This document shows positions 1 to 64,000 of a stretch of 64,000 bases of DNA, piece after piece. Made by a program: the position numbers and the translations under genes. Origin of the DNA: Chloroflexota bacterium (lineage in GTDB: Bacteria; Chloroflexota; Anaerolineae; Anaerolineales; Villigracilaceae). How positions within the stretch are numbered: the first letter of the stretch is position 1; each line of letters opens with the position of its first letter. A model generated the notes under the pieces. That model was not told where the DNA came from. It made no database searches and saw only the letters and a list, made by a program, of their open reading frames with translations. Location: contig JBDTWO010000001.1 of NCBI GenBank assembly GCA_040006635.1, positions 25,998 to 89,997 on the forward strand, written 5' to 3'.

Positions 1-312
1 CGATGAGCTGCCGGGGATTCCCAAAAACCAGGTGAACAAGCCCCAAATAATCGCACCCAGCAGACAAGCTGTAATGGCGGCTAGGTTCAACGCGCCCGAT
101 TGCACAACCTGATTGCCGATCGTATTTGCAACCACCACCCCGAACAAGAACGGACCAAAAAATTCAGCGACCGCCGTGATGCCCAAAGCGATATGCGGCG
201 GAAACGCACGCGAAGAGATCATGGTCGCGACAATGTTGCTAGAATCGCGCATACCATTGAGGAAGTCAAACAACAATGCCAGTGCAATGACGAAGATCAG
301 CTCGCGTGACAT
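1..312 (-). CDS. pit: PiT-family inorganic phosphate transporter, N-terminal part (runs off the window edge; absent from the ORF track)
   Basis: Manual translation from ATG at 312: MSRELIFVIALALLFDFLNGMRDSSNIVATMISSRA...WGLFTWFLGIPGSSS. Matches PiT motifs (FxFxNGxxD, GIPxSSS) and follows a DUF47 gene. Confidence 0.9.
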   Translation of the reverse strand, partial: MSRELIFVIALALLFDFLNGMRDSSNIVATMISSRAFPPHIALGITAVAEFFGPFLFGVVVANTIGNQVVQSGALNLAAITACLLGAIIWGLFTWFLGIPGSSS

Positions 313-315
313 GGA

Positions 316-936
316 TTACATTTTTTTCACGACAACATCAGCGATGACATTGGCAGCTTCATCCCCGCGGTCAGCCGCATTGGAAAGGTGACGATATACT
401 TCGCGCAGCTTCAACATTTCCACAACATGGTGTATGTCTTCGGGACCGCTAAACAGATCAGCCAAGGCTTCGCGATACACACCCTCGACGCGATTCTCCA
501 AAGCCTTGGCGCGTTGGGCATGATCGATCGCCACGTTGGGATGCTTATGCAGACGCAGCACCGCCTGATATAGCTCATACGCTGCGTCTTTTAACAGCGT
601 CGCCATCCTTAACATATAGGGCGTCGGCTTGACGTTGAGCGTCACCATCTCACTGACGGTACTATCGGCATAGTCCACCACGTCGTCGATCGAGCGGGAG
701 AGGGTAAAGATGTCCTCACGATCAAAGGGCGTGACGAAGGACCGATTCAATTCGTCGATGAGGATGCGGCGGACTTCATCCGCTTCTTTTTCTTTAAGCG
801 CCAACTGCTCGGCGATTTCGGGGTCTTGCGTTTCCAGATATTTGACCAACAACCTTAAACCATCATAGGAGATCGAAGCTTGTTCTTCAATCAATTTGTT
901 AAACACTTCTTCGCGCTTCTTGAAAAAACGAAACAT
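316..936 (-). CDS. DUF47 / PhoU-like Pit accessory protein
   Basis: EKEADEVRR, FVTPFDREDI and LSRSIDDVVD motifs; lies directly upstream of pit. Confidence 0.9.
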   Translation of the reverse strand: MFRFFKKREEVFNKLIEEQASISYDGLRLLVKYLETQDPEIAEQLALKEKEADEVRRILIDELNRSFVTPFDREDIFTLSRSIDDVVDYADSTVSEMVTLNVKPTPYMLRMATLLKDAAYELYQAVLRLHKHPNVAIDHAQRAKALENRVEGVYREALADLFSGPEDIHHVVEMLKLREVYRHLSNAADRGDEAANVIADVVVKKM

Positions 937-1076
937 AAGTTACCTCTATCTTTTCAACTGATGCATACTGCAAATCATACCACTTGTAACCAAGACGAAA
1001 TATCCGACAATATGTTATACCCAAAAGCGGGCATTATATGTGCTATAACTGGGCGAATTAATACGAATGAGGTGTT

Positions 1077-2297
1077 ATGAAAGAACCGATACTGATCAGC
1101 ATTTCAGGCATGGACAGACCCGGCATTACGGCTTCGATCACGGCCGTGCTGGCTGAATTCGATGTGAACATATTAGATATTGGACAATCTGTGATCCACG
1201 ATTCACTTTCGCTGGGCATGCTGGTGGAAATCCCTGAACATGTTGAGAATGCCCAACTCGTAAAGGATGCCATCCAAAAAACGATCGGAAGCCTGAGCCT
1301 GACTGTCCGTTTCGTGGACATTGGCTTAGCGAGTTACGAGAACTGGGTGGGACAACAAGGCAAGGCGCGGCATATCGTCACCTTGCTGGCAAGGCGTATT
1401 ACGGCGTATCAGATCAGTCGTTTATCGCGCCTCGTGGCAGAGAATAATTTGAACATCGATAAGATCACGCGTCTCTCCGGCAGAGTCCCGTTGGAAGCGA
1501 TCGGCAGTGACGGACAAGCCTGCGTGGAATTTTCCTTGCGCGGACAGGTCGCGGACCTGCCGACCTTGCGGCGTCAATTCATGGAACTTGCCGATGAAAT
1601 TGACGTGGATATTGCCTATCAGGAAAACAACGTCTATCGCCGCAACCGCCGCCTCGTAGCTTTCGACATGGATTCGACGCTGATCCAGGCTGAGGTGATT
1701 GATGAACTCGCTAAACGCGCCGGGGTCGGCAAGGAAGTATCCGCCATCACTGAACGTGCCATGCGCGGCGAAATGGACTTTAAAGAGAGTCTGTGTCAGC
1801 GTGTGGCACTGCTCAAAGGATTGCCCGAATCAGCTTTGGCTGAGGTGGCAGCGACTCTCAAACTCACGGATGGCGTGGAGCGTTTGATGTCCACATTGAA
1901 AAGACTCGGTTACAAGACCGCCATCCTATCCGGCGGGTTCACCTATTTCGGGCGCGCGCTGCAAAGAAGATTCGGATTCGATTATGTCTTCTCGAATGAT
2001 CTTGAGATCGAAGATGGTATCATCACCGGCAAGCTTGCCTCCGAGATCGTGGACGGTCAACGCAAGGCAGCGCTGTTGGCAAGCATCGCACAACACGAAG
2101 GTTTCTCGCTGGAACAAACCATCGCGGTCGGTGATGGCGCAAACGACTTACCGATGTTGAGCATCGCCGGTTTGGGGATCGCCTTCCGCGCCAAACCGAT
2201 CGTCAAGGAATCGGCGAAGCAATCGTTGAACACACATGGCTTGGATGGGATCTTATACTTGATGGGACTTTCCGAACGCGAAACGAAATCTTCATGA
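1077..2297 (+). CDS. serB: Phosphoserine phosphatase with two N-terminal ACT domains
   Basis: ACT GMDRPGI; HAD motifs FDMDSTL, SGGF, K, GDGANDL. Confidence 0.95.
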   Translation: MKEPILISISGMDRPGITASITAVLAEFDVNILDIGQSVIHDSLSLGMLVEIPEHVENAQLVKDAIQKTIGSLSLTVRFVDIGLASYENWVGQQGKARHIVTLLARRITAYQISRLSRLVAENNLNIDKITRLSGRVPLEAIGSDGQACVEFSLRGQVADLPTLRRQFMELADEIDVDIAYQENNVYRRNRRLVAFDMDSTLIQAEVIDELAKRAGVGKEVSAITERAMRGEMDFKESLCQRVALLKGLPESALAEVAATLKLTDGVERLMSTLKRLGYKTAILSGGFTYFGRALQRRFGFDYVFSNDLEIEDGIITGKLASEIVDGQRKAALLASIAQHEGFSLEQTIAVGDGANDLPMLSIAGLGIAFRAKPIVKESAKQSLNTHGLDGILYLMGLSERETKSS

Positions 2298-2355
2298 CCT
2301 TTGATAGATAGCCAGAACCTGATTCAGTTGTAGAATTTACAAAAAGGAGTACGCC

Positions 2356-2730
2356 ATGAGTGACCAACGCAAAGAAGAACGCCGGAGCCTAAAGGCATTC
2401 ACACCTGTTTATGGTTTACGTCCAAAAATTTTATTGGGTTATATGGAAGACCTGACGCTGCACGGCGCGATGCTGATCGGCGAAAAGCCCGTGGAGACCG
2501 GCAAGCAGCTCACGATCTTGATCGAAATTCCCGGCGCACTGCCCGAATCGACCGTGCCCCGTTTGATGCTCCCGGCGCGCGTGGCGTGGTGCCGATCTGA
2601 AGACAAGCCGAATTATTATGATATCGGACTGGAGTTCTCAGACCTCCAACCTGACGAGATCAAAATGATCGAAGCCATGCTGCGACGGTACGAGTTCCGC
2701 CGCCAGGTGCCCACTCGCAAAGTGGAATAA
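2356..2730 (+). CDS. PilZ domain protein
   Basis: RxxxR (RKEER), DLTLHG variant of DxSxxG, ARVAWC...YDIGLEF. Confidence 0.85.
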   Translation: MSDQRKEERRSLKAFTPVYGLRPKILLGYMEDLTLHGAMLIGEKPVETGKQLTILIEIPGALPESTVPRLMLPARVAWCRSEDKPNYYDIGLEFSDLQPDEIKMIEAMLRRYEFRRQVPTRKVE

Positions 2731-2843
2731 AACCAATCCTGGGGAAATCACAATCTTTATGACATTTGTTATGCAAGCATAGCTGGGTTTGGTTGTAAAA
2801 TACTCCTGCCAAGGGAATCCTTCTCGGTAGGAGAATCTGTTCC

Positions 2844-3122
2844 ATGCCAAAACTACAACGCGACGAAATCCAGACCAGGCTGCAAACAGCAGTTGATTCA
2901 TTTCCTCATAACCAGAATGTGTGCAGCACCTGCGAGTGTTTTCTCGCCTATACTGCCCAACTCCGCATTGACACAGACTCAGCGGATAAAGACCTCTTCA
3001 CCCCCTACAAAATCAACCGCAGCGACATGCATCACTGTCTCGGCTGTGATCCCTGTCCGCCCGGGGATTTGTATGCGGAGGATATGAAGATAAAACAGAA
3101 CTCCACGCTGATTACGCTTTAA
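2844..3122 (+). CDS. Small Cys-rich hypothetical protein (putative metal or Fe-S binding)
   Basis: AGGAG RBS upstream; CSTCEC and HHCLGCDPCPP motifs. Confidence 0.65.
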   Translation: MPKLQRDEIQTRLQTAVDSFPHNQNVCSTCECFLAYTAQLRIDTDSADKDLFTPYKINRSDMHHCLGCDPCPPGDLYAEDMKIKQNSTLITL

Positions 3123-3181
3123 TATCCCTAACCAGAAAATCAACTTATGACAGGGTTATAATTGTGGCAAGGATTAAGACA

Positions 3182-3598
3182 ATGCCTGCGCGAACTCTGA
3201 AGAAAAGCAAGTCTGCTATATTGAAGAAGAAAGTGGGGGAAACACGCTCTGTCTATCAGGTGCGTCCTAAACTCGCGTCTACGCCCCGTCGAAATTTGAT
3301 AGCTCAAAAATGCAAAGCTGTTTTGGCGAATTATTATGGCAAGCGCCTCAAAAACGTGATTCTCTACGGCTCTACCGCGCGTGGACAAGCCAGCCGCACA
3401 AGCGATATTGATCTGCTTATCCTTCTCACTCCTCCCTTGGATTATTTCACGGAATTGCGCCAACTCGTGGATATTCTATACCCTGTTCAACTTGAATCAG
3501 AAAAATTAATCTCAGCAAAGCCTGTATCGGTAAAAGATTTTGAATTAGGAAGTATATCTTTATATCGAAATGCAAAACGGGAAGGGGTAGCCGTATAA
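3182..3598 (+). CDS. Minimal nucleotidyltransferase (MNT antitoxin of the MNT-HEPN type)
   Basis: ILYGSTARG...SDIDLLIL motif; its stop overlaps the next ATG (TAATG). Confidence 0.88.
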   Translation: MPARTLKKSKSAILKKKVGETRSVYQVRPKLASTPRRNLIAQKCKAVLANYYGKRLKNVILYGSTARGQASRTSDIDLLILLTPPLDYFTELRQLVDILYPVQLESEKLISAKPVSVKDFELGSISLYRNAKREGVAV

Positions 3599-3643
3599 TG
3601 ACCCATAACTCTGACGAAATCAACGCCAACATACAACGCGCCC
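3598..3643 (+). pseudogene. 5' remnant of a HEPN toxin gene, truncated by stacked hairpin elements
   Basis: MTHNSDEINANIQRA resembles the first helix of MNT-paired HEPN proteins; the sequence then becomes palindromic repeat. Confidence 0.5.
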
Positions 3644-3753
3644 GCACGACGATAAACCGTCGTGCTACACGTACAAAGTCCGCTCAAAGCGGACTAGCCG
3701 ACTTCAATCGGCTTCGTACCGCGAAGCGTAGCATGGGCGTTCACGTCCGTGCG
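3644..3753. repeat. Stacked-hairpin REP-like element (related copy at 43621-43696)
   Basis: Hairpins GCACGACG/CGTCGTGC, AGTCCGCT/AGCGGACT, AGCCGA/TCGGCT and GCATGGGCG/CGTCCGTGC; 3672-3753 aligns to 43621-43696. Confidence 0.8.
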
Positions 3754-3797
3754 GACAAACGCCAATCACAAATTACTTGGGCAACAAAGAGGCAACC

Positions 3798-6320
3798 ATG
3801 AAAGTCTTCCTCAGCTCCACATACATTGATTTAGTTGAACATCGCAAAGCCGCGCACGAGGCATTGGAACGGCTCGGACAAGAAGTTGGGCGCATGGAAA
3901 TCTTTGGTGCACGCGATGGCGAAGCAACAACTATCGCACTTGACCAACTTGAAAAGAGCGACCTTATCGTTGGGATTTACGCCTATCGTTACGGATTTAT
4001 CCCTGAAGGTGCGGACATTTCCATCACGGAGCAGGAGTACGTTCATGCCAAAAGCAAAGGCAAATCTGTTTTATGTTTTGTTGTAAACGAAGACCACCCT
4101 TGGTCTCCTAAAATGATGGAAAAGGATGCGGGGAAAATCAAAAAGTTGGAAGATTTCAAAGCAAAGATCTTGAAAGAGAAAGTTGTCGACTTTTTTACTA
4201 CTCCTGCCGACTTGGCAATGAAAATCGCTACCTCAGTTCATAATTATCTTGAAGAACACAAACCACTTGTTGATCCTCAACCAGCAATCACCAATCACCT
4301 ATTACCCAAGCCCACAGGTTCCACACTCCCTCACCAGGAATTTTTCTTCGGTCGCGCGGACGAACTCAAAACCATCGCCGCTGCTCTTTCACCAGATACG
4401 CGTGCATGGGGCGCACTCATTGACGGACCTGGCGGCATCGGAAAAACCGCGCTCGCCATCAAAGCCGCGCACGATGCACCTAAAGAACTATTCGAGCGCA
4501 AAATTTTCATCACCGCCAAAGTACGCGAACTGACCGCCGAAGGCGAAGCCAAACTGACCGACTTCACCCGCCCGACCTACCTCGCCATGCTGGACGAACT
4601 GGGCAAGGAATTGGGCACAGACGGACTCGAAAAACTCGCGCCCGATGAGCGTCCCAACGAACTGCGCCTCGCGCTGGCGGGCAAGAAGGCGCTGATCATC
4701 TTCGACAATTTGGAAACCCTGCCCGAAGAAGAACGGACGCGCCTGTTCCAATTCATCTCGCGCCTGCCCGAAGGCAACAAAGCCATCGTCACCTCCCGCC
4801 GACGGGCAGACGTGGACGCGCGCATCGTGCGCCTCGACCGCCTCGCCCGTGACGAAGCCCTGCAACTCATCGCCGAACTTGCTACAAAATATCCGCGCCT
4901 TGCCCGCGCTTCCCAAAAAGAGCGCGAAGACCTGTACGAGATCACGCAGGGCAACCCTCTCTTCATCCGCTGGATTGCGGGGCAGTTGGGGCGCGCAGGC
5001 TCACAATGCCGCACCATCGCCGAAGCCTGCGTCTTCATTGACAAAGCCCCCAAAGGCAACGAACCGCTCGAATACATCTTCGGCGACCTGCTGGAGACCT
5101 TCACCGCCGACGAGACGAAAGTCCTCGCCGCACTGACGTATTTCAGCCTGCCCGCCAAACTCAAGTGGATCGCAGATATGACGACCCTGCCCGAACGCGC
5201 CGCCGAAACCGCGCTCGAAGATTTAACAGATCGCTCGATCCTAATATCGAATATCGAATCTCGAACTTTCTTTTTACCCCCGCTGACAGCGAAATTCATC
5301 CGCACCCGCCGTCCCGAAGCCGTGTCCCAAACAGGCGACGCCCTCACCGACCGCGCCTACGCCCTCGCCATGCAATACGGTGGAAACGACAATTACGAAG
5401 GCTTCCGCACACTGGACGTTGAATGGGATTTCGTCTCCGCTGCCCTGCCGCGCTTACTGATTGGCGACAACGACCGCCTGCAAACGGTGTGCTATCAACT
5501 CTTTCGCTTTCTTTATTTTTCGGGCAGATGGGATGATTTGATATGGCTCAATGAACAAGCTGAAACGCGAGCACTTGCCATCAACGCTAAAGAGCAGGCT
5601 GGCTGGCGGGCAATTCAAGTGGGATGGGCTTTTTTCCTTCGCGACCAACCTGCCGAAGTTCTGGCTTGCGCGGCGCGCGCTACCGAACACTTGCAAGACA
5701 GTTCGCCGCATAACAAAGCAAGTGCCATCCAAATGCGTGGACATGGTCACCTAATAGACGGAGACAATGCTGCCGCCATTGCAGCATATCGCGAAGCATT
5801 GGAAATACACCGTTCTATCTCACCTGAAAGTGACAATGTCGCAATTGTTCTAAACTGGCTAGCTAATGCAGAAAGCAACCACGGAGATTATGATGACGCC
5901 GAGCGCGACTACCGCGAAGCCCTGCGCATTGCGAAGATCATCAAAAACGATGAGAGCACTGCCATTTATACAGGCAACTTGGCAGGACTTGCCCTCGACC
6001 GCGAACAATGGGCAGAAGCCGAGTCCCTTGCCCGCGAAGCCCTCACACTGGCAGAAAAAGTTGGGCGCCAAGAAGAATTTGCTACAGAGAGTCACCGCCT
6101 CGCCAAAGCCCTGCTCGAGCAAAGTAGGTCACGCTTCCAGCGTGACGAACCGCCCGATGAAGAAGAAAAGTCACGTCAAAGACGTGACCTACAGGAAGCC
6201 ACCCTGAGCGAAGCCGAAGGGCTGTCCCGCCGCGCCGTCGAGATTTACACGCGCCTGCGTCATTCCAGTTTGCAGTCAGCGCAGAAAATGCTGGAGGAGA
6301 TCGAGAAAGCAATGAAATAA
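3798..6320 (+). CDS. NLR-like protein: DUF4062 (TIR-like) + STAND/NB-ARC NTPase + wHTH + TPR
   Basis: KVFLSSTYxDL, RYG and TEQEY (DUF4062); Walker A GPGGIGKT, Walker B LIIFDNLE, IVTSR, GNPL; C-terminal TPR-like repeats. Start placed at ATG 3798 after an AGAGG RBS. Confidence 0.85.
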   Translation: MKVFLSSTYIDLVEHRKAAHEALERLGQEVGRMEIFGARDGEATTIALDQLEKSDLIVGIYAYRYGFIPEGADISITEQEYVHAKSKGKSVLCFVVNEDHPWSPKMMEKDAGKIKKLEDFKAKILKEKVVDFFTTPADLAMKIATSVHNYLEEHKPLVDPQPAITNHLLPKPTGSTLPHQEFFFGRADELKTIAAALSPDTRAWGALIDGPGGIGKTALAIKAAHDAPKELFERKIFITAKVRELTAEGEAKLTDFTRPTYLAMLDELGKELGTDGLEKLAPDERPNELRLALAGKKALIIFDNLETLPEEERTRLFQFISRLPEGNKAIVTSRRRADVDARIVRLDRLARDEALQLIAELATKYPRLARASQKEREDLYEITQGNPLFIRWIAGQLGRAGSQCRTIAEACVFIDKAPKGNEPLEYIFGDLLETFTADETKVLAALTYFSLPAKLKWIADMTTLPERAAETALEDLTDRSILISNIESRTFFLPPLTAKFIRTRRPEAVSQTGDALTDRAYALAMQYGGNDNYEGFRTLDVEWDFVSAALPRLLIGDNDRLQTVCYQLFRFLYFSGRWDDLIWLNEQAETRALAINAKEQAGWRAIQVGWAFFLRDQPAEVLACAARATEHLQDSSPHNKASAIQMRGHGHLIDGDNAAAIAAYREALEIHRSISPESDNVAIVLNWLANAESNHGDYDDAERDYREALRIAKIIKNDESTAIYTGNLAGLALDREQWAEAESLAREALTLAEKVGRQEEFATESHRLAKALLEQSRSRFQRDEPPDEEEKSRQRRDLQEATLSEAEGLSRRAVEIYTRLRHSSLQSAQKMLEEIEKAMK
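6124..6221. repeat. Two REP-like elements inside the NLR reading frame
   Basis: 69-bp element GTAGGTCACGC...GACGTGACCTAC (6124-6192) and CCCTGAGCGAAGCCGAAGGG (6202-6221). Confidence 0.75.
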
Positions 6321-6412
6321 TGTCGTTGCGAGGGCGGTGCTCTTCCGCCCGAAGCAATCTCCAAATTAATGGGGGGTTGCTTTGTCGGGCTGTGCCCTCC
6401 TCGCAACGACAT
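6320..6412. repeat. REP element, GTC(A/G)TTGCGAG...CTCGCAA(T/C)GAC family
   Basis: 14-bp terminal inverted repeat ATGTCGTTGCGAGG / CCTCGCAACGACAT with internal GAAGCAATCT; relative at 27798-27879. Confidence 0.85.
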
Positions 6413-6557
6413 CGAATTTCATGACATTTGTTACAGAACGAAAATGGGGATTGGTCGTAAAATTGCCTTGTCATTGGAGACCGAATGGCAACACACAGGG
6501 GCACACGCCAGGCTCGCTACCCAAAATTTGACGCATACTCAAATTCATGGAGAAAAA

Positions 6558-7937
6558 ATGACTACGATCTATCCACCCGAACCGTTTCGTATCAAAGCTG
6601 TTGAATCGATCCGCCTCATTCCGCGTGCAGAGCGCGAAGCCGCACTCCAAGCCGCGGGCTACAATCTCTTCTCCCTCAAAGCCGAAGACATCTTCATCGA
6701 CCTGCTCACCGACTCAGGCACCGGCGCGATGAGTGCCGAGCAATGGGCGGCGATCATGCGCGGCGATGAGTCCTATGCGGGCGCGCGCTCGTATCAGCGC
6801 CTCAAATCCGCGGTGGATGATATTTTCGGTTTCAAATATTTCGTCCCCACGCATCAGGGACGCGCCGCCGAAAACATTTTGTCCGCGTGTCTGGTCAAGG
6901 CCAATCAATGGGTGCCGAGCAACATGCACTTCGACACCACCGATGCCAACATCCGCGCGCGCGGCGGTCGCCCCGCGAACCTGGTCATCGACGAGGCTCA
7001 CGATCCCGCCAATCCGCATCCCTTCAAGGGCAATATGGATATCGCCAAACTCAAAGCCTTCATCGCCATGTACGGGCGTGAGAAAATTCCCTTCGGGATG
7101 ATCACAGTCACAAACAACGCGGGAGGCGGACAGCCCGTCTCGATGGAGAATCTCAAAGCCGTAGCGGATGTCTACCACGCCAGCGGAATCCCATTCTTCA
7201 TCGACGCGGCACGCTACGCCGAAAACTGCTTCTTCATCAAACAGCGTGAACCTGGCTACGAGTCGAAATCTGTCAAAGCGATCGCGCACGAAATGTTCGC
7301 ACTTGCGGACGGTATGTGCATGTCCGCGAAAAAAGATGCCATCGTCAACATCGGCGGCTTGCTGTGTTTGAACGATGAAAAGATTTTTGCCGACATCAAA
7401 AACGAATTGATCCTGCGCGAAGGCTTCCCCACCTACGGCGGACTCGCCGGACGCGATCTCGACGCGATGGCAGTCGGTCTCTACGAAGGCTTGGACGAAG
7501 ACTATCTCGCGTATCGCCTCAACCAAACGTTATATCTCGCCACACGCCTCAACGAAGCCGGCATTCCCACCATCCAACCCACCGGCGGACATGGGGTCTA
7601 TATCATTGCAAATGAGATTCTCCCGCATATCCCCAACTACGAATTCCCTGCCCAGTCACTGGCTGTCGAACTCTATCGCGAAGGAGCGATTCGCGGCTGT
7701 GAGATCGGCTCGGTCATGTTCGCCTGCCTCGACTCTGAAGACAACACCTGGCATTACCCCGCTCTTGAATTACTGCGTCTCGCCATCCCACGCCGCACCT
7801 ACACCCAATCCCACATGGATTATGTTGCCGATACACTCATCAAAATAAAATCGCGTGCCAATGAACTACGCGGCTACAAATTCACATATGCGCCTGAATT
7901 GCTGCGTCATTTCACTGCGCAGTTTGAGCCACTCTAA
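6558..7937 (+). CDS. tnaA: Tryptophanase (beta-eliminating lyase)
   Basis: DLLTDSG, GDESYAG, SAKKD PLP lysine, GFPTYGG. HFDTT and LRHFTA favour tryptophanase over tyrosine phenol-lyase. Start at ATG 6558 with GGAG RBS. Confidence 0.88.
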   Translation: MTTIYPPEPFRIKAVESIRLIPRAEREAALQAAGYNLFSLKAEDIFIDLLTDSGTGAMSAEQWAAIMRGDESYAGARSYQRLKSAVDDIFGFKYFVPTHQGRAAENILSACLVKANQWVPSNMHFDTTDANIRARGGRPANLVIDEAHDPANPHPFKGNMDIAKLKAFIAMYGREKIPFGMITVTNNAGGGQPVSMENLKAVADVYHASGIPFFIDAARYAENCFFIKQREPGYESKSVKAIAHEMFALADGMCMSAKKDAIVNIGGLLCLNDEKIFADIKNELILREGFPTYGGLAGRDLDAMAVGLYEGLDEDYLAYRLNQTLYLATRLNEAGIPTIQPTGGHGVYIIANEILPHIPNYEFPAQSLAVELYREGAIRGCEIGSVMFACLDSEDNTWHYPALELLRLAIPRRTYTQSHMDYVADTLIKIKSRANELRGYKFTYAPELLRHFTAQFEPL

Positions 7938-8022
7938 CCTTCGCCCAGAGCGGAGTGACGAGCGACAGCGAGGAACGCAGTCGAAGGGCAGATAACGAAG
8001 AGCGTTTTCTTCGCAATGACAT
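7938..8022. repeat. Degenerate composite REP element
   Basis: CCTTCG...GAGCGGAG...GCAGTCGAAGG plus a TCGCAATGAC half-site; related to 42724-42836. Confidence 0.6.
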
Positions 8023-8036
8023 AGAATCTGAATGTC

Positions 8037-8097
8037 AAACGACCTTGACTTAATGTCAAGGTCGTTTTATACTACAAGAAGTCAAGTTTACTTTACA
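8037..8097 (+). promoter_or_regulatory. Palindrome and putative XRE operator upstream of the three-gene operon
   Basis: AAACGACCTTGAC-TTAAT-GTCAAGGTCGTTT (8037-8067) and imperfect dyad GTCAAG-TTTA-CTTTAC (8081-8096). Confidence 0.5.
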
Positions 8098-8116
8098 TAA
8101 ATCAAAGGAGAAAATC

Positions 8117-8284
8117 ATGAACAAACTAAACATGGGCACAGCGATTGCTCTCGGAGTTGGGATCGGAGCCGCAATCGGCGTGGCAATTGACAATCTTGGG
8201 GTGGGAATCGGAATTGGTGTGGCGATTGGCACAGCATTCGGTGCAGGCTTGTCAGCCCAAAACAAGAAATCAGACGACGAGTAA
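8117..8284 (+). CDS. 55-aa glycine-zipper membrane peptide (absent from the ORF track)
   Basis: AAGGAG RBS; MNKLNMGTAIALGVGIGAAIGVAIDNLGVGIGIGVAIGTAFGAGLSAQNKKSDDE; stop overlaps the next gene. Confidence 0.8.
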   Translation: MNKLNMGTAIALGVGIGAAIGVAIDNLGVGIGIGVAIGTAFGAGLSAQNKKSDDE

Positions 8285-8685
8285 TGGAGCCTCCCATGAA
8301 TCAACAACAAGTTACGAAACGTTATTTCAAGGAGTTCGGTCTCTCCATGGGAGCGTATGTGATCACGGTGATCGCAAGTTCCCTGGTTCTTACAAAGAAT
8401 GAGTTTTCAAAAACAGTACAGGTCGTGATTGTCCTCACCCCGATCGTCCCCATTATCTTTGTGATCATCGCCATCCTGCGCGCGCTTCGAGACAGCGACG
8501 AACTTATCCAACGGATTCAGCTGCAGGCGGTTGTGTTTTCTGCCATCACAACGGGACTGATCACGTTCACGTACGGCTTCCTTGAAAATATTGGGCTTCC
8601 CCCATTCCCCACCATCTGGGTTCTTCCAATGATGTTCGCACTCTGGGGCATCAGCCTTGGATACTTCAACAAGAGATATCAATGA
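8284..8685 (+). CDS. Four-TM membrane protein typical of XRE-regulated operons
   Basis: Hydrophobic helices, DELIQRIQLQA motif; ATGA overlap with the XRE gene. Confidence 0.8.
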   Translation: MEPPMNQQQVTKRYFKEFGLSMGAYVITVIASSLVLTKNEFSKTVQVVIVLTPIVPIIFVIIAILRALRDSDELIQRIQLQAVVFSAITTGLITFTYGFLENIGLPPFPTIWVLPMMFALWGISLGYFNKRYQ

Positions 8686-8882
8686 AGAACAAACTTAAGG
8701 TCTTACGCGCCGAAAGGGATTGGTCGCAGGCGGATCTTGCCGACAAACTCAACGTCTCGCGTCAAACGGTCAATGCAATAGAAACTGAAAAATACGACCC
8801 AAGCCTGCCGCTCGCATTCAAGATCGCAGAATTATTCAAGATGAAGATCGAGGAAATATTTATTCCGGAAAAAGTCAAGTAA
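8682..8882 (+). CDS. XRE/Cro-C1 HTH transcriptional regulator
   Basis: MKNKLKVLRAERDWSQADLA...VSRQTVNAIE...YDPSLPLAFKIA. Confidence 0.95.
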   Translation: MKNKLKVLRAERDWSQADLADKLNVSRQTVNAIETEKYDPSLPLAFKIAELFKMKIEEIFIPEKVK

Positions 8883-8896
8883 TTGAGCATGCATAA

Positions 8897-8930
8897 ATCC
8901 GACCTCCTTACAGGAGGTCGGATCTTTTTC
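8897..8930. terminator. Intrinsic terminator between convergent genes
   Basis: 12-bp stem ATCCGACCTCCT / AGGAGGTCGGAT followed by a T run. Confidence 0.75.
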
Positions 8931-8949
8931 ACCAAGTCGCCGCGTGCGT

Positions 8950-9858
8950 TTACTCTGTATACTGTTCCAATTTCGGCACCGACTGCAAATACATAAAGAT
9001 CGCTTTCAACTCATCATCGGTCATGTTCTTATATTCCTTCCACGGCATATGATCGCTCAGTTGATGTCCGCTCGGCGTGGTACCAGTTCTTAAAGTATTG
9101 ATAAATTGCTCTTCCGTCCATAAGCCTAGTTCTCCGCCAGGGGTCAGGTTCGATGAGATCAATTTAATCGTCGGGTCAGGGAACGGACCGCCATTCAGGT
9201 TGGGACCATGGCACACGCGACAATCGTACGTGTTCACCATATATTCCCCATACTCCACACTGACACCGCGTGCCGGAGCGGTCACATGCGTATCATGACT
9301 CACAACCTCCACAGGGAATTTAGGCAGCACTCCCGCAACCAACAGTATCTTTGCCAATGGCGTGAAATGTTGTCCGCTCGTCTTATGATCCACCGGCGGA
9401 ACAGATTTGACGTAGGCAATGATCGCGCCCAGGTCTTCGTCACTCAAATACGCCGTGGAGACAACTGCAGGCATAAAGATCGGTTTGCCTTCAGGGTCGA
9501 TCCCGTGGCGGATGGCTTTCACATAATCCTCATCGGACTTGACCTCCAGACCGAATCCGCCTGCGCCAGAGGTCAGATTCGCCGAATCAATTGTCCCAAG
9601 CGGACCCGCATTGAACCATTTTTCAATTCCGCTCAGATCGGTACCATGGCAACCCTCGCACAACGTCTCTGCGCGGTGTTTGCCATATTCGATACTCGCC
9701 GCATCTGTCGGGATGGCGATATTGGATGGCGGGAAGTCGTAGGTCTTATTTTGACGGGCGTTACCCATCAAATACATCACCACACCTACAACCAGCACCA
9801 ACCCGATCAACGCACCAAGCACGATCCCGATCCATTTGAATACCTTTTTCATTTTCAC
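8950..9858 (-). CDS. Membrane-anchored di-heme c-type cytochrome
   Basis: N-terminal TM helix; CEGCH and CRVCH heme-binding motifs; MP axial ligands. Confidence 0.9.
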   Translation of the reverse strand: MKMKKVFKWIGIVLGALIGLVLVVGVVMYLMGNARQNKTYDFPPSNIAIPTDAASIEYGKHRAETLCEGCHGTDLSGIEKWFNAGPLGTIDSANLTSGAGGFGLEVKSDEDYVKAIRHGIDPEGKPIFMPAVVSTAYLSDEDLGAIIAYVKSVPPVDHKTSGQHFTPLAKILLVAGVLPKFPVEVVSHDTHVTAPARGVSVEYGEYMVNTYDCRVCHGPNLNGGPFPDPTIKLISSNLTPGGELGLWTEEQFINTLRTGTTPSGHQLSDHMPWKEYKNMTDDELKAIFMYLQSVPKLEQYTE

Positions 9859-9909
9859 AACTCCTTTCTAAAATAGAACCTCTTTGACACAACAATAAAA
9901 TAGATCAGC

Positions 9910-10323
9910 CTACTTTCGTTCCGACTTCCGTATCACCAGTTTCAATCCCGACCACACTTCACTCACCGCGCAAACCTTGATATCTACAAAGCCCAACGGC
10001 AGGGCGATCTCACGGATCGTATCTTCGGTAATATCGGTTGGAACTTCCGAAGCTTTCTTGGGCCACGATATCCATATAAACCCAGTCTGCTTTAGTTCGT
10101 TGCGTAATTTTGAAAGTGTCGCATCCAAAAATAAACTTTCGGTTGTGAACACATGCACAGCCTCAATTGGAGGCACAGCCTTTGTGACTAACTTCACGCC
10201 TTCAGGTAAATCGCCAAGCCACACTTTATATTCCTGCGGCGCGTTGATCACCACCAACTTCATGGGTGCTTGGATGCCAAGCTTCTTTGCCAGCGGGGTT
10301 CCAGAATAACCAAGTTCTGCCAT
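9910..10323 (-). CDS. DUF3052-family protein
   Basis: GYSGTPLAKKLGI, IWISWPKKAS, LVDxKVCAV..WSGLK; start at ATG 10323. Confidence 0.85.
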   Translation of the reverse strand: MAELGYSGTPLAKKLGIQAPMKLVVINAPQEYKVWLGDLPEGVKLVTKAVPPIEAVHVFTTESLFLDATLSKLRNELKQTGFIWISWPKKASEVPTDITEDTIREIALPLGFVDIKVCAVSEVWSGLKLVIRKSERK

Positions 10324-10381
10324 GCATAAAATTATACAATCAAACTTGACACATGACACCTGAGACGTGATACTTACGACA

Positions 10382-12709
10382 ATGACTCGCTGGCTTGACC
10401 CTCACCCCGTAGACGCTGCGCCTCTTTCGTCCCTCAACCTGCCTCCGCTCATCGCGCAGACTCTCATCCGACGCGGGATTCTGACTCCCGACTCGGCGCA
10501 AGCTTTTCTGCACCCCGATACACTTCCATCTACACCCTTCCCCAATATTGAATCAGCCGTCGAGATCATCCACGAGGCTATCCGCAAGGACGACCTGATC
10601 TGCGTCTGGGGTGACTTCGATGTAGACGGACAAACCTCCACTGCCCTGCTCGTGCAGACTCTACGCGCGTTGGGAGCCAATGTCGTTTACTACATTCCCA
10701 TCCGCGGCAAAGAGAGTCACGGTGTTCACATCGAGAGTCTCAAACCGATCATCGACAACGATGCAAAACTCATTGTCACCTGCGACACCGGCATCACTGC
10801 CGACGAAGCCGTTGACTATTGCAACTCGCGCGGTGTGGATGTTGTCATCACCGATCATCACGATCTCGGCGAATCACTGCCCAACGCCAAAGCGATCATC
10901 AATCCGAAGTTATTACCAAGAGATCATCTACTCGCAAATCTTGCGGGCGTTGGCGTCGCATATAAACTGGCAGAGGCGTTATTAGCTTTTAGCGATCAGC
11001 AATTAGCTGTTAGCCCGCTGGCAGACGTTGATTCTCTTTTGGATCTAGTTGCACTTGGATTGGTCGCCGATGTTGCCCTGCTCAAAGGCGAAACGCGCTC
11101 CCTCGCCCAAAAAGGGATTCAAGCCTTACGCAACACCAATCGCCTAGGCTTGAAAGTCATCGCTGAACTTTCCAGTACAAATCTCGAATCGCTGACCGAA
11201 GAAACCATCGGCTTTACATTCGCGCCGCGCTTGAACGCACTCGGCAGATTAAGTGACGCCAACCCCGCGGTGGAATTACTACTGACCAATGACTCCGCCC
11301 GTGCCCGCGTGCTTGCCGCACAAATCGAAGGACTCAACGCCCAACGTAGGTTGTTGACGAGTCAAGTCACTGAAGCGGCAGAGGCGCAACTGCGCGCAAA
11401 CCCGGAATTATTGACTGAACCAGCGATTATCCTATCCCATCCCAACTGGCCCGGCGGCGTGGTGGGCATCGTAGCAAACCGCCTCGTGGACCGTTATCAC
11501 AAACCGGCTTTACTATTTACCGAATCTGAAGACGGCATTTTGCGCGGCTCAGCGCGTTCCGTTGAGGGACTTCACATCACCGAAGCGATTACCGCGAACA
11601 AAGACCTGTTACTCAATTTTGGTGGTCACCCGATGGCGGCGGGTATGTCACTACAAAAAGATAATCTCCTGTCCTTCCGCAAAGGCTTGGGACGAGCCAT
11701 TGAAAAACAACTCGGCGAAATTGTCCGCGAAGAACCGACACTGCAAATTGACGCCTGGCTCAGCCTGGACGAGATCAATCTCGAGCTAGCCAATTCGCTG
11801 GAAATGCTGGCGCCCTTCGGCGCAGGGAATCCGTCTCTGACCATGGCAACACGCGGCGTGAAGATGAAATCCGTTTCGACGATCGGGAAAGCCAAAGAAC
11901 ATCTGCGATTAAATGTCGAAGATGAAAGCGGGAATGTTCAAGGTGTTTTATGGTGGAGTGGCGCGGGTGAAACTCTGCCCGAAGACGGCAGCACCTTTGA
12001 CATTGCTTATTCCCTGCGCGCCAGTTCCTTCCGCGGGCAGAAACAAGTCACATTACAGTTTGAGGAGTTTCGAGGGAGCGAAGAAAAGCCGGTTGAGATT
12101 CAATCTGTAATGCGAGAAGTTATTGATTTACGCTTGAACACTTCAGCGTTTGAAAGTTTGAACGTTTCAATGTTAGCATGGGCAGAAGGTGCAGATAAAG
12201 CAAAGGGAAAATCACGTTATGAACTTACCAGGTCAGATGAGTTTGCAATCTACACGACTCCCCCATCACTAGCAGATTTACGTTCTGTACTTGAAATTGT
12301 AAAACCGAAGAAGGTGTATGTTTTCGGCGTTGACCCCAAATTAGAAAACGTTACGTCAGAGTCAAAATCTTCCTACCCTTATCGCATCACTGATGATTTT
12401 CTTACGCGCTTAGCTGGTATGGCAAAATATGCCATCAACCACAAAGATGGAAAAGTTTCCATCCATGAACTGGCAAGCATCACAGCTCAACGCGAGAACG
12501 CGATCCGTATTGGTTTGGAATGGCTGGCAGCTCGAGGTCATGTAACAATTTTAGGGGAGGACGATTCGGCTGTCTTATCATTAGGAAACGGCGAGATAAA
12601 TTATTACCTATTAAAAGAGCTTTATCTTGCGGTCCGTGGGATCATCCAAGAGACCGCCGCTTATCGCGCATATTTTTCACGCGCCAACATTGAATCAATT
12701 ATTGGGTGA
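10382..12709 (+). CDS. recJ: Single-stranded-DNA-specific exonuclease RecJ (DHH/DHHA1) with C-terminal extension
   Basis: GDFDVDG, TCDTG, TDHH, RGSARS and GGHPMAAG motifs. Confidence 0.95.
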   Translation: MTRWLDPHPVDAAPLSSLNLPPLIAQTLIRRGILTPDSAQAFLHPDTLPSTPFPNIESAVEIIHEAIRKDDLICVWGDFDVDGQTSTALLVQTLRALGANVVYYIPIRGKESHGVHIESLKPIIDNDAKLIVTCDTGITADEAVDYCNSRGVDVVITDHHDLGESLPNAKAIINPKLLPRDHLLANLAGVGVAYKLAEALLAFSDQQLAVSPLADVDSLLDLVALGLVADVALLKGETRSLAQKGIQALRNTNRLGLKVIAELSSTNLESLTEETIGFTFAPRLNALGRLSDANPAVELLLTNDSARARVLAAQIEGLNAQRRLLTSQVTEAAEAQLRANPELLTEPAIILSHPNWPGGVVGIVANRLVDRYHKPALLFTESEDGILRGSARSVEGLHITEAITANKDLLLNFGGHPMAAGMSLQKDNLLSFRKGLGRAIEKQLGEIVREEPTLQIDAWLSLDEINLELANSLEMLAPFGAGNPSLTMATRGVKMKSVSTIGKAKEHLRLNVEDESGNVQGVLWWSGAGETLPEDGSTFDIAYSLRASSFRGQKQVTLQFEEFRGSEEKPVEIQSVMREVIDLRLNTSAFESLNVSMLAWAEGADKAKGKSRYELTRSDEFAIYTTPPSLADLRSVLEIVKPKKVYVFGVDPKLENVTSESKSSYPYRITDDFLTRLAGMAKYAINHKDGKVSIHELASITAQRENAIRIGLEWLAARGHVTILGEDDSAVLSLGNGEINYYLLKELYLAVRGIIQETAAYRAYFSRANIESIIG

Positions 12710-13498
12710 TGAATTTGAGAACGTAGGTGTGGCTGTAGGTGCGATCGTAGGTGCTAGTAGAGGGGCAGTTGTGGGTGTTGGGGTGGAAAGATCAATGACC
12801 GCAATCGAATCAAGATTGATCGAACCACCACCGAGGTGCGTGATCGTCACGGAATGCGAAGAGAGGGTCAGCACCGGCGATTCCCATTCTGTCTCAAGAG
12901 TATCCGGGGCAAATTGATCGAACGAAAAATCCACGCCATCGAGTTTGATCGCAACGGTGCCAAGACTGGGTCCCGCCTGATATGCAAAGAGAATCTTTTG
13001 CCCCACAAAACTGAGCTGTACTGAATCGCCGATCGTGTTCGAGACATGCAAGGTGTTTTGGTATGCGTCACTAACACCGCTTTGAGCGATCCAGGCACCG
13101 GTGTAGTTAAATTTAAAATCCGCATCGTCATATTTAACACCCAACGCCAGTGCGGTTGGGCTTGGGCTGACTGTGACCAACGCCTTCGTCACATTGGGCA
13201 CGACAATCAGAGTAGGCACATCGGTGGGGAACAATGTTGGCGGCAAGTCTATGATTTCGAGTGTCGGGATTTCGGTGGCGGTCGCAGTACCGGGCGGCGC
13301 ATCAGTCGGCACAGCAATGCCAGGTTCGGTGGCGAGGTATTGATACTTCAACGGGGTTGCAGTTTCGCTGGTCTGCACCGTGCCGCGTGAAGCCCCAACC
13401 CGCGCCGCAAATAACACAAGGCAGATTCCCACAACAGAAATAAAGCCGATGAAGATCGGGATAAGAAAGGAACGGTCGAGCGCTGGTTTGTTATCCAT
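12695..13498 (-). CDS. Membrane-anchored hypothetical protein with Thr/Pro linkers and a jelly-roll (CBM-like) domain
   Basis: N-terminal TM helix, TP-rich linkers, YDD..F.YTG.W beta-rich domain. Confidence 0.75.
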   Translation of the reverse strand: MDNKPALDRSFLIPIFIGFISVVGICLVLFAARVGASRGTVQTSETATPLKYQYLATEPGIAVPTDAPPGTATATEIPTLEIIDLPPTLFPTDVPTLIVVPNVTKALVTVSPSPTALALGVKYDDADFKFNYTGAWIAQSGVSDAYQNTLHVSNTIGDSVQLSFVGQKILFAYQAGPSLGTVAIKLDGVDFSFDQFAPDTLETEWESPVLTLSSHSVTITHLGGGSINLDSIAVIDLSTPTPTTAPLLAPTIAPTATPTFSNSSPNN

Positions 13499-13567
13499 AT
13501 GCAAAACTGAACGGAGTATGGTATATGATGTTTCCGTTCATTATCAAATAAAAGGATACCACAACTC

Positions 13568-14989
13568 ATGCTCAATCTAATCCCAAAGCCAGCCTCGGTC
13601 ACACCTTCTGCGGGCGGCTTCACCCTTTCAACCGCAACGAAAATCATCACGCCCGATGCAGGAGCGGTCGGCGAACTGCTTGCAGGACTCATTGAACAAT
13701 ACGCAAATTTCAAACCGGTCGTCACGGACAGTAGTCCAGAAGCAGGCAACATCCACCTCGAGTTGATCGAGAATTCAAACCTGGGCAACGAAGGCTACGA
13801 GCTATCCATTCAATCGGACTCGATTCACTTAAGCGCGAATCAGCCAGCTGGATTATTCTACGGGGTCCAGACGTTTCACCAGATCCTATCAGCGCATCTC
13901 ACTACCCTGAGCCTGCCCGCTGTATCCATAACGGACTCGCCCCGCTTCCCCTGGCGCGGCGCAATGCTCGACGTGGCACGGCATTTCTTCAGCGTGGAAG
14001 ATGTGAAACGCTACATTGACCTGATCTCACACTACAAAATAAATCGTCTGCATTTGCACCTCACCGACGATCAAGGTTGGCGCATCGAGATCAGATCTTG
14101 GCCAAAACTCACCGAGATCGGCGCGCAGACCCAGGTCAATGGCGGAGGCGGAGGATTTTATACACAGGAACAATATAAGGAAATCGTTGAATACGCTGCG
14201 AGCCATTATGTGATGATCATCCCTGAGATCGATACGCCGGGACATACCAATGCCGCGCTGGCATCGTATCCCGAATTGAATGTTTCTGAGGAAGCGACCA
14301 AACTATATGAAGGTACAGAAGTCGGCTTTAGTTCACTTGGCATCAACATGGAAATCACATACAAATTTCTGGAGGATGTTGTCCGTGAACTGGCTGCGCT
14401 TACACCCGCACCCTATATTCACATCGGCGGCGATGAGGCAAGGTCGACATCCAAAGAAGATTACAAAATATTTATCAAACGCTTTCAAGAGATCATTGCA
14501 TCTCATAATAAGACCACCATAGGCTGGGGCGAAATCGGCGAAGCAGAATTAAATCCAACCACGCTCGCGCAATATTGGATAGACCAGGGTTATCAAGGCG
14601 CCAAAGATCAAGGCACAAAGATCATCCTTTCGCCCGCGACCAAAACCTATCTGGATATGAAGTATGCTGCCGTATCCCCGCTCGGCTTGGATTGGGCTGG
14701 ACTCATCCCCGTGAAGGCTGCCTATGATTGGGAACCCACCAATTATATGGCCGGCTTGGAAGAAAAAGATATTCTCGGCATCGAGGCACCGCTCTGGACT
14801 GAAACCATACTTACGATAAAAGATATTGAATTCATGGCTTTTCCGCGCCTACCAGGCATTGCTGAATTGGCCTGGTCACCAAAAGGCTTGAGTTGGGATG
14901 AATATAAACTTCGGCTTGCCAAACACGGCAAGCATATGGAAGCATTGAATATAAACTTCTTCAAATCACCAGATGTAGATTGGGAATAG
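13568..14989 (+). CDS. Beta-N-acetylhexosaminidase (GH20)
   Basis: WRGAMLDVARHF, HLHLTDDQGWR, PEIDTPGH, HIGGDE, FPRL. Confidence 0.95.
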   Translation: MLNLIPKPASVTPSAGGFTLSTATKIITPDAGAVGELLAGLIEQYANFKPVVTDSSPEAGNIHLELIENSNLGNEGYELSIQSDSIHLSANQPAGLFYGVQTFHQILSAHLTTLSLPAVSITDSPRFPWRGAMLDVARHFFSVEDVKRYIDLISHYKINRLHLHLTDDQGWRIEIRSWPKLTEIGAQTQVNGGGGGFYTQEQYKEIVEYAASHYVMIIPEIDTPGHTNAALASYPELNVSEEATKLYEGTEVGFSSLGINMEITYKFLEDVVRELAALTPAPYIHIGGDEARSTSKEDYKIFIKRFQEIIASHNKTTIGWGEIGEAELNPTTLAQYWIDQGYQGAKDQGTKIILSPATKTYLDMKYAAVSPLGLDWAGLIPVKAAYDWEPTNYMAGLEEKDILGIEAPLWTETILTIKDIEFMAFPRLPGIAELAWSPKGLSWDEYKLRLAKHGKHMEALNINFFKSPDVDWE

Positions 14990-15047
14990 AAAAGTAGGAC
15001 GAGATAACCCTTCGATAAACTCAGGGCAAGTATTTCGTCCTACTTTT
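14990..15047. terminator. Bidirectional terminator-like hairpin with an embedded CCCTTCGATAAACTCAGGGC REP
   Basis: AAAAGTAGGACGA / TCGTCCTACTTTT stem; the loop motif recurs at 51971-51990. Confidence 0.7.
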
Positions 15048-16359
15048 TTGCCCAGCTAATAAATCGCCAATTTTTGAGACGTGCCAAATAGCCTGTCTCA
15101 AGATTTAACAGGATAATATTACTATCAGAATTTAACACAACAATCTTACCATCTGGTGAAATCTCATTCATATAATATCCTGTTGTCGTGAAGCAATAAT
15201 CTGTAAAAAGCAGGTAATCTATCCGTGGGTCAATCACAGGATGCTCTAGATCTAGCAAGAAGAAAGCATTTTCAATCTTTTTGGGTTCGGAGTCGAAATC
15301 ATTATTTACAAAATCCGTATAGCTCATACTTAAGATCAAAGAGTTAATTGACGGATTCAAAGCTATAAAGGAAAAATCTAATTTGCCAAAATAAATATCA
15401 GTCGCAACTCTTTTCATCAGGGCATCATAAGGAGTGCTTTGTGTCAGAGCTTCTATCGAAGAATCAACAAAGCCAAGGTCATAGCCATAAGACTGCTCAA
15501 CTATCATGAAAATCTTATCTAGATCGAACTCCAATCCCAAGTTAGTACCTACATAGGGATAGAAAAAGATTCGATCCTGTAGCCACGGCAAAGCTCGAAT
15601 CTTTTGGCGGGTTGAATAATCGTAAACATAGAAGTCAATATAGTCATTTCCAATGTTACCTGCACTATACAGCGCAAAATAATTTCCTTCGTCCACATAG
15701 AATGCCTGATATTCATCATAAGGCTCACTATCTACGTCGCTCACATCCACCAGATCTCCGGTATAGGCATTGACCACATAAAGAGGAGATCTTTGATATG
15801 AAATATTATGAATCAACAGGTCTTGAGTTGACAACCATGTAAGACTTGGCATAAACCCATCCCAGTTCTTGAAAATTGACACCTCGCGCTGCGTGTTATT
15901 CGCTAAATCATATATCCAAGTTGAGGATGAAAGATCAGGATTCCAGATATTATAAGCAAGTAATTTTCCATCCGGGCTAATGGATTCGCTTATCCATTTA
16001 TCTAACGCCAGTTTTTGAATCAATTGAGGCGATGGGTTTTCCACGTCTAGACTCCATAATCCTGTTTGATTTGAGTCGGAAAGAATAACTTTCAAATTAT
16101 TGCTGATGCCAAGTTTATCAATAGAGACTTCTCTGTTTTTAGGGCAAAGTTTCTTCACCTTCGGATAGAAAAAGTGCAGGGAAGGAGTTGCTGTTGGAAC
16201 TACTGAGGCAGTTGGAGAAGGAATGGATGTGGAACTCGCAGTACTAATTGGCGATAGAGTTGGAATAACTGTCGGCTGGGCAGAAATGGTTGGAGCACAG
16301 CCAAGGAAAAACATAAATAACAACCCGTAGGTCAAACAACTAGATATCTTCGTGTTCAT
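15040..16359 (-). CDS. AT-rich lipoprotein, TolB/WD40-like beta-propeller
   Basis: Lipobox-like FLGC, T/S/P linker, repeated SPDGK motifs. Confidence 0.75.
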   Translation of the reverse strand: MNTKISSCLTYGLLFMFFLGCAPTISAQPTVIPTLSPISTASSTSIPSPTASVVPTATPSLHFFYPKVKKLCPKNREVSIDKLGISNNLKVILSDSNQTGLWSLDVENPSPQLIQKLALDKWISESISPDGKLLAYNIWNPDLSSSTWIYDLANNTQREVSIFKNWDGFMPSLTWLSTQDLLIHNISYQRSPLYVVNAYTGDLVDVSDVDSEPYDEYQAFYVDEGNYFALYSAGNIGNDYIDFYVYDYSTRQKIRALPWLQDRIFFYPYVGTNLGLEFDLDKIFMIVEQSYGYDLGFVDSSIEALTQSTPYDALMKRVATDIYFGKLDFSFIALNPSINSLILSMSYTDFVNNDFDSEPKKIENAFFLLDLEHPVIDPRIDYLLFTDYCFTTTGYYMNEISPDGKIVVLNSDSNIILLNLETGYLARLKNWRFISWAKK

Positions 16360-16362
16360 ATT

Positions 16363-17712
16363 TTATTTCACAACTTTATCCGTAATCTCCAGCGCTTTAT
16401 CCAAAATATCGAACCCATCTTTTAACTGTTGCTCGGTAATAATCAACGGCGGGATGATCAATACTGTGTGCCAGTGTGTATACAAGAACAACCCGTTATC
16501 CAAACAATATTTTTTGAGCGCGGTCATCTCAGGCGATGACCCATTCCACGGCGCCATCGGTTCTTTCGTTGTTCGGTCTTTGACCAATTCCAGAATCCCG
16601 AACAAACCAATACTGCGGACTTCGCCGATTGAAGGATGCGCTTCGCCGAGATCGGTCAACATCCGCTTCAAAACTGGACCCATAGCTGCCGCGTGCTCGA
16701 CGATTTTATCTTCCCGCATGACATTGATATTCGCCACAGCCGCCGCCAGCGAAATGGGATGGGACGTGTAGGTTAGTCCGCTTTCGAATGGAGTATTGTC
16801 GAACGCCGCCGCGATCTCAGGCTTCATCGCCACTGCACCTAAAGGCGCATACGCGGAGGTCAGTCCCTTTGCCATGGTGATGATATCAGGCACAACGTCC
16901 CAGTGTTCGATGGCAAACCATTTACCGGTGCGACCAAATCCGCTCATGACTTCGTCCGCGATCATGACGATTCCGTATTTATCACACAAGGCGCGCACGC
17001 CCTGCATATATCCATCGGGCGGAATGATGATGCCGTTCGTGCCGGTCACTGATTCCAGCAGAACAGCCGCGATCGTTTCCGGTCCCTCGTAGTGGATAAT
17101 TTCTTCGAGGTGGTTGACATAATCGCGCGCGAATTCCGCTTCGGGGATATCCGGATTCGTGCGATGGAAAGTGGAGCGGTAACGGTACGGGTCAAGAAAA
17201 TGCACGATGCCAGGCATCAGGTTCGGTTCCCAGATGACGCGGCGCGGGTCGCCAGTTGCCGCCATCGCTCCGGCTGTCGCGCCATGATAAGAACGGTAGC
17301 GAGTCAAAATTTTGTGGCGTCCGGTGTAGCCCCGGGCAAGTTTCATTGCGTTCTCGTTGGCATCCGCACCACCGAGCGTGAACAACACCTTCGTGAGGGC
17401 TTGATGCGGAGTCACATCCGCCACAGCTTTGCTCGCCAACGCGCGGATCTTGGTTGTCATTCCCGGCGCGGCATAAGGCAGTTCCGCGGCTTGGTCCTGC
17501 ATGGCTTTGATCACGCGTTCGTCGCCGTGACCAATGTTGACACACATGGTCATCGAGTTGAAATCGAGATACTGCTTGTCATCCACATCCCAAAAGTGGA
17601 CACCTTTGGCGCGCGCCACGGCAATGGGATTCACTTTCGCCTGGGCAGACCAGGTGTAAAAGACGTGTTCTTTGGATAGGGACAGGATTTCATCGTTGGG
17701 AAGGTCAAACAT
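16363..17712 (-). CDS. Class III PLP-dependent aminotransferase (omega-amino acid type)
   Basis: SYHGAT, ADEVMSGFGRTG, AKGLTS, GLTYTSHP. Confidence 0.93.
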   Translation of the reverse strand: MFDLPNDEILSLSKEHVFYTWSAQAKVNPIAVARAKGVHFWDVDDKQYLDFNSMTMCVNIGHGDERVIKAMQDQAAELPYAAPGMTTKIRALASKAVADVTPHQALTKVLFTLGGADANENAMKLARGYTGRHKILTRYRSYHGATAGAMAATGDPRRVIWEPNLMPGIVHFLDPYRYRSTFHRTNPDIPEAEFARDYVNHLEEIIHYEGPETIAAVLLESVTGTNGIIIPPDGYMQGVRALCDKYGIVMIADEVMSGFGRTGKWFAIEHWDVVPDIITMAKGLTSAYAPLGAVAMKPEIAAAFDNTPFESGLTYTSHPISLAAAVANINVMREDKIVEHAAAMGPVLKRMLTDLGEAHPSIGEVRSIGLFGILELVKDRTTKEPMAPWNGSSPEMTALKKYCLDNGLFLYTHWHTVLIIPPLIITEQQLKDGFDILDKALEITDKVVK

Positions 17713-17732
17713 GGGGTTCCTCTTTTGGGGGC

Positions 17733-17813
17733 GTATACAAGTACATAGGTATACAAGTAGACAGGTAGATATGGAAACACAACATTCACTTGTTTACTTG
17801 TTTCCCTGTTTAC
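17733..17813. repeat. Mirrored 8-bp-period tandem repeats
   Basis: GTATACAA GTACATAG GTATACAA GTAGACAG GTAGATAT GGAAACAC, then CACTTGTT TACTTGTT TCCCTGTT. Confidence 0.75.
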
Positions 17814-17960
17814 CGCCACCATTATAACCTCCCCAAATTTCAATGAACTGTGATAAACTTCGCCCGCTCAACTAAATAGGTACGTCATATACGTGCCTTT
17901 CCGTTCCCGGCAAACCCACGGTTTGAACAGGAACAATTCCATGGAAAGGAGGAATCTCTC

Positions 17961-18242
17961 ATGCGCAATTACGAATTAGTTTGTATCTTCCAGCCCGAAC
18001 TGGATGAAACCGCTTTTAAAGGCGCGGTCGAACGCGTCTCGAGCTGGGTTACTGAAGCCGGCGGTAATGTGGACAAATTGGAAATTTGGGGACGCCGCAG
18101 ATTGGCTTATGTCATCCACAAGCAGACCGAAGGTCAGTATGTTCTGATGAACATCTCGCTTGACCCCAAAGCCGCCAGCGGTGTGGAACGCAATATCCGT
18201 TATCTTGAAACTGTCATGCGTCATTTGTTGACTGTTGTCTAA
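17961..18242 (+). CDS. rpsF: 30S ribosomal protein S6
   Basis: MRNYELVCIFQP, WGRRRLAY; rpsF-ssb-rpsR synteny. Confidence 0.97.
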   Translation: MRNYELVCIFQPELDETAFKGAVERVSSWVTEAGGNVDKLEIWGRRRLAYVIHKQTEGQYVLMNISLDPKAASGVERNIRYLETVMRHLLTVV

Positions 18243-18297
18243 TTTCTACTGCTTTCGTGTGTAACTCGGTCTGCTTTAAAACTATAAGGAGAAACCT

Positions 18298-18717
18298 ATG
18301 AGCCGAGGCTTAAACAAAGTTCAAATCATCGGTCATCTTGGCAAAGAACCTGAAATGCGCTACACCCCTTCAGGCAAACCTGTCACAACTTTTACGGTGG
18401 CGGTCAGCCGCTCCTGGAACACCCTGGATGGCGAACGTCATAACGAGACCGAATGGTTCAATGTGGTTGCCTGGGGTAACCTGGCGGAGATCTGCAAACA
18501 ATATCTCACCAAGGGTCAACAGGTCTACATTGAAGGACGATTGCAAACTCGCCGCTGGGAAGATAAAGAAGGCGGCAAGCACAATAGCGTTGAAGTTGTA
18601 GCCAATGAAATGATGATGCTGGGCGAGCGCCGTGAGCATAACAATCACGCTGCCGCAGCAGATGCAGTTCCTGAAGAGAACAACATCGCAACCAATGAAG
18701 ATGAGTTCCCATTCTAA
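18298..18717 (+). CDS. ssb: Single-stranded DNA-binding protein
   Basis: LNKVQIIGHLG, TEWFNVV, VYIEGRLQTR, acidic EDEFPF tail. Confidence 0.97.
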   Translation: MSRGLNKVQIIGHLGKEPEMRYTPSGKPVTTFTVAVSRSWNTLDGERHNETEWFNVVAWGNLAEICKQYLTKGQQVYIEGRLQTRRWEDKEGGKHNSVEVVANEMMMLGERREHNNHAAAADAVPEENNIATNEDEFPF

Positions 18718-18779
18718 AGAATTATCACAGAAATAACCCGAGGTTATTTCTGCCTTTGAAATAAAAACTGGAGTACCAA

Positions 18780-19064
18780 ATGGCTGACGATCGAAGACCA
18801 TCAGAAGGCGGAGAGCGCGGCGGCGACCGCCGTTTCTTTGCAAAGCCCAAATTTTGTCAATTTTGCGCAGATAAGACCCTGACGATTGACTACAAAAAGA
18901 CCGACCTTCTCAGAAAATATATTACTGAAGAAGGCAACATCCGCCCGCGCCGCCAAACCGGTGCGTGCGCCAAACACCAGCGTGTGGTAGCGCAGGCTGT
19001 TAAACAAGCCCGCCACATCGCCCTGGTTCCTTTCACCGGCAAGCAGATGGAAGAAACCCGCTAG
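18780..19064 (+). CDS. rpsR: 30S ribosomal protein S18 (zinc-binding form)
   Basis: CQFC...IDYK...RRQTGACAKHQR. Confidence 0.97.
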   Translation: MADDRRPSEGGERGGDRRFFAKPKFCQFCADKTLTIDYKKTDLLRKYITEEGNIRPRRQTGACAKHQRVVAQAVKQARHIALVPFTGKQMEETR

Positions 19065-19148
19065 TCCTTAAACAAGCAAAGGCGGGGCATGTGAATCGTG
19101 CCATTTCGTGCACCGCATGCCCCGTTTTTGTTTTATGGAGTATTTCGA

Positions 19149-20507
19149 ATGGCAAAACAAAGTCCTACACCAAGAATCGTTTCCAAGAAACATGTTGCCC
19201 GCCTTGAACAGGAAAGACGACAAGTAAAACTTATTCAGACGATCTCGATCGCAGCGATTGTGATCGTTGTTCTGCTGGTTGTTTACGGAATTTTTGACAC
19301 CACCTATTTGAAGGCACGCAAACCGGTCGCTGAAGTCAACGGCGAGAAGATCCTGCTTAATTACTGGCAGGAACGCCTGCAGCTCACCCGTCTCAACATG
19401 GCGAACAACCTGCAGCAATACCAGTATTATCAACAGAACTTCGGCATGGATATGTCGCAGCAGATCCAGCAGTTACAGTTATATTTGCAGATTCCTGAAA
19501 CGTTGGGACAGCAGGTCCTTGACCAATTGGTCAACGAAGCCTTGATCCGCCAGGAAGCTAAAAAACGCGGCATTACCGTCACCGCCGCAGAAGTCGAAGC
19601 CAAGATCCAGGGTTCCCTTAATTTCTACCCCGACGGAACACCAACACCCACTGTCACACCCACTGGGATCAGTTTCCCAACATTGACCACTGAGCAGCTC
19701 TTGCAGTATCCGATAACTTCCACACCGACTGAGGTGTTGACAGCCACTCCTGCGCCTACTAACACGCCCGATGTTGCCGCAGTAGCCACATCCGCTGCCT
19801 CACCTGCCACACCGACGTTCATCCCCGAACCGGCCACTGCTACAGCCACACCTTTCACCCTGGATGGCTTCAAGACAGAATATGGAAAGTCACTTGATAA
19901 TCTCAAAGGCTTTGGGATCAGCGAAGCGACATTCCGTTCCGTGTACGAAAACCAACTGTATCGCGAAAAAGTTCTGGCTGAGATCACGAAGGATGCCCCA
20001 AGCACAGAGGAGCAAGTACTAGCGCGCCACATTCTCGTGGATGATGCCCAACTGGCAGGCGCCATTTATGCCCTTGCGAACAGCGGACAGGATTTCGCCG
20101 AGCTCGCCAAAAAGTATTCTAAAGATACCGGCTCCGGCGCCAACGGCGGAGAGCTTGGTTGGTTCGGAAAAGGCGCGATGGTTGCTGAATTCGAACAAGC
20201 CGCTTTCAGCCAGCCCATCGGTGAGATCGGAAAGCCTGTAAAAAGTCAGTTCGGCTATCACATCATTCAGGTCATCGCGCGCGAAAACCTGCCTGCAAAC
20301 GCCACCCAAATCGAGCAGAACAAGCAAACTGCTTTAACCGACTGGCTGACCAAGACCAGTGATGATGCCAAGGCTGCTGGTGCTCTCACCACTTATGATG
20401 ATATCTGGAAAGGCGCGATACCTGCGCTCCCAGATGCACTCGCACAACTGCTTCAACAACAGCAACAACAGCAGCCACCAGTCCAATTACCAACACAACA
20501 GCCGTAA
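19149..20507 (+). CDS. Membrane-anchored parvulin/PrsA-SurA-like peptidylprolyl isomerase
   Basis: TM helix, SurA N-domain, ARHILV, LAKKYSKD, GGELGWF, SQFGYHII. Confidence 0.9.
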   Translation: MAKQSPTPRIVSKKHVARLEQERRQVKLIQTISIAAIVIVVLLVVYGIFDTTYLKARKPVAEVNGEKILLNYWQERLQLTRLNMANNLQQYQYYQQNFGMDMSQQIQQLQLYLQIPETLGQQVLDQLVNEALIRQEAKKRGITVTAAEVEAKIQGSLNFYPDGTPTPTVTPTGISFPTLTTEQLLQYPITSTPTEVLTATPAPTNTPDVAAVATSAASPATPTFIPEPATATATPFTLDGFKTEYGKSLDNLKGFGISEATFRSVYENQLYREKVLAEITKDAPSTEEQVLARHILVDDAQLAGAIYALANSGQDFAELAKKYSKDTGSGANGGELGWFGKGAMVAEFEQAAFSQPIGEIGKPVKSQFGYHIIQVIARENLPANATQIEQNKQTALTDWLTKTSDDAKAAGALTTYDDIWKGAIPALPDALAQLLQQQQQQQPPVQLPTQQP

Positions 20508-20530
20508 TTCAAATGCTAGATCGTTGAATA

Positions 20531-20563
20531 AAAAATTGCCCGCTCAAATGAGCGGGCAATTTT
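20531..20563. terminator. Bidirectional intrinsic terminator
   Basis: AAAATTGCCCGCTCA / TGAGCGGGCAATTTT between convergent genes. Confidence 0.85.
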
Positions 20564-20580
20564 GCATCTATACCACTGAA

Positions 20581-23500
20581 TCATCCCCGCTTCAACATAT
20601 CATCGGTGACTTGGTCCAACCGGAGGCTAATCATCTGACTTGCCGAGTCGCGTCCCATCGTGATACCGTAGATGATGTCCGCGACCTGAACGGTATTGCG
20701 GTTATGTGTGATGACGATGAACTGTGTCTCTTTGCTGAGTTCTTGTAAGAGATCACGGAAGCGCCCCACGTTCGCCTCATCCAACATCGCATCCACTTCA
20801 TCCATCACGCAGACGGGTGTCGGCGAAACTTTGAGTAACGCAAATACTAATGCCACCGCAGTCAGACTTCTTTCGCCACCCGAGAGCAACGCCAGTCCCT
20901 GCTCACGGCGACCCGGCAGACGTGCTTCGATCTCAATACCGGTTTCCACTAAGTTATCGGGGTCGGTCAAAGCCAAACGCGCGGAACCGCCGCCGAACAA
21001 CCGTGTGAACATCGCCCGGAAAGCTTTGTCCACGGCGTCAAAAGTTTTGGAGAACTCCTGCTTGGTGAGGTTATCCAATTCTGCGATGACTAACTTCAGA
21101 TCTTCTTCAGCCTTTCGCAGATCATCCACTTGCGCGCGCATGAACGAATAACGTTCCGACTCTTTCTCGAACTCCTGCTTCGCTTCGGGATTGATCGGAC
21201 CCATGCGCCGCACCTGTGTGCGTTGACGTGCTAATTGTGATTCAAGTTCTGGTGAAACTTCAGTCACCACCGGCAGCTCTTCGACCATGCCTTCAAATGG
21301 CAACGGCACCGGACCCGAAACATCTTCGGCATAATCGAACATCACTAAACCAAAATCATCCGTGATCTTCTGGCGCAAATTATCCAGCGCTTCCTGTTTA
21401 CGCAATTGCTCCAACTGCACTTGACCCGCTAAACGCTCGGCCGTTGCCAGCGCGCGCTGGGCATTGGCTTCGCCATCCTGCAAACGCACTTCTTCAACTT
21501 CGGCAGTTTCCAGATCTTTTTCAGCCGGGTCAACATACACACGCAAAGCTTCGATCTGTTCACGCAACAAACCTTCGCGCGCATGTAATGTACTTTTATT
21601 TTCATCCAAACCCACCAGCGAAGTCTCAGCTTCATTCAGACGTGTCGTCAACTCAAAACCGCGCGTATCAAATTTCTCGCTGTCTTTCCGGCGTTCTTCT
21701 TTTCGCGCTGCCGCATCTGTCACAGCGCGTTCGGCAACTGCCACACGCGTACTCCAATATGAAGACAACCCTTGCGCTTCCACCAAATCAGCTTCGCCGT
21801 ATTGTGTCGTCAACATACGGACTTCTTCGTTCGTCTTCGCCGACTCAGCTTCCACTTCAGTTTGTGACTGCAACAGATTCATGCGGATCGAAGCCGCATC
21901 ATCCGCTTCAGCCTTCAACTGGACATACTGACTCTTCTGCCACTCCAACTCACGCCGCACCGATTCAGACTCAAGACTAGCCTGCTTCTCGTATCCTTCC
22001 GCCTCATCCAAGCGGACACGGGTCTCGCGCACGGCAGACTCGGCACCAGTCAATTCACGTTGTGCGTCAGTGATCTGAGCGGAAAGCACATCCACTTCAC
22101 CGTTCAGGGACTCGATCTGCGCGCCCAAAGAGGCTAAGGATTCGGTCAATTCCCGTTTTTGGCGCGGACGACTTAAGGCTGAGGAAGAAGCGGACTTCCC
22201 AGCGATGATCAAGCCATCACCACGGAAGACCTCTCCCAGCAACGTCACCACACGCGCGTGAGTCGGCATATCCTTAATTAATCTACGAGCGGTTGTACGA
22301 TTACGAACAACCAAAGTTTGACCCAGCATCAACTGAACAGCCGCGCGCAAGTCTTCGGGTGCGTTAACGAGTTCGGAAGCAACGCCAAGACAATCCTCAT
22401 CGTTAGGCTTCGCAAGCGGCTGACGGCTGTTCTCTTCAAGCGGCAGCAGAACCGCCCGCCCCACTTCTCCAGACTCAAGCAACTGCAGGGCATCTTCGAC
22501 CTCGCCCGCATCGAGCATTACAGCATCGAGCGTATCACCCAGCGCGGCGGCAATTGCGACTTCAAGCTCAGCGGGGACATCGAGCGCCGCGCTCAAGGCA
22601 CCGCGCGCACCCTTGAGACGGGACTGACGTGCCGCATCGAGCAGGAAGCGTGCACCCTCAGCATAACCTGCTAGTGATTGTTCAGCCTGCTCCAGGACTT
22701 CGAATTGCGCATTCAAACGCGTGTGTGCCGCCAGAAGATTCGTACGCTCTTCTGATCTGGCACGCCGCTCACTTTCAAGTGTCTCAACAGCTTTCTTGCT
22801 GTTTGCTTCTTTTTCTTGCGCCAGCCTTAATTGCGATTCTATTTCTTCGCGCTTCTTGCGGGCATCAGCATATTTATCACCCAGATTGCGCGCAATTGCT
22901 TCAGCAGTTTCAATGGCTTTGTTCGCGCCATCCAAGCGGACCTGCAAACTTTCCAAACGCGATTTCAATTCATCCAAACGCGCCTGTGATTCGGCACGTT
23001 GGGCATTTCGTTTTTCGATTTGAGCACGCGCGGCTAATAATTTCTCTTCGATCTCCGAGCGGCTGGATTGTTTAATCTGCAATGCTTGTTGAGCATCGGC
23101 ATATTGTTTTCGGGCTTCATCGTATTCGGCTTGTAAACGCGCGGCTTCCTGTTCTACTTCGGCAAGGCGTTCGCGCGCGACCTTCTCTTCGTCAGAAGCG
23201 CGTTCTTTATCAGCAACTACTGAAGATTGGATCGTCAACAATGAACGGCGGCGTTCTTCGAGCACTGCCAGCTCACGACTGACTTCTTCACGTTGATTAT
23301 GCAAATCAGCAGATTGACGATGCCAGGCATTGAGTTGGGCGCGCAAGCCGGTAAGTCTTTCACGGAAGGTGTTGTATTCTTCTTGTGCCTTCGTATGAAG
23401 TTCGCGCGTCTCTTGCAAACGTGCTTCCTGCCCTTTTACGACTTCGCGCGAATCGGTCAATTCGCGTTGGGCATGATGCCAGTGGTAACCATACCATTCA

Positions 23501-24186
23501 CGTAAAATAATCTTGAGATCGGCTTGTGCGCGCCCGAACTCAATGGCGCGTTTCGCCTGACGCTCCAAACTGCGTAAACGCGGTTCGAGTTCAGAGAGGA
23601 TATCAAGCACGCGTTCAAGATTATGTTTCGTGCTTTCAAGTCGTTTGACAGCTTCTTCACGGCGAATACGATACAGACCCACCCCGGCTGCTTCTTCAAA
23701 TAACTTGCGACGATCCTCAGCCTTCAAAGCCAGCGACGCATCTACAAGTCCCTGACCGAGGATGGTATAGGTGCGATCCGCCAAGCCTGAGGCAGCCAGC
23801 AATTCATTGAGATCGCGCAAGCGGACATTCTGACCGTTGAGCAAATAATCGTTGTGACCATCACGATAGGCGCGGCGCGTCATGGCGACTTCGGTAAAAT
23901 CCACGGGCAGCCAGCCATCGGTGTTATCGAATGTAATGTGCGCCGAAGCCATACTCGCGCGCGCGCGGTGCTCGGAACCGTTGAAGATCATGTCTTCGGT
24001 CTTTTTGCCGCGCAATAATGAATACGATTGCTCACCCAATACCCAGCGCAGGGAATCAGCAACGTTCGATTTGCCGGAACCATTGGGTCCGACGATGGCG
24101 GTGATCCCACTCGCGAACTCGAAGACTGTCTTCGTGGCGAATGTTTTATAACCTTGTAGTTCGAGTGATTTTAAGCGTAAAGGCAT
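20581..24186 (-). CDS. smc: Chromosome segregation protein SMC
   Basis: GPNGSGKSN, long coiled coils, hinge, LSGGE, DEVDAMLD. Confidence 0.97.
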   Translation of the reverse strand: MPLRLKSLELQGYKTFATKTVFEFASGITAIVGPNGSGKSNVADSLRWVLGEQSYSLLRGKKTEDMIFNGSEHRARASMASAHITFDNTDGWLPVDFTEVAMTRRAYRDGHNDYLLNGQNVRLRDLNELLAASGLADRTYTILGQGLVDASLALKAEDRRKLFEEAAGVGLYRIRREEAVKRLESTKHNLERVLDILSELEPRLRSLERQAKRAIEFGRAQADLKIILREWYGYHWHHAQRELTDSREVVKGQEARLQETRELHTKAQEEYNTFRERLTGLRAQLNAWHRQSADLHNQREEVSRELAVLEERRRSLLTIQSSVVADKERASDEEKVARERLAEVEQEAARLQAEYDEARKQYADAQQALQIKQSSRSEIEEKLLAARAQIEKRNAQRAESQARLDELKSRLESLQVRLDGANKAIETAEAIARNLGDKYADARKKREEIESQLRLAQEKEANSKKAVETLESERRARSEERTNLLAAHTRLNAQFEVLEQAEQSLAGYAEGARFLLDAARQSRLKGARGALSAALDVPAELEVAIAAALGDTLDAVMLDAGEVEDALQLLESGEVGRAVLLPLEENSRQPLAKPNDEDCLGVASELVNAPEDLRAAVQLMLGQTLVVRNRTTARRLIKDMPTHARVVTLLGEVFRGDGLIIAGKSASSSALSRPRQKRELTESLASLGAQIESLNGEVDVLSAQITDAQRELTGAESAVRETRVRLDEAEGYEKQASLESESVRRELEWQKSQYVQLKAEADDAASIRMNLLQSQTEVEAESAKTNEEVRMLTTQYGEADLVEAQGLSSYWSTRVAVAERAVTDAAARKEERRKDSEKFDTRGFELTTRLNEAETSLVGLDENKSTLHAREGLLREQIEALRVYVDPAEKDLETAEVEEVRLQDGEANAQRALATAERLAGQVQLEQLRKQEALDNLRQKITDDFGLVMFDYAEDVSGPVPLPFEGMVEELPVVTEVSPELESQLARQRTQVRRMGPINPEAKQEFEKESERYSFMRAQVDDLRKAEEDLKLVIAELDNLTKQEFSKTFDAVDKAFRAMFTRLFGGGSARLALTDPDNLVETGIEIEARLPGRREQGLALLSGGERSLTAVALVFALLKVSPTPVCVMDEVDAMLDEANVGRFRDLLQELSKETQFIVITHNRNTVQVADIIYGITMGRDSASQMISLRLDQVTDDMLKRG

Positions 24187-24195
24187 ATAGTTATT

Positions 24196-24759
24196 TCAAT
24201 TCGTTGCTTCATTAATATTTAAGATGTTTTCCTCGTCCACTATTATTCCTCTTCGGAGAAGAGAGTCATATATCCACGCTACTACTCCAATGAAGAGATA
24301 ACCAATGGCAATCGATGCTGGAAATATACATATCATGATAGAACTGGGAATATCGTCGCCAAGATAATTTATTTTAGAGAACAAACCAAAATATACTATA
24401 AGAGCATAGAGTACGGTTATCAACAAAGCCAAAAAGATAGGTGCCCACATAAATACTTTATATATTTGCGATTTTTCTTTTTTTAGACTCCAAGCCCAAA
24501 TGAAGACAGCTAAGATTGTATATGGGAGTAACCAATATGGCGCGCCTAAAAAATAAATGATACAAACTATCATTAATGTTCCTAACAATAAACCAAACAC
24601 AAACTGAAATACTTGAATAAATACCGGCAAATCTATAGGGGCTTCAGAATTAACGTAATTGGAGCCAATATTAAAAGAAAAAAAGGGAAACAATACAATG
24701 AGAACAAAATAAGGAATAAGCAATGCCAGCCTATAAAATTTTGGGGATGAAATTTTCAT
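24196..24759 (-). CDS. AT-rich multi-TM hypothetical protein inserted between rnc and smc
   Basis: 187-aa open frame with about 5 hydrophobic segments; visibly AT-richer than its neighbours. Confidence 0.7.
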   Translation of the reverse strand: MKISSPKFYRLALLIPYFVLIVLFPFFSFNIGSNYVNSEAPIDLPVFIQVFQFVFGLLLGTLMIVCIIYFLGAPYWLLPYTILAVFIWAWSLKKEKSQIYKVFMWAPIFLALLITVLYALIVYFGLFSKINYLGDDIPSSIMICIFPASIAIGYLFIGVVAWIYDSLLRRGIIVDEENILNINEATN

Positions 24760-24761
24760 TG

Positions 24762-25466
24762 CTACAACCCTAATTTCTTCAAAGCATCCATTGCCGCGGC
24801 ATGTTGGGCAGTGTGTTTACTCGTGCCGCGCCCAGAGCCAACCACGCGCTCGCCGATCACAACTTCCACTTCAAATTCTTTGGCATGGTCGGGTCCGGTC
24901 ATGCTGACGGTGCGATAGTGCGGGGCGCTCATCTTTTGCGCCTGTGCCCATTCCTGTAATTGGCTTTTGGGGTCGTGGATCTTGGTCAGGACAGATTCGC
25001 GCGCACCCTCCAATAATGGACTGACGAACGCTTCCACCGCACCCAAGCCTGCATCCAAATAAATGGCTCCGATCACCGCTTCAAACGTGGACCCCAACAA
25101 ACCGTCGCGGTGACTTCCGCCTGTGGCAAATTCTCCACGCCCGAGGCGCAGGGCATCACCCAATTTCAGGTGACGGGCAAAGACTGCGAGCTGGTCATTG
25201 CGGACAATCGCTGAGCGCATCTTGGTCAGGTCACCTTCGGGCATTTCGGGGAAGCGGTTATAGACCCATGCGCCGACAATGAAATCGAGAACAGCATCAC
25301 CGAGGAATTCGAGGCGTTCGTTATCTTCGGGCGAGGCTGGATTCTCGTTGACGTAGGAACGGTGCGTAAGAGCACGCGTCAGCAAAGATAAATTTGAAAA
25401 GGACAGATTCAGGCGTCGGCTGAGTGCGGATGCGGATTCGAAATCCTGCATTTCGTGCTGATTCAT
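24762..25466 (-). CDS. rnc: Ribonuclease III
   Basis: NERLEFLGDAVL signature and C-terminal dsRBD. Confidence 0.97.
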   Translation of the reverse strand: MNQHEMQDFESASALSRRLNLSFSNLSLLTRALTHRSYVNENPASPEDNERLEFLGDAVLDFIVGAWVYNRFPEMPEGDLTKMRSAIVRNDQLAVFARHLKLGDALRLGRGEFATGGSHRDGLLGSTFEAVIGAIYLDAGLGAVEAFVSPLLEGARESVLTKIHDPKSQLQEWAQAQKMSAPHYRTVSMTGPDHAKEFEVEVVIGERVVGSGRGTSKHTAQHAAAMDALKKLGL

Positions 25467-25499
25467 TTCGTCATCTCCCGGAACTCAGGGAACATCAAC

Positions 25500-25548
25500 C
25501 CCTCACCCCAACCCCTCTCCCAATGGGAGAGGGGCGAAGGGGTGAGGG
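25500..25548. repeat. CCCTCACCCC..CCCTCTCCC/GGGAGAGGG..GGGGTGAGGG REP
   Basis: Nested inverted repeats; same family as the core of the 43703-44722 repeats. Confidence 0.8.
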
Positions 25549-25643
25549 AGTTCACATTCCATCAGTTCCAAATATTTAGCGAGCCGAATTGTATCATGAG
25601 AGCAAAATTAAGATACAATCAGCCGAATTTGGTGGAGGCATTT

Positions 25644-26576
25644 GTGACAGAGATAAGCAGTGAAACCCGCTTTTTACACGCGGTTGAAATGGGGCTCGGC
25701 GCCTGGCAATGGGGCGACCGGATGGTCTGGCAATATGGACAGGGCTACGGTGACGAAGATGTGCACAAGGCGTTTTTAGCCAGCGTGAATGAGGGCATAC
25801 GCTTCGTAGATACGGCTGAAGTGTATGGGAGCGGGCGGTCAGAACGCTTGCTGGGAGAGTTTCTCAAGCAAACCGATCAACCGATCCTGGTAGCAACAAA
25901 GTATGCGCCCATGCCCTGGAGATTCGGGAAGAAGGCTGTGCCCAATGCACTGAAGGCAAGTCTTGAGCGGCTGGGTGGTGAAAGTGTGGATTTGTATCAG
26001 ATCCATTTTCCCGGCATGACGATGAGTACCGACACACTGATGGAAGGCTTATCAGAGTGCGTAAAGAGTGGCATGACGCGGACCGTAGGCGTCTCAAACT
26101 TTGGGCAGACACTCATGCTGGCGGCTTACTCGGCACTGGCACGGCAGAATATTCCGCTGGCTTCGAATCAGGTCCACTATAGTTTATTGAACCGCACGAT
26201 AGAGAAAGACGGCACGTTGGCACGCTGTAAAGAGCTTGGTATCCGTTTGATCGCTTATAGCCCGCTGGAGAAAGGTTTGCTCAGCGGGAAATACAGTCCG
26301 AGTAACCCGCCCTCAGGTGTACGCAACCGTGAATATGCTAAATTGCTCACAAAGATCCAACCTTTGATCAATTTGTTGACCACGATCGGGCAGGACCATG
26401 GCGGCAAGACTAATGCACAGGTGGCATTGAACTGGACGATCTGTAAGGGCACACTCCCGATCCCCGGCGCAAAAAATGAAAGTCAAGCCCATCAAAACGC
26501 TGGCGCCCTCGGCTGGAAGTTAACCGATGACGAGGTCGCAAAACTGGACGAGGCTAGTGATCTGGTTATGGGATAG
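25644..26576 (+). CDS. Aldo/keto reductase
   Basis: GLGAWQWGD, DTAEVYG, VATK, DLYQIH, GVSNF, IAYSPL, IPGAK; GTG start after GGAGG. Confidence 0.93.
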   Translation: MTEISSETRFLHAVEMGLGAWQWGDRMVWQYGQGYGDEDVHKAFLASVNEGIRFVDTAEVYGSGRSERLLGEFLKQTDQPILVATKYAPMPWRFGKKAVPNALKASLERLGGESVDLYQIHFPGMTMSTDTLMEGLSECVKSGMTRTVGVSNFGQTLMLAAYSALARQNIPLASNQVHYSLLNRTIEKDGTLARCKELGIRLIAYSPLEKGLLSGKYSPSNPPSGVRNREYAKLLTKIQPLINLLTTIGQDHGGKTNAQVALNWTICKGTLPIPGAKNESQAHQNAGALGWKLTDDEVAKLDEASDLVMG

Positions 26577-26610
26577 CAAAACCGCCCGCTGATTGCGGGC
26601 GGTTTTGCTA
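26574..26610. terminator. Bidirectional terminator
   Basis: TAGCAAAACCGCCCGC / GCGGGCGGTTTTGCTA. Confidence 0.85.
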
Positions 26611-26622
26611 ACTGTATCCGTA

Positions 26623-27012
26623 CTATTCCTTCATTCTGGGTTTCAAGAACAACATAAATCCATAACCAAGAGAGGAAAGTGCAAAAAGCACGATCGGTAT
26701 CCAACCATTGATACGGACTACGCCGCTAGCCGGGGAGACACCGATGATAACCACAACCAATCCAATAATTGAGCTGACGAACATGACCACGCCCATCTGT
26801 TTTTGAATATTGGCATCGGGGATATTTTTCGCAAACCACAAAAGTAATCCAATGGTGAAGGCTGCCAATCCAAAGAGACGCGCTACAAAGATCGTCGCCG
26901 CATACTTCTCTGTGCCAAACTGATCCAATCCAATAGCGGGGACAAATAACAGGGCTAACCCAACAACAATTGCAACAAGCGCATTCAGTACGAACAACAC
27001 TTTATAACCCAT
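26623..27012 (-). CDS. Four-TM hypothetical membrane protein
   Basis: AGGAG RBS; four hydrophobic segments. Confidence 0.75.
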   Translation of the reverse strand: MGYKVLFVLNALVAIVVGLALLFVPAIGLDQFGTEKYAATIFVARLFGLAAFTIGLLLWFAKNIPDANIQKQMGVVMFVSSIIGLVVVIIGVSPASGVVRINGWIPIVLFALSSLGYGFMLFLKPRMKE

Positions 27013-27172
27013 TTGATTCTCCTTGTATGAAGTATGGGAACGACAGAATAAATATACAACATTTAAGAACGGATTGGAGACGGTTATAAAACAAAATACC
27101 TTACATCAGCCTTACATTCAGCAAGGAACCTCAAGTAAAATTAGTCAACTTTTATTCATAAGGAGAACATCT

Positions 27173-27610
27173 ATGGATCCTATTGCTATCTTGACCGGTT
27201 TAGTAAGTGCACTTGGAGGTTTATTGGGTTTGTTTGGGGGATTATGTGCGTGCATTGTGCCGGTGGTTTTACTCATTGGCTTTGGTATATTCATGTATCG
27301 CCGCAATCAGCAGGGACAGGCGGCAAAACAAGCCGCACAAGCCTGGCCCGGTACAATGGGAACCGTGTTATCGTCCAGTGTGGAATCGCGCCGGACAGGC
27401 AACAGCATGTCGACGTATCCCGTTGTTGTATATCAATATCAAGTGAACGGACAGGTTTATCAAGGTCAAACAATTAAGGCTGGCGAACAATTCTTCAATG
27501 TGCGTGTGATCGGAGATGCGCAAGCTACCGCTGCGCGCTACCAGGTTGGTGCGCAGGTGATGGTTTATTACAACCCTGCCAACCCGCAAGAATCCGCACT
27601 GGAAAGATAA
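27173..27610 (+). CDS. DUF3592-family membrane protein
   Basis: TM helix, W..T.GTV, YPVVVYQYQVNG, VxYNPxNPxxSxL; start ATG 27173 after AAGGAG. Confidence 0.85.
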   Translation: MDPIAILTGLVSALGGLLGLFGGLCACIVPVVLLIGFGIFMYRRNQQGQAAKQAAQAWPGTMGTVLSSSVESRRTGNSMSTYPVVVYQYQVNGQVYQGQTIKAGEQFFNVRVIGDAQATAARYQVGAQVMVYYNPANPQESALER

Positions 27611-27615
27611 TCCTG

Positions 27616-27624
27616 TGCTATAAT
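27616..27624 (+). promoter_or_regulatory. Extended -10 promoter of the aspS leader
   Basis: TGCTATAAT (TGn-TATAAT) ending 9 nt before the leader ATG. Confidence 0.7.
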
Positions 27625-27633
27625 GCCGCCATT

Positions 27634-27717
27634 ATGAAATATGGTCTACCCTTCGCCAATAATAGCAATAATAATGATAATGACGATGATCCTTATCGTT
27701 GGGCGAAGCATTGCTAG
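27634..27717 (+). CDS. Asn/Asp-rich leader peptide MKYGLPFANNSNNNDNDDDPYRWAKHC
   Basis: Manual translation; 6 Asn + 4 Asp in 11 consecutive codons; directly upstream of aspS-gatCAB. Confidence 0.8.
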   Translation: MKYGLPFANNSNNNDNDDDPYRWAKHC

Positions 27718-27780
27718 TTGACGGATAACTCAAGTCACACCAAATCGCCCAACGCAAATCGCGAAGGGCGATTTATTTTA
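27651..27780 (+). promoter_or_regulatory. Transcription attenuator (anti-antiterminator / antiterminator / terminator)
   Basis: CTTCGCC 27651-57 pairs with GGCGAAG 27702-08; CGTTGGGCGA 27697-706 pairs perfectly with TCGCCCAACG 27745-54; AAATCGCCC 27742-50 pairs with GGGCGATTT 27766-74, followed by ATTTTA. Confidence 0.8.
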
Positions 27781-27797
27781 TCTACATCACACTACCC

Positions 27798-27879
27798 GTC
27801 ATTGCGAGAAGCCCAAAGGGCGACGAAGCAATCTCACCTTAGCGAGGAGATTGCTTCGGGCTAACGCCCTCGCAATGAC
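27798..27879. repeat. Complete GTCATTGCGAG...CTCGCAATGAC REP element
   Basis: Terminal inverted repeat plus internal GAAGCAATCTC / GAGATTGCTTC. Confidence 0.9.
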
Positions 27880-27902
27880 AGACAAAACTCTGGAGGCAAA
27901 CC

Positions 27903-29666
27903 ATGTACAGAACACACACTTGCGGAGAATTACGCGCCAGCCATGCGGGACAAACCGTCACACTCGCTGGCTGGGTCAATCGTCGCCGCGATCACGGCGG
28001 AGTGGCATTTTTTGATCTGCGCGACCGTACCGGACTCGTCCAAATCACGATCAATCCAGATTTGTCAAAAGAAGTTTTGGATCAGGTTGTCAATGTCCGC
28101 TTTGAGTGGGTTCTGCAGATCGAAGGACTCGTCCAGAAGCGACCTGAAGGCATGTCGAATCCCAAAATGGAAACCGGCGAGATTGAGATCATCGCCAAGA
28201 ACATCACGATCTTGAATCCTGCCAAGACCCTACCCTTCATGGTCAGCTCAGACGCCGATCTGCCCGATGAAAACACACGCCTCAAATATCGCTATCTCGA
28301 TTTGCGCCGCGAGCGTCTGACTCGTAATATGATATTGCGTCACAAGGTCATCAAGTTCATGCGTGACTATCTCGATAAGCAGGGCTTCATCGAGATCGAA
28401 ACGCCCATTATGTTCAAAGCGACTCCCGAGGGCGCGCGCGACTATCTCGTTCCGTCTCGTCTCAACCCAGGACAGTTCTATGCGCTACCTCAGTCACCCC
28501 AGCAGTTGAAGCAATTGCTCATGGTCGCAGGCATGGACAAGTATTTCCAGATCGCGCGTTGTTTCCGTGACGAAGATTTGCGCGGCGACCGTCAACCCGA
28601 GTTCACGCAACTTGATTTGGAAATGTCCTATGTTCACCGCGATGATGTGTTGGCGCTGGTCGAAGGTTTGTATACAGCGATGCTTCCTGAAGTCGCGCCA
28701 CATAAAAAATTACTTTCTTCGCCTTGGAAAAAAATCCCGTATCTTGAGGCGTTGGATAAATATGGATCAGATAAACCTGACCTGCGCTTCGGCATGGAAT
28801 TGATCAACGTCTCGGATATTTTTGCTAAAAGCGAATTCCGCGTCTTTCAATCTACGCTGGAAGCTGGTGGCGTGATCAAATGCATTATCGCCCCTCGATC
28901 AGCAGACATGTCCCGCAAGGAAGTGGACGCGCTCACAGAAGTGGCGAAGTCGTTTGGAGCGAAGGGTATGCCCACGTTGGCAGTAACAGCTGAAGGCGTG
29001 AAAGGAAGCGCGGCAAAGTTTGTGACGGCAGAAGAAGTCGAAGCATTGAAGTCCAAAACGGGGGCAGGAGTCGGCGATCTCATCGTCTTTGCAACTGATA
29101 CAAAAGTTATCGCAAACAAAACGCTCGGCGGGTTACGTCTGTGGTTCCGTGATAAATTGGATCTGGCAGACAAAGATATGATGGCGTTCGCATGGGTCTT
29201 GGATTTCCCGTTCTTTGCGTACAATGAAGAAACGAAGACTTGGGAATCGGAACATCATCCGTTCACGATGCCGAAGATGGAAGACCTGCCGAAGTTCGAT
29301 ACTGACCCGGGCGCAGTGATGTCGGATGCATATGACATGGTGTGCAACGGCTATGAGTTGGCTTCGGGTTCGATCCGTATTCATCGCCGTGATATTCAAA
29401 TGAAGATGTTCCAGATGCTTGGGCTGAGTGACGAAGATATTCAGGCGAAGTTCGGTCATATGCTCGAAGCGTTTGAATATGGCGCACCTCCACACGGCGG
29501 CATGGCGCCCGGGATTGACCGTCTTATTATGCTCCTCGCGGACGAACCCAACATCCGCGAAGTAATTGCCTTCCCCAAGAATCAAGCGGGACGCGATGTG
29601 ATGGCGGATGCACCGTCTGCAGTTGAGCCGAAGCAGTTGAAAGAGCTGCATATTAAATTCGAATAG
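27903..29666 (+). CDS. aspS: Aspartyl-tRNA synthetase, likely non-discriminating (Asp/Asn)
   Basis: [42 protein letters not shown]. The anticodon domain has DHGG (His) and RPEG (Gly), the residues associated with non-discriminating enzymes. Confidence 0.97.
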
Positions 29667-29688
29667 CGTCATTGCGAGGAGTTAATTC

Positions 29689-30495
29689 ATGACAATCCGT
29701 GTTTGTCTCGCAGGTGCAACTGGATGGGCAGGCTCAGCCGTTGCACGCGCCATCGCTCAACTTGACGATATTACACTTGTGTCTGCGATATCACGCACTC
29801 ATGCTGGAAAAAATTTAGGCGACGTGCTGGCAGAGCCGCGCCTGACTTGCAAAGTATATGCAACCGCGGAGGAAGCACTCTCAGCGCAGCCGTGTGATGT
29901 GTTCTTCGAGTTCACAAAACCAGACGCAGCAAAGTCAAATGTGTTGACCGCATTACAGCATGGAGTTCATGTCGTCATTGGCACATCGGGATTAACCGAC
30001 TCAGACTACGCTGAGATTGCTTCAGCTGCCAAGCAGTCTCAACGCGGTGTGTTGGCTGTTGGCAACTTTGCACTAACCGTTGTCTTGTTGCAAAAATTCT
30101 CTGAAATCGCCGCTAGATTTATCCCTCAATGGGAGATCATTGATTATGCCAGCGACAGTAAAAAAGATGCACCGAGTGGAACCGTACGTGAAATGGCTTA
30201 TCGGCTTTCAAAGATTCGTGAGTCGGAAATGACCGTTCCATTGGAGGAAACCAAAGGTGTTGTCGAAACTCGCGGTGCACGGATGACTGGCTCGCAAGTA
30301 CATTCCATCCGCTTGCCGGGATATACTATCTCAGCCGAAATCATTTTCGGCATGCCAGATCAAAAGCTGACCATCCGCCACGACTCAGGTAGCAGCGCCC
30401 AACCTTATGTGGATGGCTCCCTACTGGCAATTCGCAAGGTCAATACATTTATCGGTCTGCGCCGCGGATTGGATAGTGTGCTTGATTTATCGTAG
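29689..30495 (+). CDS. dapB: 4-hydroxy-tetrahydrodipicolinate reductase-like protein
   Basis: GATGWAG Rossmann fold, VVIGTSG, KKDAPSGT, HSIRLPG; the HH before K..DAPSGT is missing. Confidence 0.75.
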   Translation: MTIRVCLAGATGWAGSAVARAIAQLDDITLVSAISRTHAGKNLGDVLAEPRLTCKVYATAEEALSAQPCDVFFEFTKPDAAKSNVLTALQHGVHVVIGTSGLTDSDYAEIASAAKQSQRGVLAVGNFALTVVLLQKFSEIAARFIPQWEIIDYASDSKKDAPSGTVREMAYRLSKIRESEMTVPLEETKGVVETRGARMTGSQVHSIRLPGYTISAEIIFGMPDQKLTIRHDSGSSAQPYVDGSLLAIRKVNTFIGLRRGLDSVLDLS

Positions 30496-30592
30496 AGACC
30501 TGACAGGTCTCCGCGACAGCTTGAACATCTTGGATTTTTTGTCCACGCGATCATCACGGTCAACCAAGTAAACAATGAGACCTGTCAGGTCT
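30496..30592. repeat. MITE/REP-like element with 16-bp terminal inverted repeats
   Basis: AGACCTGACAGGTCTC ... GAGACCTGTCAGGTCT. Confidence 0.85.
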
Positions 30593-30603
30593 TAGGAGTA
30601 TGT

Positions 30604-30903
30604 ATGACCCAAACAATAGACACCAAAACCGTCAAGCACACCGCCTACCTCGTCCGCCTCGGAATCTCCGAAGAGGAAGCGCAAAAGTTCAGTGGACAGT
30701 TCTCTTCCATCATTGACTACTTCAACATGCTCAACGAAGTGGATACAGACAACGTCCCGCCTGCCTCGGACATCGCCAATGCTGAGAATGTTCTGCGTGA
30801 AGATGTGGTCAAGCCATCCATGAGCCGCGAAGAATTTCTCAAGAACGCTCCGAACTCCGAACGCGGCTATGTCAAAGTGCCGACGGTCTTGGGCGATGAG
30901 TAA
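30604..30903 (+). CDS. gatC: Asp/Glu-tRNA amidotransferase subunit C
   Basis: VKHTAYLVRL, NVLRED, YVKVP; upstream of gatA. Confidence 0.93.
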   Translation: MTQTIDTKTVKHTAYLVRLGISEEEAQKFSGQFSSIIDYFNMLNEVDTDNVPPASDIANAENVLREDVVKPSMSREEFLKNAPNSERGYVKVPTVLGDE

Positions 30904-30912
30904 AAGATTTAA

Positions 30913-30997
30913 ACACAAAGTACACGAAGTACACAAAGGAAAGAGCAAGGATTTAATCAAAAAGGTTTTCCTTAGTGACCTTTGTGTCCTTCGTGGT
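30913..30997. repeat. Mirrored 9-bp-period repeats
   Basis: ACACAAAGT ACACGAAGT ACACAAAGG ... CTTAGTGAC CTTTGTGTC CTTCGTGGT. Confidence 0.75.
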
Positions 30998-31011
30998 AAA
31001 GGTTTTTAAGT

Positions 31012-32472
31012 ATGCAACTACATAACCTCACCATCCGCGAAGCACACCAATTACTAATTACCAAACAAATCTCCTCCGTCGAACTGACTCAGGCGATGCT
31101 CGACCGCATCCACGATATAGACTCCAAGGTCAAATCCTACGTCACCGTCACGGACGAGCTCGCGCTTGAACAAGCCAGGCAAGCCGATGAGCGTCTCGCC
31201 AAAGGCGACAACGTCACACCGCTGACAGGTATCCCCTTCTCGATGAAGGACTGCATCTCCACGCGTGATGTCCGCACGACATGCTCCTCGAAGATTCTTG
31301 AAAACTATGTTCCGCAATACAACGCCACCGTCACGAACAAACTCGCGGACGCAGGCGCTGTCCTCGTTGGCAAGACCAACATGGACGAGTTCGGTATGGG
31401 TTCATCGTGCGAAAACTCAGCATTCTTCAATACACATAATCCATGGAATCTCGACCATGTCCCCGGTGGTTCGAGCGGTGGTGCGGCGGCGAGCATGTCT
31501 GCCAGTCTCGCGACCTTTGCCATCGGCGAAGACACAGGCGGGTCAGTCCGCATGCCCGCGGGATTTTGTAACGTCACAGGCATCAAGCCCACGTACGGAC
31601 GTGTCTCACGCTATGGTCTGATCGCGCTCGCCTCATCCTTCGATTGCATCGGACCTCTTACCCACGACGCCTATGATTGCGCAACTGTCCTCCAAGCCAT
31701 CGCAGGTCATGATCCTCACGATAGCACCACTTACAAATTACCAGTTCCCAATTACATCGCAAACATTGACAAGCCCGTCAAAGGCATGAAGCTCGGCATT
31801 CCCAAAGAATATTTCGTCGCAGGCATGGAAGCGGGCGTCGAGTCCGCCATGCAAGAAGCCATTCGTCAATTTGAAAAACTCGGCATGGAGATTCACGAGG
31901 TCTCACTCCCCCACACCAAATACGGTCTGCCCGTTTATTATCTACTGCTCTTTGCCGAAGCCAGCGCCAACCTCTCCCGCATGGACGGCACGCGCTTCGG
32001 TCTCTCCGTTTCGGATGGCGCGAAAGATGTCATCGACATCTACCTCCAAACCCGCCACGAGGGATTCGGTGACGAAGTCAAACGCAGGATTATGCTTGGA
32101 GCATACGCGTTATCCGCTGGATATTACGACGCGTATTACTTGAAGGCTCAAAAAGTGCGCACGCTTCTGCGCCGGGACTTTGAGTCTGCCTTTGCCTACG
32201 TAGACGTTCTCCTCGCCCCGACCTGTCCCACCACCGCCTTCAAACTCGGCGAAAAGACCAGCGACCCGCTCGAAATGTATCTCTCCGATATTTACGTGGT
32301 TGCGACCAACCCTGCGGGTGTCCCTGCATTAGCGCTCCCCGCTGGCTTCTCCAAAGATATGCCTGTCGGCATGCAACTCATCGGCAAACACTTGGACGAA
32401 CAAACATTATTCCAAGTCGCTCATGCCTATCAGCAAGTCACTGACTGGCATAAGCAGTTGCCAAATCTTTAG
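31012..32472 (+). CDS. gatA: Asp/Glu-tRNA amidotransferase subunit A
   Basis: KTNMDEFGMGSS, GGSSGG, DTGGSVRMPA, KRRIMLG. Confidence 0.97.
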   Translation: MQLHNLTIREAHQLLITKQISSVELTQAMLDRIHDIDSKVKSYVTVTDELALEQARQADERLAKGDNVTPLTGIPFSMKDCISTRDVRTTCSSKILENYVPQYNATVTNKLADAGAVLVGKTNMDEFGMGSSCENSAFFNTHNPWNLDHVPGGSSGGAAASMSASLATFAIGEDTGGSVRMPAGFCNVTGIKPTYGRVSRYGLIALASSFDCIGPLTHDAYDCATVLQAIAGHDPHDSTTYKLPVPNYIANIDKPVKGMKLGIPKEYFVAGMEAGVESAMQEAIRQFEKLGMEIHEVSLPHTKYGLPVYYLLLFAEASANLSRMDGTRFGLSVSDGAKDVIDIYLQTRHEGFGDEVKRRIMLGAYALSAGYYDAYYLKAQKVRTLLRRDFESAFAYVDVLLAPTCPTTAFKLGEKTSDPLEMYLSDIYVVATNPAGVPALALPAGFSKDMPVGMQLIGKHLDEQTLFQVAHAYQQVTDWHKQLPNL

Positions 32473-32483
32473 GAATAACAAGT

Positions 32484-33041
32484 ATGCTATCCATCGAAAA
32501 ATGTGCCGTTCCTCCACAAGCGCTTCTGTCGAAATATTCTCTCGATGGCATGTATGCGGATTCGTTCCGCACCGAAATTATAGGTCAGGTTCCCCTCGCT
32601 GTATTTGTATTTGCGTTTTACACAACCTGGCTTTTCAAAATCGAGCAATTCATTTTGGCTCACATCGCGCAACGACCATCCAATGATATTCAAGCCAGGG
32701 AATTGGCAGACGGCGCGATAAACAAGTTCGCCGCATGGAATGTCGAAAGCCGCAACGACAACCAACTCCTGATGTGTGACATGCTCGGACGCACACGTTC
32801 CTGGTTTATGGTCAATCATATGGCCACAGAAAATAACAAGAAAACGCATTTGTATTTTGGGTCGGCAGTCGTTCCAAAGAAAAAGCCAAAAACTGGAAAA
32901 TCTTCGCTTGGGATTGTATTCCTAATATTATTAGGCTTTCACAAAATCTACTCGTTCCTGCTTCTGTATCTTGCAAGGCAAAAAGTCGCCCGCGCTTATC
33001 AACAAGTGACAGATTTGCATAAGCAATTACCGCCTCTTTAA
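32484..33041 (+). CDS. Hypothetical protein (DUF2867-like) whose last about 19 aa derive from a duplicated gatA 3' end
   Basis: C-terminus KVARAYQQVTDLHKQLPPL versus GatA QVAHAYQQVTDWHKQLPNL. Confidence 0.75.
   Translation: MLSIEKCAVPPQALLSKYSLDGMYADSFRTEIIGQVPLAVFVFAFYTTWLFKIEQFILAHIAQRPSNDIQARELADGAINKFAAWNVESRNDNQLLMCDMLGRTRSWFMVNHMATENNKKTHLYFGSAVVPKKKPKTGKSSLGIVFLILLGFHKIYSFLLLYLARQKVARAYQQVTDLHKQLPPL
32983..33041 (+). repeat. Direct repeat of the gatA 3' 59 bp (original 32414-32472)
   Basis: Colinear, same length, both begin AAGTCGC and end at the stop codon. Confidence 0.85.
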
Positions 33042-33083
33042 ATCTGTTTATCCGTTTTGCGAAGCAATCCGCTCGCCTACGGA
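33041..33083. repeat. ATCCGT-type short repeat element (related copy at 62180-62226)
   Basis: AATCTGTTTATCCGTTTTGCGAAGCAATCCG versus AATCCGTTTATCCGTTATGCGAAGCCATCCG. Confidence 0.65.
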
Positions 33084-33568
33084 TTATCATAAACGTAGAA
33101 AATATAATCCTGAGATTTTGTCTCGACACCCAGATCATGTAATACTCTGAGAAGCTGAGCGCGATGATCAGTGGCATGATTGGCAACATGCAGAAGCACT
33201 TGCCACGCAATAAGATCTTTATCTTCATCAGGTTCTGTTATCGGTTTGGAAAACAACATATCGTCACGTAAGTCGTCGGCAAGGTACGCGCGGATCTTTT
33301 GCTCAACATCATCCCAATATGTGCGGATGGGATCTCGGTCATCAGTGTCGACGGCAGGCAACGGTTCCATTGGTCTGAAAGCACGCAGTTCGCTGAACCA
33401 CATTTGTTCCGCGTCAATGAGATGAACGATTTGGTCTCGAACAGACCCGTGAGAGTAATCCACAGCTTGAGTGAACTGCTCAAAGGATAGCGTAGCGACA
33501 TGCTTCCACACTACGCGGTTTTCGGCAAAGTGATAGTTGTAAAAATGACGGAAGGCATCTGCATTCAT
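33077..33568 (-). CDS. DinB/YfiT-family metalloprotein
   Basis: SVRDQIVHL, HVANHATDHRAQ His motifs. Confidence 0.9.
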   Translation of the reverse strand: MNADAFRHFYNYHFAENRVVWKHVATLSFEQFTQAVDYSHGSVRDQIVHLIDAEQMWFSELRAFRPMEPLPAVDTDDRDPIRTYWDDVEQKIRAYLADDLRDDMLFSKPITEPDEDKDLIAWQVLLHVANHATDHRAQLLRVLHDLGVETKSQDYIFYVYDNP

Positions 33569-33637
33569 ATGAATTACTCCTTTGGATGTGGTTAAATGAA
33601 TTATAGCGCAAGTGTTCTAAAAAACAGAGATTTGATT

Positions 33638-34114
33638 ATGTACAACCATGCTCCTGAAAATTATATCTGTCCCTTTTGCCTTCTTATTGGAGGTATAAAA
33701 AATAAGCATGTTCATTCAGTACAAAGCGATATTGTTTACCACGACAACTCCGTCACCGCTTTTATCGGTTCGCAACAATGGAAGAACAATCACGGAAACA
33801 CGATCATCGTTCCAAATGAACACTTTGAAAATATCTATGACCTACCGGTAAAATATTCTCAAGATATTCATCGAGTTGCGAAGCTATTGGCGTTGACAAT
33901 GAAAGCAGTCTACGCGTGCGATGGAGTTTCAACTCGTCAACATAATGAACCTGGAGGCAGTCAGGATGTCTGGCATTATCATTTACATGTCACCCCACGA
34001 TACAAAGACGACAATTATTACGCCACGCAACGAGAACCCATGTCGATAAGCGAACGAGCAATGCATGCAGAAAAAATCAGAAATCATCTTTCAACCATTC
34101 AACTACGAGACTAA
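33638..34114 (+). CDS. HIT-family protein
   Basis: CPFC, QDVWHYHLHVTPR HIT motif. Confidence 0.92.
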   Translation: MYNHAPENYICPFCLLIGGIKNKHVHSVQSDIVYHDNSVTAFIGSQQWKNNHGNTIIVPNEHFENIYDLPVKYSQDIHRVAKLLALTMKAVYACDGVSTRQHNEPGGSQDVWHYHLHVTPRYKDDNYYATQREPMSISERAMHAEKIRNHLSTIQLRD

Positions 34115-34120
34115 CCAACT

Positions 34121-35569
34121 ATGACCCAATACGAACCAGTGATCGGACTTGAAATTCACGGCGAACTGCTCACCAACTCCAAAATGTTCTGCAGTTGTTC
34201 TGCCGACTATGGCTCCGCACCTGAACCGAACACGAACATCTGCCCCACGTGCACAGGTCTGCCTGGCGCGATGCCCGTTGTCAACAAAAAGGCGACCGAG
34301 CTCGCCGCGCTCGTCGGGCTCGCGTTGAACTGTTCCATTAACAAGCACAATACTTTCGCGCGCAAAAATTATTATTATCCTGATCTGCCGAAGGGTTATC
34401 AGATCTCGCAGTATGAGTTGCCGATTGCAGAAAAAGGCTGGATGGACGTATTGGCTGATTCCGAGGATCAACTTCGGGTGAGAGTGAGGCGGGTTCACAT
34501 CGAAGAAGATACTGCCAAACTATCCCACGAAAAAAATTATGCGCTCGTCGATTTCAATCGCGCAGGCGTCCCGTTGCTTGAGATCGTCTCCGAGCCAGAC
34601 ATCCGCACCGTTGAAGCCGCGCTCGATTACGCCACGAAGATCCGCGCCATCTTGCGTTATCTCGGCGTCAACTCGGGCGACATGGAAAAAGGCGTCCTGC
34701 GTTTCGAAGCGAACATTTCCGTGCGCCCCGTCGGCAGTGACGAGTTCCGCACGCGCACCGAAATAAAAAACCTCAACAGTTTCCGCGCGCTCACGCGTGC
34801 CTCGGCATATGAGATCGAACGCCAGATCAAAGTGTACGAAGCCGGCGGAACCGTGGCGCAGGAAACGCTCGGCTGGGACGATGTGCGCGGCGTGACCGTC
34901 TCACAGCGCGGCAAGGAAGAGGCGCACGACTACCGCTACTTCCCCGAACCCGACCTGCCCCCGCTCCAACTTTCGGATGCGTGGATCGATTCGATTCGGA
35001 CTCAACTGCCCGAACTGCCCGAAGCCAAGACAGCACGCTTCATCACAGACTTCAGCCTGACTCCGTCCGAAGCGCGTTTTCTTACATCCGAACTTTCGCT
35101 TGCGGACTACTTCGAGAGCGTCGTCGCCAAATCGAAGAGCCCTGCCAAGACTATCCACTCTTGGATCGCAGGCGAGTTCATGCGCAACCTCAACGACCTG
35201 AGCATTGATATCGCAAACATCTCCGTTGACCCCAGCGACCTCGCCCAACTCATTGACATGACAACCGATAAGGTCATCAACAACAACGCGGGCAAAACTG
35301 TGCTGGCAGAGATGTTCAAAAACGGCGGTAAACCCGAGCAGATCGTCAAAGAGAAAAATCTGGCGCAGGTCTCTGATGAAGGTTTTATCAAGCAAGCGAT
35401 TGAAAAAGCTTTGAACGACAATCCCAAAGAACTGGAACAATATTTCGCTGGCAAAGAGACTCTCCTGCAATGGTTCATGGGGCAAGTCGCCCGCGCCACC
35501 AAAGGCAAAGCCGATCCGAATGTGACGAAGGAGTTGCTGGTCAAGGCGTTGGAAGAGAGAAGAAAGTGA
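34121..35569 (+). CDS. gatB: Asp/Glu-tRNA amidotransferase subunit B
   Basis: IGLEIH, RKNYYYPDLPKGYQISQY, NRAGVPLLEIV, YRYFPEPDLP, FMGQVARAT.GKADP. Confidence 0.97.
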   Translation: MTQYEPVIGLEIHGELLTNSKMFCSCSADYGSAPEPNTNICPTCTGLPGAMPVVNKKATELAALVGLALNCSINKHNTFARKNYYYPDLPKGYQISQYELPIAEKGWMDVLADSEDQLRVRVRRVHIEEDTAKLSHEKNYALVDFNRAGVPLLEIVSEPDIRTVEAALDYATKIRAILRYLGVNSGDMEKGVLRFEANISVRPVGSDEFRTRTEIKNLNSFRALTRASAYEIERQIKVYEAGGTVAQETLGWDDVRGVTVSQRGKEEAHDYRYFPEPDLPPLQLSDAWIDSIRTQLPELPEAKTARFITDFSLTPSEARFLTSELSLADYFESVVAKSKSPAKTIHSWIAGEFMRNLNDLSIDIANISVDPSDLAQLIDMTTDKVINNNAGKTVLAEMFKNGGKPEQIVKEKNLAQVSDEGFIKQAIEKALNDNPKELEQYFAGKETLLQWFMGQVARATKGKADPNVTKELLVKALEERRK

Positions 35570-35580
35570 CGCTCGATCAT

Positions 35581-35686
35581 GTCATGCTGAATACTATGAC
35601 CCTGTCAAGGCATTTTTTAGAGATGCAGACGCAGCGCAGCATCTCTACGATTATCTCAGAGACCCTTCGCTACCGCTCAGGGTGAC
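35581..35686. repeat. Composite REP element
   Basis: GTCATGCTGA ... GACCCTTCGCTACCGCTCAGGGTGAC enclosing a TAGAGATGC / GCATCTCTA hairpin. Confidence 0.7.
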
Positions 35687-35696
35687 TGCGAAAATA

Positions 35697-35816
35697 GTTC
35701 ATGGGACAAGTCGCCCGCGCTACCAAAGCCTGTCCTGAGCGTGTCGAAGGGGCAAAGCCGACCCGAATGTGACGAAGGAGCTGCTGGTCAAGGCGTTGAA
35801 AGCAAGAAGCAATTGA
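35697..35816 (+). pseudogene. Second copy of the gatB 3' end, interrupted by a ~23-bp REP
   Basis: Aligns to 35474-35569; insert CCTGTCCTGAGCGTGTCGAAGG before GGCAAAG. Confidence 0.9.
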
Positions 35817-35920
35817 CCCTTATTCGCGAATTGTTTTGGGGAAAGTAAAAGCCTGGATAGTATGTTAGTATCACCATCTACTCAACGATGAAATTGTGTT
35901 TGTAACCTGGGAGAAAAACA

Positions 35921-37729
35921 ATGCCACGTATTAATCTTCTATTTGTTCTAATCATGTTCTTGTCTGCGTGTAGCGCCAAATCTACTCCTTCGCCTGCAGA
36001 GCCACCTTCTACAGAGGCTCCAACCGCTCCACCATCTGCTACTGCAGAGGATGCAATAGTAATTTCTATGGAACCCGCAGGATATAAACCTATTTCCGAA
36101 TCAACTCAACAGGGGATTAGGGAATTCTTTACCCCGTTATCAGTTGATGATGTCAAGCAGCTTAATCTAGAGGATCAAGTAATTCCAGATAGTCTTGCGG
36201 CGAGAGATGCAGAGATAACTAAAGAAATGCTTAGCAAGAAAGATAAAGTAGCCCAAATATGTGGAGTCCCAGTAAAATATTTGGGTGTTGTGTGGAAAGC
36301 ACATGTTTCGACAGATCCTGCAACGGGAAACAAGCAATATCGCTGGACAAGAGTGTATGAAGCGGTAATCCCAGAGGGCGAAGAGATACCTTCAGGTGTC
36401 TATACATGTTGGACTCGAGATACTGAGACTGGTACCCTAAATACGTATCCAACAGTCTGGGATGCCAATGGTAAGTTGGAAGTAAATGATGGTAATTGTT
36501 TTGAAAGATTGGAAGGTGAGATGAAGTGGTCAGGCACAACTCCAGTGATCTATAATTCTAAGACGAAAAAGTTTGCTATCCCTGGAGGAGGTACTAACGA
36601 TGATTTCCTTAATGAATCTTCATGGATGTCATTAGAGAATAGATCAGTTAGCGAATCTGTCAACCCAATAGCAAACCCATTCTCTGCAGAGATCATGGCA
36701 AAAATAAGTGAAAGTGGGTATACCTATAGGGCAGATGGAAGTTTGGTAAATGCTTCGGGTAATGTGGCAGTTTCAAACGTAAATGGTAAGTGGTTTGATG
36801 GGGGTGGTGCAGAGTTTGACTTTCAAACTTTTAGAATAATTGAGACAGATGGAGTTGATTATCAGAATCGACCGCTTGTTGTATTGTCCTTTACCGTAAA
36901 TGGAGAGGAGAGAGTATCTCTACCTAGTGGAGAGTCTGCTGTGCCGATAGATTTGTCTGCAAGTAGGGCAATGGTTGATGAAAATGCCATGACAAATCCG
37001 ACTGCCTGGGAGTGGGGAACATTTGAAAATATCACATTTGATAGAATTCCGGTTGTTACTCAAGAATCTGTAGATTCTGGAATGTTGGATTTAACTAGAG
37101 CAATGATTTTAAGGCCATGGACTGATGAGATTCGACCAGCCGTCTGGAAGTATGTACCGATAAATTCTGAAGCAGGAATCTGGACTTTAACCCACTATAG
37201 AGATAGCGGCTTCGAGTTGGGGAATTATTCAGGGGGTCCCCAATATCCAGGTGAAGATCCAATTGTGTGGCAGAATGAAGCAATTGTTCCTTCTGACGTT
37301 GTTAAATATATTGATGAAAGTACGGGGAAATGGGTGATTAATAGTGGAATTCAGTATTATTATAATAAAGCTACGGGTGAAAGTTTGATTTTTAAATTTG
37401 AGTACACAGATGAGAGGGCTGATCCAAATAGTTCTGATTTTCGTCAGACTATAATGGGTTTGGGTAATCCGTCATGGGTCGTAGTTCTTCCTCGGATAAC
37501 TCAAAATGAAGCAATCTCTCCAGAGTTGCGAGCTAAGATAGAAAAGTATCAAGGTAAAACACAAGTGGGAAGTGATGTAACTGGAGTAGTCTTGGCCGGT
37601 GATGAACTAGCTCAATATCAAGAGTTTACATTTGTTCCATTAAATTATCTTCAACGTTCAATGGAGGGTTATTTAACAGACCCTGATGATCCTGAATTTG
37701 ACTCAAAGTATCCACCACTTAATCCTTAA
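35921..37729 (+). CDS. AT-rich hypothetical lipoprotein
   Basis: Lipobox LSAC and P/T linker; 602-aa open frame with codon usage unlike the host genes. Confidence 0.8.
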   Translation: MPRINLLFVLIMFLSACSAKSTPSPAEPPSTEAPTAPPSATAEDAIVISMEPAGYKPISESTQQGIREFFTPLSVDDVKQLNLEDQVIPDSLAARDAEITKEMLSKKDKVAQICGVPVKYLGVVWKAHVSTDPATGNKQYRWTRVYEAVIPEGEEIPSGVYTCWTRDTETGTLNTYPTVWDANGKLEVNDGNCFERLEGEMKWSGTTPVIYNSKTKKFAIPGGGTNDDFLNESSWMSLENRSVSESVNPIANPFSAEIMAKISESGYTYRADGSLVNASGNVAVSNVNGKWFDGGGAEFDFQTFRIIETDGVDYQNRPLVVLSFTVNGEERVSLPSGESAVPIDLSASRAMVDENAMTNPTAWEWGTFENITFDRIPVVTQESVDSGMLDLTRAMILRPWTDEIRPAVWKYVPINSEAGIWTLTHYRDSGFELGNYSGGPQYPGEDPIVWQNEAIVPSDVVKYIDESTGKWVINSGIQYYYNKATGESLIFKFEYTDERADPNSSDFRQTIMGLGNPSWVVVLPRITQNEAISPELRAKIEKYQGKTQVGSDVTGVVLAGDELAQYQEFTFVPLNYLQRSMEGYLTDPDDPEFDSKYPPLNP

Positions 37730-37786
37730 GATATCAAATTTTTGCTGGTCCTTGCATAGGTAGTTGATGACTGCTAGAGTTAGATT

Positions 37787-38248
37787 ATGAAAAGAGTTGT
37801 TTATTTGAATATTTTGACTTTTGTTGTGTCTACACTGTTGCTATTTGTTGCTTTTTATATTTCACCAACTGTCACAAAAGCGCAAGTCTGTAATACATCA
37901 AACTGTAACTGTAATCTTTGCAAACTTCCTTCTGGTAGTCCTGCTCCTTGTACGGCTGATTGTGAGAGTGTCTATAGTTCAGCAGCACAAGGCTTTGTAG
38001 ATCAATGTTTTACGACATGTAATGCAGCGTCAAATGTAACACAATGTCCAGATACCAGTTGGACAACTTGGGGGCCATGTGGAGGTGGTTATCAAGAGAG
38101 GTATTGTATGACCCCTAGCGAAGTTAATGATATACAAATCCAATTGTGTGAACCAACTGGACCCAGTGGTACTCCTACACCAGCCCTACTCCTCCACCAG
38201 GTTGTGTTGCAACTGCTCCAACAGCGGTAGCGCTGAGTTCACCAGCTA
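37787..38248 (+). pseudogene. Secreted Cys-rich protein, frameshifted and truncated at the gatB-tail junction
   Basis: Signal peptide, many Cys, WTTWGPC (TSP1-like). An alternative frame continues PTPPPGCVATAPTAVALSSPANGA and runs into gatB copy 3. Confidence 0.6.
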
Positions 38249-38364
38249 ATGGGGCGAGTCGCCCGTACTGCCAAAGGCTGTTCTGAGCGTGTCGAAGGGG
38301 CAAAGCTGACCCGAACGTGACGAAAGAGTTGCTAGTGAAGACATTGGAAGAGCGAAGGAAGTAA
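38249..38364 (+). pseudogene. Third copy of the gatB 3' end with the same REP at the same position
   Basis: ATGGGGCGAGTCGCCCG...CCAAAG[GCTGTTCTGAGCGTGTCGAAGG]GGCAAAGCTGACCCGAACGTGACGAAAGAG...TAA. Confidence 0.88.
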
Positions 38365-38386
38365 TTATTCCTTCCATGTCATAGAT

Positions 38387-38420
38387 AAAAAAGAGTCTCA
38401 AGCCGAGACTCTTTTTGTTT
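38387..38420. terminator. Intrinsic terminator after the last gatB tail
   Basis: AAAAAGAGTCTC / GAGACTCTTTTT. Confidence 0.8.
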
Positions 38421-38471
38421 ATTCGGTATAATCCGCAGGCTTTCACTACAAAGCCCAAAGGACGTTCCGTC

Positions 38472-39320
38472 ATGACATCCCTCACCGAACGCCGCAAGGC
38501 GATCCTCTTTCTTGTACTCGCCGCCATGCTCTGGAGCACCGCTGGGGTTTTCGTCAAGGCGCTCAACTGGGGACCCGTGTCCATTCTGGCGGGTCGTGGA
38601 CTGTTCACGAGCATCTTGTTCCTGCTCTACATGCGCCGCCTCCCCACCAAGATCACACGCTGGACGTTGCTCGCGGCAGGTGGTTCGATCGTGACCCAAT
38701 TCTTATTTGTGGTTTCTACCAAATTAACCACCGCCGCCAATTCCATCTTTCTGCAATATACTGCGCCCATTTATGTGGTTCTGCTCGCGTACTGGCTCCT
38801 CCGCGAAAAGCCTTCCCGTAATGACTTTATTGCGATGGGAATCATCTTTCTGGGAATGATTCTGTTCTTCGGCGATAAATTAAGCACCGATGGTCTCTAC
38901 GGGAATATTCTCGCTGTGCTCAGCGGCGTAACCTCCGCAGTGATGATGGTTGCCTTCCGCGCCCAAAAGGACGGCTCACCGGAGGATAGCATCCTTATTG
39001 CCAGTGTGGTTATGGCGATCTTCGGCATTCCATCCATTATGAAAGAATCCTGGACGGTCACGAACTGGTCGATCATTGCCTACCTCGGCGTCTTTCAGAT
39101 CGGGTTGGCGTTTATCTTGTTCACCAAGAGCATCAAACACATCCCTGCCTTGGAAGCAAATCTGATCGGCACACTGGAGCCGGTCTTCAATCCCGTGTGG
39201 GTGTATCTGTTTCTTGGCGAAAGCATGGGCAAGTCCGCTTTGCTGGGCGGGCTGGTAGTATTGACGGGAGTTATTGTCAGTACGGTTGGTTCGACTCACG
39301 CAAATCGGGAAACGCAATAA
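38472..39320 (+). CDS. EamA/DMT-family transporter
   Basis: About 10 TM helices with two EamA repeats (LQYTAP, LEPVFNP). Confidence 0.92.
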   Translation: MTSLTERRKAILFLVLAAMLWSTAGVFVKALNWGPVSILAGRGLFTSILFLLYMRRLPTKITRWTLLAAGGSIVTQFLFVVSTKLTTAANSIFLQYTAPIYVVLLAYWLLREKPSRNDFIAMGIIFLGMILFFGDKLSTDGLYGNILAVLSGVTSAVMMVAFRAQKDGSPEDSILIASVVMAIFGIPSIMKESWTVTNWSIIAYLGVFQIGLAFILFTKSIKHIPALEANLIGTLEPVFNPVWVYLFLGESMGKSALLGGLVVLTGVIVSTVGSTHANRETQ

Positions 39321-39533
39321 TACGCTAAATCACTTCAACGAATCAAAAAGCGTCTCACGGTAGTGTTACCTCCTAGCTGTGGTCACTCCAGGTTTTTGGC
39401 GGGCAGCACTAGAATAATTTGGATATTTTTCTGCATGATTGTATTGTAGCCCCCTACTTTATCAACTCTCCCCACAACATAACGACCGCGCTACGATATA
39501 ATCATTCGAACAAATCGGTTTCAAGGATTCGTA

Positions 39534-41705
39534 ATGTCCTATCACTTCACACCCAACATGCTTCCGCTTGTTATTGCGGCGCTGATCGCCGGGATTCTGG
39601 CATGGTACACATGGCAACATCGCCAGTCGACCGGGGTCAGACCTTTTTCATTGATGATGCTGATCCTGTTCGAATGGGTATTTAGCTATATCCTTGAACT
39701 TGCGGCGACCGACCTAGACTCCAAGTTTTTTTGGACTCAGTTGAAATTTGCAGGCGTGATCGCAACCCCGGTTGTATGGCTGTTATTCGCATTGGAATAT
39801 ACCGGCAGAAAAGCGTGGACGACACGCACGCGCATCATTCTGCTCTCGATCCTGCCGCTTGTTTCAATGGGCATGATCCTGACAAATGACTTCCACCACC
39901 TATTCTGGCTGGGCAAAAGTCTGGCAAGTGAGGGCGGATTTTTATTATTGAGCACGATCTACGGACCCTGGTTCTGGGTACACGCGGCTTATACGTATAC
40001 CCTGATCATGATCGGATTAGTTCTGGTCATACGAGCCCTATTGCGCTGGCCCGCTCAGTATCGTGGACAAATGCTCTGGATCTTGCTAGCCACATTGGCA
40101 CCCTTGATCGCCAATGTCTTGACCATTTTCAAGATCGTACCAGCACTCCTAGATTGGACACCCTTTGCCTTTATTATCACAGGTATCGGGATGGCGTACG
40201 CACTCTTCCGGCATCGTTTGCTGGATATTGCTCCACTGGCGCGCGACATTGTGATCGACGGGATGAAAGATGGCATGATCGTGCTGGATGCCAACCAACG
40301 CATTGTGGATATCAACCCGGCGGCGCAAAGTATCATCGGGCTTTCTGGCGAAAAGCAACCCATTGGCAAATCGATGGCAGAGGTGCTGAGCCGGCAACCC
40401 GGCCTCATTGAGAAATATCGCGGCGTAGATGAGATCAGTGATGAGATGACATTCGGTGAAGGGGAAACACAACGTTGGTACGACTTGAATCTGACAACGT
40501 TGCGTGACGAAAACAAAATGGTACTGGGGCAGTTAATTACCATCCGCGATATTACCCAGCGTAAACACACTGAAAGTCTTTTACAGGAAAGCGAAGCACG
40601 TTTCCGCCAGATCGTGGAGAACGCCAGCGACATGATCTATCGCTTTGATGGAGAGGGACGTTTGACCTATGCCAACCCATCTGCCTTGCACACCATGGGG
40701 TTTGAAAATGAAGCAGATGCACTGGGCAAATATTTTCTAGACCTGACCACACCCGAGATGCGGCACAAACTCAAGCGCACCTATTTGCACCAATTCATGA
40801 GTAAAACCCCAAATACCTATAACGAATTTCCAGGGCTCACCGCTGACGGGCGTGAGGTCTGGTTTGGACAGAACGTACAATTGATCTTTGAAGACGATCA
40901 GGTAGTGGGATTTCAGGCGCTTTCACGCGATATCACCGCCATCAAACAAGCCTATGAAGCCCTGCGCATTGCCCGTGATCAAGCATTGGAAGCCAACCGC
41001 GCGAAAACTCAATTGCTATCGAAAGTAAGCCACGAATTGCGCACGCCGTTGGGTGGCGTTCTTGGTTATGCGGAATTGCTTCACGACAACACCTTCGGTG
41101 AATTAAATCTCGGTCAAAAGAAAGCCGCGCACGAGATCATGGAAAGTGCGAACTATCTCACCAACATGGTCAATGAACTATTAGATGAAGCGCAGGCTCG
41201 CACGAACATAACCGTCCTACAAGAAGCGCTGTTCGCACCAGCGATACTGATCCAACAATCCACAGCGGGGACGGAAGTGTTGGCAAAGAAAAAGGGCTTA
41301 CAGCTGAACACCTCGCTCGATCCCAATCTTCCCCACGAACTGTACGGTGACGAACGTCGACTGCGTCAGATTATTATTAACCTCGTTGGTAACGCGATCA
41401 AATTCACCAAAGAAGGAAGCGTGAACGTCAAATTCCTGCGTCCCACCCATGAACATTGGGCGATCCAGGTTATGGATACCGGTGTGGGCATCCCCAGGGA
41501 GGCACAGGCGTATATCTTTGAACCGTTCCGCCAGGTGGATAGCGCCATCACGCGCGATAACCGCGGCATTGGGCTGGGGCTTTCCATCACGAAACAACTC
41601 GTTGACATCATGGGTGGTCGGATCACGCTTGAAAGTGAACCCGGCCAGGGCAGCGCCTTCACCGTATTACTGCCCATCAAAACAAAAACGGGAGAAACAT
41701 CGTGA
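39534..41705 (+). CDS. Sensor histidine kinase: N-terminal 7TM (HisKA_7TM), two PAS, HisKA, HATPase
   Basis: VSHELRTPL, NLVGNAIKFT, DTGVGI, GIGLGLSI. Confidence 0.95.
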   Translation: MSYHFTPNMLPLVIAALIAGILAWYTWQHRQSTGVRPFSLMMLILFEWVFSYILELAATDLDSKFFWTQLKFAGVIATPVVWLLFALEYTGRKAWTTRTRIILLSILPLVSMGMILTNDFHHLFWLGKSLASEGGFLLLSTIYGPWFWVHAAYTYTLIMIGLVLVIRALLRWPAQYRGQMLWILLATLAPLIANVLTIFKIVPALLDWTPFAFIITGIGMAYALFRHRLLDIAPLARDIVIDGMKDGMIVLDANQRIVDINPAAQSIIGLSGEKQPIGKSMAEVLSRQPGLIEKYRGVDEISDEMTFGEGETQRWYDLNLTTLRDENKMVLGQLITIRDITQRKHTESLLQESEARFRQIVENASDMIYRFDGEGRLTYANPSALHTMGFENEADALGKYFLDLTTPEMRHKLKRTYLHQFMSKTPNTYNEFPGLTADGREVWFGQNVQLIFEDDQVVGFQALSRDITAIKQAYEALRIARDQALEANRAKTQLLSKVSHELRTPLGGVLGYAELLHDNTFGELNLGQKKAAHEIMESANYLTNMVNELLDEAQARTNITVLQEALFAPAILIQQSTAGTEVLAKKKGLQLNTSLDPNLPHELYGDERRLRQIIINLVGNAIKFTKEGSVNVKFLRPTHEHWAIQVMDTGVGIPREAQAYIFEPFRQVDSAITRDNRGIGLGLSITKQLVDIMGGRITLESEPGQGSAFTVLLPIKTKTGETS

Positions 41706-42064
41706 CCAAGCCGCTCGCACTCATTATCGAAGATGACCCCCAACTCAACACCATCATGTCCATTACGCTTCAGGCAGATTTTGAAATTGAAACCTGCACC
41801 GATGGCAACGCCGGTCTGGAGCGTTTAAAGAAAACCGTTCCGAACGTTGTCGTATTGGACCTAAATCTGCCCGGCGCATCTGGCAAAGAGATCCTGCAAA
41901 GTATCCGCGCCGATGAACGTCTTTCAAAAACGCGCATCATTCTCACCACCGCTGATGAACGCCAGGCGGAGACCCTGCATGACGAAGCCGATATCATTCT
42001 GCTTAAACCTGTCAGCCCGGCGCAGCTGCGCGAATTGGCTTTACGCTTACGCCCAATCGGATAA
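41702..42064 (+). CDS. Stand-alone response regulator receiver
   Basis: IIEDD, VLDLNLP, LLKP; overlaps the kinase stop. Confidence 0.93.
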   Translation: MTKPLALIIEDDPQLNTIMSITLQADFEIETCTDGNAGLERLKKTVPNVVVLDLNLPGASGKEILQSIRADERLSKTRIILTTADERQAETLHDEADIILLKPVSPAQLRELALRLRPIG

Positions 42065-42066
42065 TC

Positions 42067-42720
42067 ATGTCATTCATATCTGAATTCGAATCCCACCTCC
42101 CCAATAATTTACGCAATAAACTCAACCAACTCAATACACCTTTCGCTATCCAGAGATATTTAGACTCCCTGACGTACAACGGCGAGGAACGCGACCGCTC
42201 GCCGCTCAATGCGATGCTGGATAATCAATCGCACTGCCTCGACGGCGGATTCTTAGCCGCGCTCTGCCTCTGGCGAATTGGATTCAAACCGCTTCTCATC
42301 GACATTGTGCCTGATCCCGGTGTGGACGATGATCATGTGCTGGCGCTTTATCAGATCGAGGGACGTTGGGGCGCGCTGGCAAAGACGAACTATATCAATC
42401 TCGGATTCCGCGAGCCGGTTTACAAGAACCTGCGTGAACTTGTGATGACTTACTTTGAGCATTACGTCAGCATTCATCAAATCAAATGCCTTACTGGCTA
42501 CACGCGTCCGATTGATGCTTCACGCTATACCCATTTGAACTGGGCATGGGACGAAGCCGGAGCGAATGTTTTGTATCACAAGCATTTCTACGGACGTAAC
42601 CCAATTCCACTTATTACCAAGAGCATGGGCAAACGCCTCAGCCCAGTTACTGATAAGGCGTATGAGTCAGAGACACTGCACACGAATTTGAATGAGTCGT
42701 TTGGGAATCGGAAGTATTAA
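42067..42720 (+). CDS. Conserved hypothetical protein, transglutaminase-like fold
   Basis: SHCLDGG...DDDHVLA...WGALAK suggests a Cys-His catalytic pair. Confidence 0.65.
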   Translation: MSFISEFESHLPNNLRNKLNQLNTPFAIQRYLDSLTYNGEERDRSPLNAMLDNQSHCLDGGFLAALCLWRIGFKPLLIDIVPDPGVDDDHVLALYQIEGRWGALAKTNYINLGFREPVYKNLRELVMTYFEHYVSIHQIKCLTGYTRPIDASRYTHLNWAWDEAGANVLYHKHFYGRNPIPLITKSMGKRLSPVTDKAYESETLHTNLNESFGNRKY

Positions 42721-42723
42721 TTC

Positions 42724-42836
42724 GTCCTGAGCGGAGAGACTGCGTGCTCTTTGCAGTCTCGCAGACGAAGGACAGCTTTTCATATAACCATTTACGTTTC
42801 GACTTCACTCGCCTGTCGGCTCGTTCCGCTCAACGC
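42724..42836. repeat. GTCCTGAGCGGAG...GAAGG...TTCGAC...CGCTCA REP between convergent genes
   Basis: Internal GAGACTGC/GCAGTCTC hairpin; related to 7938-8022. Confidence 0.7.
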
Positions 42837-42845
42837 GATAAAGCA

Positions 42846-43481
42846 CTAGATCTTCACGATCTTCTCAGTCGTTTCGATCACTTCTGCCTTCAACTTCCCC
42901 GCGGATAGTTCCTGCAATTCCTTTTGAAAACCTTCAAATGACTCAACCGGGAATTGTAGAGTCATCGTAATATCGCCTGCAAAATCTTCACCCACCACTT
43001 CCCCGCCATTACGCCCCACCATCAAGCGGACTCGCTCCAACAAGTTATACGGAATCGCCAGCATGGACACATGGACCTCAACTCTTCTTCCGCGTTCCAC
43101 CGCATTAACCACTAACTGTGTGGACTCGGTATACGCCTTCACCAACCCACCAGTGCCCAACAACGTCCCACCAAAATAACGCGTGATCACAACTGCCGCA
43201 TCGCCAAGTCCACTGCCACGTAGGACCGCTAGAGCAGGCTTACCCGAAGTCCCGCTCGGCTCTCCGTCATCCGAACAAAATTCTGCCACCGTATTCCCGC
43301 CGCCGATGATATACGCAGGGACGTTATGACTCGCATCCGCAAATTCTTTTTTGATGCGCGCAATGAACGCCCGAGCTTCATCCGCGGTGAAGACCGGTGC
43401 AAGTGTGGCGATGAAACGCGAATTGACAACTACATGTTCACGGCGGATTTCTGTGAGAGGGACGGAATAGAGTTTAGACAT
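42846..43481 (-). CDS. yigZ: YigZ / IMPACT family protein
   Basis: SRFIA, ASHN, SDDGEPSGTSGKP, RYFGGTLLGTGGLVKAY. Confidence 0.93.
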   Translation of the reverse strand: MSKLYSVPLTEIRREHVVVNSRFIATLAPVFTADEARAFIARIKKEFADASHNVPAYIIGGGNTVAEFCSDDGEPSGTSGKPALAVLRGSGLGDAAVVITRYFGGTLLGTGGLVKAYTESTQLVVNAVERGRRVEVHVSMLAIPYNLLERVRLMVGRNGGEVVGEDFAGDITMTLQFPVESFEGFQKELQELSAGKLKAEVIETTEKIVKI

Positions 43482-43620
43482 AAACAGGATTTTACTTGAT
43501 TCAAGCCTCATGACGGGGCACATCGAAAAAACCGTTTTCATCCATTGCAACCGCAAGTCTCTCCTCCCATCACCCGCCCGACGATACCCTAACGGGCACA
43601 CGTGAACCGTCAGGCTATTC

Positions 43621-43696
43621 TACAAAGTCCGCTCAAGCGGACTAGCCGACTTTCAGTCGGCTTCGTTTGACTAGCATGGACGTTCACGTCCATGCG
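43621..43696. repeat. Stacked-hairpin REP-like element, copy of 3672-3753
   Basis: TACAAAGTCCGCTCAAGCGGACTAGCCGAC...GTCGGCTTCG...GCATGGACGTTCACGTCCATGC. Confidence 0.8.
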
Positions 43697-43702
43697 ACCA
43701 CA

Positions 43703-43876
43703 GCGGTATAATTTCCATCAATCATGCAACCCAACTTTCCATCACCGCAGAAAAGAAGTCAACTCCATACCCTCTCCCCGCGGGAGAGGGACAAACCGAC
43801 ACGCCGATCAATCGTCACAATCAGGGTGAGGTCCTAACCCCTCGCATCGAAAAGACCGTTTTCGTCAGTTACCGCC
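43703..43876 (+). repeat. Leader repeat copy A: promoter, 37-codon uORF and dead 5' end of the TIR gene
   Basis: 174 bp colinear with 44549-44722; the TIR ATG is replaced by CTA and a stop follows ..YRHKNIP. Confidence 0.9.
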
Positions 43877-43899
43877 ACAAGAATATACCGTAGGTAAAC

Positions 43900-44433
43900 A
43901 TGATTGAGTCTCGTTATTGGAAAGATGATTTACTAAAACACGCCAAAAAGTTAAAACCTGTCAAGCATCCAAAACGGTGGTCAGAAAAAGGACAAGTCAA
44001 TTTTGAAAAAGAAATCATAGTCTCATTCTTTAAAATCAGAAAGTTGTTTGAAACAAATAAAGTTTCAAGTATAAGCAAAAAGCATAAAGTGAAAATATTT
44101 CGCTACCCAATTGGATCCAAGAAAGTCAACAACATGAATTATTGGAATATTCATGAAATTTATGATCTAGCAAAGAAGAGCAACGTCGAGAAAAATATAG
44201 TTTTTATATGCAATCAATTAATTCACGGTGGAGCAACATTCGCATTTCAAGACAACGATAAAAACTGGGGAGGAATATTTACCTGTTCTGATTTTGAGCG
44301 AGGCAGATATATTTACGAAATCCCAATTGAAGAGATAATCACGATCTTCAACCTTGTAGGAAATGATTATCCCAATCATGTGACTTTTACATATTCGAAA
44401 GAACTTGGTGACTATGAAATTGAGACTGACTGA
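43900..44433 (+). CDS. AT-rich hypothetical protein (possible HEPN-like)
   Basis: 177-aa open frame with an ICNQLIHG motif; sits between leader repeats. Confidence 0.7.
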   Translation: MIESRYWKDDLLKHAKKLKPVKHPKRWSEKGQVNFEKEIIVSFFKIRKLFETNKVSSISKKHKVKIFRYPIGSKKVNNMNYWNIHEIYDLAKKSNVEKNIVFICNQLIHGGATFAFQDNDKNWGGIFTCSDFERGRYIYEIPIEEIITIFNLVGNDYPNHVTFTYSKELGDYEIETD

Positions 44434-44455
44434 TCATTATCCACGCCCTAAGTTC

Positions 44456-44722
44456 TCATCACCACAGAATAGAAATCAACTCCATACCCTCTCCCACTGG
44501 GAGAGGGACAAACCGTCCCGCCGATCAATCGTATCAATCAGGGTGAGGGCGGTATAATCTCCCTCAACCATGCAACCCAACTTTTCATCACCACAGAAAA
44601 GGATTCAACTCCATATCCTCTCCCACTGGGAGAGGGACAAACCGACACGCCGATCAATCGTCACAACCAGGGTGAGGTCATGACCGCTCGCATCGAAAAG
44701 ACCGTTTTCATTAGTTACCGCC
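44456..44722 (+). repeat. Leader repeat copies B (44456-44548, partial) and C (44549-44722, complete)
   Basis: Direct repeats containing CCCTCTCCCACTGGGAGAGGG...GGGTGAGG; copy C leads into the intact TIR gene. Confidence 0.9.
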
Positions 44723-45939
44723 GTGCAAATTTACCATGGGCATTGGCAATTTATCAAAACCTGAAGAGCGAAGGCTATGATGTATTCTTCGATTATCTCA
44801 GCATTCCTAGTGGTGATTTTGAAAACATCATAGTCGAAAATATAAAAGGTCGCACTCACTTTGTAGTGATATTAACTCCTTCAGCTTTGGAAAGATGTAA
44901 TGAGCCTGAAGATTGGCTAAGACGTGAAATAGAAACTGCAATGGATGAAAAACGTAACATTGTGCCACTTATGTTGGAAAGCTTTGATTTTGGCAGTCCA
45001 TCTACCATCAAAGCGCTCACTGGCAGACTTGAGAAATTAAAAAAATACAACGGTCTGCGTTTGCACTCAGAATATTTCTTTGAGGGTATGGATAGGCTTC
45101 GTAAACAATATCTGAATATCTCATTAGATACTATCATTCATCCCATTTCAGAAGAAGCAAGACCCATCACAGAAGAACATCAAGTTGCAGCTGACGAAGT
45201 CAACCCCATTGAAAAAACAGAGCTTACTGCACAAGAATGGTATGAACGTGGATATGTATTTCAGGATGAAAAGAATTATGACGAAGCCCTGCGTTGTTTA
45301 ACAAACGCCATCAATCTTAATGGTGACTTTGCGAGGGCATATTTTCTACGAGGGTCGGTAAAAGGTATACAAGGTGATTACGAGGGAGCACTTTCAGATG
45401 TGAACAACGCTGTACGCATCGAGCCACAATTTCTCGAGGCTTACGGAGTTCGAGCTGTAGCGAGAGAAAATACAGGCGATTTAGATGGAGCAATTACTGA
45501 TTACACTAAGGTCACTCGGGATAAGACACTAGATAAAGATCTTGCCGCAGATACTTTTCACCGTCGTGGACTTGTGCGACTTGATAAAGGCGATCTAATT
45601 AAAGCTAACAAGGACTTTGATAAAGCTATACAACTAAAACCAGACTCTGCTGAATATTTTTTTAGCCGCGGGGTTGCTCACATTATCAACAATAATTTTG
45701 ATAATGCAATGGCAGATGTTGAAACTGCTATTCACCTTGACCCAAATTATATTGACGCATACTTCAACCGAGCTCTGATATGGGAAAAAAAGAAAGCATA
45801 TTCTTCTGCTATTGCCGACTATCAAAAATATCTTAAACTAGGCGGCAATAGACAAAAGGATGAACAAAAAAAGGTAGGACAGAAAATCAAGACCCTTAAA
45901 GGTAAATTGACCAAGAAAAAATCTCTGAAAAAGAAATAA
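44680..45939 (+). CDS. TIR_2 domain + TPR repeat protein
   Basis: VFISYRR, FVVILTP, WLRREI (putative catalytic Glu), about six TPRs. Confidence 0.9.
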   Translation: MTARIEKTVFISYRRANLPWALAIYQNLKSEGYDVFFDYLSIPSGDFENIIVENIKGRTHFVVILTPSALERCNEPEDWLRREIETAMDEKRNIVPLMLESFDFGSPSTIKALTGRLEKLKKYNGLRLHSEYFFEGMDRLRKQYLNISLDTIIHPISEEARPITEEHQVAADEVNPIEKTELTAQEWYERGYVFQDEKNYDEALRCLTNAINLNGDFARAYFLRGSVKGIQGDYEGALSDVNNAVRIEPQFLEAYGVRAVARENTGDLDGAITDYTKVTRDKTLDKDLAADTFHRRGLVRLDKGDLIKANKDFDKAIQLKPDSAEYFFSRGVAHIINNNFDNAMADVETAIHLDPNYIDAYFNRALIWEKKKAYSSAIADYQKYLKLGGNRQKDEQKKVGQKIKTLKGKLTKKKSLKKK

Positions 45940-45970
45940 AAAGGAGTGGACTTTGAAAGTCCACTCCTTT
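45940..45970. terminator. Bidirectional terminator
   Basis: AAAGGAGTGGACTTT / AAAGTCCACTCCTTT. Confidence 0.85.
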
Positions 45971-45974
45971 GCTT

Positions 45975-48215
45975 TTAGTAACGTCCTCTTTGCACCTCAA
46001 CCTCCGGATTCGCCAACTCATCCTCCCGCGCCGGGAACACCTGCACCGCGCACGCCTTGAACTCAGGGATCAACGCCTGCGGGTCGAGCGCGTCGTTCGT
46101 CAACAGGTTCGCGGCGGCTTCGGCGAAATGCCACGGGATGAACACCACACCCACCGTCGTCTTCTCGGTGACGGTGGCGCGCAAAACAATTTCGCCGCGG
46201 CGCGACGTCACTCGCACGGGCATGTTATTCGTGATGCCGTGCATCTCCGCGTCCGCGGGGTGCATCTCGGCGCGCGCTTCGGGGTACGCCTCATTCAGCG
46301 CCGAGTTGCGCGTCATCGTGCCGCCGTGCCAGTGTTCGAGCAAGCGCCCCGTCGTCAAAATGAACGGATATTCGTCATCGGCTTGCTCCATCACAGGCAC
46401 ATAATCGAGCACGTGAAATTTTCCGCGCCCGCTGGGGAACGTCTCTTTGAACAGCGTCGGCGTGCCGGGATGATTCAAATCAGGCACGGGATAGATCAAC
46501 CCGACCTTATCGATGCGCTCATACGTCACACCCGCGTAATCCATGTTGACGGACGCCATCTCACGCAGGATTTCCTCCGGCGACGCATAATCCCATTTGG
46601 ATGAAGTGCTTCGCTTCAATATAAGCTCGAGCCTGCTCGCCAAATCGCAGAGAATTTTCCAGTCTGGTCGCGACTGTCCTCGGGGCGGTTGAGCCGTCCG
46701 CACCCGTTGGACTCGCCGGTCGGTGTTGGTGAACGTCCCATCCTTTTCCGCGAACGGAGTCGCAGGCAGGAAGACATCCGCAAACGCACCAGACTCGTTG
46801 ATGAACAGATCCTGCACAACGAGAAATTCCAATTGCTGCATGTGCTTGCGCGTCTCGTTGAGATTCGGCTCAGACATCATCGGGTTCTCGCCCATGATGA
46901 ACAACGCCCGCACGCCGCCCTCATGCGCGTGACCGAGAATTTCAGTGGTGGTGAGACCGAGTTTGCGCGAGAGACCGCCGGGTTCGATATTCCAGGTCTG
47001 CTCCCATTTTTCGGCATTGGCTTCGTTATCGACGCGCATATAGCCGGGATAATGGAACGGCATCGAGCCCATGTCGCTCGCGCCCTGCACGTTGTTCTGT
47101 CCGCGCAACGGATTCAGTCCCGTGCCATCGCGCCCGATGTGACCCGTGAGGAACGCCAAATGGATGAGCGCCATCGCGCTGGCGGTTCCATGCGAAAGTT
47201 GCGAGATGCCCATGCCCCAATAAATTGCACCATTCTTCGCCGTGGCATACATGCGTGCCGCTTTGCGAATATCTTCAGCAGGGACGCCCGAAAGTTCTTC
47301 AGCATATTCGGGCGTGAACTTCTCCAGCGACTCGACGAAATCTTGAAAACCTTCCGTGCGCTTCGCGACAAAATCGTTGTTGACCAATCTCTCTTTCACA
47401 ATCACATGCGCCATCGCGCTGAAGACCGGCACATTCGTCCCCGGCTTGAGCGGCAGCCACATCTCGGCGAAGTCAACCAAATCAATACGGCGCGGGTCAA
47501 TGACAATCATCTTCGCACCGTACTTCTCCACCGCTTCCTTCATCTGCAGCGCGATAATGGGATGATTCTCGCCCGTGTTCGACCCTGTAACAATAAACAC
47601 ATCATTTTGGATCACTTGCGAAGCCGTGTTACTCATCGCCGAAGAGCCAAGTGCTTTTTGAAGTGCAACCACCGAACCCGCGTGACAGAGACGCGTGCAA
47701 TGGTCTATGTTATTCGTTCTGAATAATGTTCGCCACATCTTCTGCAACAGATAATTATCTTCGTTCGTCGCCTTGGCGCAACAGTAGACCGCCATCGCGT
47801 CTGAGCCGTCACGTTGATAGATACGGGTGAGATTATCAGCAGTGATGTTGAGCGCTGTCTCCCAATCGGTTTCGACCCAGTCCCAAGGGGAGAGTGACGA
47901 GTGATCAGTCATCAGTGAGCGGTTGCCAAGTTCAGGCGCATCACTTCGACTCTTCCACTGTTCACTGTTCACTGCCAACTGATTACTCTCCCCCAACAAA
48001 TATCTTCTTACAAGCGGCGTCGTCACACGCTTGGGATGATAGATAAAGTCATATCCAAACCGTCCCTTTACACACAAGTTGCCGTGATTGACCGGCGAAT
48101 CAAACGGCGACGTCACCTTGAAAATAAAATCGTCTTTGACGTGTAACTGTAAATTACATCCAACGCCGCAATAGGGACAGGTGGTGGTAACAACACGGTC
48201 TGATTTAATAACCAT
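45975..48215 (-). CDS. fdhF: Formate dehydrogenase alpha subunit, Cys-ligand paralog
   Basis: CPYCGVGC, CVKG, DHCTRLCH, PLRGQNNVQG, P.FK..AV. Confidence 0.9.
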   Translation of the reverse strand: MVIKSDRVVTTTCPYCGVGCNLQLHVKDDFIFKVTSPFDSPVNHGNLCVKGRFGYDFIYHPKRVTTPLVRRYLLGESNQLAVNSEQWKSRSDAPELGNRSLMTDHSSLSPWDWVETDWETALNITADNLTRIYQRDGSDAMAVYCCAKATNEDNYLLQKMWRTLFRTNNIDHCTRLCHAGSVVALQKALGSSAMSNTASQVIQNDVFIVTGSNTGENHPIIALQMKEAVEKYGAKMIVIDPRRIDLVDFAEMWLPLKPGTNVPVFSAMAHVIVKERLVNNDFVAKRTEGFQDFVESLEKFTPEYAEELSGVPAEDIRKAARMYATAKNGAIYWGMGISQLSHGTASAMALIHLAFLTGHIGRDGTGLNPLRGQNNVQGASDMGSMPFHYPGYMRVDNEANAEKWEQTWNIEPGGLSRKLGLTTTEILGHAHEGGVRALFIMGENPMMSEPNLNETRKHMQQLEFLVVQDLFINESGAFADVFLPATPFAEKDGTFTNTDRRVQRVRTAQPPRGQSRPDWKILCDLASRLELILKRSTSSKWDYASPEEILREMASVNMDYAGVTYERIDKVGLIYPVPDLNHPGTPTLFKETFPSGRGKFHVLDYVPVMEQADDEYPFILTTGRLLEHWHGGTMTRNSALNEAYPEARAEMHPADAEMHGITNNMPVRVTSRRGEIVLRATVTEKTTVGVVFIPWHFAEAAANLLTNDALDPQALIPEFKACAVQVFPAREDELANPEVEVQRGRY

Positions 48216-48228
48216 AAAGCAAGTCTCC

Positions 48229-48742
48229 TGACCTATCCCCCTGCCCCCTTTCCTTGAAGGAAAGGGGGAGTCTGAGGGGCAGGCAATCTCCCCTTCCCTT
48301 TGAGGGAAGGGGTCGGGGGTTAGGTGCCTTTACACTCGTCCACAATCCTCTGCAAAACACTCTTCAAATTCTTGATAACATCTTCATTCGTAAAACGAAT
48401 AATCCGAAAACCAAGCGCAATCAAATATTCTTCGCGTTCGGCATCGTATTCTTTTTGCAATTCATGAATTCCTCCATCCAATTCAACGATCAACTCGTGT
48501 TGATGGCAATAAAAATCAGGAAAATAACCATGAACAACCTGCTGTCTTCGAAAATGAAGACCATTCAGCTTATTGCCTTTCAATTCTTTCCATAATTTCT
48601 TTTCGGCAGGCGTCATTACACGGCGCAACTCTTTCGCACGCTCGAGCATTTCATCAGAAACTTTCTGTCCTCTAACAATATTCTTAATCGGCATAAGTTT
48701 TTCTCCCCTTCCCTTTCAGGGAAGGGGTCGGGGGATAGGTCA
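48229..48742. mobile_element. DUF559 endonuclease gene bounded by REP-like ends
   Basis: 12-bp terminal inverted repeat TGACCTATCCCC / GGGGATAGGTCA; direct copies of CTCCCCTTCCCTTT..GGGAAGGGGTCGGGGG on both sides of the gene. Confidence 0.65.
48320..48694 (-). CDS. DUF559 (Vsr-like) endonuclease
   Basis: LRRVMTPAEKKLW, FRRQQ, DFYC, ELDGGIH, GFRIIRFTN. Confidence 0.92.
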   Translation of the reverse strand: MPIKNIVRGQKVSDEMLERAKELRRVMTPAEKKLWKELKGNKLNGLHFRRQQVVHGYFPDFYCHQHELIVELDGGIHELQKEYDAEREEYLIALGFRIIRFTNEDVIKNLKSVLQRIVDECKGT

Positions 48743-48792
48743 AAACAAAAACGCCCCACGCATTAGCCTGGGGCGTTCATGCGCTGAATTAA

Positions 48793-50886
48793 TTATACTC
48801 TCTCGACTTTAACCGCGCTCACTTTATATTCTGGTATCTTCGCTACTGGATCAACGGCATCGTTGGTCAATGCGTTGGTTGGGACTTCGGCAAAGTGGAA
48901 GTTCATGAACACCATGCCGCGCGGAAGTTTATCCGTGAGGCTGGCTTTGCCGGTCGCTTCGCCGCGGCGGGAAGTGACGCGGATCATTTCACCAGTTGCA
49001 ATCCCAAGTCTGACGCCATCTTCGTCATTGATCTGGATCTCGCCCTCCGGCACGATCCAATCCAACCCAGCCGAGCGGCGACTCATCGTCCCGCCGTGCC
49101 AATGCTGAAGGATACGTCCCGTATTCAACATGAATGGATACTCTTCATCAATCGCTTCCATGGGTTCACGGAATGTGAGCGGTGTAAACTTGCCGAGTCC
49201 GCGGGTAAATTTTTCTTTATGCAGGATCGGTGTGCCCGGATGGTCCGCTGTCGGGCAGGGCCATTGGATTCCGCCATGCTCAAGCTTCTTGTAACTGAGT
49301 CCAGCCATGGATGGAGTCAGCGAAGCGATTTCATCCCAAACGGCAGAGGCACCAGTGTAGTTCCAATTTGTTATGGAGTGAACAACGTCAGTTGAGTTTT
49401 CATCCGAAGTGGTCTGACTCAAACATTGACCCAGATCGCAAATGATATCGAGATCGCGGCGCGCCTCACCACGAATGGGCAAAGCCGTGCGCACACGCTG
49501 CACGCGTCGCTCGGTGTTTGTGAACGTGCCTTCTTTTTCCGCGAAGCTCACACCGGGCAAAACCACATGCGCGAGCTGCGCGGTCTCGTTCAGGAAAATA
49601 TCCTGCGAAACCAAAAACTCGATTTCATTGAGCGCCTCTTTCACATGATTGGTGTTGGGGTCGGAGAGAATCGGATTCTCCCCCAGAATATACAACGCCT
49701 TCACGCGTCCATCGAGAATGCCGTTCATCAACTCAGTGATCGTGAGCCCCGGCTTCGCAGGAATCTTCACCACGGTTTGCCACGCATTCTCAAATTTCGT
49801 GCGCACGGCTTCATCAACAACAGATTGATACCCCGTGAGCACATTCGGAAGCCCGCCCACATCGCACGCGCCCTGCACATTGTTCTGCCCGCGCAGCGGA
49901 TTGACGCCCGAACCGGGCTTGCCAAAATTACCGGTGAGCAATGCGAGATTCGCCAACGCCTGGACGTTATCCACGCCATGTGACGACTGCGTGATACCCA
50001 TCGCCCAGAAGATGGCTGCGCTTCCCGCCCGACCGTAAAGCTGCGCGGCTTCGCTGATCATTTCCGCAGGGACGCCGGTTACGTCCTCACCCCATTGCGG
50101 TGTGCAATCCTTGACAGCTTCTTTGAGGGCGTCAAAGTTTTCAGTTCTTGTTGTAATGAATTCTTGTTTTACCAACCTTTGTTCAATGATGACATGCGCC
50201 ATCGCATTGAGCAACGCCACATCCGTGCCCGAACGCGGACGGATATGAATCGTCGCAAAATCAGCCAGTTCAATTTCACGCGGGTCAATCAGGATCAACT
50301 TCGCGCCATGCTGTCGAATCGCCTTCTTCATCTCAAGGCTGATAACCGGATGTGCCTCAGTAGTGTTACTGCCTGTGACCAACAATACATCGGCAAGATG
50401 AATATCTGCGATGGAATTGGTCATCGCGCCTGAACCCAGTGTCGTTGCCAGACCGGCAACGGAGCTGGAGTGTCAGAGCCGCGCGCAGTGATCGACGTTA
50501 TTTGTACCGATCAGTCCGCGCGCCACCTTTTGCAGCAGATAATTTTCCTCGTTCGTGCATTTGGCTGAGACGAGGAATCCAATCGAGTCGGGTCCATATT
50601 TCTCGCGGATCTCTAGCAGGCGTTCAGAAACATGACTCATTGCTTCGTCCCAAGTTGCTGGAACAAGTTCACCATCCTTGCGCATCAAAGGCTGGGTCAG
50701 GCGATCCTTCGAATGGATAAAGTCATATCCGAAGCGACCTTTCACGCACAAGTTGCCGTGATTGGCAGGCGAATTGAACGGCGATGTGGACTTGTACACA
50801 AAATCATCTTTGATATGCAAGTTCAGTGTACAGCCCACGCCACAGTATGGACAGGTAGTAGTTACGATTCGGTCAGGATTAATCAT
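48793..50886 (-). CDS. fdhF: Selenocysteine-containing formate dehydrogenase alpha subunit (one gene; the ORF track splits it at the Sec TGA)
   Basis: NVDHCARL-TGA(50475-50473)-HSSSVAGL stays in frame with the downstream ORF; SECIS hairpin follows. Confidence 0.93.
50443..50461 (-). promoter_or_regulatory. Bacterial SECIS element
   Basis: CGTTGCC-GGTCT-GGCAACG stem-loop beginning after an 11-nt spacer 3' of the UGA; resembles the E. coli fdhF SECIS. Confidence 0.88.
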
Positions 50887-50898
50887 CTATTTCACCTT

Positions 50899-51237
50899 CT
50901 AGCGAAGAGCACTTAGGAGTCTCTTGCTAATCAGAAATCCTTCAAGCGAGCAAACATACATGATAGTTAAGCCAGCGATTATTTCATAAGAAAGGCGTTT
51001 ATCCATTTCATGGATTGGAGGGATCAGGAATAAATAAAGGGGCAAAAGTAATATCACAATTCTACAAATTGAAACTACTTTTGGAAGAGCCTGAGTTAAC
51101 TTTTGCTTTTCTTTAATAGACAAAGATTCTGTCCGTTTTTTATTTACCATGAAGTACACTACAACTCCATAGATAAATATGAACCCAACTACACCTAAAC
51201 TTATTTTGAACCAAATGGAAGAAAAGTAATCCATCAA
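50899..51237 (-). CDS. AT-rich small membrane protein inserted in the fdh operon
   Basis: Three hydrophobic segments; AT-rich; abuts both neighbouring genes. Confidence 0.65.
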
Positions 51238-51250
51238 CTATCCTACTCAG

Positions 51251-51943
51251 TTATTTATCTTTTCTGCGTTTACGTCCGGTATTCATCACACTTATTTCTT
51301 CGGGCTTCATCCCCTGCTCCAACTGGAATTGGCGTTTCGGTTTCAACGCGCCGGTGGGACAAACTCCCACGCATTGCCCGCACAACACACACGTCGTCTC
51401 AGGAATAGTCTTATCGAAGAACGTGCCAATCTGCGTCTCAAATCCGCGCCCTTCGAAGTTGATCGCATACGTATATTGCGCATCGTCCGCGCAGACTTGC
51501 ACACAGCGCCAGCACAACAAACACTTCGAGTAATCACGGATAAACATCGGGTTGTCGTCTTTAATTTCCGACTCGCGTCGCTCCGCATCCGGGAAGCGTT
51601 CCGCGTTTGCGCCGTATTCATCCATCATCGTCAAAATTTCGGGTGCATCGGACAAATCCATCGTGGAGGCAAGCATCTCAAGAATCGTCTTGCGCGCGCG
51701 AACAACTTTTTCGCTCTTGGTTTGCACCTTCATATTATTTGCGGCTTCAACGATACACGCTGGCTGAAGCACGCGCATCCCCTCGACTTCGACGACACAC
51801 ATACGGCATAATCCATTTGCGGTTGTCGCTTCGTGGAAACAGATCGTAGGAATGTCTACGCCGTTTTCGCGTGCGGCATCCAAAAGCGTTTTGCCTTCTT
51901 CTACCGTTATTTCCTTGCCATCCATTTGAAAAGTGGTTGTCAT
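51251..51943 (-). CDS. Fe-S subunit (2Fe-2S + 2x4Fe-4S), NuoG/HydA N-terminal-like
   Basis: [36 protein letters not shown]. Confidence 0.92.
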
Positions 51944-51945
51944 GA

Positions 51946-53682
51946 TTAACCTTCAACCTTTGACGTTTGACCCTTCGATGAACTCAGGGCAGCGCCTTCG
52001 ACGAAAAGTTCTGGCCACAACTTCATCGCGGACAATACTGCACTCGCCGCCGTCTGACCTAAGCCGCATAAACTCGCATCCGTCATCGTCCAGCCGACAT
52101 CTTGCAAGCGGACAAAGTCACCATCAACGATCTTGCCGGAGGCTACACGATCTAAAATTTCTTTCTGGCGTTGCGTCCCCATCTGGCAGGGATAACATTT
52201 ACCGCACGATTCATGCGCAAAGAAGTGACCGAGACTCTTGAGCACCTGGCGCATATCACGCGTCTCATCAAAGACCATCACCACGCCCGAGCCAAGCGGA
52301 AGCCCAACTCCGCGCAGGTCTTCAAACGTCATTTTGACATCGAGATGTTCAGTCGTTGCGAACGCGCCTGCCGCACCACCAAATAACACAGACTGAAGTT
52401 TCTTGCCGTTCGCGACTCCGCCTGCCATTTCAAGCACTTCACGCAACGTCACACCAAACGGGACTTCGTACACACCAGTCTTTACAACATCACCCGAAAC
52501 GCAGAACAGTTTCGGACCCGGCGATTTCTCGGTGCCGATCTTTCTAAATTCAGCCGAACCTTTCGCAACGATCAATGGAACATTGCAAAGTGTCTCAACA
52601 TTGTTGATGACGGTCGGTTTGCCAAAGACGCCGTAAGTGGTTGGGAACGGCGGTTTCACACGCGGGAAGCCACGCTTGCCTTCGATGGATTCAAATAAAG
52701 CAGTCTCTTCACCGCAGATGTACGCCCCCGCCCCAACGCGGACTTCAATATCAAATCTTTCGTTCAAATATCCCGCCGCGCGCGCTTCGGTCAAAGCATT
52801 CTCCAACACCGGGACAATATACGGATATTCCGCGCGGATATAAATATAGCCTTTGCTTGCGCCAATCGCATACGCGGCGATGCACATGCCTTCAATCGTG
52901 CGATGCGGATCATCGAGCAAAAGAATGCGATCCTTGAACGTGCCCGGCTCAGACTCATCCGCGTTGCAAATAACGTACTTCTGATCGGCTTCGGCTTTGG
53001 CGGCACCGTCCCATTTGATGCCGGTCGGGAATGCCGCACCGCCGCGTCCAACCAGACCGGATGCTTTTATCTCGTTCACGATCTCTTCCGGTTTCATGGT
53101 CATGGCTTTCTTCAACGCAGCGTATTCACCGTATTTTGAAAGCGGCGTAGTGCCATTGCCGCAATTCGCGGTCAATAAACGGATTGAGCCATCCACTAAT
53201 GAAGGCGGACGACCCAATTCATAGGTATTCTTTTCGAGGTTGATGTTAGTCTCAGCTTCATCACCGACCAATGCCACAGGCGCATGTTCACACAGCCCCA
53301 GGCAAGGACTCGACTCGATGGTGAGAGACAGGTCCGGCTTCGTCTGATGAAATCCCCTTGCGGGACCGGGTTTCAGTCCATGATGTTCACAGAGATGATT
53401 GAGAACGCCATCCGCATCTTTGAGGGCACACGCCACATCCGTACAGACTCGGATCACACGTCTGGCTGTCGGCTTATCATAGAAGAGGGTATAGAACTCA
53501 ATGACACCATGCACATCGGCGAGCGGAACGTGCAGTGTTTTGGCAATTTCAGTTGCAACCGGCTCAGAAACCCAGCCATAAATTTTTTGAGCCGCGTGCA
53601 AGGCTGGTAACAACCCTGAGCGGCCCAAAGGAATATACGGTTCGATTGCAGTTCGGAGAGAGGCTGTTTCGGTGAGTGTCAT
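51946..53682 (-). CDS. NuoE-NuoF fusion (NADH/FMN diaphorase module of an NAD-linked FDH)
   Basis: NuoE-like CTDVAC / CLGLC; [37 protein letters not shown]. Confidence 0.92.
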
Positions 53683-53831
53683 ACTTTGCTCCAATCGAAA
53701 CAAAGTATAGACCGAAACAAATGGTCTGACAAGTCAAAATCGTCAGAGAGGGATGAAAGTCAAAAAATAAAGGTGCTTTTCTACGGGATAAATCATACAA
53801 GCTTTGCACAAACCCTGCCAAGAATAAAGTA

Positions 53832-53875
53832 ATCTGCGCTAACACTTGCGTGTTGGTGCAAGTATTAGCGCAGAT
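53832..53875. terminator. Imperfect hairpin downstream of the amidase and upstream of nuoEF
   Basis: ATCTGCGCTAACACTTGC / GCAAGTATTAGCGCAGAT. Confidence 0.5.
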
Positions 53876-53907
53876 GAGTGGACAAAACTTTACGGGTTGT
53901 GTTTACA

Positions 53908-55434
53908 TCACACAGTCAATATCGCAGTCGGCAAATAACGCGGCTGTCGGCGGTATTGTGTAGCTTGCTCAAAGGCATAAGCATATTTAATTAAATTTGC
54001 TTCCTGCCAGGCTTTAGCGAAGAAGGAGAGCCCCACCGGCAAACCAAATACATACCCTGCCGGAACCGTAATATGCGGATATCCCGCCACCGCCGCAGGT
54101 GACGTGCTTTCCATATCCCAGTTGATCGCATCGCCGTTTGCCAGATCGATCATCCACGCAGGACCACCGCTTGGGACAATGATCGCATCGAGTTTATATT
54201 TACGCATCACTGCATCGATCCCCGCTTTGCGAGACAGCCGCAAGTTTTTCGCCAGGGCATCTTTATATTTCTTCGAACTCAACGAACCTTTCTCCTGCGC
54301 AGTGACCAAACGCTCCTGTCCGAAATAAGGCAGCACGCGGTCTTCGTTCTCTTCGTTGAACTTGATCACATCTTCCATCGAGTGGACGCGCACGTTCGCA
54401 TCCACCGTCTTGAGATATTTATTCAAACCGGTCTTGAACTCATAGTGCAGCACTTCGCTTTCGGTCTCGCCGAATTTGTTGAAGTTAGGCACATCCGCCG
54501 GGTCTATGATCACCGCACCCAATTGCTTCATCACCTCGATGCTATACTCAAAGATCTTGAGGATCCGCGGATTGGTTCCCGCCATATTTCGAGCGACGCC
54601 GATACGCGCGCCTTTGAGTCCATCTAGATCGAGATATTTTGCGTAATTGGATAAAGCCCGCTTCTTGCTTAACCTGGTAGCTGAATCGGCAGAATCGACT
54701 CCCGTCAACACCCCCAGCAGGATCGCTGCGTCGGCAACCGTCCGCGCCATGGGACCGGGCGTATCCTGGCTGTGCGCAATCGGAATAATGCCGTTGCGAC
54801 TCGCTAATCCAAGTGTTGGCTTAATACCTACAATTCCATTTGTCTGACTCGGGCAAATGATCGAACCGTCGGTTTCCGTACCGATCGCAGCGACACACAA
54901 ATTCGCCGCCACAGCCGCCGCCGAACCGGAGGAAGATCCGCACGCCGAACGATCCAACGCATATGGGTTACGCGTCAACCCGCCGCGCGATGACCAGCCG
55001 CTGACCGAACGCTTGCCGCGAAAATTTGCCCACTCGCTCAAATTGGTCTTGCCCAGAATCACCGCACCCGCTTTGCGTAATTGCTTCACGATGAAAGCAT
55101 CTTTCGCCGCGATATTACCTTCCAACGCCAGTGAGCCCGCGGTTGTTTGCATACGGTCGTGCGTATCAATATTATCCTTGATCAGGATCGGAATGCCATG
55201 TAACGCACCGCGCAACTTCCCGGCTTTGCGTTCTTTATCCAAACCATCCGCAATCTCCACCGCATCCGGGTTCAACTCGATCACCGAATTGATATAAGGA
55301 CCATTCTTATCCACTGCGTTAATACGCTGAAGATACAACTCCGTGACCTGACGTGAAGTCAATTCACCAGTTTCCATTTTTTCATTTAAATCAGAAATTG
55401 TCCATTCCGGTAAGATCATCCCGCTTGCTCCCAT
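53908..55434 (-). CDS. Amidase-signature family protein
   Basis: IKDNI, GKTNLSEWAN, GSSSGS, ETDGSIICP. Confidence 0.95.
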   Translation of the reverse strand: MGASGMILPEWTISDLNEKMETGELTSRQVTELYLQRINAVDKNGPYINSVIELNPDAVEIADGLDKERKAGKLRGALHGIPILIKDNIDTHDRMQTTAGSLALEGNIAAKDAFIVKQLRKAGAVILGKTNLSEWANFRGKRSVSGWSSRGGLTRNPYALDRSACGSSSGSAAAVAANLCVAAIGTETDGSIICPSQTNGIVGIKPTLGLASRNGIIPIAHSQDTPGPMARTVADAAILLGVLTGVDSADSATRLSKKRALSNYAKYLDLDGLKGARIGVARNMAGTNPRILKIFEYSIEVMKQLGAVIIDPADVPNFNKFGETESEVLHYEFKTGLNKYLKTVDANVRVHSMEDVIKFNEENEDRVLPYFGQERLVTAQEKGSLSSKKYKDALAKNLRLSRKAGIDAVMRKYKLDAIIVPSGGPAWMIDLANGDAINWDMESTSPAAVAGYPHITVPAGYVFGLPVGLSFFAKAWQEANLIKYAYAFEQATQYRRQPRYLPTAILTV

Positions 55435-55500
55435 ACTAGTTTTGATACAAGCGGGACATTCCCGCTCGCTCCTTAGAAATAGTTATAACGCTGTTTGTCA

Positions 55501-55938
55501 TCATCGTCCGCCGCCTGTAATGTAATGTTCCAATTGCGAGATCACAAATTTTTGCTGGTCAACCATTTCCTTGAGCGCGTCGCGGGCTGAGATCAGCCCG
55601 ATCAACTCTTCCCCATCGAACACCGGCAAGTGCCGGATGTTCTTATCGATCATGATCGCAACACACTCTTCCAAAGTCTGGCTGGCTTGCGCGTACAACA
55701 CCTTTGACGTCATAATATCTTTCACTTTGGTCTCATGCGTAGTCCGTCCATGCAAATCGACCCTGCGCACACAATCGCGCTCCGAAAGGATACCTTGCAC
55801 CTTGCTCCCCGCCAGCACCAGCAATGCGCCAGTGTTCTTATCCGCCATCACCTTAAGCGCTTCAAAGACACTCGCCTCCGGTTGGACTGAATAGATCTCG
55901 CCGCCTTTTTTGTGGACAACGTCACGCAAAGTCGTCAT
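55501..55938 (-). CDS. CBS-domain pair protein
   Basis: GILSERD, IRHLPV, GLISARD. Confidence 0.92.
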   Translation of the reverse strand: MTTLRDVVHKKGGEIYSVQPEASVFEALKVMADKNTGALLVLAGSKVQGILSERDCVRRVDLHGRTTHETKVKDIMTSKVLYAQASQTLEECVAIMIDKNIRHLPVFDGEELIGLISARDALKEMVDQQKFVISQLEHYITGGGR

Positions 55939-56034
55939 GCCAGCCTCCTTTCAGGATTTGGCAAAGTATAGGCTCAAATCCCATCTCTGGCAAGCAGGAC
56001 TAAAGTTCCGCTTCATGCTTAATTTAGGTCTGAT

Positions 56035-56550
56035 TCAGCCTCGAAAACCGCCGCCCAGCCCAAACCATTTCCCCAGCACAAGTCCCACCATCTCGTCCAA
56101 AGGCATGGAAACATCCAGAATCAAGGCATTTTTTGGCTCTTCAAGCGTAGAAAGCTGACTTTTGAGCATCTCCGGCTTCATAAAATGCCCCTCCCGCCCA
56201 GACATGCGCTCCTGAATCAGCTCATAACTCCCCCTGAGATAAATAACTTCAATCCCGTTTGTCCCCGCCAACAATTGCTGCCGATAGGATTCCTTCAACG
56301 CCGAGCAAGCCAGCACGGGGTGACGCTCCGCTTTCAGCACGAACAAAAGCAGATCGGATAACGAAGTCAGCCACGGGGTGCGGTCTGAATCGCTGAGCGG
56401 AATCCCAACCGCCATTTTGGCGATATTTTCCGGCGGGTGGAAATCATCCGCATCAAAAAAATCCCAACCTAATCTTTGAGCAAGCGCCTGCCCCAATGTT
56501 GACTTGCCCGAACCCGAAACACCCATGATGACAAAACCAGTTGGTTGCAT
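56035..56550 (-). CDS. gntK: Gluconokinase
   Basis: MGVSGSGKS, DADDFHP..N..KM, LACSALK, HFM...L.SQ..TLEEP. Confidence 0.92.
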   Translation of the reverse strand: MQPTGFVIMGVSGSGKSTLGQALAQRLGWDFFDADDFHPPENIAKMAVGIPLSDSDRTPWLTSLSDLLLFVLKAERHPVLACSALKESYRQQLLAGTNGIEVIYLRGSYELIQERMSGREGHFMKPEMLKSQLSTLEEPKNALILDVSMPLDEMVGLVLGKWFGLGGGFRG

Positions 56551-56669
56551 ATGCCAATTGTACATAAAATCTACCCATTTCCTCTGACAATGTACACATA
56601 TGATTTATGACGCGGTATGGTTGACATGAGACGCCGTCCCGCCTATACTTTCCAAAAGGGATTACAAAT

Positions 56670-56915
56670 ATGAATGAGGGCACACGGCATCCAATAAGCA
56701 TTTTTGATCCGATCCAAGACTTAGAACACGACCAGCTTGGCAGATTTCAATTTGCCAAAAGACTCCTCAAACGAGTCTCTTTGCCTGATTGCCCGTCAAC
56801 AGTCAGACCGACCCAGTTCATCAAACAGTGCTTCATCAACGGGCAGGATTTGGAAACCATCTGTAAATCACTGGCAGGCACCATGCTTTGGCTGCGCCAG
56901 GCAGGTCTGCCCTAA
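56670..56915 (+). pseudogene. N-terminal remnant of a KAP-family P-loop NTPase
   Basis: DPIQDLEHDQLGRFQFAKRL is the typical KAP N-terminal motif; the ORF diverges before any Walker A. Confidence 0.6.
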
Positions 56916-58615
56916 TGGATGGCCGACCCGCACGATCATGGTTCACGTTTTGGCAAAGGCTTTTCCGCATAGCGCTTTTCGCGGGAGTCTTATATAGCAT
57001 TCGCGATAATCTATTCATATTTAAACAGGAACTTTCGAACTTATACCAAAACCATATGCCGCTATCAAACCAAAGCGCATATGTGGGCGAATTTGCACTG
57101 GAGGCGGGGGTATTTTTATTTATCACCTATGTCATTTTTATATTCTGGTTTGCTCAATTCATCCTGCCAGTTGCAAGTCTTGAGCAGCGACTTCAAGCGG
57201 CCTGGCGGCTATTCATCTATAGTATTAGCTGGGGTCATTGGCATGGTCCCGCCATTTTTGTACAACATGGGAAAAACAGCGACCCACTGGATGAGCGTGA
57301 AAAAACCAAACCGGGTGTGGCTTTCATCGATCTCAGAAGCGCCGTCACTATTGATCACTTCCGCGGAAAAGAGGTCGAAGAAACCGGCGATCCCTCGATC
57401 AAACCCCAAATCGTACATTTTCTGCCCTTCAGCAATAAGGGCTACTCAGCCAGAATCCGCGTGGCGGGTCCCGGACTCACGTTCACAAAAAAGAACGAAA
57501 AGATCACCGGGGTTGTGGACTTGCGCAATCAAAGTCGCACGCGCAAGGATGTCTTTGCCGATACGCGTGACGGTATCCGTATTAAAACAAATATTTCATG
57601 CAGTTTCACAGTAGGACAACCTCCCGAGGTTCTGGATGTATGGCTGGGCGGAGTAAATTCAGACCAAGTCTTTGTGGTCGAGTGGGAAACCCCCAACATC
57701 GAACCTCTCATCATCAAGAAATTAATTCCTAACGAACTGGCTCTCGAAGATGAAAAAGAAATATGGGAGTTTGCCCATAACAATCCAGACCCGATAACTG
57801 AGCCAACCGATGTTCCGGCTGCGCAATTTCCATTCACTTTCGATTCCAATAGAGTGAAAAACGCCATCTACACCGAGACTCATCTTAATGACCCGTCAAA
57901 TAACCCCAACCTTCTGAAAAAATGGTTGGATTGGCCCCAAGATGTAGCGGCAGAAAAATTCCGCCTGCTTTTATCGAAACAGCCATACATGAATCTCTAT
58001 GCTCCCGAAAAGCAGGAGACCGATGCGATGAAGCTATTCAAGCGGGCGCTGCTCGTCCAAGTCCGCAACATGGGTGTACTGGCATACCGCTTGATCAAAC
58101 ACCGCAATGGGCAGGCTTTGGAAGTTGGAAAAACCTATCAGAAACCTGATCTGATCATTTATCCAGCCCACAATCTAACCCGCTCTGATGTCCTCAGAGA
58201 TCGCGGCATTAAAGTGCTTACTGCGGGTTTTTCAGAATTGGTTCCTCAAGATGAGACAGTCCGCCAGCGCCTGACCGAGGCATGGCTCTCAGCCAAAAAG
58301 AGAGAGGCAGCCATCAAGTTTGCCGATTACAACCTCGAAGCAACCCGCATCAAAAATCATGCGCGCGTCCGCACCCAACAAAACATGATCTACCATCTCA
58401 CGCAATTACTTGAGAATCAGGAGTATCCACGTGAAGCGCTGGCAATGCTGATCTATCAGGAACTGGAAGCCGCCGCTGCAAACCCTGAGACCCGGCGCTT
58501 GCTTCCAGAGCAAACCTTGAATCTCATCACGGGCATCGGCGAATGGCTTTTACCGCATCCGAAAAATGAAAAACCCGATGAGCCGCCCTCGTTACACCTG
58601 GATGAAAATCATTGA
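56915..58615 (+). CDS. Membrane protein with a divergent SPFH/band-7-like domain
   Basis: N-terminal TM helices, DLRxQ..TRDGI motif, helical C-terminus; ATG overlaps the upstream TAA. Confidence 0.6.
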   Translation: MDGRPARSWFTFWQRLFRIALFAGVLYSIRDNLFIFKQELSNLYQNHMPLSNQSAYVGEFALEAGVFLFITYVIFIFWFAQFILPVASLEQRLQAAWRLFIYSISWGHWHGPAIFVQHGKNSDPLDEREKTKPGVAFIDLRSAVTIDHFRGKEVEETGDPSIKPQIVHFLPFSNKGYSARIRVAGPGLTFTKKNEKITGVVDLRNQSRTRKDVFADTRDGIRIKTNISCSFTVGQPPEVLDVWLGGVNSDQVFVVEWETPNIEPLIIKKLIPNELALEDEKEIWEFAHNNPDPITEPTDVPAAQFPFTFDSNRVKNAIYTETHLNDPSNNPNLLKKWLDWPQDVAAEKFRLLLSKQPYMNLYAPEKQETDAMKLFKRALLVQVRNMGVLAYRLIKHRNGQALEVGKTYQKPDLIIYPAHNLTRSDVLRDRGIKVLTAGFSELVPQDETVRQRLTEAWLSAKKREAAIKFADYNLEATRIKNHARVRTQQNMIYHLTQLLENQEYPREALAMLIYQELEAAAANPETRRLLPEQTLNLITGIGEWLLPHPKNEKPDEPPSLHLDENH

Positions 58616-59901
58616 GTCGAGAAACCCATAGGTACCCTATGTCCATATTTACTCGCATTCAACAGTTCTTCGTAGGCGACCAGCCCTGGGCGGGCCGGAT
58701 TCGCTTTTTGATATTTTTTCTCATCCCGGTTGGAGGCTTGTCTTTCCATATCTACAACAGTATTAAATCCGGTGCGCCCTTTGCCATGGATAAGATCATC
58801 CTGTTGTATCTGCTCAGTTTTATCTGGGCGCTGGCTTCAGCGGTCTACTACATCCGAGACATTTACCAAACAGACACGGATACACCGCCGTTCCGATATT
58901 TTCTGGCAAGCTTCTTCGGCATCTTCGTACCGCGCGTAAAAATCAAAAACGGAACAATAGAATCTGAGCGGGATATGGTAGAAAAGATCGGCGGACCCGC
59001 TTATTTGGATATAGACGCCGGTTCGGCGGTTTTGACGGAAACCCTGACCGGACCTGCCAATGTTTTTGGTCACGGCAAAAAATACTTTATGCCAAACCAC
59101 GAACGTATTGCTGAGATCGTGGACCTGCGCCAACAGGAAGGAGCCATCCCCGATCTGACCGTTACCGCGCGTGATGGCATTCAGGTTAAGGTTGAAAACG
59201 TAAAGTTCAACTATCGCATCTGGGATAATCGCTGGGAGAACCTGTACAAAGGTAAAACCGTGCCTCGCAATCCGTATCCTTATTCCAAACAGGCAATTCA
59301 CAATTATGCCTACAATCGCGCCGTAAAGCTAAACAAGGCCGACCAACCTGAGCTAACTCCTTGGCTTGATGCAGTACGAGGAAGCATCATCGGAATCATC
59401 AGCGGTTACATTAGCGACCATAGACTAGATGATGTAATTGCCCCCAAAGAACAGGATGAAAAGAAGCATCCGCGTCAGATCATCCATGGCAAAGCTTTCC
59501 TCTCAGACTTTAAATCTGGCTTACAAAAGATCGGCACCATCCTAAACTGGTGGGACCCAGGCGAATTCAAATGCGAAGACCCCGATGTACAGCAGCGCTT
59601 TGTCACTAATTGGAGCGTGGATATCATGAGTACGATTGAGATCAACAAAGCCCACGGCGATGCGCAAAAACAAGCATATGAAGAATTGGGCAGAGCCGAG
59701 GCAGAAGCCGAATTGTTGACCAGCATCATCCATGCGCTGGATGGCGTCCACCTCGGAAAGAATAAGGCACAGACCCTGCAAAACCTCATTCTAATGCGTA
59801 CTGCCCAAGTGATCAGAGCTTTGAATACGCCTCCGGCTGTAGATCAATTATCGAAATCGCCTGAAAAACCATCATCCGATAATGAACATAAAACAAAGTA
59901 A
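58612..59901 (+). CDS. Second SPFH/band-7-like membrane protein
   Basis: Two TM helices, DLRQQ..TARDGIQV, Ala/Glu-rich RAEAEAELL tail. Confidence 0.6.
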   Translation: MSRETHRYPMSIFTRIQQFFVGDQPWAGRIRFLIFFLIPVGGLSFHIYNSIKSGAPFAMDKIILLYLLSFIWALASAVYYIRDIYQTDTDTPPFRYFLASFFGIFVPRVKIKNGTIESERDMVEKIGGPAYLDIDAGSAVLTETLTGPANVFGHGKKYFMPNHERIAEIVDLRQQEGAIPDLTVTARDGIQVKVENVKFNYRIWDNRWENLYKGKTVPRNPYPYSKQAIHNYAYNRAVKLNKADQPELTPWLDAVRGSIIGIISGYISDHRLDDVIAPKEQDEKKHPRQIIHGKAFLSDFKSGLQKIGTILNWWDPGEFKCEDPDVQQRFVTNWSVDIMSTIEINKAHGDAQKQAYEELGRAEAEAELLTSIIHALDGVHLGKNKAQTLQNLILMRTAQVIRALNTPPAVDQLSKSPEKPSSDNEHKTK

Positions 59902-59913
59902 AGGGTATTAATT

Positions 59914-61086
59914 ATGACTGTCCCCGAATCTACAATGAGCAATTTGAAAATCTGGCTAAAAGAATCCATTGACTGGCTCCACAAGGATGGTTCAAAGGAG
60001 ATACTCCAGCACTCAAATCATAAGCTGATTGAGCTAATGAATGAGGATAAGGATAAGAACCTCACTGTCCGTGTTTGGGACAGGATTGATGAATTAGAAA
60101 AATTAACTCTACATTTGACAAACACATATGAACAAGGTGAAATTTATATTCTCTGTGCTAAAATGGCAGCCGATCTGGAGAACATCAAAGACGCATCGCG
60201 TCTATTCCAAGCCGCAGAAAGCAAATATAAATCATACCCGCATCAACGTGCAGTGGCACTTTGGATGTTAGGCTGCCTTTATTGGGTGACTAGCCAAACA
60301 GTGGATGCAATCTCATCATGGCAAGATGCTATTTCCCTTTTTGAAGAACGCTCTAACAGTGTCCAAGTCAGTCAAACAATGATCAATTGGTACGCAGACA
60401 AGATAAAAAAGTTAAGTGATTATTTAGACTTGGCTCTCACCCACGAAGAACTGCCTACGTACGCCCAAAATCCCATTAATCCTGCTGCCAATCATGCTAA
60501 ACCCGCGGCATCAGCTCCAGAACCAGAACCAGACTCAGACCCAAACCCAGATCCCGACCCGGTACCCGAGGCGGAAGACCTCGACTCACTCCGCTGGCTC
60601 TCTTGCTTCGTGAGCGATTCTGTTCCAGCCGGAGGCTTTGGTCCAACAGGCTATGATCCAGACCCGGTCGGTTATCTTGAAATTTCAGAAGTTCAGATTC
60701 AAGATCAAGCGTATGAAATTCACAGCACAAAGACAAAATCCATCAAAAGAAACACTGTCAATATTGTATCTCTTACAGAATATCAGACCGTTCGCGTGAC
60801 GGGCACGAGCATGAATGTCGCCAAGCCAGTGCCCATCGAAGATGGTGATTACATCCTCGTACACCGGCAGAGCAATCCCAACGACAGCGAAATCGTTGTA
60901 GCCGGAATCATCGGCGAAGACAACCTTGCCACGGTCAAACGGCTTAAATATCGCAACGGCAAAATACAACTACTGCCAGAAAGCACAGACGAGAGTCATT
61001 ACAACCACCCCAACTACGAAAAAGAATGGACTCCCAATGAGATACGGATCATCGGCGTGGTTGAAGCCGTGTTCAAGAAAAAATGA
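59914..61086 (+). CDS. TPR-like helical N-domain + LexA/S24 peptidase C-domain
   Basis: VPAGG (AG-like scissile site), VTGTSM (Ser), ATVKR (Lys), IIGVV; PE/PD linker; no HTH recognisable. Confidence 0.8.
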   Translation: MTVPESTMSNLKIWLKESIDWLHKDGSKEILQHSNHKLIELMNEDKDKNLTVRVWDRIDELEKLTLHLTNTYEQGEIYILCAKMAADLENIKDASRLFQAAESKYKSYPHQRAVALWMLGCLYWVTSQTVDAISSWQDAISLFEERSNSVQVSQTMINWYADKIKKLSDYLDLALTHEELPTYAQNPINPAANHAKPAASAPEPEPDSDPNPDPDPVPEAEDLDSLRWLSCFVSDSVPAGGFGPTGYDPDPVGYLEISEVQIQDQAYEIHSTKTKSIKRNTVNIVSLTEYQTVRVTGTSMNVAKPVPIEDGDYILVHRQSNPNDSEIVVAGIIGEDNLATVKRLKYRNGKIQLLPESTDESHYNHPNYEKEWTPNEIRIIGVVEAVFKKK

Positions 61087-61105
61087 TCCATCCCCAACAG
61101 CCACG

Positions 61106-62173
61106 CTACTTTGATAGGCTCTTCAATACACCAGCCAACACCGCAACAGACTTGGCGTAATCTTCCAACGGAATATGCTCGTTCGGCGTGTGATCCAGAG
61201 TCGAATCGCCGGGACCATACACCACGGCTGGACATTTCCACACGGGCGCGACGATGTTCAGATCAGCAGTTCCCGTTTTATAGACAAAGCGCGGCTCGCC
61301 TCCATTTGACCTGATTCCGCTTAAGAAGCTGCGTACAAGCGCAGTGTTTTTCTCACATCCCCATGCGGGAACGGCGAATCCGGTTGGTTCGATAATCAAG
61401 TGACAGTCACCTTCAAGGTGACTGTCACTTATTATCTCATTCAACTTCTCATACCAAGCCCCCGGTGAAACTTCCACCGGCAAACGGACTCCCACTTTCA
61501 AGCGCGCCCATTGTTCGAAGTCATTGGAGTCTGATTCCATACCGCGCAGAGTCGTCAGTAATTTATCAAATATTTTTTGCTTGTTGGCATTGAACGAATC
61601 AACGTAGGCTTTTATCTTCAACCAAACTTCAACTGCGGCTTCGGCGGCGGTCTCTTCGCCGCTGGCGGTATGAGCCTGTCCGCGCTTGACGGTGATATTT
61701 GCCCACGCACTACCTTTATAGCCGAGCGCAACGCGATCCCATTGATTGGGTTCGCCGATGATCGCAAAATCTGGTTTGTATTGGTCGACGACAAATCTTG
61801 CGCCTTCTGAATTGCGCTCTTCTTCGACCGCGCCAATAACTACAAATTGCCAGCCTTCTTTTTTCCCAACCTGTGCCACCGCATCCACAAAACATGCCAA
61901 CGGACCTTTCGCATCCACTGAGCCGCGCCCGTAAAGCGAGATAGTATCTCGCTCAACTTTTATTTCTCCCGGCACAGTATCAATATGACCGAGCAACACA
62001 ACCTGCTTCGTTCCCTGCCCCATCACACCGACGGCATTGCCCGCATCATCAATGAATGCCTCATCATAACCAAGCGACTTCATCCGCGCGACGAGCCACT
62101 CCACTGCGCCGCGTTCCTGCCCGGAGGGACTGTATTGCGAAACCAATCCGATCAGCGTTTCAAAATCGCTCAT
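61106..62173 (-). CDS. lysK: [LysW]-lysine/ornithine hydrolase (M20, ArgE-like)
   Basis: LLGHIDTV, GRGSVDAKG, VEEE, IIGEP, GTADLN, YGPGD...DHTPNEH. Confidence 0.85.
   Translation of the reverse strand: MSDFETLIGLVSQYSPSGQERGAVEWLVARMKSLGYDEAFIDDAGNAVGVMGQGTKQVVLLGHIDTVPGEIKVERDTISLYGRGSVDAKGPLACFVDAVAQVGKKEGWQFVVIGAVEEERNSEGARFVVDQYKPDFAIIGEPNQWDRVALGYKGSAWANITVKRGQAHTASGEETAAEAAVEVWLKIKAYVDSFNANKQKIFDKLLTTLRGMESDSNDFEQWARLKVGVRLPVEVSPGAWYEKLNEIISDSHLEGDCHLIIEPTGFAVPAWGCEKNTALVRSFLSGIRSNGGEPRFVYKTGTADLNIVAPVWKCPAVVYGPGDSTLDHTPNEHIPLEDYAKSVAVLAGVLKSLSK
61398..61430. repeat. Perfect 33-bp palindrome in-frame within lysK
   Basis: AAGTGACAGTCACCTT-C-AAGGTGACTGTCACTT. Confidence 0.85.
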
Positions 62174-62232
62174 TCGTTAAATCCGTTTATCCGTTATGCG
62201 AAGCCATCCGTTCACAATATCCGTTTGCCCAG

Positions 62233-63408
62233 TTAATTTTCCGCTACCAATTCTTCGGTCAACACTTCGGCAAGCGCATCCACAACCCGATCGATCTGTT
62301 CATAGGAAATTACCAATGGCGGCAACAAGCGGATAACGGTCATCCCCGCATTCAATGCAATAATGTGTCTTTCCTGCAACGCCTTGATATACGGCGCAAC
62401 CTTCTGCTTCATTTCAATACCGATCATCAAGCCCATGCCGCGGACTTCACGTACGCCCGGGATATGCAAGGCTCGCAGTTTATCACGGAAATAAGCACCT
62501 TTGACGAGTGCCTGACGCGGCAGATCTTCTTCAACAATCACACCCAAGGCTGCAATTGCCGCCGCACATGCCAGCGGATTTCCGCCAAACGTCGAGCCGT
62601 GGACTCCGGGCGTCAGATTCTTCACGTTTTTGCCGATCAATACGGCACCCATCGGCACGCCACCCGCAATAGACTTGGCACACGTCAGCAGATCAGGCAC
62701 AATATGAAATTGTTGAATCGCAAACATGCTGCCCGTGCGTCCAAAGCCGGTTTGGATCTCGTCCACGATCAACAGTGCGCCGCGTTCATCACAGATCCGA
62801 CGCGCGGCTTGGATGTATTCATCTGTTATAGGATACACGCCACCTTCACCTTGAATAACTTCGAGGATCACAGCGGCGGTTTCTTCGTTCACGGCTTTAT
62901 CCAAAGCTTCGATGTTGTTATAGGCAACGTGACTAAAGCCCGGCACGAGCGGTTCAAAACCTTCGCGATATTTTTTGTTATAAGTCGCAGAGAGTGAACC
63001 ATACGTTCTCCCGTGAAAAGCTCTCATCGCCGCCACAATATTTTTTCGTCCGGTTGAAATGCGCGCAAATTTGAACGCGGCTTCCACGGACTCGGTCCCT
63101 GAATTGCAAAAGAAGACGCGGTCGAGTTCAGGGATGAAGGATGTGATCTTCTCCATCAACTCGGCGCGCTTATCGTTGGGGAAGGTCTCGAAAAGCGTTA
63201 TCAGCGTGGACGCCTGCTTATAGAGCGCCTCGGCGATTTTCGGGTGAGCGTGACCGAGATTGGCAACGCCATGTCCAGATGAACAGTCGATATACTCCAC
63301 GCCGTCCACGTCAAATAACGACGCACCTTGTCCGCGCACGATCGTCAATGTCTGCTTGGCATAGACGCCCGATGTGTGTTTATTTTCGATATCAATAATG
63401 TTTTGCAT
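62233..63408 (-). CDS. lysJ: [LysW]-aminoadipate-semialdehyde / acetylornithine aminotransferase
   Basis: [38 protein letters not shown]; adjacent to lysK. Confidence 0.85.
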
Positions 63409-63816
63409 ACTTACCTCTATTTATGTGAAGATTAAAAACAGCCCACCAAGAAGGCAGGCTGTTTGTGTTGATTTGTGCGCTTGTTATTTCATCATCCAAC
63501 AAAAAGACCAACCTTCTCAAATAAAGCTGGCTTGGGACGACGGATACGCGGTAACACAAATTTCGGATACATACTGGGCGCAATTCTACTACCGATATGA
63601 AACGCGTCAATGGCTTTGGGGAAGTTCTCATTGAAATATTACCCAAATGGGTAATACGACCTGAGGTCGTTGTACTTTTGCTACGGCGGTTCTATAATTT
63701 GGTTTATTTTGCTATAAAATTCTCAACCTGCAAACCGACATCCTTAAAGCAGACTTGGGTATATAGTGAATGAGATGTGAGATCGGAATTGGTATCAGCA
63801 AAAAGGAATTTCCATT

Positions 63817-63897
63817 ATGATGCTCATCTTGGCTGTGTTAGTGGTTGTTGCGATTATTGCCGCAATAACTTTGTACGATCATTTCAAAAGCAAATAG
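63817..63897 (+). CDS. 26-aa single-TM small protein (absent from the ORF track)
   Basis: AAAGGA RBS; MMLILAVLVVVAIIAAITLYDHFKSK. Confidence 0.45.
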   Translation: MMLILAVLVVVAIIAAITLYDHFKSK

Positions 63898-64000
63898 GCA
63901 GTATCCCACTATCCCTCAAGCGGACTTCCTCAACCCAGTCTCAGACACATCGCCACAGGGACAATCCCCTTGGATACGGCGCATGGCGAAGCGAGGGAGA

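Follow-up and report, generated by a model that had tools for sequence, protein, structure and literature searches.

Upstream of aspS, in the 64,000-nt stretch of Chloroflexota DNA that was analysed (the window), lies a short leader that we read as a ribosome-mediated, trp-type transcription attenuator with Asn and Asp regulatory codons, with a probability of roughly 0.8. From the sequence we infer the translation of the leader, the start of transcription, the stalling of the ribosome and the response to starvation. The original prediction had called the element a classical Asn/Asp leader-peptide attenuator before aspS, and comparative analysis lends this proposal strong support through conservation in relatives, the codon pattern and the covariation of the antiterminator.

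The candidate promoter is an extended -10 box, TGTGCTATAAT (27614-27624), which includes the TGnTATAAT-type motif TGCTATAAT at 27616-27624 and begins 4 nt past the stop codon (27608-27610) of the upstream neighbour, a DUF3592 gene (27023-27610). All features of the leader described here, as well as the genes of the aspS cluster, are on the forward strand. The leader ORF (27634-27717) encodes MKYGLPFANNSNNNDNDDDPYRWAKHC in 27 codons: ATG AAA TAT GGT CTA CCC TTC GCC AAT AAT AGC AAT AAT AAT GAT AAT GAC GAT GAT CCT TAT CGT TGG GCG AAG CAT TGC TAG. Its ATG (27634) is located 9 nt past the -10 box, and the putative mRNA is thus near-leaderless. Inspection of the sequence revealed no Shine-Dalgarno sequence ahead of this ATG, hence translation of the leader would depend on leaderless or near-leaderless initiation. 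Ten of 11 consecutive codons (27658-27690; NNSNNNDNDDD) specify Asn or Asp, with 6 Asn and 4 Asp codons, and 6 nt separate the end of this run from the core of segment 2. The extended -10 box, the 27-codon near-leaderless ORF, the 6 Asn and 4 Asp codons and the T tail were all found where the original prediction had placed them.

Segment 1 is composed of two parts, segment 1a (CTTCGCC, 27651-27657), with its partner at 27702-27708, and segment 1b (TGACGAT, 27681-27687), which covers the last Asp codons and pairs in the RNAalifold consensus with ATCGTTG at 27695-27701. Both partners lie in segment 2 (ATCGTTGGGCGAAG, 27695-27708), for which segments 1a/1b and segment 3 are alternative partners. 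The UAG stop codon (27715-27717) follows 7 nt past segment 2. Between the stop codon and segment 3 there is a small spacer hairpin (TTGAC...GTCA, 27718-27740), whose sequence is variable among relatives. Segment 3 (27742-27755) is the 5′ arm of the putative terminator, and its nucleotides 27745-27754 double as the 3′ arm of the antiterminator. Segment 4 (GCGAAGGGCGATTT, 27761-27774), the 3′ arm of the terminator, runs into the T-rich tail TTTATTTTAT (27772-27781), where GGGCGATTTATTTT is nearly invariant among relatives.

The three mutually exclusive pairings that had been proposed (1:2, 2:3 and 3:4) were recovered exactly. The 1:2 pairing is formed by CTTCGCC and GGCGAAG (27651-27657 with 27702-27708, 7 bp), plus an inner 7-bp 1b:2 helix. 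In the 2:3 antiterminator, CGTTGGGCGA pairs with TCGCCCAACG (27697-27706 with 27745-27754) over 10 bp, with 100% complementarity. In the 3:4 terminator, AAATCGCCC pairs with GGGCGATTT (27742-27750 with 27766-27774) over 9 bp; the structure also has an upper CGC/GCG stem and is followed by ATTTTAT. The calculated local energies were -15.7 kcal/mol for 1:2, -20.7 kcal/mol for 2:3 and -18.3 kcal/mol for 3:4, and the fold of the leader was better than that of 200 out of 200 dinucleotide shuffles (z = -2.95).

In the proposed mechanism, transcription would start a few bases past the extended -10 box, and a near-leaderless AUG would open the 27-codon leader. With an ample supply of both Asn-tRNA(Asn) and Asp-tRNA(Asp), the ribosome would reach the UAG codon and cover segment 2, leading to formation of the 3:4 terminator, and RNA polymerase would stop at ∼27775-27781. 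A shortage of either charged tRNA would make the ribosome stall within NNSNNNDNDDD, where it would cover segments 1a and 1b and leave segment 2 free. Segment 2 would then pair with segment 3 (10 bp, -20.7 kcal/mol) before segment 4 is transcribed, the terminator would be blocked, and transcription would proceed into aspS-dapB-gatC-gatA. If the leader is not translated, 1:2 would form and transcription would terminate.

Masked folds, in which a ribosome was placed at different codons, are consistent with much of this scheme. With the ribosome at the first Asp codon, segment 2 was free and the antiterminator was the MFE structure, and with the ribosome at the stop codon the terminator formed. 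It had been predicted that a stall on the Asn codons frees 2:3. With the ribosome at the early Asn codons the two outcomes were nearly tied (-29.8 for the terminator and -28.8 for the antiterminator, at equilibrium), so that the attenuation argument depends on the kinetic order of folding. A ribosome at the last Asp codon covered the first part of segment 2, which favoured the terminator; the earlier proposal was that stalls on the last Asp codons may partly mask segment 2. Given this ambiguity at both ends of the run, the middle of the N/D run is probably the effective sensing part in these models.

To learn how widely the element is distributed, aspS was located in 40 relatives and the DNA upstream of each was read. 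In nearly all genomes of the same genus the architecture is the same: TGTGCTATAAT, an ATG 9-13 nt further on, ..FANNNNNDNDD.., CGTTGGGCGAAG, ATCGCCCAACG and GAAGGGCGATTTATTTT. An alignment of 15 genus-level sequences revealed no variation in any letter of the -10 box, in the ATG, in most of the run or in segments 2-4; the variable parts are the first leader codons, between the ATG and the run, and the spacer. The leader stop codon of the relatives is at the equivalent position or 3 nt beyond, in either reading frame.

A covariance model (R1) built from this 15-sequence alignment matched 73 of the 301 genomes of the order Anaerolineales, spread over 34 of 102 genera. In the window's own family, leaving the window's genome aside, it matched 28 of the 30 genomes sampled. 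The element is almost always present in a single copy in the genomes that carry it. Weaker or more distant R1 matches (E up to 0.007) were fetched in 35 cases, and all 35 were directly upstream of aspS. One candidate was rejected as a false positive: L076 (G036 C140, E = 0.007) is no more than a plain terminator. A broader covariance model, run on 401 genomes of the phylum, gave no match beyond the order. Exact-pattern matches in genome contigs include Anaerolineales, Anaerolineaceae and Anaerolinea, with one motif (L176) in a MAG labelled Anaerolinea thermophila; pattern-scan matches in G+C-rich taxa (Pseudomonas, Streptomyces) were set aside as chance matches. The conserved N/D-rich upstream ORF that the original prediction called for was found in ∼80 relatives, and its retention in so many genomes rules out a chance origin. 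This comparison indicates that the element is not a product of chance.

The element begins so close to the upstream stop codon (4 nt), and its AAT/GAT repeats are of such low complexity, that one might assign the hairpin and T tail to the DUF3592 gene as its intrinsic terminator, and regard the N/D ORF as a chance frame in an A+T-rich spacer. This explanation was rejected because the upstream genes are not shared among relatives, and we give it practically no weight. From one relative to the next, the DNA 5′ of the -10 box is unrelated and the genes upstream differ too, whereas conservation begins exactly at the -10 box. The element always accompanies aspS or asnA, and in some families the T tail is only 12-13 nt ahead of the aspS ATG. 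The substitution pattern by codon position and the covariation of 2:3, both described below, also argue against a DUF3592 terminator.

The regulatory run changes as codons would. In its 7 core codons, across the 15 sequences, position 2 is invariantly A, position 3 is T or C only and position 1 is A or G only, such that the only substitutions are AAT/AAC, GAT/GAC or an exchange of Asn and Asp. Across the runs of 83 scored leaders, 606 of 687 codons specify Asn (433) or Asp (173). These results indicate that the N/D run is under selection as codons. Segment 2 behaves in another way: the conserved block ATCGTTGGGCGAAGC is read as ..YRWAK.. in some genomes, this one included, and as ..IVGRS.. in most others. 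Its nucleotides are thus kept across two reading frames, which places the conservation at the nucleotide level.

The codon pattern bears on a second alternative, in which the element would be an RNA switch that needs no translation (a riboswitch-like or T-box-like binder of tRNA or of a metabolite, or a site for an RNA-binding protein) and the ORF would be incidental. T-boxes and riboswitches also deliver their output through terminator/antiterminator alternatives, aspS and asnS are T-box targets in Firmicutes, and the leader has no Shine-Dalgarno sequence. However, a search of 26500-29000 with Rfam cmscan at E ≤ 10 returned no family overlapping 27616-27780, T-box (RF00230) included. Moreover, the ATG is invariant, the run changes only synonymously or between Asn and Asp, and no conserved structured aptamer is apparent, the region from the ATG to the run being variable. 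The Asn-only and the Asn plus Asp versions of the element match asnA and aspS, respectively (see below). We therefore consider a translation-independent switch very unlikely, and a translated attenuator remains the preferred reading.

The three helices were then compared among relatives. In the 15 genus-level sequences, pairing was 93% for 1:2, 98.7% for 2:3 and 94% for 3:4. Of the covarying stems that had been expected, 2:3 covaries (see below) and the upper stem of the 3:4 terminator shows compensatory changes, but covariation was not seen for the 1:2 helix in these 15 relatives. In more divergent leaders, the sequence that links the run to the stop codon was tested, one leader at a time, for pairing with the 5′ terminator arm. 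For 73 of the 81 leaders, the segment 2/segment 3 duplex was better than that of 200 shuffles (p ≤ 0.05; median z = -3.3), with duplex energies ranging from -19 to -33 kcal/mol.

The alignment fitted to the covariance model mis-registers segment 2 in distant families, and 2:3 was not counted on it. Covariation of 2:3 was scored on an alignment of 58 distinct sequences with the GGGCG and CGCCC cores as anchors; L005, L073, L084 and L107, where the anchors were wrongly placed, were left out. One 2:3 pair in this alignment is U-A in 24 sequences, C-G in 21 and U-G in 13, and is mispaired in none. The 2:3 covariation score was 0.165, compared with 0.128±0.009 in shuffles, none of 500 of which reached it, and it was well above the score of every slid register. 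Doubly changed cells in the helix numbered 45, versus 20.4±5.2 in shuffles. A position of segment 3 covaries with both segment 2 and segment 4, and such three-way covariation is the prediction of mutually exclusive helices. Taken across relatives, these data indicate that the 2:3 antiterminator is maintained in evolution and is exclusive with the terminator.

A second copy of the element was found in 4 genomes, upstream of asnA (TIGR00669 above cut-off), and these copies score 66-89 bits with the broader model. The asnA paralogue resembles the aspS leader in its -10 box, the ..FAN.. motif, the N run, GGCGTTGGGCGAAGC and a CGCCC...GGGCG terminator. It differs in the codons of its run and in preceding the gene for an aspartate-ammonia ligase. 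Four asnA leaders (L072-L075) have 7-10 Asn and zero Asp codons in the run (MSTIRFANVNNNNNNNGL.., MFDYSFANFNNNNNNAV..); a fifth (L175) is also rich in Asn but includes one Asp codon. On one contig both types occur in tandem, in the order Asn-rich leader, asnA, Asn/Asp leader, aspS and asnS. Asp codons are present in 75 of 79 aspS leaders, with at least 2 in 57 of them. With Asn only before asnA, and Asn plus Asp before aspS, the codon content tracks the regulated gene, and the codons of each leader match what its operon supplies.

We also weighed the hypothesis that the aspS leader senses Asn-tRNA(Asn) only, the Asp codons being there mainly to provide the GACGAU of segment 1b, or as a result of one-step drift between Asn and Asp. 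In its favour, the last Asp codons pair with segment 2, a stall at the final Asp codon would mask part of segment 2 and favour termination, Asn exceeds Asp in the runs (433 versus 173), and the paralogous asnA leaders make do with Asn. If the Asp codons served mainly the pairing, however, their prevalence in aspS leaders would not be expected to extend to families with a different segment 1b, as it does, nor would four asnA runs be without Asp despite an otherwise homologous RNA scaffold (GGCGTTGGGCGAAGC). In addition, it is a stall at the first Asp codon that frees segment 2 and makes the antiterminator the MFE structure. An Asn-only sensor is thus unlikely, though it deserves more credit than the two explanations considered above, and we favour an attenuator that reads both Asn and Asp codons.

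The first gene predicted to be regulated is aspS (27903-29666), which codes for a bacterial-type AspRS (NF001750, 840 bits). It is followed, 22 nt on, by the co-directional dapB (29689-30495; TIGR00036, 160.9 bits), and then by gatC (30604-30903), gatA (31012-32472) and an unassigned ORF. It is plausible that aspS-dapB-gatC-gatA form one transcription unit. The third amidotransferase gene, gatB (34121-35569), is also inside the window, after a HIT gene, but a DinB-family gene (33077-33568) on the opposite strand intervenes, and gatB is therefore probably outside the aspS transcript, on a separate one. The original prediction of a non-discriminating (ND) aspS-gatCAB operon consequently stands in part: gatC and gatA are co-directional with aspS, but dapB lies within the cluster and the antisense DinB gene precedes gatB. 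Among relatives, aspS is followed by asnS in many families, by gatC-gatA across much of this genus as well as in some other genera, and by an archaeal-type aspartate-tRNA(Asn) ligase (ND aspS) in the closest relative. All of these act on Asn-tRNA, so that the Asn codons are explained by Asn-tRNA formation in general and not by transamidation specifically.

In bacterial ND-AspRS, a His (RDHGG) and a Gly (PEG) of the anticodon domain are tied to tRNA(Asn) recognition, according to work on the Pseudomonas aeruginosa enzyme. The AspRS of the window carries RRRDHGG and RPEG, motifs that it shares with Asp/Asn ligases of known structure (4WJ3, 4RMF and 5W25); the Escherichia coli enzyme (1C0A) has RRRDLGS and RDEK, with Leu and Lys where the query has His and Gly. 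The ND-type His and Gly residues that had been pointed out are thus present, which is suggestive but not proof, and judged by these motifs an ND activity, i.e., the charging of tRNA(Asn) with Asp, is plausible.

The original prediction had suggested a check for the absence of asnS. The gene is present, on contig C23 (453 bits versus a cut-off of 342.6), hence the cell does not have to rely on the indirect route to charge tRNA(Asn). The genome also encodes glnS. An asnB-type gene scores above its cut-off; it lies directly after a glycosyltransferase-like ORF, as paralogues in polysaccharide clusters do, and for this reason may not be the housekeeping enzyme. Neither asnA nor an asnA-type copy of the leader was found in this genome (93% complete), where R1 has a single match, and no such leader is present upstream of its own asnS or asnB-like gene.

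In Thermus and Deinococcus, the tRNA-dependent route is the only source of Asn, asparagine synthetase being absent. We tentatively propose, as a possibility that we hold to be less probable than not, a small regulon of paralogous leaderless attenuators in Anaerolineales, matched in codons to their targets: Asn only for asnA, Asn plus Asp for aspS together with asnS, gatCA or an ND aspS, and Asn/Thr/Asp for an aspartate-family aminotransferase, with the Asn codons of the present leader reading the output of ND-AspRS and GatCAB. If true, the pathway would be under feedback control by its own end product, an amino acid that is made solely in the tRNA-bound state and would be sensed in that state. 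Such a feedback loop is suggested by the lack of asnA here and by the location of the only asnB-like gene in a polysaccharide-type cluster.

To our knowledge, ribosome-mediated attenuation is known for Trp, His, Phe, Leu, Thr and Ile/Val, and for the synthetase operon pheST; Asn and Asp are missing from this set. No description of an Asn or Asp leader-peptide attenuator was found in Rfam or in full-text searches of the literature. The element is analogous, not homologous, to the Rfam leader families (Trp_leader, His_leader, Thr_leader, Leu_leader and others). With trpL, hisL, thrL, leuL, pheL and the ilv leaders it shares the four-segment logic of 1:2, 2:3 and 3:4 pairings, regulatory codons at or just past segment 1, and a stop codon that lets the ribosome cover segment 2. 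The thrL and ilv leaders likewise mix codons for more than one amino acid. The classical leaders, in contrast, have biosynthetic operons as targets, and their Rfam models do not match this element. The nearest parallel in terms of target is E. coli pheST, where a leader peptide with cognate codons (pheM) and alternative hairpins also allow ribosome stalling to control a synthetase operon. There, however, the codons are for Phe, a Shine-Dalgarno sequence leads the leader, the host belongs to the Proteobacteria and no sequence relationship is apparent, whereas the present element is near-leaderless, has two kinds of regulatory codon and occurs in Chloroflexota (Anaerolineales).

The aspS/asnS T-boxes of Firmicutes serve an identical physiological end and have the same outcome, since uncharged tRNA leads to an antiterminator and to read-through into the synthetase gene; a T-box, however, binds the tRNA directly and needs no translation, whereas the sensor here would be a codon run that is presumably translated. 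In mycobacteria, leaderless polycysteine short ORFs attenuate downstream cysteine genes. They too are leaderless short ORFs with a run of cognate codons as amino-acid sensor, but they respond to cysteine, belong to another phylum and are not known to have a conserved pair of intrinsic terminator and antiterminator like the present one. We conclude that: i) the proposed mechanism is of a known kind, and ii) what would be new is its specificity for Asn and Asp, the genes that it targets, its occurrence in this phylum and its near-leaderless start.

As far as we know, the regulation of aspS, asnS and gatCAB is poorly understood outside the phyla that use T-boxes, and the attenuator proposed here provides a concrete, testable account of regulation in the aspS region for a large, mostly uncultured order of Chloroflexota. 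If our reading is true, attenuation would operate from a near-leaderless mRNA. The Asn-only copies before asnA and the Asn plus Asp copies before aspS offer a natural pair for studying the way in which the codons of an attenuator determine its specificity, and the element might be of use as a compact sensor part for the charging of Asn- and Asp-tRNA.

Two further observations concern the DNA around the leader. Weak Rfam matches at 26533-26674 are unrelated to the element. In this genome, a 120-nt stretch separates the terminator from aspS, and it contains a palindromic repeat of 82 nt (27798-27879, no strand assigned) made of inverted repeats. The repeat is absent or different in relatives, and there are 69-79 occurrences of its end motifs in the genome, against an expectation of ∼1; the repeat is an insertion and not a component of the switch.

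Attenuators of the same general kind were also found before asnA, the gene for aspartate-ammonia ligase. In four loci from relatives (L072-L075, from genomes G041, G082, G010 and G220), asnA is preceded by paralogous leader attenuators with Asn as the only regulatory residue. The same gene also follows a paralogous attenuator with an Asn-rich leader in locus L175, where the Asn-rich leader and asnA are followed in tandem by an Asn/Asp(/His) leader, then aspS and then asnS.

In the relative's locus L015 (G006), the leader ORF upstream of aspS is split by an insertion of ∼90 nt within the N/D run, the stretch of regulatory codons. The insertion ends in imperfect terminal inverted repeats (TAGGGCTTACG...CGTAAGTCCTA), a target resembling AATAACGAT is duplicated, and a TAG is brought in after MKRQVFFANDNNND. 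It is a natural disruption of the putative sensor.

A candidate for a second leaderless attenuator was observed in the same genome, outside the window, at positions 21-245 of contig C108. Its promoter reads TTGACG-17-TGGTATCCT, with the ATG 8 nt downstream, and the predicted leader peptide, which begins with MFNQLVNNTDNTNRTTRTQTVTGRW, is high in Asn, Thr and Asp. The 5′ arm of the terminator (AAACGCCCCG...CGGGGCGTTTTT) is complementary to ACGGGGCGTTGG. The downstream gene codes for a class I/II aminotransferase that scored under every NCBIfam cut-off. The same promoter and similar leaders were present in at least four relatives (L240, L242, L246 and L248).

The sole asnB-type gene of the genome (contig C12, 7407-9077; 497 bits, over the cut-off) starts 7 nt after the end of a glycosyltransferase-like ORF, so that it may represent a paralogue from a polysaccharide cluster and not the housekeeping asparagine synthetase.

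The closest relative, L002 (G018), has an AspRS with 94% identity to that of the window. There, bacterial aspS is followed by a gene for an archaeal-type aspartate-tRNA(Asn) ligase (3196-4521; 502 bits against NF003483, over the cut-off) and then by dapB; the archaeal-type gene is absent from the window's own genome. The apparent gatCAB cluster of the window is split by a gene of the DinB family that runs in the opposite direction (33077-33568, minus strand) and lies between gatA with the unknown ORF and HIT-gatB.

Upstream of aspS, a palindromic repeat element (GTCATTGCGAG...CGAAGCAATCTC...GAGATTGCTTCG...CTCGCAATGAC) occupies positions 27798-27879 of the window. Its end motifs occur in 69-79 copies in the genome and its inner arms in 53-64, where ∼1 is expected in each case. 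Another copy of one of the end motifs begins at position 29668, 2 nt past the aspS stop codon.

Follow-up and report, generated by a model that had tools for sequence, protein, structure and literature searches.

The DNA behind gatB in this Chloroflexota genome forms a short array in which each cassette is followed by a copy of the gene's tail. We consider it probable that homology-facilitated recombination captured the cargo and displaced the gene ends, and that cassettes were later gained and lost by tail-to-tail exchange. Within the window (the whole analysed stretch of 64,000 nt), the intact gatB tail is followed by a MITE and a second tail copy, then by ORF602, ORF147 and a third copy, and last by the native terminator and the native neighbour, EamA (Table 1).

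Table 1 Features of the gatA–gatB region, in positions of the window.
Feature	Position	Strand	Basis and remarks
gatA; functional tail ends ...YQQVTDWHKQLPNL and stop	31012-32472	+	Position beside gatB; match to gatA-position gene in relatives
ORF185, cargo, fused in frame to displaced gatA tail	32484-33041	+	Tail alignment
Displaced gatA tail, ...VARAYQQVTDLHKQLPPL and stop	32985-33041	+	Alignment of gatA tail with ORF185 tail
DinB-family gene	33077-33568	-	Pfam
HIT-family gene	33596-34114	+	Pfam
gatB, intact	34121-35569	+	Pfam GatB_N and GatB_Yqey
Copy 1, functional gatB tail	35474-35569 (stop TGA 35567-35569)	+	Alignment
MITE, ~107 nt, terminal inverted repeats GTCACCCTGAG...CTCAGnnTGAC	35580-35686	-	Family with 38 heads in genome
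Copy 2, gatB pseudo-tail, frameshifted by insert	35697-35816	+	Alignment
23-nt insert in copy 2	35729-35751
ORF602, predicted lipoprotein, no Pfam family	35921-37729	+	ORF list, Pfam
ORF147, Cys-rich, N-terminal hydrophobic segment	37787-38230	+	ORF list
Copy 3, gatB pseudo-tail, displaced native tail, frameshifted by insert	38249-38364	+	Alignment; orthology with G005
23-nt insert in copy 3	38277-38299
Intrinsic terminator hairpin, 12 pairs, T-rich tail immediately 3′	38388-38416	+	Fold; G005/G017 alignment
GGTATAAT promoter box	between terminator and EamA	+	Alignment with G005, G017
EamA	38475-39320	+	Pfam

The three occurrences of the last ~95 nt of gatB reported in a preliminary description of this DNA were all located in the window. 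Self-BLAST of the whole genome paired copies 1 and 2 at E=1e-17 and copies 2 and 3 at E=4e-23; with the insert excised, copy 2 is 91% and copy 3 83% identical to copy 1. The repeats, about 95–117 nt each, flank a 0.13-kb spacer and a 2.4-kb cargo of two genes, the latter AT-rich as first described (37–44% G+C, where the genome has ~50%). The assembly is a MAG in 290 contigs, in which variant gatB ends from different strains might have been stitched together in tandem. Such an artefact is extremely improbable, because the longest exact strings common to the copies are 18, 9 and 24 nt and the same layout occurs in at least 13 independent genomes and two metagenome contigs. In addition, the pseudo-tails have their own unique flanks, and the design is found in the near-complete genome G083 (20 contigs) and in ENA and JGI contigs.

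Both extra copies carry an insert of 23 nt at the same position, as had been noted; the two inserts match at all but 2 of their 23 bases, and their 16-mer core occurs exactly twice in the window. The earlier label 'REP' was roughly right, because the insert looks like the terminal repeat of a MITE family with ~38 copies in this genome. The claim that copies 2 and 3 share a history after the insertion is supported, and is extended by G083 and metagenome contig L138, which have related inserts (31 and 46 nt, respectively) at this site. The 127-nt spacer between copies 1 and 2 is essentially a single MITE, overlooked at first reading; a MITE also lies directly 3′ of the gatB stop in L033 and G005.

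The strong terminator, likewise overlooked before, sits after copy 3, not after the working gatB. Copy 3 and the DNA 3′ of it are orthologous to the G005 pseudo-tail that adjoins EamA. In G017, the one gatB tail is followed by the terminator and a GCGGTATAATCC box, and the corresponding position is occupied by copy 3 in the genome studied here (G000) and by pseudo-tail c2 in G005. The tails are too short for reliable phylogeny; in a sequence comparison, the G005 pseudo-tail in the orthologous position is not clearly closer to copy 3 than to copy 1. The target gene is intact, with its displaced end beyond the insert. Accordingly, where the preliminary description proposed an att-like site with gene-end replacement, the replacement part stands: cargo stands behind the working tail, and the former tail has been displaced to a place beside the native terminator and EamA.

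A displaced gatA tail in the same window had also been overlooked. gatA itself was identified by its place beside gatB, by tblastn against relatives' loci and by tail comparison. The joint between ORF185 and the gatA pseudo-tail falls within the cargo gene's own 3′ end, because the G074 homologue of ORF185 ends ...ARQKLLRE before its stop; ORF185 is without its own last codons, and ~1–2 nt of possible microhomology lie at the joint. From these alignments, the joint appears to be illegitimate. The functional and displaced gatA tails match alleles of different relatives, the pseudo-tail being a G018-like allele. Synteny across loci marks the DinB- and HIT-family genes as variable cargo between gatA and gatB, which directly adjoin each other in basal members of the genus.

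Across the genome, a same-strand copy within 3 kb downstream was found for 64 genes when 120-nt tails were scanned, compared with about 27–30 for gene-internal or upstream control segments. The clean set comprises 28 pairs in 24 genes, including gatA and gatB, with a median tail length of 91 nt (range 39–219) and a median distance of 1.1 kb from gene stop to pseudo-tail; 20 of the 28 pairs lose their similarity no more than 5 nt from the stop codon. Core genes serve as hosts (gatA, gatB, PFK, PurA, RecN, PGM, PEPCK and AdoHcyase). The cargo is lower in G+C than the host genes and rich in TA modules (HepT/MNT, PIN, Gp49/HTH and DUF433/DUF5615). Duplicated gene heads were found for 12 genes, and are rarer than a fully symmetric model would suggest.

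These repeats might have been made in situ, by an insertion that copied 40–220 nt of its target, for example through widely staggered breaks or replicative repair, after which the copies drifted apart; such a process has been proposed for the insertion with long target duplication of RM systems. The observed tail sizes agree with that phenomenon, as does the absence of mobility genes, and short lengths dominate the pseudo-tails (36 of 41 are under 225 nt). However, functional and displaced tails of the clean pairs have a mean identity of 84%, against ~95–100% in published cases, and their mismatches at codon positions 1, 2 and 3 number 103, 63 and 271 (chi-square p=5e-37). The resulting third-position share of 62% exceeds the at most about 50% that an in-situ duplicate with one constrained and one neutral copy can give, and the two gatA tails carry alleles of different relatives. 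Duplication in situ is therefore unlikely. Since the mismatches fall mainly at third positions, the tails would have diverged as working gene ends in separate lineages, and the displaced tails are, on this codon pattern, apparently xenologous rather than decaying local duplicates. Random illegitimate joints alone do not predict such short pseudo-tails, so homology-facilitated capture needs the added assumption that long repeats delete quickly.

Among the cargo genes, ORF602 has only two homologues in 5.8 billion proteins (53% and 45% identity), and none of the 81 remaining genomes of the genus encodes it; the 53% homologue is likewise a cassette behind a gatB pseudo-tail, on contig L135. ORF147 has no Pfam match and no homologue in the genus, and a truncation or frameshift may affect its 3′ end at the copy 3 joint. 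BLAST of the tail in relatives, a check proposed with the first description, revealed 2–4 gatB tails in at least 13 genomes of the genus and in the two independent metagenome contigs; the cassettes between them belong to a common pool but differ in order. Among 69 scanned loci that extend 3 kb or more past gatB, an extra gatB tail was present in five, all from the genus clade, and in none of ~50 distant loci. Single-tail genomes, which represent empty sites, include G017, G014 and G055. Seven cassette types recur, each in 2–5 genomes at 61–94% amino-acid identity, and recombination within gatB itself has made the gene a mosaic across the genus.

One ancient array behind gatB in the genus ancestor, eroded by deletion with no continuing capture, would suit the subclade whose order fits an ancestral G-E-A-F with losses, and many cassette identities do follow gatB identity. 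Yet cassette orders conflict between subclades (in G078, G precedes A, whereas in G083 and G018 A precedes B and B precedes G), ORF602 and ORF147 occur in 1 of 82 genomes only, cargo G+C is below that of host genes, the pattern recurs at 23 other loci of the same genome and some cross-clade cassette identities are higher than those of gatB (85 versus 69, 83 versus 66). A purely vertical relic is thus quite improbable, although a single old array with differential loss could account for much of how the cassettes are distributed.

No tyrosine recombinase (PF00589) was found on the contig of the window (C1) or on the array contigs of 12 genomes, no integrase-like tblastn match in 138 fetched loci (1.55 Mb) and no integrase in the ORFs of the 10 kb that flank the gatB array on each side, in agreement with the earlier remark that no recombinase is nearby. 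Recombinases encoded elsewhere in the genome might instead act in trans, in which case the tails would be attL and attR and the cassettes integrase-less satellites, similar to CIMEs or to remnants of cargo-only tycheposons. The topology (intact gene, cargo, displaced end and tandem stacking) fits this scheme, as do cassette-to-tail junctions kept across genomes and the 1–15 tyrosine recombinase matches present somewhere in each genome. Against it, G072 has three tails and only one weak PF00589 match, the tails of the 24 host genes share no k-mer or motif, gatB pseudo-tails differ in their left edges (about 58 to 138 nt), tail copies are only 74–92% identical and one joint cuts into a cargo ORF, ORF185. 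Taken with the missing integrases, these features render accretion in trans distinctly unlikely, and the integrase att part of the preliminary proposal is not supported. Repeated homology-facilitated capture, which that description had offered as the alternative, is favoured by the evidence over an integrase att site.

The tails showed neither an attC-like fold (DNA fold z-scores −0.7 to +1.2, both strands) nor an Rfam match. Two other candidates were rejected: an integron or CALIN, which fails on the attC-like hairpin and the nearby integrase, and a diversity-generating retroelement, as there is no RT among the neighbouring ORFs and the repeat differences are of all base types.

For homology-facilitated capture, we propose that donor DNA from a related lineage, consisting of the 3′ part of gatB and the DNA behind it, would have recombined with the resident chromosome. 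The left crossover would be homologous and inside gatB, whereas the right join could be of either of two kinds: an illegitimate one within the resident tail (homology-facilitated illegitimate recombination) or a homologous one that links a donor-borne pseudo-tail to the resident tail. The product would be an intact gene with an imported end, followed by cargo and then by the resident end displaced downstream. A one-sided homologous anchor fits the mosaic gatB and the putatively xenologous tails, and a candidate far joint lies at the ORF185/gatA pseudo-tail. Tail-flanked cargo could then be moved by RecA-type tail-to-tail recombination into genomes that share the gene, and the same recombination could stack or delete cassettes; TA cargo would be over-represented because TA modules penalise such deletions. 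A dedicated recombinase would be unnecessary and any conserved gene end usable, which would explain the pattern at 24 genes of the genome. ComEC and DprA homologues are present, which is permissive evidence only, as both are common even among species not known to transform.

Several known systems resemble parts of this arrangement. At rhs and cdiA loci, C-terminal displacement reportedly brings in a new gene end with a downstream gene (Jackson et al. 2009), and old ends are kept as orphan fragments in series. There, a variable toxin domain and an immunity gene are exchanged and homology lies upstream, whereas here the conserved end is unchanged and the cargo unrelated. CIMEs at fda in Streptococcus arise by tandem accretion of integrative elements, including units without an integrase, at gene 3′ ends, as also occurs at the 3′ ends of tRNA genes. 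In tycheposons, cargo units are separated by partial copies of the target 3′ end (bioRxiv 10.1101/2020.12.28.424599). The gatB array shares with both of these the placement of cargo units between partial copies of a target 3′ end, but they rely on tyrosine recombinases and a fixed att core, neither of which was found here. Integron arrays and CALINs likewise consist of small, TA-rich cassettes in the same orientation between 60–130-nt repeats; in our case, the repeats are coding gene ends without an attC-like hairpin or a nearby IntI. TA modules are thought to stabilise integron cassette arrays.

Insertion with long target duplication (Nobusato et al. 2000; Furuta, Abe & Kobayashi 2010, PMC2853133) involves inserts of <20 kb without mobility genes between direct repeats of >30 bp, which are single-copy in empty-site genomes and often overlap gene 3′ ends. 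Its cargo is of the addiction type (RM systems), it is found mostly in transformable taxa and its mechanism is unresolved (PMC2853133). The gatB locus has the same small insert, absence of mobility genes, repeats of >30 bp and single-copy empty sites, but differs in its TA or other cargo rather than RM systems, in repeats of ~84% identity with a synonymous-site bias instead of about 95–100% identity, and in up to four stacked repeats, a cassette pool across the genus and 24 loci in one genome. Homology-facilitated illegitimate recombination (de Vries & Wackernagel 2002; Prudhomme et al. 2002), as outlined in PMC2884548, combines a one-sided homologous anchor with an illegitimate far joint, and would account for the joint inside ORF185 and for the variable left edges. 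By contrast, the classical events in that outline replace or delete recipient DNA and are not described there as building gene-tail arrays.

A bolder reading, to which we give only a small chance, is that the genus has a genuine cassette-capture system that uses conserved housekeeping 3′ ends, a functional integron analogue without IntI or attC in which arrays of TA and defence cassettes are kept and exchanged at dozens of loci by host recombination adapted to short, diverged repeats or by an unrecognised recombinase.

Insertion with long target duplication is a described but mechanistically unexplained entry route of addiction modules, and this lineage offers replicate events at 24 loci, together with gatB arrays in at least 13 genomes. 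The synonymous-site bias suggests a testable account, namely that the 'duplication' may be an imported orthologous gene end displacing the resident one. If homology-facilitated capture is true, conserved gene ends would be general recombinase-free landing pads for accessory genes, and arrays of small cassettes could build up without integrons. A pseudo-tail after a short, low-GC insert would then serve annotators as a signature of islets in uncultured Chloroflexota.

The preliminary description held that the 3′ end of gatB is present three times, and this was confirmed: the tail of the working gene (copy 1, 35474-35569) recurs twice downstream as non-functional pseudo-tails (copies 2 and 3), and self-BLAST of the whole genome recovered the gatB tail pairs at E=1e-17 and E=4e-23. 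With the 23-nt insert that breaks the gatB frame in both pseudo-tails removed, identity to the functional tail is 91% for copy 2 and 83% for copy 3. The longest exact strings common to the gatB copies (18, 9 and 24 nt) are too short for an assembler to have stitched the tails in tandem by mistake, and the same tail-cargo design was seen in many independent assemblies. Between copies 2 and 3 lie ORF602, a predicted lipoprotein, and the Cys-rich ORF147; neither matched a Pfam family, and their G+C content (37-44% versus ~50% for the genome) bears out the earlier account of this cargo as AT-rich. Neither ORF602 nor gatB had an exact protein match in public assemblies. The end of ORF147 is an odd Leu/Gln-rich stretch (38170-38250), where the +1 frame would encode a Pro/Thr-rich linker (PTPAPTPPPGC...) that continues into copy 3; this suggests that ORF147 may be frameshifted, or truncated where the cargo meets copy 3. 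The sole strong terminator of the region adjoins copy 3, not the working gatB. A candidate defence or signalling gene some 6 kb past the downstream end of the array (44680-45939) encodes a TIR-domain protein with TPR repeats.

Features of the gatA-gatB region (window positions)
Feature	Position	Remarks
gatA	31012-32472	
Displaced gatA tail, 57 nt	32985-33041	Fused in frame onto the end of cargo ORF185
gatB	34121-35569	Pfam GatB_N and GatB_Yqey
MITE, ~107 nt	35580-35686	Fills the spacer from the gatB stop to copy 2
gatB pseudo-tail copy 2	35697-35816	
23-nt insert, copy 2	35729-35751	Same position as in copy 3
gatB pseudo-tail copy 3	38249-38364	
23-nt insert, copy 3	38277-38299	Same position as in copy 2
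Strong terminator	38388-38416	3′ of copy 3

A search suggested earlier, for gatB tails with different cargo in relatives, revealed 2-4 tails in genomes of the genus, with shared cassettes in conflicting order. The genome is a MAG of the Anaerolineales (Chloroflexota). In a DNA search of 82 members of its genus, clustered tails were found in G001, G011, G018, G037, G040, G072, G078, G082 and G083 (four copies in the last), and G005 carries its second tail on a separate contig, beside the EamA gene. Extra tails were also present in Chloroflexi bacterium CFX2 (four copies) and in the fetched locus L033. When 69 loci with at least 3 kb of downstream sequence were searched against themselves, five had an extra tail, all of the genus clade; none was found in ~50 loci of more distant Chloroflexota and other phyla. 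The cargo ORF in front of each pseudo-tail has its stop codon 0-25 nt before the tail begins, and a TAnAAT-like box just past the tail stop codon opens the next cassette. Seven cassette types, among them a DUF433/DUF5615 cassette (Pfam) common to G018, G001, CFX2 and G083, are each present in 2-5 genomes, with amino-acid identities of 61-94%. Genomes disagree on the order of the cassettes (in G078, G precedes E and A; in G083, A precedes B; in G018, B precedes G), and some cross-clade cassette identities exceed those of gatB itself (85 versus 69, and 83 versus 66). The cassettes behind gatB tails form a shared pool.

Two independent metagenome contigs confirm the array design. ORF602 has one close homologue only (53% identity), on L135 from ENA; it too stands behind a gatB pseudo-tail, with the tail-to-cassette junction conserved, and the three tails of L135 separate a GGDEF gene, a UPF0175/DUF3368 pair and this homologue. 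Behind the homologue (L135, 4336-4522) come a MITE remnant and aspS and no pseudo-tail; a cassette can thus also occupy an array end that lacks a displaced tail. A metagenome scan with the full insert pattern gave no match, and one with a shorter pattern gave a single contig, L138 (JGI, from a 139-kb contig), which holds cassettes E, B and A.

Occupied and empty sites can be aligned at the right-hand end of the array. Copy 3, the terminator, a GGTATAAT box and the start of EamA, the native neighbour, align with the G005 pseudo-tail adjoining EamA; in G017 a terminator and the same box come behind a single working gatB tail. The MITE belongs to a family of ~38 copies or sites genome-wide (75-115 nt, usually AT-flanked) with terminal inverted repeats GTCACCCTGAGCGnnAGCGAAGGGTC...CTCAGnGTGAC, which the 23-nt insert of the pseudo-tails resembles. 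A MITE also lies directly behind the gatB stop in L033 (opposite orientation), G005 and G089. The idea that the MITE caused the tail duplication was dropped, as copies elsewhere are ordinary intergenic inserts whose immediate flanks, by inspection, lack gene-tail repeats. Related inserts occupy the same site in G083 (31 nt) and in one L138 tail (46 nt), and this marks the insert as an old, eroding remnant within one lineage of pseudo-tails. The same finding supports and extends the earlier proposal that copies 2 and 3 share a history after its insertion.

A displaced tail also lies behind gatA. The homologue of ORF185 in G074 ends in ...ARQKLLRE before its stop codon, and ORF185 here reads ...ARQK followed by VARAYQQVTDLHKQLPPL and a stop, indicating that the joint cuts into the cargo gene. 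The displaced gatA tail ends in ...LPPL, as in G018, and the working tail in ...LPNL, as in G005. A DNA search of the genus with the gatA tail missed even the 57-nt pseudo-tail of the window and is thus uninformative on gatA arrays elsewhere. The 14-mer AAGTCGCCCGCGCT is common to the displaced gatA tail (32983-32996) and gatB copy 2 (35708-35721); functional gatA tails across the genus all read ...GC(G/T)CA(C/T)GC... at this site, so that the match of the gatA pseudo-tail to the gatB copy depends on three substitutions within 7 nt, which reflect either chance or micro-conversion. The gatA-gatB spacer (33077-34114) is a variable cargo site in the genus, holding DinB, HIT, ORF185 or nothing, depending on the genome; in the basal arrangement gatA and gatB are adjacent, often with aspS next.

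Displacement of gene tails with cargo is a general pattern, not specific to gatB. When the 3′-terminal 120 nt of each of 3,694 long ORFs were compared with same-strand DNA within 3 kb downstream, the tails of 64 genes had a copy, versus ~27-30 genes with internal or upstream control segments. Removal of tandem paralogues left 28 tail/pseudo-tail pairs in 24 genes, with a median tail length of 91 nt (range 39-219), a mean identity of 84% and a median distance of 1.1 kb from gene stop to pseudo-tail; in 20 of the 28 the end of similarity lies no more than 5 nt from the stop codon. Besides gatA and gatB, the hosts are core genes including PFK, PurA, RecN, PGM, PEPCK, AdoHcyase and an SDR. The cargo is lower in G+C than the host genes and rich in toxin-antitoxin (TA) modules (HepT/MNT, two PIN, Gp49/HTH, MNT). 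Duplicated gene heads also occur, more rarely (12 genes). Among non-paralogous copies, 36 of 41 are shorter than 225 nt, a shortness that we propose to attribute to fast deletion between longer repeats. Outside the window, on contig C15 (42257-45978), two 55-nt displaced tails follow recN; their differences from the working tail all fall at third codon positions (12/12). Between these tails lie an MNT gene and two copies, ~85% identical, of a gene for a 218-aa protein of a DUF6036-like nucleotidyltransferase family (a weak, below-cutoff match).

Counted over codon positions 1/2/3, working and displaced tails show 103/63/271 mismatches (chi-square p=5e-37). Had one copy been neutral since a local duplication, third positions would account for at most about half; the observed share is 62%, and decaying local copies were therefore rejected. 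Most of the divergence thus arose while both sequences served as working gene ends in different lineages, and the displaced tails are, by this signature, probably foreign orthologues; the gatB tails themselves are too short for phylogenetic signal separating native from imported copies. Across the genus gatB is a recombination mosaic: pairwise identity drops sharply, for example from windows of 97-98% to 58-70% around nt 1035-1300, and such switches point to frequent homologous exchange in its 3′ third.

The preliminary description had also likened the gatB 3′ end to an att site, with no recombinase nearby. The second point was borne out: the 10 kb on either side of the array contain neither a recombinase nor a transposase, and no PF00589 (tyrosine-recombinase) match was found on the 101-kb contig. 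Nor were there tyrosine-recombinase matches on the array contigs of this genome and 12 array-bearing genomes, or integrase-like tblastn matches in 138 fetched loci (1.55 Mb); G072, with three gatB tails, has a single weak tyrosine-recombinase match. Left edges of the gatB pseudo-tails vary from ~58 to 138 nt, even within one cassette type, and no k-mer is enriched in, or common to, the 24 host tails. The 13-mer AAGTCGCCCGCGC, considered as a shared tail core, has exactly three genome copies, none of them at an edge of the 22 other host-gene loci. Folding of the tails like attC was rejected (z -0.7 to +1.2), as was a DGR, there being no RT and no A-specific changes; the region has no Rfam match. 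The integrase att-site reading is thus unsupported.

We favour, with moderate confidence, the alternative raised earlier, repeated homology-facilitated capture. Donor DNA that comes from a related lineage and covers the 3′ part of a conserved gene together with the DNA behind it would recombine with the chromosome: on the left by a homologous crossover within the gene, and on the right by a join that could be illegitimate, within the resident tail, or homologous, pairing that tail with a donor pseudo-tail. The gene would remain intact and take on the imported end, and its resident end would be shifted downstream. Later tail-to-tail recombination may add, stack and delete cassettes, and TA cargo would resist deletion, which would account for its excess. 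ComEC and DprA are present in the genome, a permissive observation only. Homology-facilitated illegitimate recombination is known in transformable bacteria, according to work cited in PMC2884548, and the proposed mechanism fits it as cited there, as well as transformation-driven duplications (PMC3784515) and the descriptive class "insertion with long target duplication" (PMC2853133). What is new here is that a kind of insertion already known, though poorly understood, takes an array-forming, genome-wide form.

Follow-up and report, generated by a model that had tools for sequence, protein, structure and literature searches.

Displaced heads of a TIR gene as boundaries of a probable integrase-free cassette array between yigZ and fdhA in an Anaerolineales bacterium

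The window analysed here is a stretch of 64,000 nucleotides from a bacterium of the Anaerolineales, and the interval under study lies in it between two conserved genes. The left flank is a yigZ gene of the UPF0029 (IMPACT) family (42846-43481, minus strand; Pfam UPF0029 and DUF1949), and the right flank, taken from the list of open reading frames, is fdhA, the gene for formate dehydrogenase alpha (45975-48215, minus strand). The yigZ-fdhA interval is a recurrent hotspot: arrays of the kind described below adjoin yigZ also in G017, G013, G018, G009 and G002, and the 3' end of fdhA in G001, G007, G013, G017, G002, G020, L082-L088, L108, L118 and L120. Next to fdhA, and separated from it by a hairpin with a 14-bp stem that is terminator-like on both strands (45940-45970), stands an intact TIR-TPR gene (44680-45939, plus strand; 419 aa, GC 0.39) with matches to Pfam TIR_2 (1.2e-16) and to several TPR families. 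Thoeris systems consist of a TIR protein, ThsB, whose gene adjoins that of a ThsA effector (SIR2 or Macro/SLOG). The ThsB-like matches of the TIR-TPR gene were weak and partial (PADLOC, 1.7e-07; NCBIfam, 2.7e-09, far under the cut-off) and a Thoeris assignment was rejected, as no ThsA effector lies beside the gene, its neighbours being fdhA and an orphan gene of 177 aa.

This orphan, an AT-rich open reading frame on the plus strand (43900-44433) hereafter called the cargo, stands between two copies of a repeat. The 174-bp unit that the first-pass annotation had placed at 43703-43876 and 44549-44722 was recovered both by BLAST (90% identity over 174 nt) and by a repeat search in the window, which gave 192 nt at 87% identity (copy A, 43703-43894; copy C, 44549-44740). 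The inner 102 nt occur in triplicate (43730-43831, 44447-44548 and 44576-44677; 86-88% in the repeat search). The additional half copy, B, had been reported from 44456; it is real, but in our alignment it begins at about 44434, right behind the stop codon of the cargo. Each unit is made of a TATAAT promoter-like box, a REP-like hairpin element of about 100 nt and TIR codons 1 to about 20, and what is repeated over 174 bp is the "head" of a TIR defence gene, present twice.

Head A starts with its promoter-like box (43703-43729, plus strand), in which TATAAT is found at 43707-43712; the promoter scan gave 10/12 matches, with a -35-like TTCACG at 43683-43688 that falls within the preceding element. 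The box is followed by elem A (43730-43833, plus strand), a REP-like dispersed element in the 5' UTR with a hairpin at 43770-43790, whose 3' end GGGTGAGGTC (43824-43833) is a Shine-Dalgarno-like sequence. Then comes the TIR-start stump A (43834-43894, plus strand), which is dead as a start, as had been noted: CTA at 43834-43836 replaces ATG and is followed by TIR codons 2 to about 20. This CTA allele is common to 35 other stumps and to one intact TIR gene. The stump meets the cargo about 5 nt upstream of the cargo ATG, the maximum-likelihood break being 46-49 nt past the anchor at 43846. Behind the cargo, elem B (44434-44548, plus strand), a further REP-like copy, directly abuts the promoter box of head C (44549-44679, plus strand), which contains TATAAT at 44553-44558, elem C with its hairpin at 44617-44636 and the Shine-Dalgarno-like GGTGAGG. 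The -10 sequence GCGGTATAAT, of which TATAAT is a part, is present in both A and C as first described; the promoter scan of head C gave no -35 match. Further to the left lie two features that had been overlooked. Repeat search and alignments indicated an older TIR-start stump, R0, the oldest of the interval (43510-43555, plus strand), which reads ATG ACG GGG CAC ATC GAA AAA ACC GTT TTC ... and ends after about 15 codons. It is followed by hp3 (43556-43702, plus strand), a dispersed REP-type element with three strong hairpins (43627-43642, 43644-43662 and 43674-43695). An R0-type junction, in which a TIR start runs into the hp3 hairpin element, was found at 7 loci.

Both hairpin elements are dispersed. 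Copies of elem occur on contigs C239, C31, C25, C245 and C207 and at C1:96132, and those of hp3 on C104 (three), C73, C245 and C145 and at C1:29652. For this genome the count is about 10 long copies for elem and at least 8 copies for hp3. Matches to elem were obtained in 24 of 61 relatives, all of the same genus, and hp3 stands before the leader also in L081, G001, G018 and L115. The fold of hp3 is strong (z = -5.5), and that of elem, one hairpin of 8-9 bp closed by a 3-nt loop, is weak (z only -1.6 to -2.1). The segments 43730-43833, 44434-44548, 44576-44679 and 43556-43702 are thus all short, hairpin-bearing, multi-copy, intergenic and restricted to one clade, as REP elements are. The order in which a REP end, GGTGAGG(TC), is followed by (A)GCGGTATAAT was found again in at least 9 other loci. 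The "REP core" noted earlier is more than a core, since a dispersed family accounts for about 100 nt of the unit, and what had been taken for a dedicated leader combines a gene head with a REP-like element. REP/BIME elements, and REPINs, which reportedly come with RAYT transposases, share with elem and hp3 a short, hairpin-bearing, intergenic, dispersed and clade-specific nature and an arrangement in composite arrays. However, such elements account for part of the repeat, not for the TIR codons or the promoter box, and the elem copies about the cargo are direct, not inverted as in a REPIN. Genes matching Y1_Tnp are present in the genome. The copy on C108 is flanked by arrays of hairpins resembling hp3, including GTCCGCTTGAGCGGAC, and by a 61-nt duplication of the tail of a neighbouring gene; no finding ties a Y1 gene to elem.

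Native TIR genes are preceded by the box GCGGTATAAT/CCTGTATAAT, then CCCCGCAAAGGAGACC and ATG, and this box is homologous to that of head A. The box of the heads is promoter-like by sequence, its activity being putative. Two other readings of it were dropped: GGTATAAT shows no genome-wide enrichment, which speaks against a consensus for promoters in general, and a derivation from decayed TIR codons 15-19 conflicts with native TIR heads, which show the same GCGGTATAATCC..CAA upstream of the Shine-Dalgarno sequence. The first-pass annotation regarded the duplicated 5' end as an expression signal supplied to captured genes. The heads do carry a promoter-like box, a ribosome-binding site and a start codon, but supply of expression is not a general rule, because 36 of 116 stumps with a neighbouring gene face one on the opposite strand and 43 of 145 cargos carry their own TATAAT-like box within 60 nt.

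The distribution of TIR starts was studied in genomes of the genus and in metagenomes, almost all of these data being MAGs or metagenome contigs. Sampling relied on an exact 25-nt pattern, which favours well-kept copies, and genes were called crudely as the longest non-overlapping open reading frames. Among 249 distinct TIR starts, 37 were intact and 177 were cut 19-51 nt past the anchor, so that stumps outnumber intact TIR genes by about 5:1; another 10 break later and look like pseudogenes or unclassified genes. The 177 stumps precede at least 81 downstream sequence clusters. Cassette boundaries fall in TIR codons 12-21, the heads holding the first 14-20 codons. The junctions of the cargo classes show modes at 25-26 and 29-31 nt past the anchor, and about a quarter of the classes keep 35-51 nt; since the noise within a class is 5-10 nt, these figures would be compatible with one or two preferred junction sites. 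A single exact insertion site (TTAC or TTACCGC) was not supported, the junction estimates being spread over about 20-51 nt and noisy within classes.

The cargo behind the stumps matches 138 Pfam families and includes restriction-modification, GmrSD, HigB, MazF, PIN-like, nucleotidyltransferase, CBASS cyclase, AbiA/DRT and TIR proteins, with toxin-antitoxin pairs among them. Where the neighbouring gene was scored, 80 stumps were co-oriented with it and 36 (31%) opposed. All 11 cargo clusters with three or more members show both REP-type and native-SD-type heads; the sequences on either side of a core of about 30-45 nt reassort freely. From 2 to 6 heads per contig are found in genomes of the genus, including the near-closed, 2-contig G017, and in independent metagenome contigs, and single heads stand before intact TIR genes in relatives (14 REP-type, 17 native). 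L081, L082 and L086 vary in the presence of neighbouring units. On its 5' side the duplicated head extends over 45 to about 300 nt. The TIR-start copies of G001 differ by 2-5 nt, so no homogenisation is obvious. Homologs of HigB have a TIR start only in the close HigB lineage, other HigB genes having operators of their own.

The search for leader and downstream genes that had been proposed recovered the leader at other loci, in front of varying cargo, so that the objection raised in advance by the first-pass annotation falls away. Its picture of a small cassette array with no integrase holds as to the array and as to the PF00589 integrase, which is absent from the array contigs of 9 genomes (contig C1 of this genome, G000, and those of 8 genomes of the genus), the nearest match lying 66 kb away in G017; the integron-like mechanism does not, there being neither an attC-type site nor IntI. 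Carriage by phage was discarded, as the three matches in viral_contigs are one unrelated sequence. A literature search for Anaerolineae cassette arrays, or for TIR hotspots with target duplication, returned nothing relevant.

The 177-aa cargo is compositionally foreign, with a GC content of 0.33 against about 0.52 in the flanks, in line with the AT-rich gene that had been noted behind copy A. It has 82 homologs, no match in Pfam, NCBIfam or PADLOC, and a confident AlphaFold2 model (pLDDT 93.8) for which no fold match was obtained in the PDB. In all related Anaerolineales contexts examined (L081, L082-L087 and L256) it is preceded by a TIR-start stump, while its distant homologs stand singly, with no TIR start in front of them. 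Its head is of the REP type in the window and in L082 and of the native type in L081 and L256. In L082 and L086 the gene lies directly beside fdhA and there is no TIR-TPR gene, and in L081 the body of a TIR gene, TIR1, is retained between head A and the stump. Most likely, copy A once headed a TIR paralog, which L081 still has, and the body was later lost; a duplication on the spot for the benefit of the new gene is improbable. The empty-site allele, hp3-leader-TIR-TPR without the 177-aa gene, was not found for this exact insertion.

There is no recombinase gene at the locus, and the layout is general in this Anaerolineales clade. The explanation that we favour, and hold to be probably correct, is that of an integrase-free cassette array whose boundaries are displaced heads of a TIR gene, with crossover taking place within the TIR start. 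R0 and the two heads would split the space between yigZ and fdhA into two cassettes followed by the intact TIR-TPR gene: a non-coding cassette, composed of the hp3 repeat, a promoter box and a REP element, and a cargo cassette, composed of the foreign 177-aa gene, a REP element, a promoter box and another REP element. More generally, unrelated defence, toxin-antitoxin and orphan genes would be strung together with displaced TIR heads between them, and cassettes would be gained, lost and reshuffled by recombination, the crossover falling inside the conserved TIR start of about 30-45 nt. Gain might proceed by a single crossover of excised circles or by a double crossover of linear head-cargo-head fragments, and loss by recombination between direct heads. 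The insertion would be of the kind called "insertion with long target duplication". The gene-proximal head would preserve the TIR gene, and cargo next to a displaced head may happen to be driven by it. The anatomy, its recurrence, the diversity of cargo, the reassortment and the absence of an integrase were observed, and the recombination route and any promoter activity of the heads are inferred. Findings that stand against this explanation include the empty-site allele that was looked for in vain and the 2-5 nt by which the TIR-start copies of G001 differ. In addition, the junctions of at least 81 classes all lie in one zone of about 30 nt of a gene of about 1 kb, except for the 10 later breaks, and reassortment is complete in 11 of 11 recurrent clusters. 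Homologous recombination is inefficient within 45 nt or less, and plain homologous recombination leaves the first origin of the junctions unexplained.

The clustered junctions and the complete reassortment would also be in line with a sequence-directed insertion system encoded elsewhere, which would recognise the 30-nt TIR start (site ATCGAAAAGNCCGTTTTCATCAGTTACCGC, with the small palindrome GAAAAG-N3-GTTTTC), insert or exchange cassettes just 3' of it and duplicate the head. Candidates for its enzyme are a nuclease, a recombinase and a Y1 transposase associated with REP elements, and the arrays would be site-specific cassette arrays of a new kind. We regard this possibility as tentative and rather unlikely, despite the gathering of the junctions of 81 cargo classes at about 20-51 nt past the anchor and complete reassortment around a segment of 45 nt or less. 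It is also in line with a 30-nt core that, in cassette heads sampled by way of the cargo protein, by eye seems better kept than the adjoining 19 TIR-derived bases, with two REP families that sit inserted right behind the TIR start at some loci, and with the C108 Y1 gene, given its hp3-like hairpin arrays and the 61-nt duplication of its neighbour's tail. However, no candidate enzyme is tied to the arrays, no tyrosine recombinase is encoded on the array contigs, and IS200/IS605-type Y1 enzymes are not known to produce a target duplication. Moreover, the junctions are not at one phosphodiester bond, with about a quarter of the classes keeping 35-51 nt, and the 5' limit of the head is as variable as described above (45 to about 300 nt). 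On this account the 30-nt TIR start might, at a similarly low level of confidence, be the attachment site of a dedicated system of Anaerolineales that builds integrase-free arrays, duplicating the gene end to preserve the resident gene and leaving displaced heads that serve as portable promoter/RBS modules; such a system, no more firmly proposed, could do the work of integrons by another chemistry. A decay of tandem TIR paralogs by deletion of their bodies, in which the intervening genes were always present and nothing moves as a cassette, is improbable. Tandem TIR and TIR-TPR paralogs do exist (L064, L077, L151 and L169), with a stop that in some overlaps the Shine-Dalgarno sequence of the next gene, and comparison of L081 with the window shows that a TIR body flanked by two TIR starts was cleanly lost or gained once. 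Nevertheless, random deletions would leave stumps of all lengths, whereas 177 end within 51 nt and only 10 break later, and stumps are about five times as numerous as intact genes. The same cargo stands behind different heads at different loci (between yigZ and fdhA, behind gatB in L094, and others), it is foreign by composition, and the same cassette with identical junctions at unrelated sites in near strains was partly seen.

The upstream open reading frames, or "uORFs", bear on a further reading, that of a regulatory leader in which translation of 37 codons controls TIR and the unit was duplicated to give new genes that control. The frames exist as annotated (43724-43837 in copy A and 44570-44683 in copy C, plus strand, both in the list of open reading frames), and in copy C the stop TGA (44681-44683) indeed overlaps the TIR ATG at 44680 (ATGA). 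The uORF ATG is kept in 9 of 9 leaders with a promoter box, the distance of 11 nt from TATAAT to ATG predicts a near-leaderless mRNA, and the 3' end of elem has stops in two frames, the third being that of the gene itself, so that upstream ORFs end at or fuse to the gene start. However, the 9 leaders continue in three differing frames after the hairpin; with the frame changing between copies, the peptide is not conserved, and a conserved uORF or leader-peptide unit is improbable. The dispersed elem copies lie away from genes and have no uORF ATG, the weak fold of elem offers no terminator/antiterminator alternative, a search of the repeat in Rfam returned no family above noise, and copy A has no start codon downstream. 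A regulatory leader is accordingly very improbable, and the "uORF" is probably a by-product of the REP element. It should not be annotated as a gene; the 174-bp repeat is better described as a cassette boundary marker. An artefact of MAG assembly, with repeats collapsed or mis-joined, is barely conceivable even though the genome is a MAG of 290 contigs and contigs L086, L087 and L069 end inside the repeat: A and C differ at about 10% of positions, too many for collapsed repeats, L081, assembled independently from another sample, shows the same succession of stump, 177-aa gene, elem B, leader and TIR gene, and arrays occur in the 2-contig G017.

The favoured integrase-free array resembles several known systems, most closely insertion with long target duplication, in which repeats of 46-420 bp overlap gene ends and no mobility genes are present (Nobusato et al. 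2000; Furuta, Abe & Kobayashi 2010, PMC2853133). As in that case, defence genes of foreign origin without a mobility gene of their own lie between direct repeats of tens to hundreds of bp that derive from the target and often overlap a gene end. The 177-aa insert is flanked by direct repeats well above 30 bp (174-192 nt, 87-90% identity), and its sole open reading frame has no family match, with no transposase or integrase inside. In contrast to that type, the one in the window is iterated, in arrays of up to 6 heads, and the same gene head fronts at least 81 cargo classes. The duplicated part is a 5' end (promoter, RBS and first codons) and not a 3' end or a tRNA gene, the sides of the 30-45-nt core reassort, and a single-copy empty site of this insertion was not found.

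Integrons and CALINs, the latter reportedly clusters of attC sites without an integrase, likewise consist of rows of unrelated small genes, often of the toxin-antitoxin or defence type, with one recurring short separator at which cassettes are apparently exchanged, so that array content varies between relatives. The attC sites are imperfect palindromes of 57-141 bp with R''/L''...L'/R' boxes and a GTTRRRY core. In contrast, the separator found here has only a 5-6-bp palindrome, without R''/L''/L'/R' boxes or a GTTRRRY core, and it derives from a protein-coding start; no RYYYAAC...GTTRRRY pair was seen by inspection at the element ends, and no IntI is encoded in the array contigs. A reading of the repeat as attC, or as a long hairpin, was abandoned, folding giving one short hairpin and Rfam nothing above noise. 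Nor are the cassettes mostly co-oriented, promoterless and read from one shared promoter, as those of integrons are (80 co-oriented and 36 opposite, 31% of the neighbours, with a promoter-like box at the boundaries). Stubs play a similar part in the orphan toxin/immunity modules behind CDI and Rhs loci: each displaced module retains a piece of the main gene's conserved portion, through which homologous recombination can swap modules. There, however, the stub comes from an internal or 3' region of a large gene, and the modules are of one homologous kind (toxin C-terminus and immunity). In the window, by contrast, the stub is a 5' head, followed by cargo that has no relation to the TIR gene.

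Lastly, in putative mobile promoters, or promoter reuse (Matus-Garcia, Nijveen & van Passel 2012, PMC3575422), unrelated genes of one genome or of several share a near-identical upstream sequence that bears a promoter. Here also a reused block fronts non-homologous genes and is similar from one to the next. However, the block of the window extends past the RBS to take in 14-20 codons belonging to one particular gene family, its heads form tandem arrays and often face the 3' end of a neighbour, and the filter of PMC3575422 would discard blocks that reach into coding sequence.

If these arrays are active, Anaerolineales would collect and reshuffle defence, toxin-antitoxin and orphan genes by a route other than integrons, transposons or islands that carry an integrase. 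Very few members of this group, which abounds in sludge, sediments and groundwater, have been cultured. For the origin of insertions with long target duplication, the arrays offer hundreds of independent junctions at one target and make the question directly testable. The boundary marker is an easily searched string of 30 nt that precedes more than 80 cargo classes, many of them unannotated, and it could therefore provide a "guilt by position" handle for new defence genes, as attC does for integrons.

A repeat search recovered the duplication of the first-pass annotation as 43703-43894 (copy A) against 44549-44740 (copy C), 192 nt at 87% identity (90% over 174 nt by BLAST), with an inner piece of 102 nt present three times (43730-43831, 44447-44548 and 44576-44677). 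The GCGGTATAAT box and both 37-codon ORFs were found as described; so were the ATGA in which uORF stop and TIR start overlap in copy C and the lack of a start in copy A, where CTA stands at 43834-43836. The AT-rich gene behind A lies at 43900-44433 (GC 0.33 vs about 0.52 in its context) and the gene behind C encodes a TIR_2 plus TPR protein. Two features had been overlooked: an additional stump, that is a TIR start cut off from its gene body, detected by the same search at 43510-43555, and a separate three-hairpin repeat, hp3 (about 43556-43702), between this stump and copy A. Positions ~26-132 of the unit correspond to a dispersed REP-like element, which has copies on contigs C239, C31, C25, C245, C207 and C1:96132 of the same genome and whose hairpin core, CCCTCTCCC...GGGAGAGGG, occurs there many more times; hp3 is another dispersed family (three copies on C104, others on C73, C245, C145 and C1:29652). 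The promoter-like box is homologous to the one carried by the clade's native TIR genes, in which GCGGTATAAT or CCTGTATAAT is followed by CCCCGCAAAGGAGACCTCCC and then ATG. In the window heads (box, 5' UTR element and first TIR codons) the REP-like element separates ...CTCAA from the start codon and has GGGTGAGGTC at its 3' end, which stands in for the native Shine-Dalgarno sequence, and the unit ends with TIR codons 1 to ~20. Further downstream, the convergent TIR-TPR and fdhA genes are separated by a hairpin (45940-45970) whose 14-bp stem is perfectly paired and which has T-runs on either strand; it looks like a bidirectional terminator.

The annotation had also noted a uORF in each copy and proposed that an expression signal is supplied to captured genes. 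The ATG is kept in all nine homologous leaders having the promoter box, but these use three different reading frames 3' of the hairpin because of small indels, and the dispersed copies of the element, located away from genes, carry TTG or TGG at this position; we concluded that the peptide of the putative 37-codon uORF is not conserved. Leader folding was unremarkable (z = -1.6 to -2.1) and a search of the leader in Rfam found no family. Copy A shows a sigma-70-like match of 10/12 whose -35 falls within hp3, the promoter scan of copy C gave no -35 match, and GGTATAAT was not enriched across the genome. Among 145 stumps analysed, the following gene lay on the same strand in 80 and on the opposite strand in 36, a REP element followed in 21, and no gene lay within 300 nt in 8; in 43 a TATAAT-like box belonging to the cargo itself was present within 60 nt. 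Part of the cargo may be driven by the heads, but given the opposite-strand genes and the cargo with boxes of its own, expression supply cannot be the reason for the layout.

Searching relatives for the leader, as had been suggested, recovered it in full in several genomes of the genus, often more than once per contig. The interval that has yigZ and fdhA as its conserved flanks is a variable hotspot. In genome G001 it holds five stumps but lacks an intact TIR gene; the cargo behind the stumps includes a JAB/DUF4329 protein, HigB and a 250-aa orphan, and the first stump is immediately preceded by a restriction-modification pair of EcoO109I type. Intact TIR genes occupy the site in G007, G003, G002 and G020, in the two-contig genome G017 a GmrSD gene comes after a stump, and at least one array (L094) is located behind gatB instead. 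The AT-rich gene encodes a 177-aa protein of a well-conserved family (82 homologs, 19 invariant residues) without annotation, whose confident AlphaFold2 model (pLDDT 93.8) found no fold match in the PDB; this gene keeps its low GC of 0.33 even where it stands alone amid housekeeping genes and the genome has GC 0.55 (L251, L253). Its nearest homolog (89% aa) is on an independent contig, L081, in the order hp3, leader, TIR1 (317 aa), native-type stump, 177-aa gene, copy B of the REP-like element, leader, TIR2-TPR, stump and GerE gene. The window is therefore L081 minus the TIR1 body, which in L081 has a TIR start on either side. In L082 and L086, whose fdhA genes are 94% and 88% identical to that of the window, the stump and 177-aa gene directly adjoin fdhA without the TIR-TPR gene.

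The extent of this arrangement was estimated by scanning species genomes (39 loci, mostly in MAGs of Anaerolineales/Chloroflexota) and metagenomes (more than 120 stretches among the matches listed) for one 25-nt degenerate pattern, which is biased to well-kept copies, nearly all data coming from MAGs or metagenome contigs. After duplicate removal, 249 TIR starts with enough flank were retained among the matches listed: 37 run on as TIR genes, 177 lose similarity to the TIR profile 19-51 nt past the anchor ATCGAAAAG (junction estimates carry 5-10 nt of noise), and 10, in which the break comes later, resemble pseudogenes or genes that the filter left unclassified. Again among the matches listed, the sequences after the break form at least 81 clusters, contigs carry at most six heads, and protein cargo, from gene calls made as longest non-overlapping ORFs, matches at least 138 Pfam families, including other TIR proteins, MazF, DUF5677, SMODS/CBASS cyclase, type II and III methyltransferases, AbiA/DRT, WD40 and GGDEF proteins. 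Additional cargo comprises EcoO109I and CfrBI nucleases, GmrSD, HigB, DUF433/DUF5615, nucleotidyltransferases, HNH and DUF4236. No stump was seen outside Chloroflexota among the pattern matches listed. A Terriglobia MAG (L101) and an Acidobacteriaceae MAG (L103) hold intact TIR genes with nearly the same 30-nt start base for base, which could be due to transfer of this gene family or to a strong constraint on the sequence. Tandem TIR-TPR paralogs, the stop codon overlapping the Shine-Dalgarno of the next gene (...GTTGGTGAATAGGAGCC..ATG), were noted at L064:3815, L077:898, L151:127 and L169:3116.

Three sequence types precede the TIR start: the native promoter with Shine-Dalgarno, a plain Shine-Dalgarno behind an upstream TIR-TPR gene, and the REP element end. 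REP-type and native heads both occur in 11 of the 11 cargo clusters with at least three members (among the matches listed); for the 177-aa cargo, the head is REP-type in the window and L082 and native in L081 and L256. The CTA-for-ATG allele is common to at least 35 stumps with different cargos and to one intact TIR gene. Since differences specific to head type extend to codon 3-4, the exchanges must lie in the next 30-45 nt. At L067 (G017:C1, ~2,845,000), a native TIR head meets the REP element at a common GAAAAG (ATAGAAAAG|AAGTCAACTCC), a case of joining at microhomology within the TIR start. The apparently intact TIR gene with CTA for ATG (L098:3200-4012) has an ORF starting at an ATG within the REP hairpin (MPSPFGEGQTDTLINHLNQGEVLTPRIEKTVFISY...), which suggests co-option of the element as an N-terminal extension; comparable in-frame extensions exist in L119 and in the 309-aa gene of L087.

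The simplest route would be recombination between heads, in which cargo would enter either with its head as an excised circle, through a single crossover, or as a linear head-cargo-head fragment, through a double crossover within one resident head, and cassettes would be lost by recombination between direct heads. Such exchange reproduces the window structure and its difference from L081. It leaves unaccounted for how at least 81 cargos were originally joined to one ~30-nt zone of a ~1-kb gene, and how reassortment became so complete across such short homology; some weight is therefore given to a dedicated, sequence-directed insertion system acting at the TIR start, which we consider rather unlikely. 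A possible lead to such a system is a Y1 transposase gene of the same genome (C108:1663-2075), accompanied by hp3-like hairpin arrays and a duplicated neighbour gene tail. No tyrosine recombinase was present on any array contig examined, and no viral contig searched had the motif in context. As for recombination between heads, it corresponds to the class 'insertion with long target duplication' (PMC2853133), the published description nearest to the window layout together with putative mobile promoters (PMC3575422). The integron-like array of the first-pass annotation survives as a functional analogy, integrons and CALINs being the nearest one, but not in integrase, attC structure or cassette orientation, and REP/BIME elements cover only the inner 100 nt of the unit.

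Small toxin-antitoxin cassettes, which by their N-terminal sequences alone seem VapBC-like and HigBA-like, are likewise flanked by the REP-like element, there without any TIR start (L074, G034:C15; L075, G036:C55; L076, G034:C8; L073, G033:C13), where a second hairpin element, CCCCTCTCCCGTCTCCCC...GGGGGAGAAGC, often precedes it in a composite unit of ~190 nt. The transposase locus (C108:1295-2114, L248) encodes a 137-aa IS200/RAYT-like Y1 protein with multi-hairpin REP arrays on both sides, and on either side of the whole unit stands a 61-nt stretch, duplicated at 74% identity, from the 3' end of the neighbouring gene, which resembles an aminotransferase; this is a case of gene-tail duplication around an enzyme-carrying element.

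The last ~70-90 nt of fdhA (window 45993-46090) are doubled around DUF2283/PIN/DUF2281 toxin-antitoxin cassettes in relatives (L087:1663-1729 and 2771-2856; L098:511-709). Because these tail copies bracket the cassettes, the same hotspot is also extended at its fdhA end, through duplication of a gene tail. The window array, bounded by gene heads, is the mirror image of gene-tail arrays.

Follow-up and report, generated by a model that had tools for sequence, protein, structure and literature searches.

In the 64,000-nucleotide stretch that we analysed (the window), an Anaerolineales bacterium of the Villigracilaceae carries two formate dehydrogenase (FDH) catalytic genes, one with selenocysteine (Sec) and one with cysteine (Cys), behind a single NAD-linked electron-transfer module. 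On the minus strand, a nuoE-nuoF fusion is followed by a hoxU-like Fe-S gene, fdhA(Sec), a DUF559 gene and fdhA(Cys), all co-oriented (Table 1). Every element of the set listed in the original prediction (nuoEF, Fe-S gene, fdhA(Sec) and fdhA(Cys), all in one orientation) was found on this strand.

Table 1. Features of the FDH cluster (positions are those of the window)
Feature	Position	Strand	Basis
Two sigma-70-like promoter matches 5' of nuoEF (TTGGCA-18-TATGAT; TTGTCA-17-TATACT)	53704..53821	-	Consensus scan only, 10/12 matches each; putative function
NuoE-NuoF fusion, HoxF / FoDH1-beta-like NAD(H)-FMN diaphorase subunit	51946..53703	-	Pfam domains and PDB matches; probable start ATG 53682
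HoxU-like Fe-S subunit (NuoG N-terminal module, 2Fe-2S and 4Fe-4S clusters)	51251..51943	-	Pfam, NCBIfam and PDB matches
AT-rich insert ORF, 112 aa, hydrophobic, at the hoxU/fdhA(Sec) junction	50899..51237	-	No Pfam/NCBIfam match
fdhA(Sec), 697-aa Mo/W-bisPGD FDH catalytic subunit; Sec138 = TGA 50473-50475	48793..50886	-	TIGR01591, domains
Bacterial SECIS hairpin; stem 50455-50460 / 50444-50449; loop GGUCU 50450-50454	50443..50461	-	Fold and covariation
Intrinsic-terminator-like hairpin and U-run just 3' of the fdhA(Sec) stop	about 48740..48787	-	Fold energy, conservation
DUF559 gene (Vsr-like endonuclease fold) between the two alpha genes	48320..48694	-	Pfam PF04480, 2e-37
fdhA(Cys), 746-aa FDH catalytic subunit; Cys177 codon 47685-47687	45975..48215	-	TIGR01591, orthologs
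Bidirectional terminator-like hairpin at the cluster end, common to a convergent TIR-TPR gene	45940..45970	.	14-bp stem, T-runs on both strands

Catalytic subunits and selenocysteine decoding

Both catalytic (alpha) subunits score above the curated equivalog cut-off of TIGR01591 (666 bits), FdhA(Sec) with 867 bits and FdhA(Cys) with 766. They are 47% identical, and U138 of the former aligns with C177 of the latter at the metal-ligand position. The N-terminal [4Fe-4S] motif CPYCGVGC...NLCVKGRFG (CxxCxxxC...C plus a Lys; Pfam PF04879) is present in both, and the Sec/Cys-His pair (RLUHSSS or RLCHAGS) and the Arg motif NPLRGQNNVQG, which we take to correspond to U140-H141 and R333 of E. coli FdhH, are kept in all displayed members of both clades. 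Since these catalytic residues are conserved and dN/dS in genomes carrying both genes is 0.07-0.12 for each alpha, indicating purifying selection, both proteins look like active formate dehydrogenases. The best solved relatives of FdhA(Cys) are the alpha chains of NAD-dependent FDHs (7e5z_A, 6tg9_A) and FdhF types. This one genome encodes the enzyme in both an intact Sec and an intact Cys isoform, and the Sec form would be expected to be the faster of the two.

Exactly one in-frame TGA lies within fdhA(Sec). The stem of a predicted hairpin, GUUGCC-GGUCU-GGCAAC, begins 12 nt past it; its six base pairs and its GGUCU loop are kept in all 26 distinct relatives of the Sec type, with double compensatory changes at three stem positions. 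An Rfam scan returned no family at gathering score over this element, and the equivalent stretch of all Cys-clade genes holds no SECIS-like hairpin. A canonical SECIS, supported by covariation and confined to the Sec copy, agrees with what had been proposed. Four members of the Sec clade carry Cys where FdhA(Sec) has U138. The genome encodes selB (328 bits), tRNA-Sec (63.6), selA (508) and selD (349), all above cut-offs, and selD itself contains one TGA; selB is retained even in Cys-only genomes. FdhA(Sec) would be made only when selenium, SelA, SelB, SelD and tRNA-Sec permit decoding of UGA138 through the SECIS. In public annotations, every gene call for the Sec copy covers only the 542-543 aa that follow the TGA, and automated metabolic reconstructions will therefore miss or mislabel the enzyme.

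The diaphorase module and its catalytic partners

The NuoE-NuoF fusion contains PF01257 (2Fe-2S_thioredx), PF01512 (Complex1_51K), PF10531 (SLBB) and PF10589 (NADH_4Fe-4S) domains and is matched over its full length by 7e5z_B (W-FDH / FoDH1 beta) and 5xf9_A (HoxF), with 6tg9_B and 6vw7_B also among its relatives. The HoxU-like protein has Fer2_4, Fer4_7 and Fer4_Nqo3 domains (Pfam), matches the NCBIfam models for HoxU and the FeFe-hydrogenase A6 N-terminus, and corresponds in the PDB to the N-terminal parts of HydA, FdsA and FoDH1 alpha. NuoF-like FMN/NAD(H) plus 4Fe-4S, NuoE-like 2Fe-2S and NuoG-N-terminal Fe-S modules are all encoded together with alpha, as in the NAD+-dependent Mo/W FDHs of Methylorubrum extorquens (FoDH1, Fdh1AB; 7e5z), Rhodobacter capsulatus and Cupriavidus necator (FdsABG; 6tg9, 6vw7). 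The FoDH1 beta chain is likewise a NuoE-NuoF fusion; in FoDH1 and FdsABG, however, the HoxU-like part is fused to a single Cys-type alpha, whereas here the alpha is split and exists in two versions. A fusion of this kind with a HoxU of ~240 aa also makes up the HoxFU diaphorase of NAD-reducing [NiFe] hydrogenases (5xf9), where it serves a hydrogenase dimer rather than a formate dehydrogenase.

This diaphorase had been suggested to be possibly bifurcating. A flavin-based electron-bifurcating FDH (HylABC-FdhF2 or HydABC-like) that couples NAD+ and ferredoxin would be in keeping with the similarity of the HoxU-like protein to the HydA N-terminus and with the presence of bifurcating HydB chains among the solved structures that score best against the NuoF core. 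However, these HydB chains are 584-630 aa long, with the NuoF core at about 95-550, and in HydABC structures the length of HydB beyond this core holds additional Fe-S domains. In the fusion described here, which has 585 residues, the NuoF core extends to residue 568, the Pfam scan detected no Fer4 domain, and the full-length matches are to non-bifurcating proteins. Because the diaphorase is without the extra ferredoxin domain of bifurcating HydB, we regard bifurcation as very improbable.

Comparative gene order strongly indicates that a single NuoEF/HoxU module serves both alphas, as originally envisaged. The order nuoEF-hoxU-fdhA(Cys clade) recurs in 20+ Cys-only genomes of Villigracilaceae and in 7+ other Anaerolineales families; in these Cys-only and other-family operons, hoxU and fdhA are separated by 0-70 nt or overlap, and nuoEF orthologs were found 5' of every Cys-clade fdhA. 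In Sec-clade relatives, the Sec-type alpha either carries a fused HoxU-like part, in open frames of 900-940 aa, or has one just 5' of it, and one relative (L044) has a hoxU-fdhA(Sec) arrangement. Weighing against this, the nearest Sec-type relatives outside the family (family f65) are solitary genes beside PFOR and a FocA-type transporter, with no NuoEF/HoxU neighbour, and the Sec-type alpha is therefore evidently workable off the operon, either in trans or with another partner.

A skeptical reading of the locus is that FdhA(Cys) has another electron partner or substrate, so that only FdhA(Sec) works with NuoEF/HoxU. FdhA(Cys) does have a hypervariable insert of ~38 aa past the Fe4S4 domain and a conserved, clade-specific C-terminal extension ending in RGRY, and both a terminator and the DUF559 gene stand between it and the module. 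Yet its orthologs are the sole alpha in many nuoEF-hoxU-fdhA operons, some with overlapping stop and start codons; its score and its Cys-His and Arg residues are those of an FDH alpha; and no other soluble NuoEF/HycB-like partner adjoins fdhA(Cys), nor is there a NuoEFG-type one elsewhere in the genome (93% complete), where the other NuoE/F/G homologs form only one complex-I-like set, on contig C58. We consider such a lack of interchangeability improbable.

In our judgement, the product of the cluster is likely a cytoplasmic, NAD+-linked, non-bifurcating Mo/W FDH of the FdsABG/FoDH1 type, with alternative Sec and Cys alphas on one diaphorase. In this enzyme, the beta subunit would be the NuoE-NuoF fusion with FMN, an NAD(H) site and 2Fe-2S and 4Fe-4S clusters; the separate HoxU-like protein would stand in for the Fe-S N-terminus that alpha usually has; and the catalytic part would come in two versions, FdhA(Sec) and FdhA(Cys), each docking on the same HoxU/NuoEF diaphorase. 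Electrons would run from formate to NAD+, or the other way, by way of Mo/W-bisPGD, the 4Fe-4S cluster of FdhA, the clusters of HoxU and the FMN of NuoF. Conserved gene order suggests a stable subunit complex with formate:NAD+ activity, in which the two alphas may physically share the module. The complex is presumably NAD-specific, with the caveat that neither the metal (Mo or W) nor nucleotide specificity can be read from the sequence.

Gene junctions and possible control by selenium

Two junctions of the operon contain inserted sequence. The AT-rich insert between hoxU and fdhA(Sec) is 365 nt long with a GC content of 0.35, against 0.50-0.55 in the flanking genes; it contains two weak promoter-like matches and is absent both from the rest of the genome and from the operon of every relative. 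Palindromic CCCCTTCCCT..AGGGAAGGGG hairpins, located at 48245, 48290 and 48705, flank the DUF559 gene, which in relatives occurs at differing junctions of the same operon. A 'tRNA-Gln' called by ARAGORN at 48267-48342 overlaps these hairpins and lacks Rfam support. Such foreign inserts could disturb co-expression.

The terminator hairpin 3' of fdhA(Sec) begins 8 nt past the stop codon (dG -29.9 kcal/mol, z = -6.3; none of 200 shuffled sequences folds as stably) and is shared by most genomes with the tandem genes; its GCCCCG...CGGGGC plus T-run form is also found in L032, L033, L034, L036, L048 and L049. A promoter consensus scan revealed no promoter-like site in front of fdhA(Cys). The conserved terminator and the lack of a promoter-like site were together counted against our preferred explanation. 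They are also what would be seen if the UGA/SECIS and the terminator of the Sec gene acted as an attenuator, in which selenium, via ribosome progress, sets how much transcription reaches fdhA(Cys). A precedent is found in Treponema primitia, where the amounts of fdhF(Sec) and fdhF(Cys) transcript are under selenium control and scarcity of selenium cuts the Sec transcript short near the UGA/SECIS (PMC3892789, PMC6288185). That genome also contains Sec and Cys FDH isoenzymes; its fdhF genes, however, lie 14 genes apart in an HDCR-like hydrogenase context, and their regulation has been measured. Against attenuation, the simplest polarity has the wrong sign (no selenium would mean less read-through and less Cys enzyme), some tandem genomes (L035, L060, L079) have other intergenic sequences without the hairpin, and spacers tolerate inserts (DUF559; a 1-kb ORF in L055) without apparent harm. 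Moreover, comparison of the Sec-Cys spacer across tandem genomes identified no conserved regulatory element before the Cys gene, where only the ribosome-binding site is conserved. We therefore view attenuation as unlikely. Of the translational switch by selenium supply that had been proposed, the part that stands is trivial, namely that UGA decoding needs selenium; for the Cys copy no regulatory element was found, and the conserved terminator stands between it and the Sec gene. The ratio of Sec to Cys enzyme may shift with selenium.

Evolutionary history and significance

Phylogenetic analysis resolved two deep alpha clades, both fully supported (100%) and both containing members of several families. 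The adjacency and shared orientation of two homologous genes, and the greater similarity of their first 60 residues (0.67) than of the rest, might suggest that one gene was recently duplicated in place and that a copy then switched from Sec to Cys or from Cys to Sec. The tree refutes this idea, which we give practically no credence: at their low identity and with membership of separate clades, the two genes are ancient paralogs, not a duplicated pair, which answers the question of duplication or acquisition raised at the outset. A chimeric origin of the alpha gene was also considered; neither a tree of the N-terminal 62 residues nor AU tests showed it.

Sec/Cys isoenzyme pairs are known as selenium backups, for example in methanococci, and usually lie at separate loci. 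The latter had been anticipated and holds in other Anaerolineae. The Sec copies of Villigracilaceae are monophyletic and their position in the operon is always identical, and mapping their presence on the Cys tree requires 4-6 changes. The Sec gene entered the junction between hoxU and the Cys gene once, in the Villigracilaceae ancestor, and has been lost at least four times since. The Cys gene was retained in every case; it is therefore the constant enzyme and the Sec gene an optional add-on. In this sense, the direction of the proposed backup is reversed: the Cys gene is ancestral and never lost, and the Sec gene is the insertion that is repeatedly lost. A more speculative scenario, to which we assign a low probability, is that the Sec alpha and its own terminator form a portable cassette swapped in and out between hoxU and fdhA by recombination through the highly similar gene head that the alphas share (ATGATCAAACCCGACCGAAT.., MIKPDRIV..CPYCGVGC), with the terminator spacer also tuning expression of the Cys enzyme to the passage of ribosomes through the UGA. 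If so, a lineage could gain or drop the selenium-dependent version with the rest of the operon untouched.

The Acetobacterium woodii HDCR is an earlier case of clustered Sec and Cys FDH genes with a common partner; its cluster reads fdhF1 (Cys), hycB1, fdhF2 (Sec), hycB2, fdhD, hycB3, hydA2, and selenium-dependent differential production is assumed for it (PMC6288185). As proposed here, catalytic subunits of both types share one redox partner; in A. woodii, however, this partner is an [FeFe] hydrogenase instead of a NuoEF/HoxU diaphorase linked to NAD, a separate HycB adaptor goes with each FdhF, and FdhF1 and FdhF2, at 80% identity, are a recent pair in contrast to the old paralogs described here. 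The locus is thus a well-documented further case of a known selenium/no-selenium isoenzyme strategy and not a new kind of system.

Our findings extend this strategy to the Chloroflexota and to an NAD-linked HoxFU-type diaphorase. Villigracilaceae are abundant filaments of wastewater plants, and the comparative series they provide is unusually clean: given one insertion, at least four losses of the Sec gene, a Cys gene that is never lost and selB kept in Cys-only genomes, it offers a good natural experiment for weighing what selenocysteine costs against what it brings.

Gene cluster and selenocysteine element

We found that the cluster carries a selenocysteine-type and a cysteine-type formate dehydrogenase (FDH) alpha gene, fdhA(Sec) and fdhA(Cys), in tandem with genes for a NuoE-NuoF fusion (P0001) and a HoxU-like Fe-S protein (P0002), and Pfam and NCBIfam searches returned the expected domains in the encoded proteins. 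Both alpha proteins score above the curated cut-off of 666 bits for TIGR01591, the FDH-alpha equivalog (867 bits for FdhA(Sec) and 766 bits for FdhA(Cys)); they are 47% identical, and U138 of the former lies opposite C177 of the latter in the alignment.

Features of the formate dehydrogenase cluster, in window coordinates
Feature	Position	Strand	Remarks
NuoE-NuoF fusion gene	51946-53703	minus	likely start ATG 53682, relatives aligning from residue 5-8
HoxU/NuoG-N-terminal-like Fe-S gene	51251-51943	minus	230 aa
Hydrophobic ORF	50899-51237	minus	112 aa, three hydrophobic stretches; inside AT-rich insert
fdhA(Sec)	48793-50886	minus	697 codons; single in-frame TGA at 50473-50475
Hairpin with U-run	between fdhA(Sec) and DUF559 gene	minus	
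DUF559 gene	48320-48694	minus	palindromic hairpins on both sides
fdhA(Cys)	45975-48215	minus	746 codons
Terminator-like hairpin	45940-45970		bidirectional; end of gene series

Folding of the mRNA revealed a GUUGCC-GGUCU-GGCAAC hairpin 12 nt downstream of the fdhA(Sec) UGA. The equivalent stretch, taken from all fetched Sec-type relatives, gave 26 distinct sequences. All six stem pairs formed in every one, three pairs showed double compensatory changes, with C-G, G-C, A-U and U-A all occurring at one position, and the GGUCU loop was invariant. No comparable hairpin was present in the equivalent stretch of the Cys-clade genes. Four Cys-bearing members of the Sec clade (L046, L047, L089 and L114) have lost the GGUCU loop and retain a decayed SECIS remnant, and they look like Sec-to-Cys conversions of the kind described by Zhang et al. 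2006 (PMC1794560). Since an Rfam scan of the window gave zero matches at gathering score, SECIS included, the element is established through folding and covariation. The source genome also carries selB, tRNA-Sec, selA and selD, each scoring above its curated cut-off. Given the conserved SECIS and the presence of these four genes, the original prediction of tandem Sec and Cys alphas beside nuoEF and Fe-S genes, with a SECIS on the Sec copy, was borne out in full. Synthesis of the Sec enzyme necessarily requires selenium during translation.

The selD gene of the source genome (G000:C177:3578-4510) is interrupted by one in-frame TGA and, judged from its sequence, SelD read through this codon is a selenoprotein itself. 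The best 120 database relatives of the Sec alpha (P0007-P0126) are gene calls of 542-568 aa that contain the post-TGA part only and cover 78-80% of the query; public gene calls of Sec alpha are thus systematically truncated in annotation. Because protein-database matches were only such close, truncated calls, deep Sec-alpha relationships were traced with a class-level genome search.

Enzyme type and the diaphorase module

P0001 aligns over its full length with the beta subunit of the Methylorubrum extorquens W NAD-dependent FDH (7e5z_B) and with HoxF of an NAD-reducing hydrogenase (5xf9_A), both of which are NuoE-NuoF fusions. P0002 aligns with HoxU as well as with the N-terminal Fe-S regions of FdsA, FoDH1 alpha and HydA. 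Among solved structures, FdhA(Cys) (P0006) is closest to FoDH1 alpha, F420-FDH, HDCR FdhF, FdsA and E. coli FdhH. On the basis of these structural relatives, we assign the predicted system to the FdsABG/FoDH1-type NAD-linked FDHs, with alpha split into HoxU and a catalytic part. Pfam found no Fer4 domain beyond the NuoF core of P0001, which ends at residue 568 of 585. Flavin-based bifurcation, which had been proposed as possible for this diaphorase, is therefore unlikely, since the NuoF-like part is without a ferredoxin-type domain outside its core.

Behind its Fe4S4 domain, FdhA(Cys) has a 38-aa in-frame insert of hypervariable sequence (residues ~70-110, window 47885-48000). An insert at this place occurs in all 54 members of the Cys clade; it is 35-50 aa long in Villigracilaceae, against ~18 aa in other families, and even close species differ in its sequence. 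L106, an alpha of the Sec type that is labelled Anaerolinea thermophila, has a RRYLLEGK...WDWVETDWDTAL-like insert too. Most of the Cys clade furthermore shares a conserved C-terminal extension of ~20 aa ending in RGRY/RGRW (window 45975-46040; RGRY in FdhA(Cys) itself), which in the alignment is absent from the basal Cys-clade members L042 and L111 and from all Sec-clade alphas.

The case for a shared module rests most strongly on comparison across genomes: the locus was fetched from about 90 genomes and the five proteins were mapped onto each. The order nuoEF-hoxU-fdhA(Sec)-fdhA(Cys) is shared by at least nine species of the same genus and, in a second genus of this family, by one species (G319, locus L055), and about twenty family members have nuoEF-hoxU-fdhA(Cys) without a Sec gene. 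Outside the family, nuoEF-hoxU followed by a Cys-clade alpha recurs in at least seven other Anaerolineales families and in family f65 of the class, and several Cys-only genomes have the hoxU stop overlapping the alpha start or at most 70 nt away from it. This widespread order, with its overlaps and short gaps, identifies the Cys-clade protein as the regular catalytic partner of the diaphorase. Among Sec-clade relatives, alpha either directly follows hoxU (L044) or is fused to a HoxU-like N-terminus in frames of 900-940 aa. The two patterns therefore provide independent evidence, for each alpha type, of working with a HoxU-type module. The source genome (93% complete) holds just one other set of NuoE/F/G homologs, on contig C58, where they are adjacent and ordered NuoE, NuoF, NuoG like complex I. 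Comparative gene order makes it likely that one NAD-linked NuoEF/HoxU module would be physically common to both alphas, and the original interpretation is thus supported in part, though not in its bifurcating variant.

History of the two alphas

A maximum-likelihood tree of 93 alphas resolved two clades with 100% support, one all-Cys (n=54) and one mostly Sec (n=39), which rules out a recent tandem duplication. Phylogeny had been suggested as the way to tell duplication from acquisition, and it points to old paralogs united by insertion. Within the mostly-Sec clade, the Sec copies of Villigracilaceae cluster tightly together and have a constant operon position; their nearest relatives, at 60-64% identity, are L044, a hoxU-linked alpha of another family, and stand-alone Sec alphas of family f65. 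The f65 genomes with a stand-alone Sec alpha carry nuoEF-hoxU-fdhA(Cys) elsewhere. The f65 block itself is conserved (L110 3665-12042; L112 3869-12341) and consists of genes for pyruvate:ferredoxin oxidoreductase (PFOR) and a DHODH-like protein, then a small ORF, fdhA(Sec) and the gene of a formate/nitrite transporter of the FocA type; NuoEF and HoxU are absent near the Sec alpha in L110 and L112.

Mapping presence of the Sec gene on the Cys-gene tree requires six changes, at least four of them forced by well-supported branches. Given the monophyly of the Sec copies, one Sec-gene insertion followed by repeated loss is the simplest reading. In tandem genomes the head of the Cys gene is remodelled and extended (MVAELxLDxKRVxxD..), and in ancestrally Cys-only genomes it begins MIKPDRI.., like the Sec gene when first after hoxU. 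Three Cys-only genomes nested among tandem ones (L028, L030 and L102) have the tandem-type head, a small independent sign in support of insertion and then loss. Purifying selection acts on both alphas (dN/dS 0.07-0.12 in genomes having both). None of the loci in the fetched sample of about 90 genomes has a Sec gene without a Cys gene, and together with the Sec-gene losses this reverses the original view of the Cys copy as a backup: Cys is fixed and Sec is the add-on. Since selB is kept in Cys-only genomes, losing the Sec alpha does not simply amount to losing the Sec trait. By Cys alpha, the closest relative is the closed genome G017, which has no Sec alpha; its selB match (C1:3202760-3203845) spans model positions 2-341 only and contains a TAG stop, which may mean that the Sec trait has decayed since the Sec FDH was lost.

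We also considered, but do not adopt, the idea that the Sec copy is a chimera that acquired its Fe4S4 domain from the resident Cys gene. Residues 1-60 of the Villigracilaceae Sec copies have an identity of 0.67 to Cys-clade proteins versus 0.53 to their own clade, and every other 60-residue window shows the opposite pattern. A tree of 62 columns nevertheless groups the copies with the Sec clade, both placements survive AU tests (p 0.25 and 0.13), and the MI.PDR.V head is found in out-of-family Sec genes too.

Operon junctions, expression and known systems

The DUF559 gene (window 48229-48742) is not fixed in position: in relatives (L031, L032, L034, L049, L052, L055, L078 and L104) it lies at the hoxU/fdhA(Cys), hoxU/fdhA(Sec) or Sec/Cys junction, always in the orientation of the operon. 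Tandem CCCCTTCCCT..AGGGAAGGGG hairpins flank it, reaching a maximum of 4+3 copies in L032, and the three copies in the source genome are all at this gene. Gene and hairpins look like a small mobile unit preferring junctions of the nuoEF-hoxU-fdhA operon. An ARAGORN call of tRNA-Gln(ttg) at 48267-48342 was rejected as probably a false positive because it overlaps the palindromic hairpins and the DUF559 ORF end and because Rfam yields no tRNA there at gathering score. The hoxU/fdhA(Sec) spacer, 40-150 nt in relatives, here holds a 365-nt AT-rich insert (50887-51251, 35% GC), of which no further copies occur in the rest of the genome or in relatives' operons. Other junctions are occupied as well: a gene for a 586-aa DUF4153 multi-pass membrane protein separates nuoEF and hoxU in G017 (L028 10231-11991), a gap of equal size (~1.8 kb) is present there in L049, L052 and L084, and an ORF of ~1 kb forms further cargo between the Sec and Cys alphas in genus g21 (L055 6912-8001).

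A very stable terminator-like hairpin (dG -29.9 kcal/mol, z -6.3), followed by a U-run, lies directly after the fdhA(Sec) stop and is kept in most tandem genomes. A scan upstream of fdhA(Cys) gave no promoter-like site, and the only conserved element common to relatives there is the ribosome-binding site GGAGGTG..ATG. Expression of fdhA(Cys) would come either from read-through or from a promoter missed by the scan. Selenium-sensing attenuation via the fdhA(Sec) UGA and the terminator is conceivable, and Treponema primitia offers a partial precedent (PMC3892789), although the simplest form of such attenuation gives the wrong sign.

Close relatives of the Cys alpha are found in MAGs that carry the labels Anaerolineales, Candidatus Villigracilis saccharophilus and Candidatus Villigracilaceae; the members of this group are filamentous heterotrophs that live in activated sludge and are facultative anaerobes (PMC10746286). 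The occurrence of Sec and Cys FDH isoenzymes within one genome is already well known. In the HDCR cluster of Acetobacterium woodii, fdhF1 (Cys) and fdhF2 (Sec) are clustered with a hydrogenase common to both (PMC6288185); in T. primitia the Sec and Cys genes lie 14 genes apart and their transcripts are under selenium control (PMC6288185; PMC3892789). Sec-to-Cys replacement and selenoprotein gene loss are typical of FdhA dynamics (PMC1794560). Particular to the Villigracilaceae cluster are a HoxFU-type NAD diaphorase as partner, with no dedicated adaptor for each alpha, and alphas that are ancient paralogs united through insertion. Across the comparative series, the Cys enzyme is the fixed member and the Sec enzyme the dispensable one.
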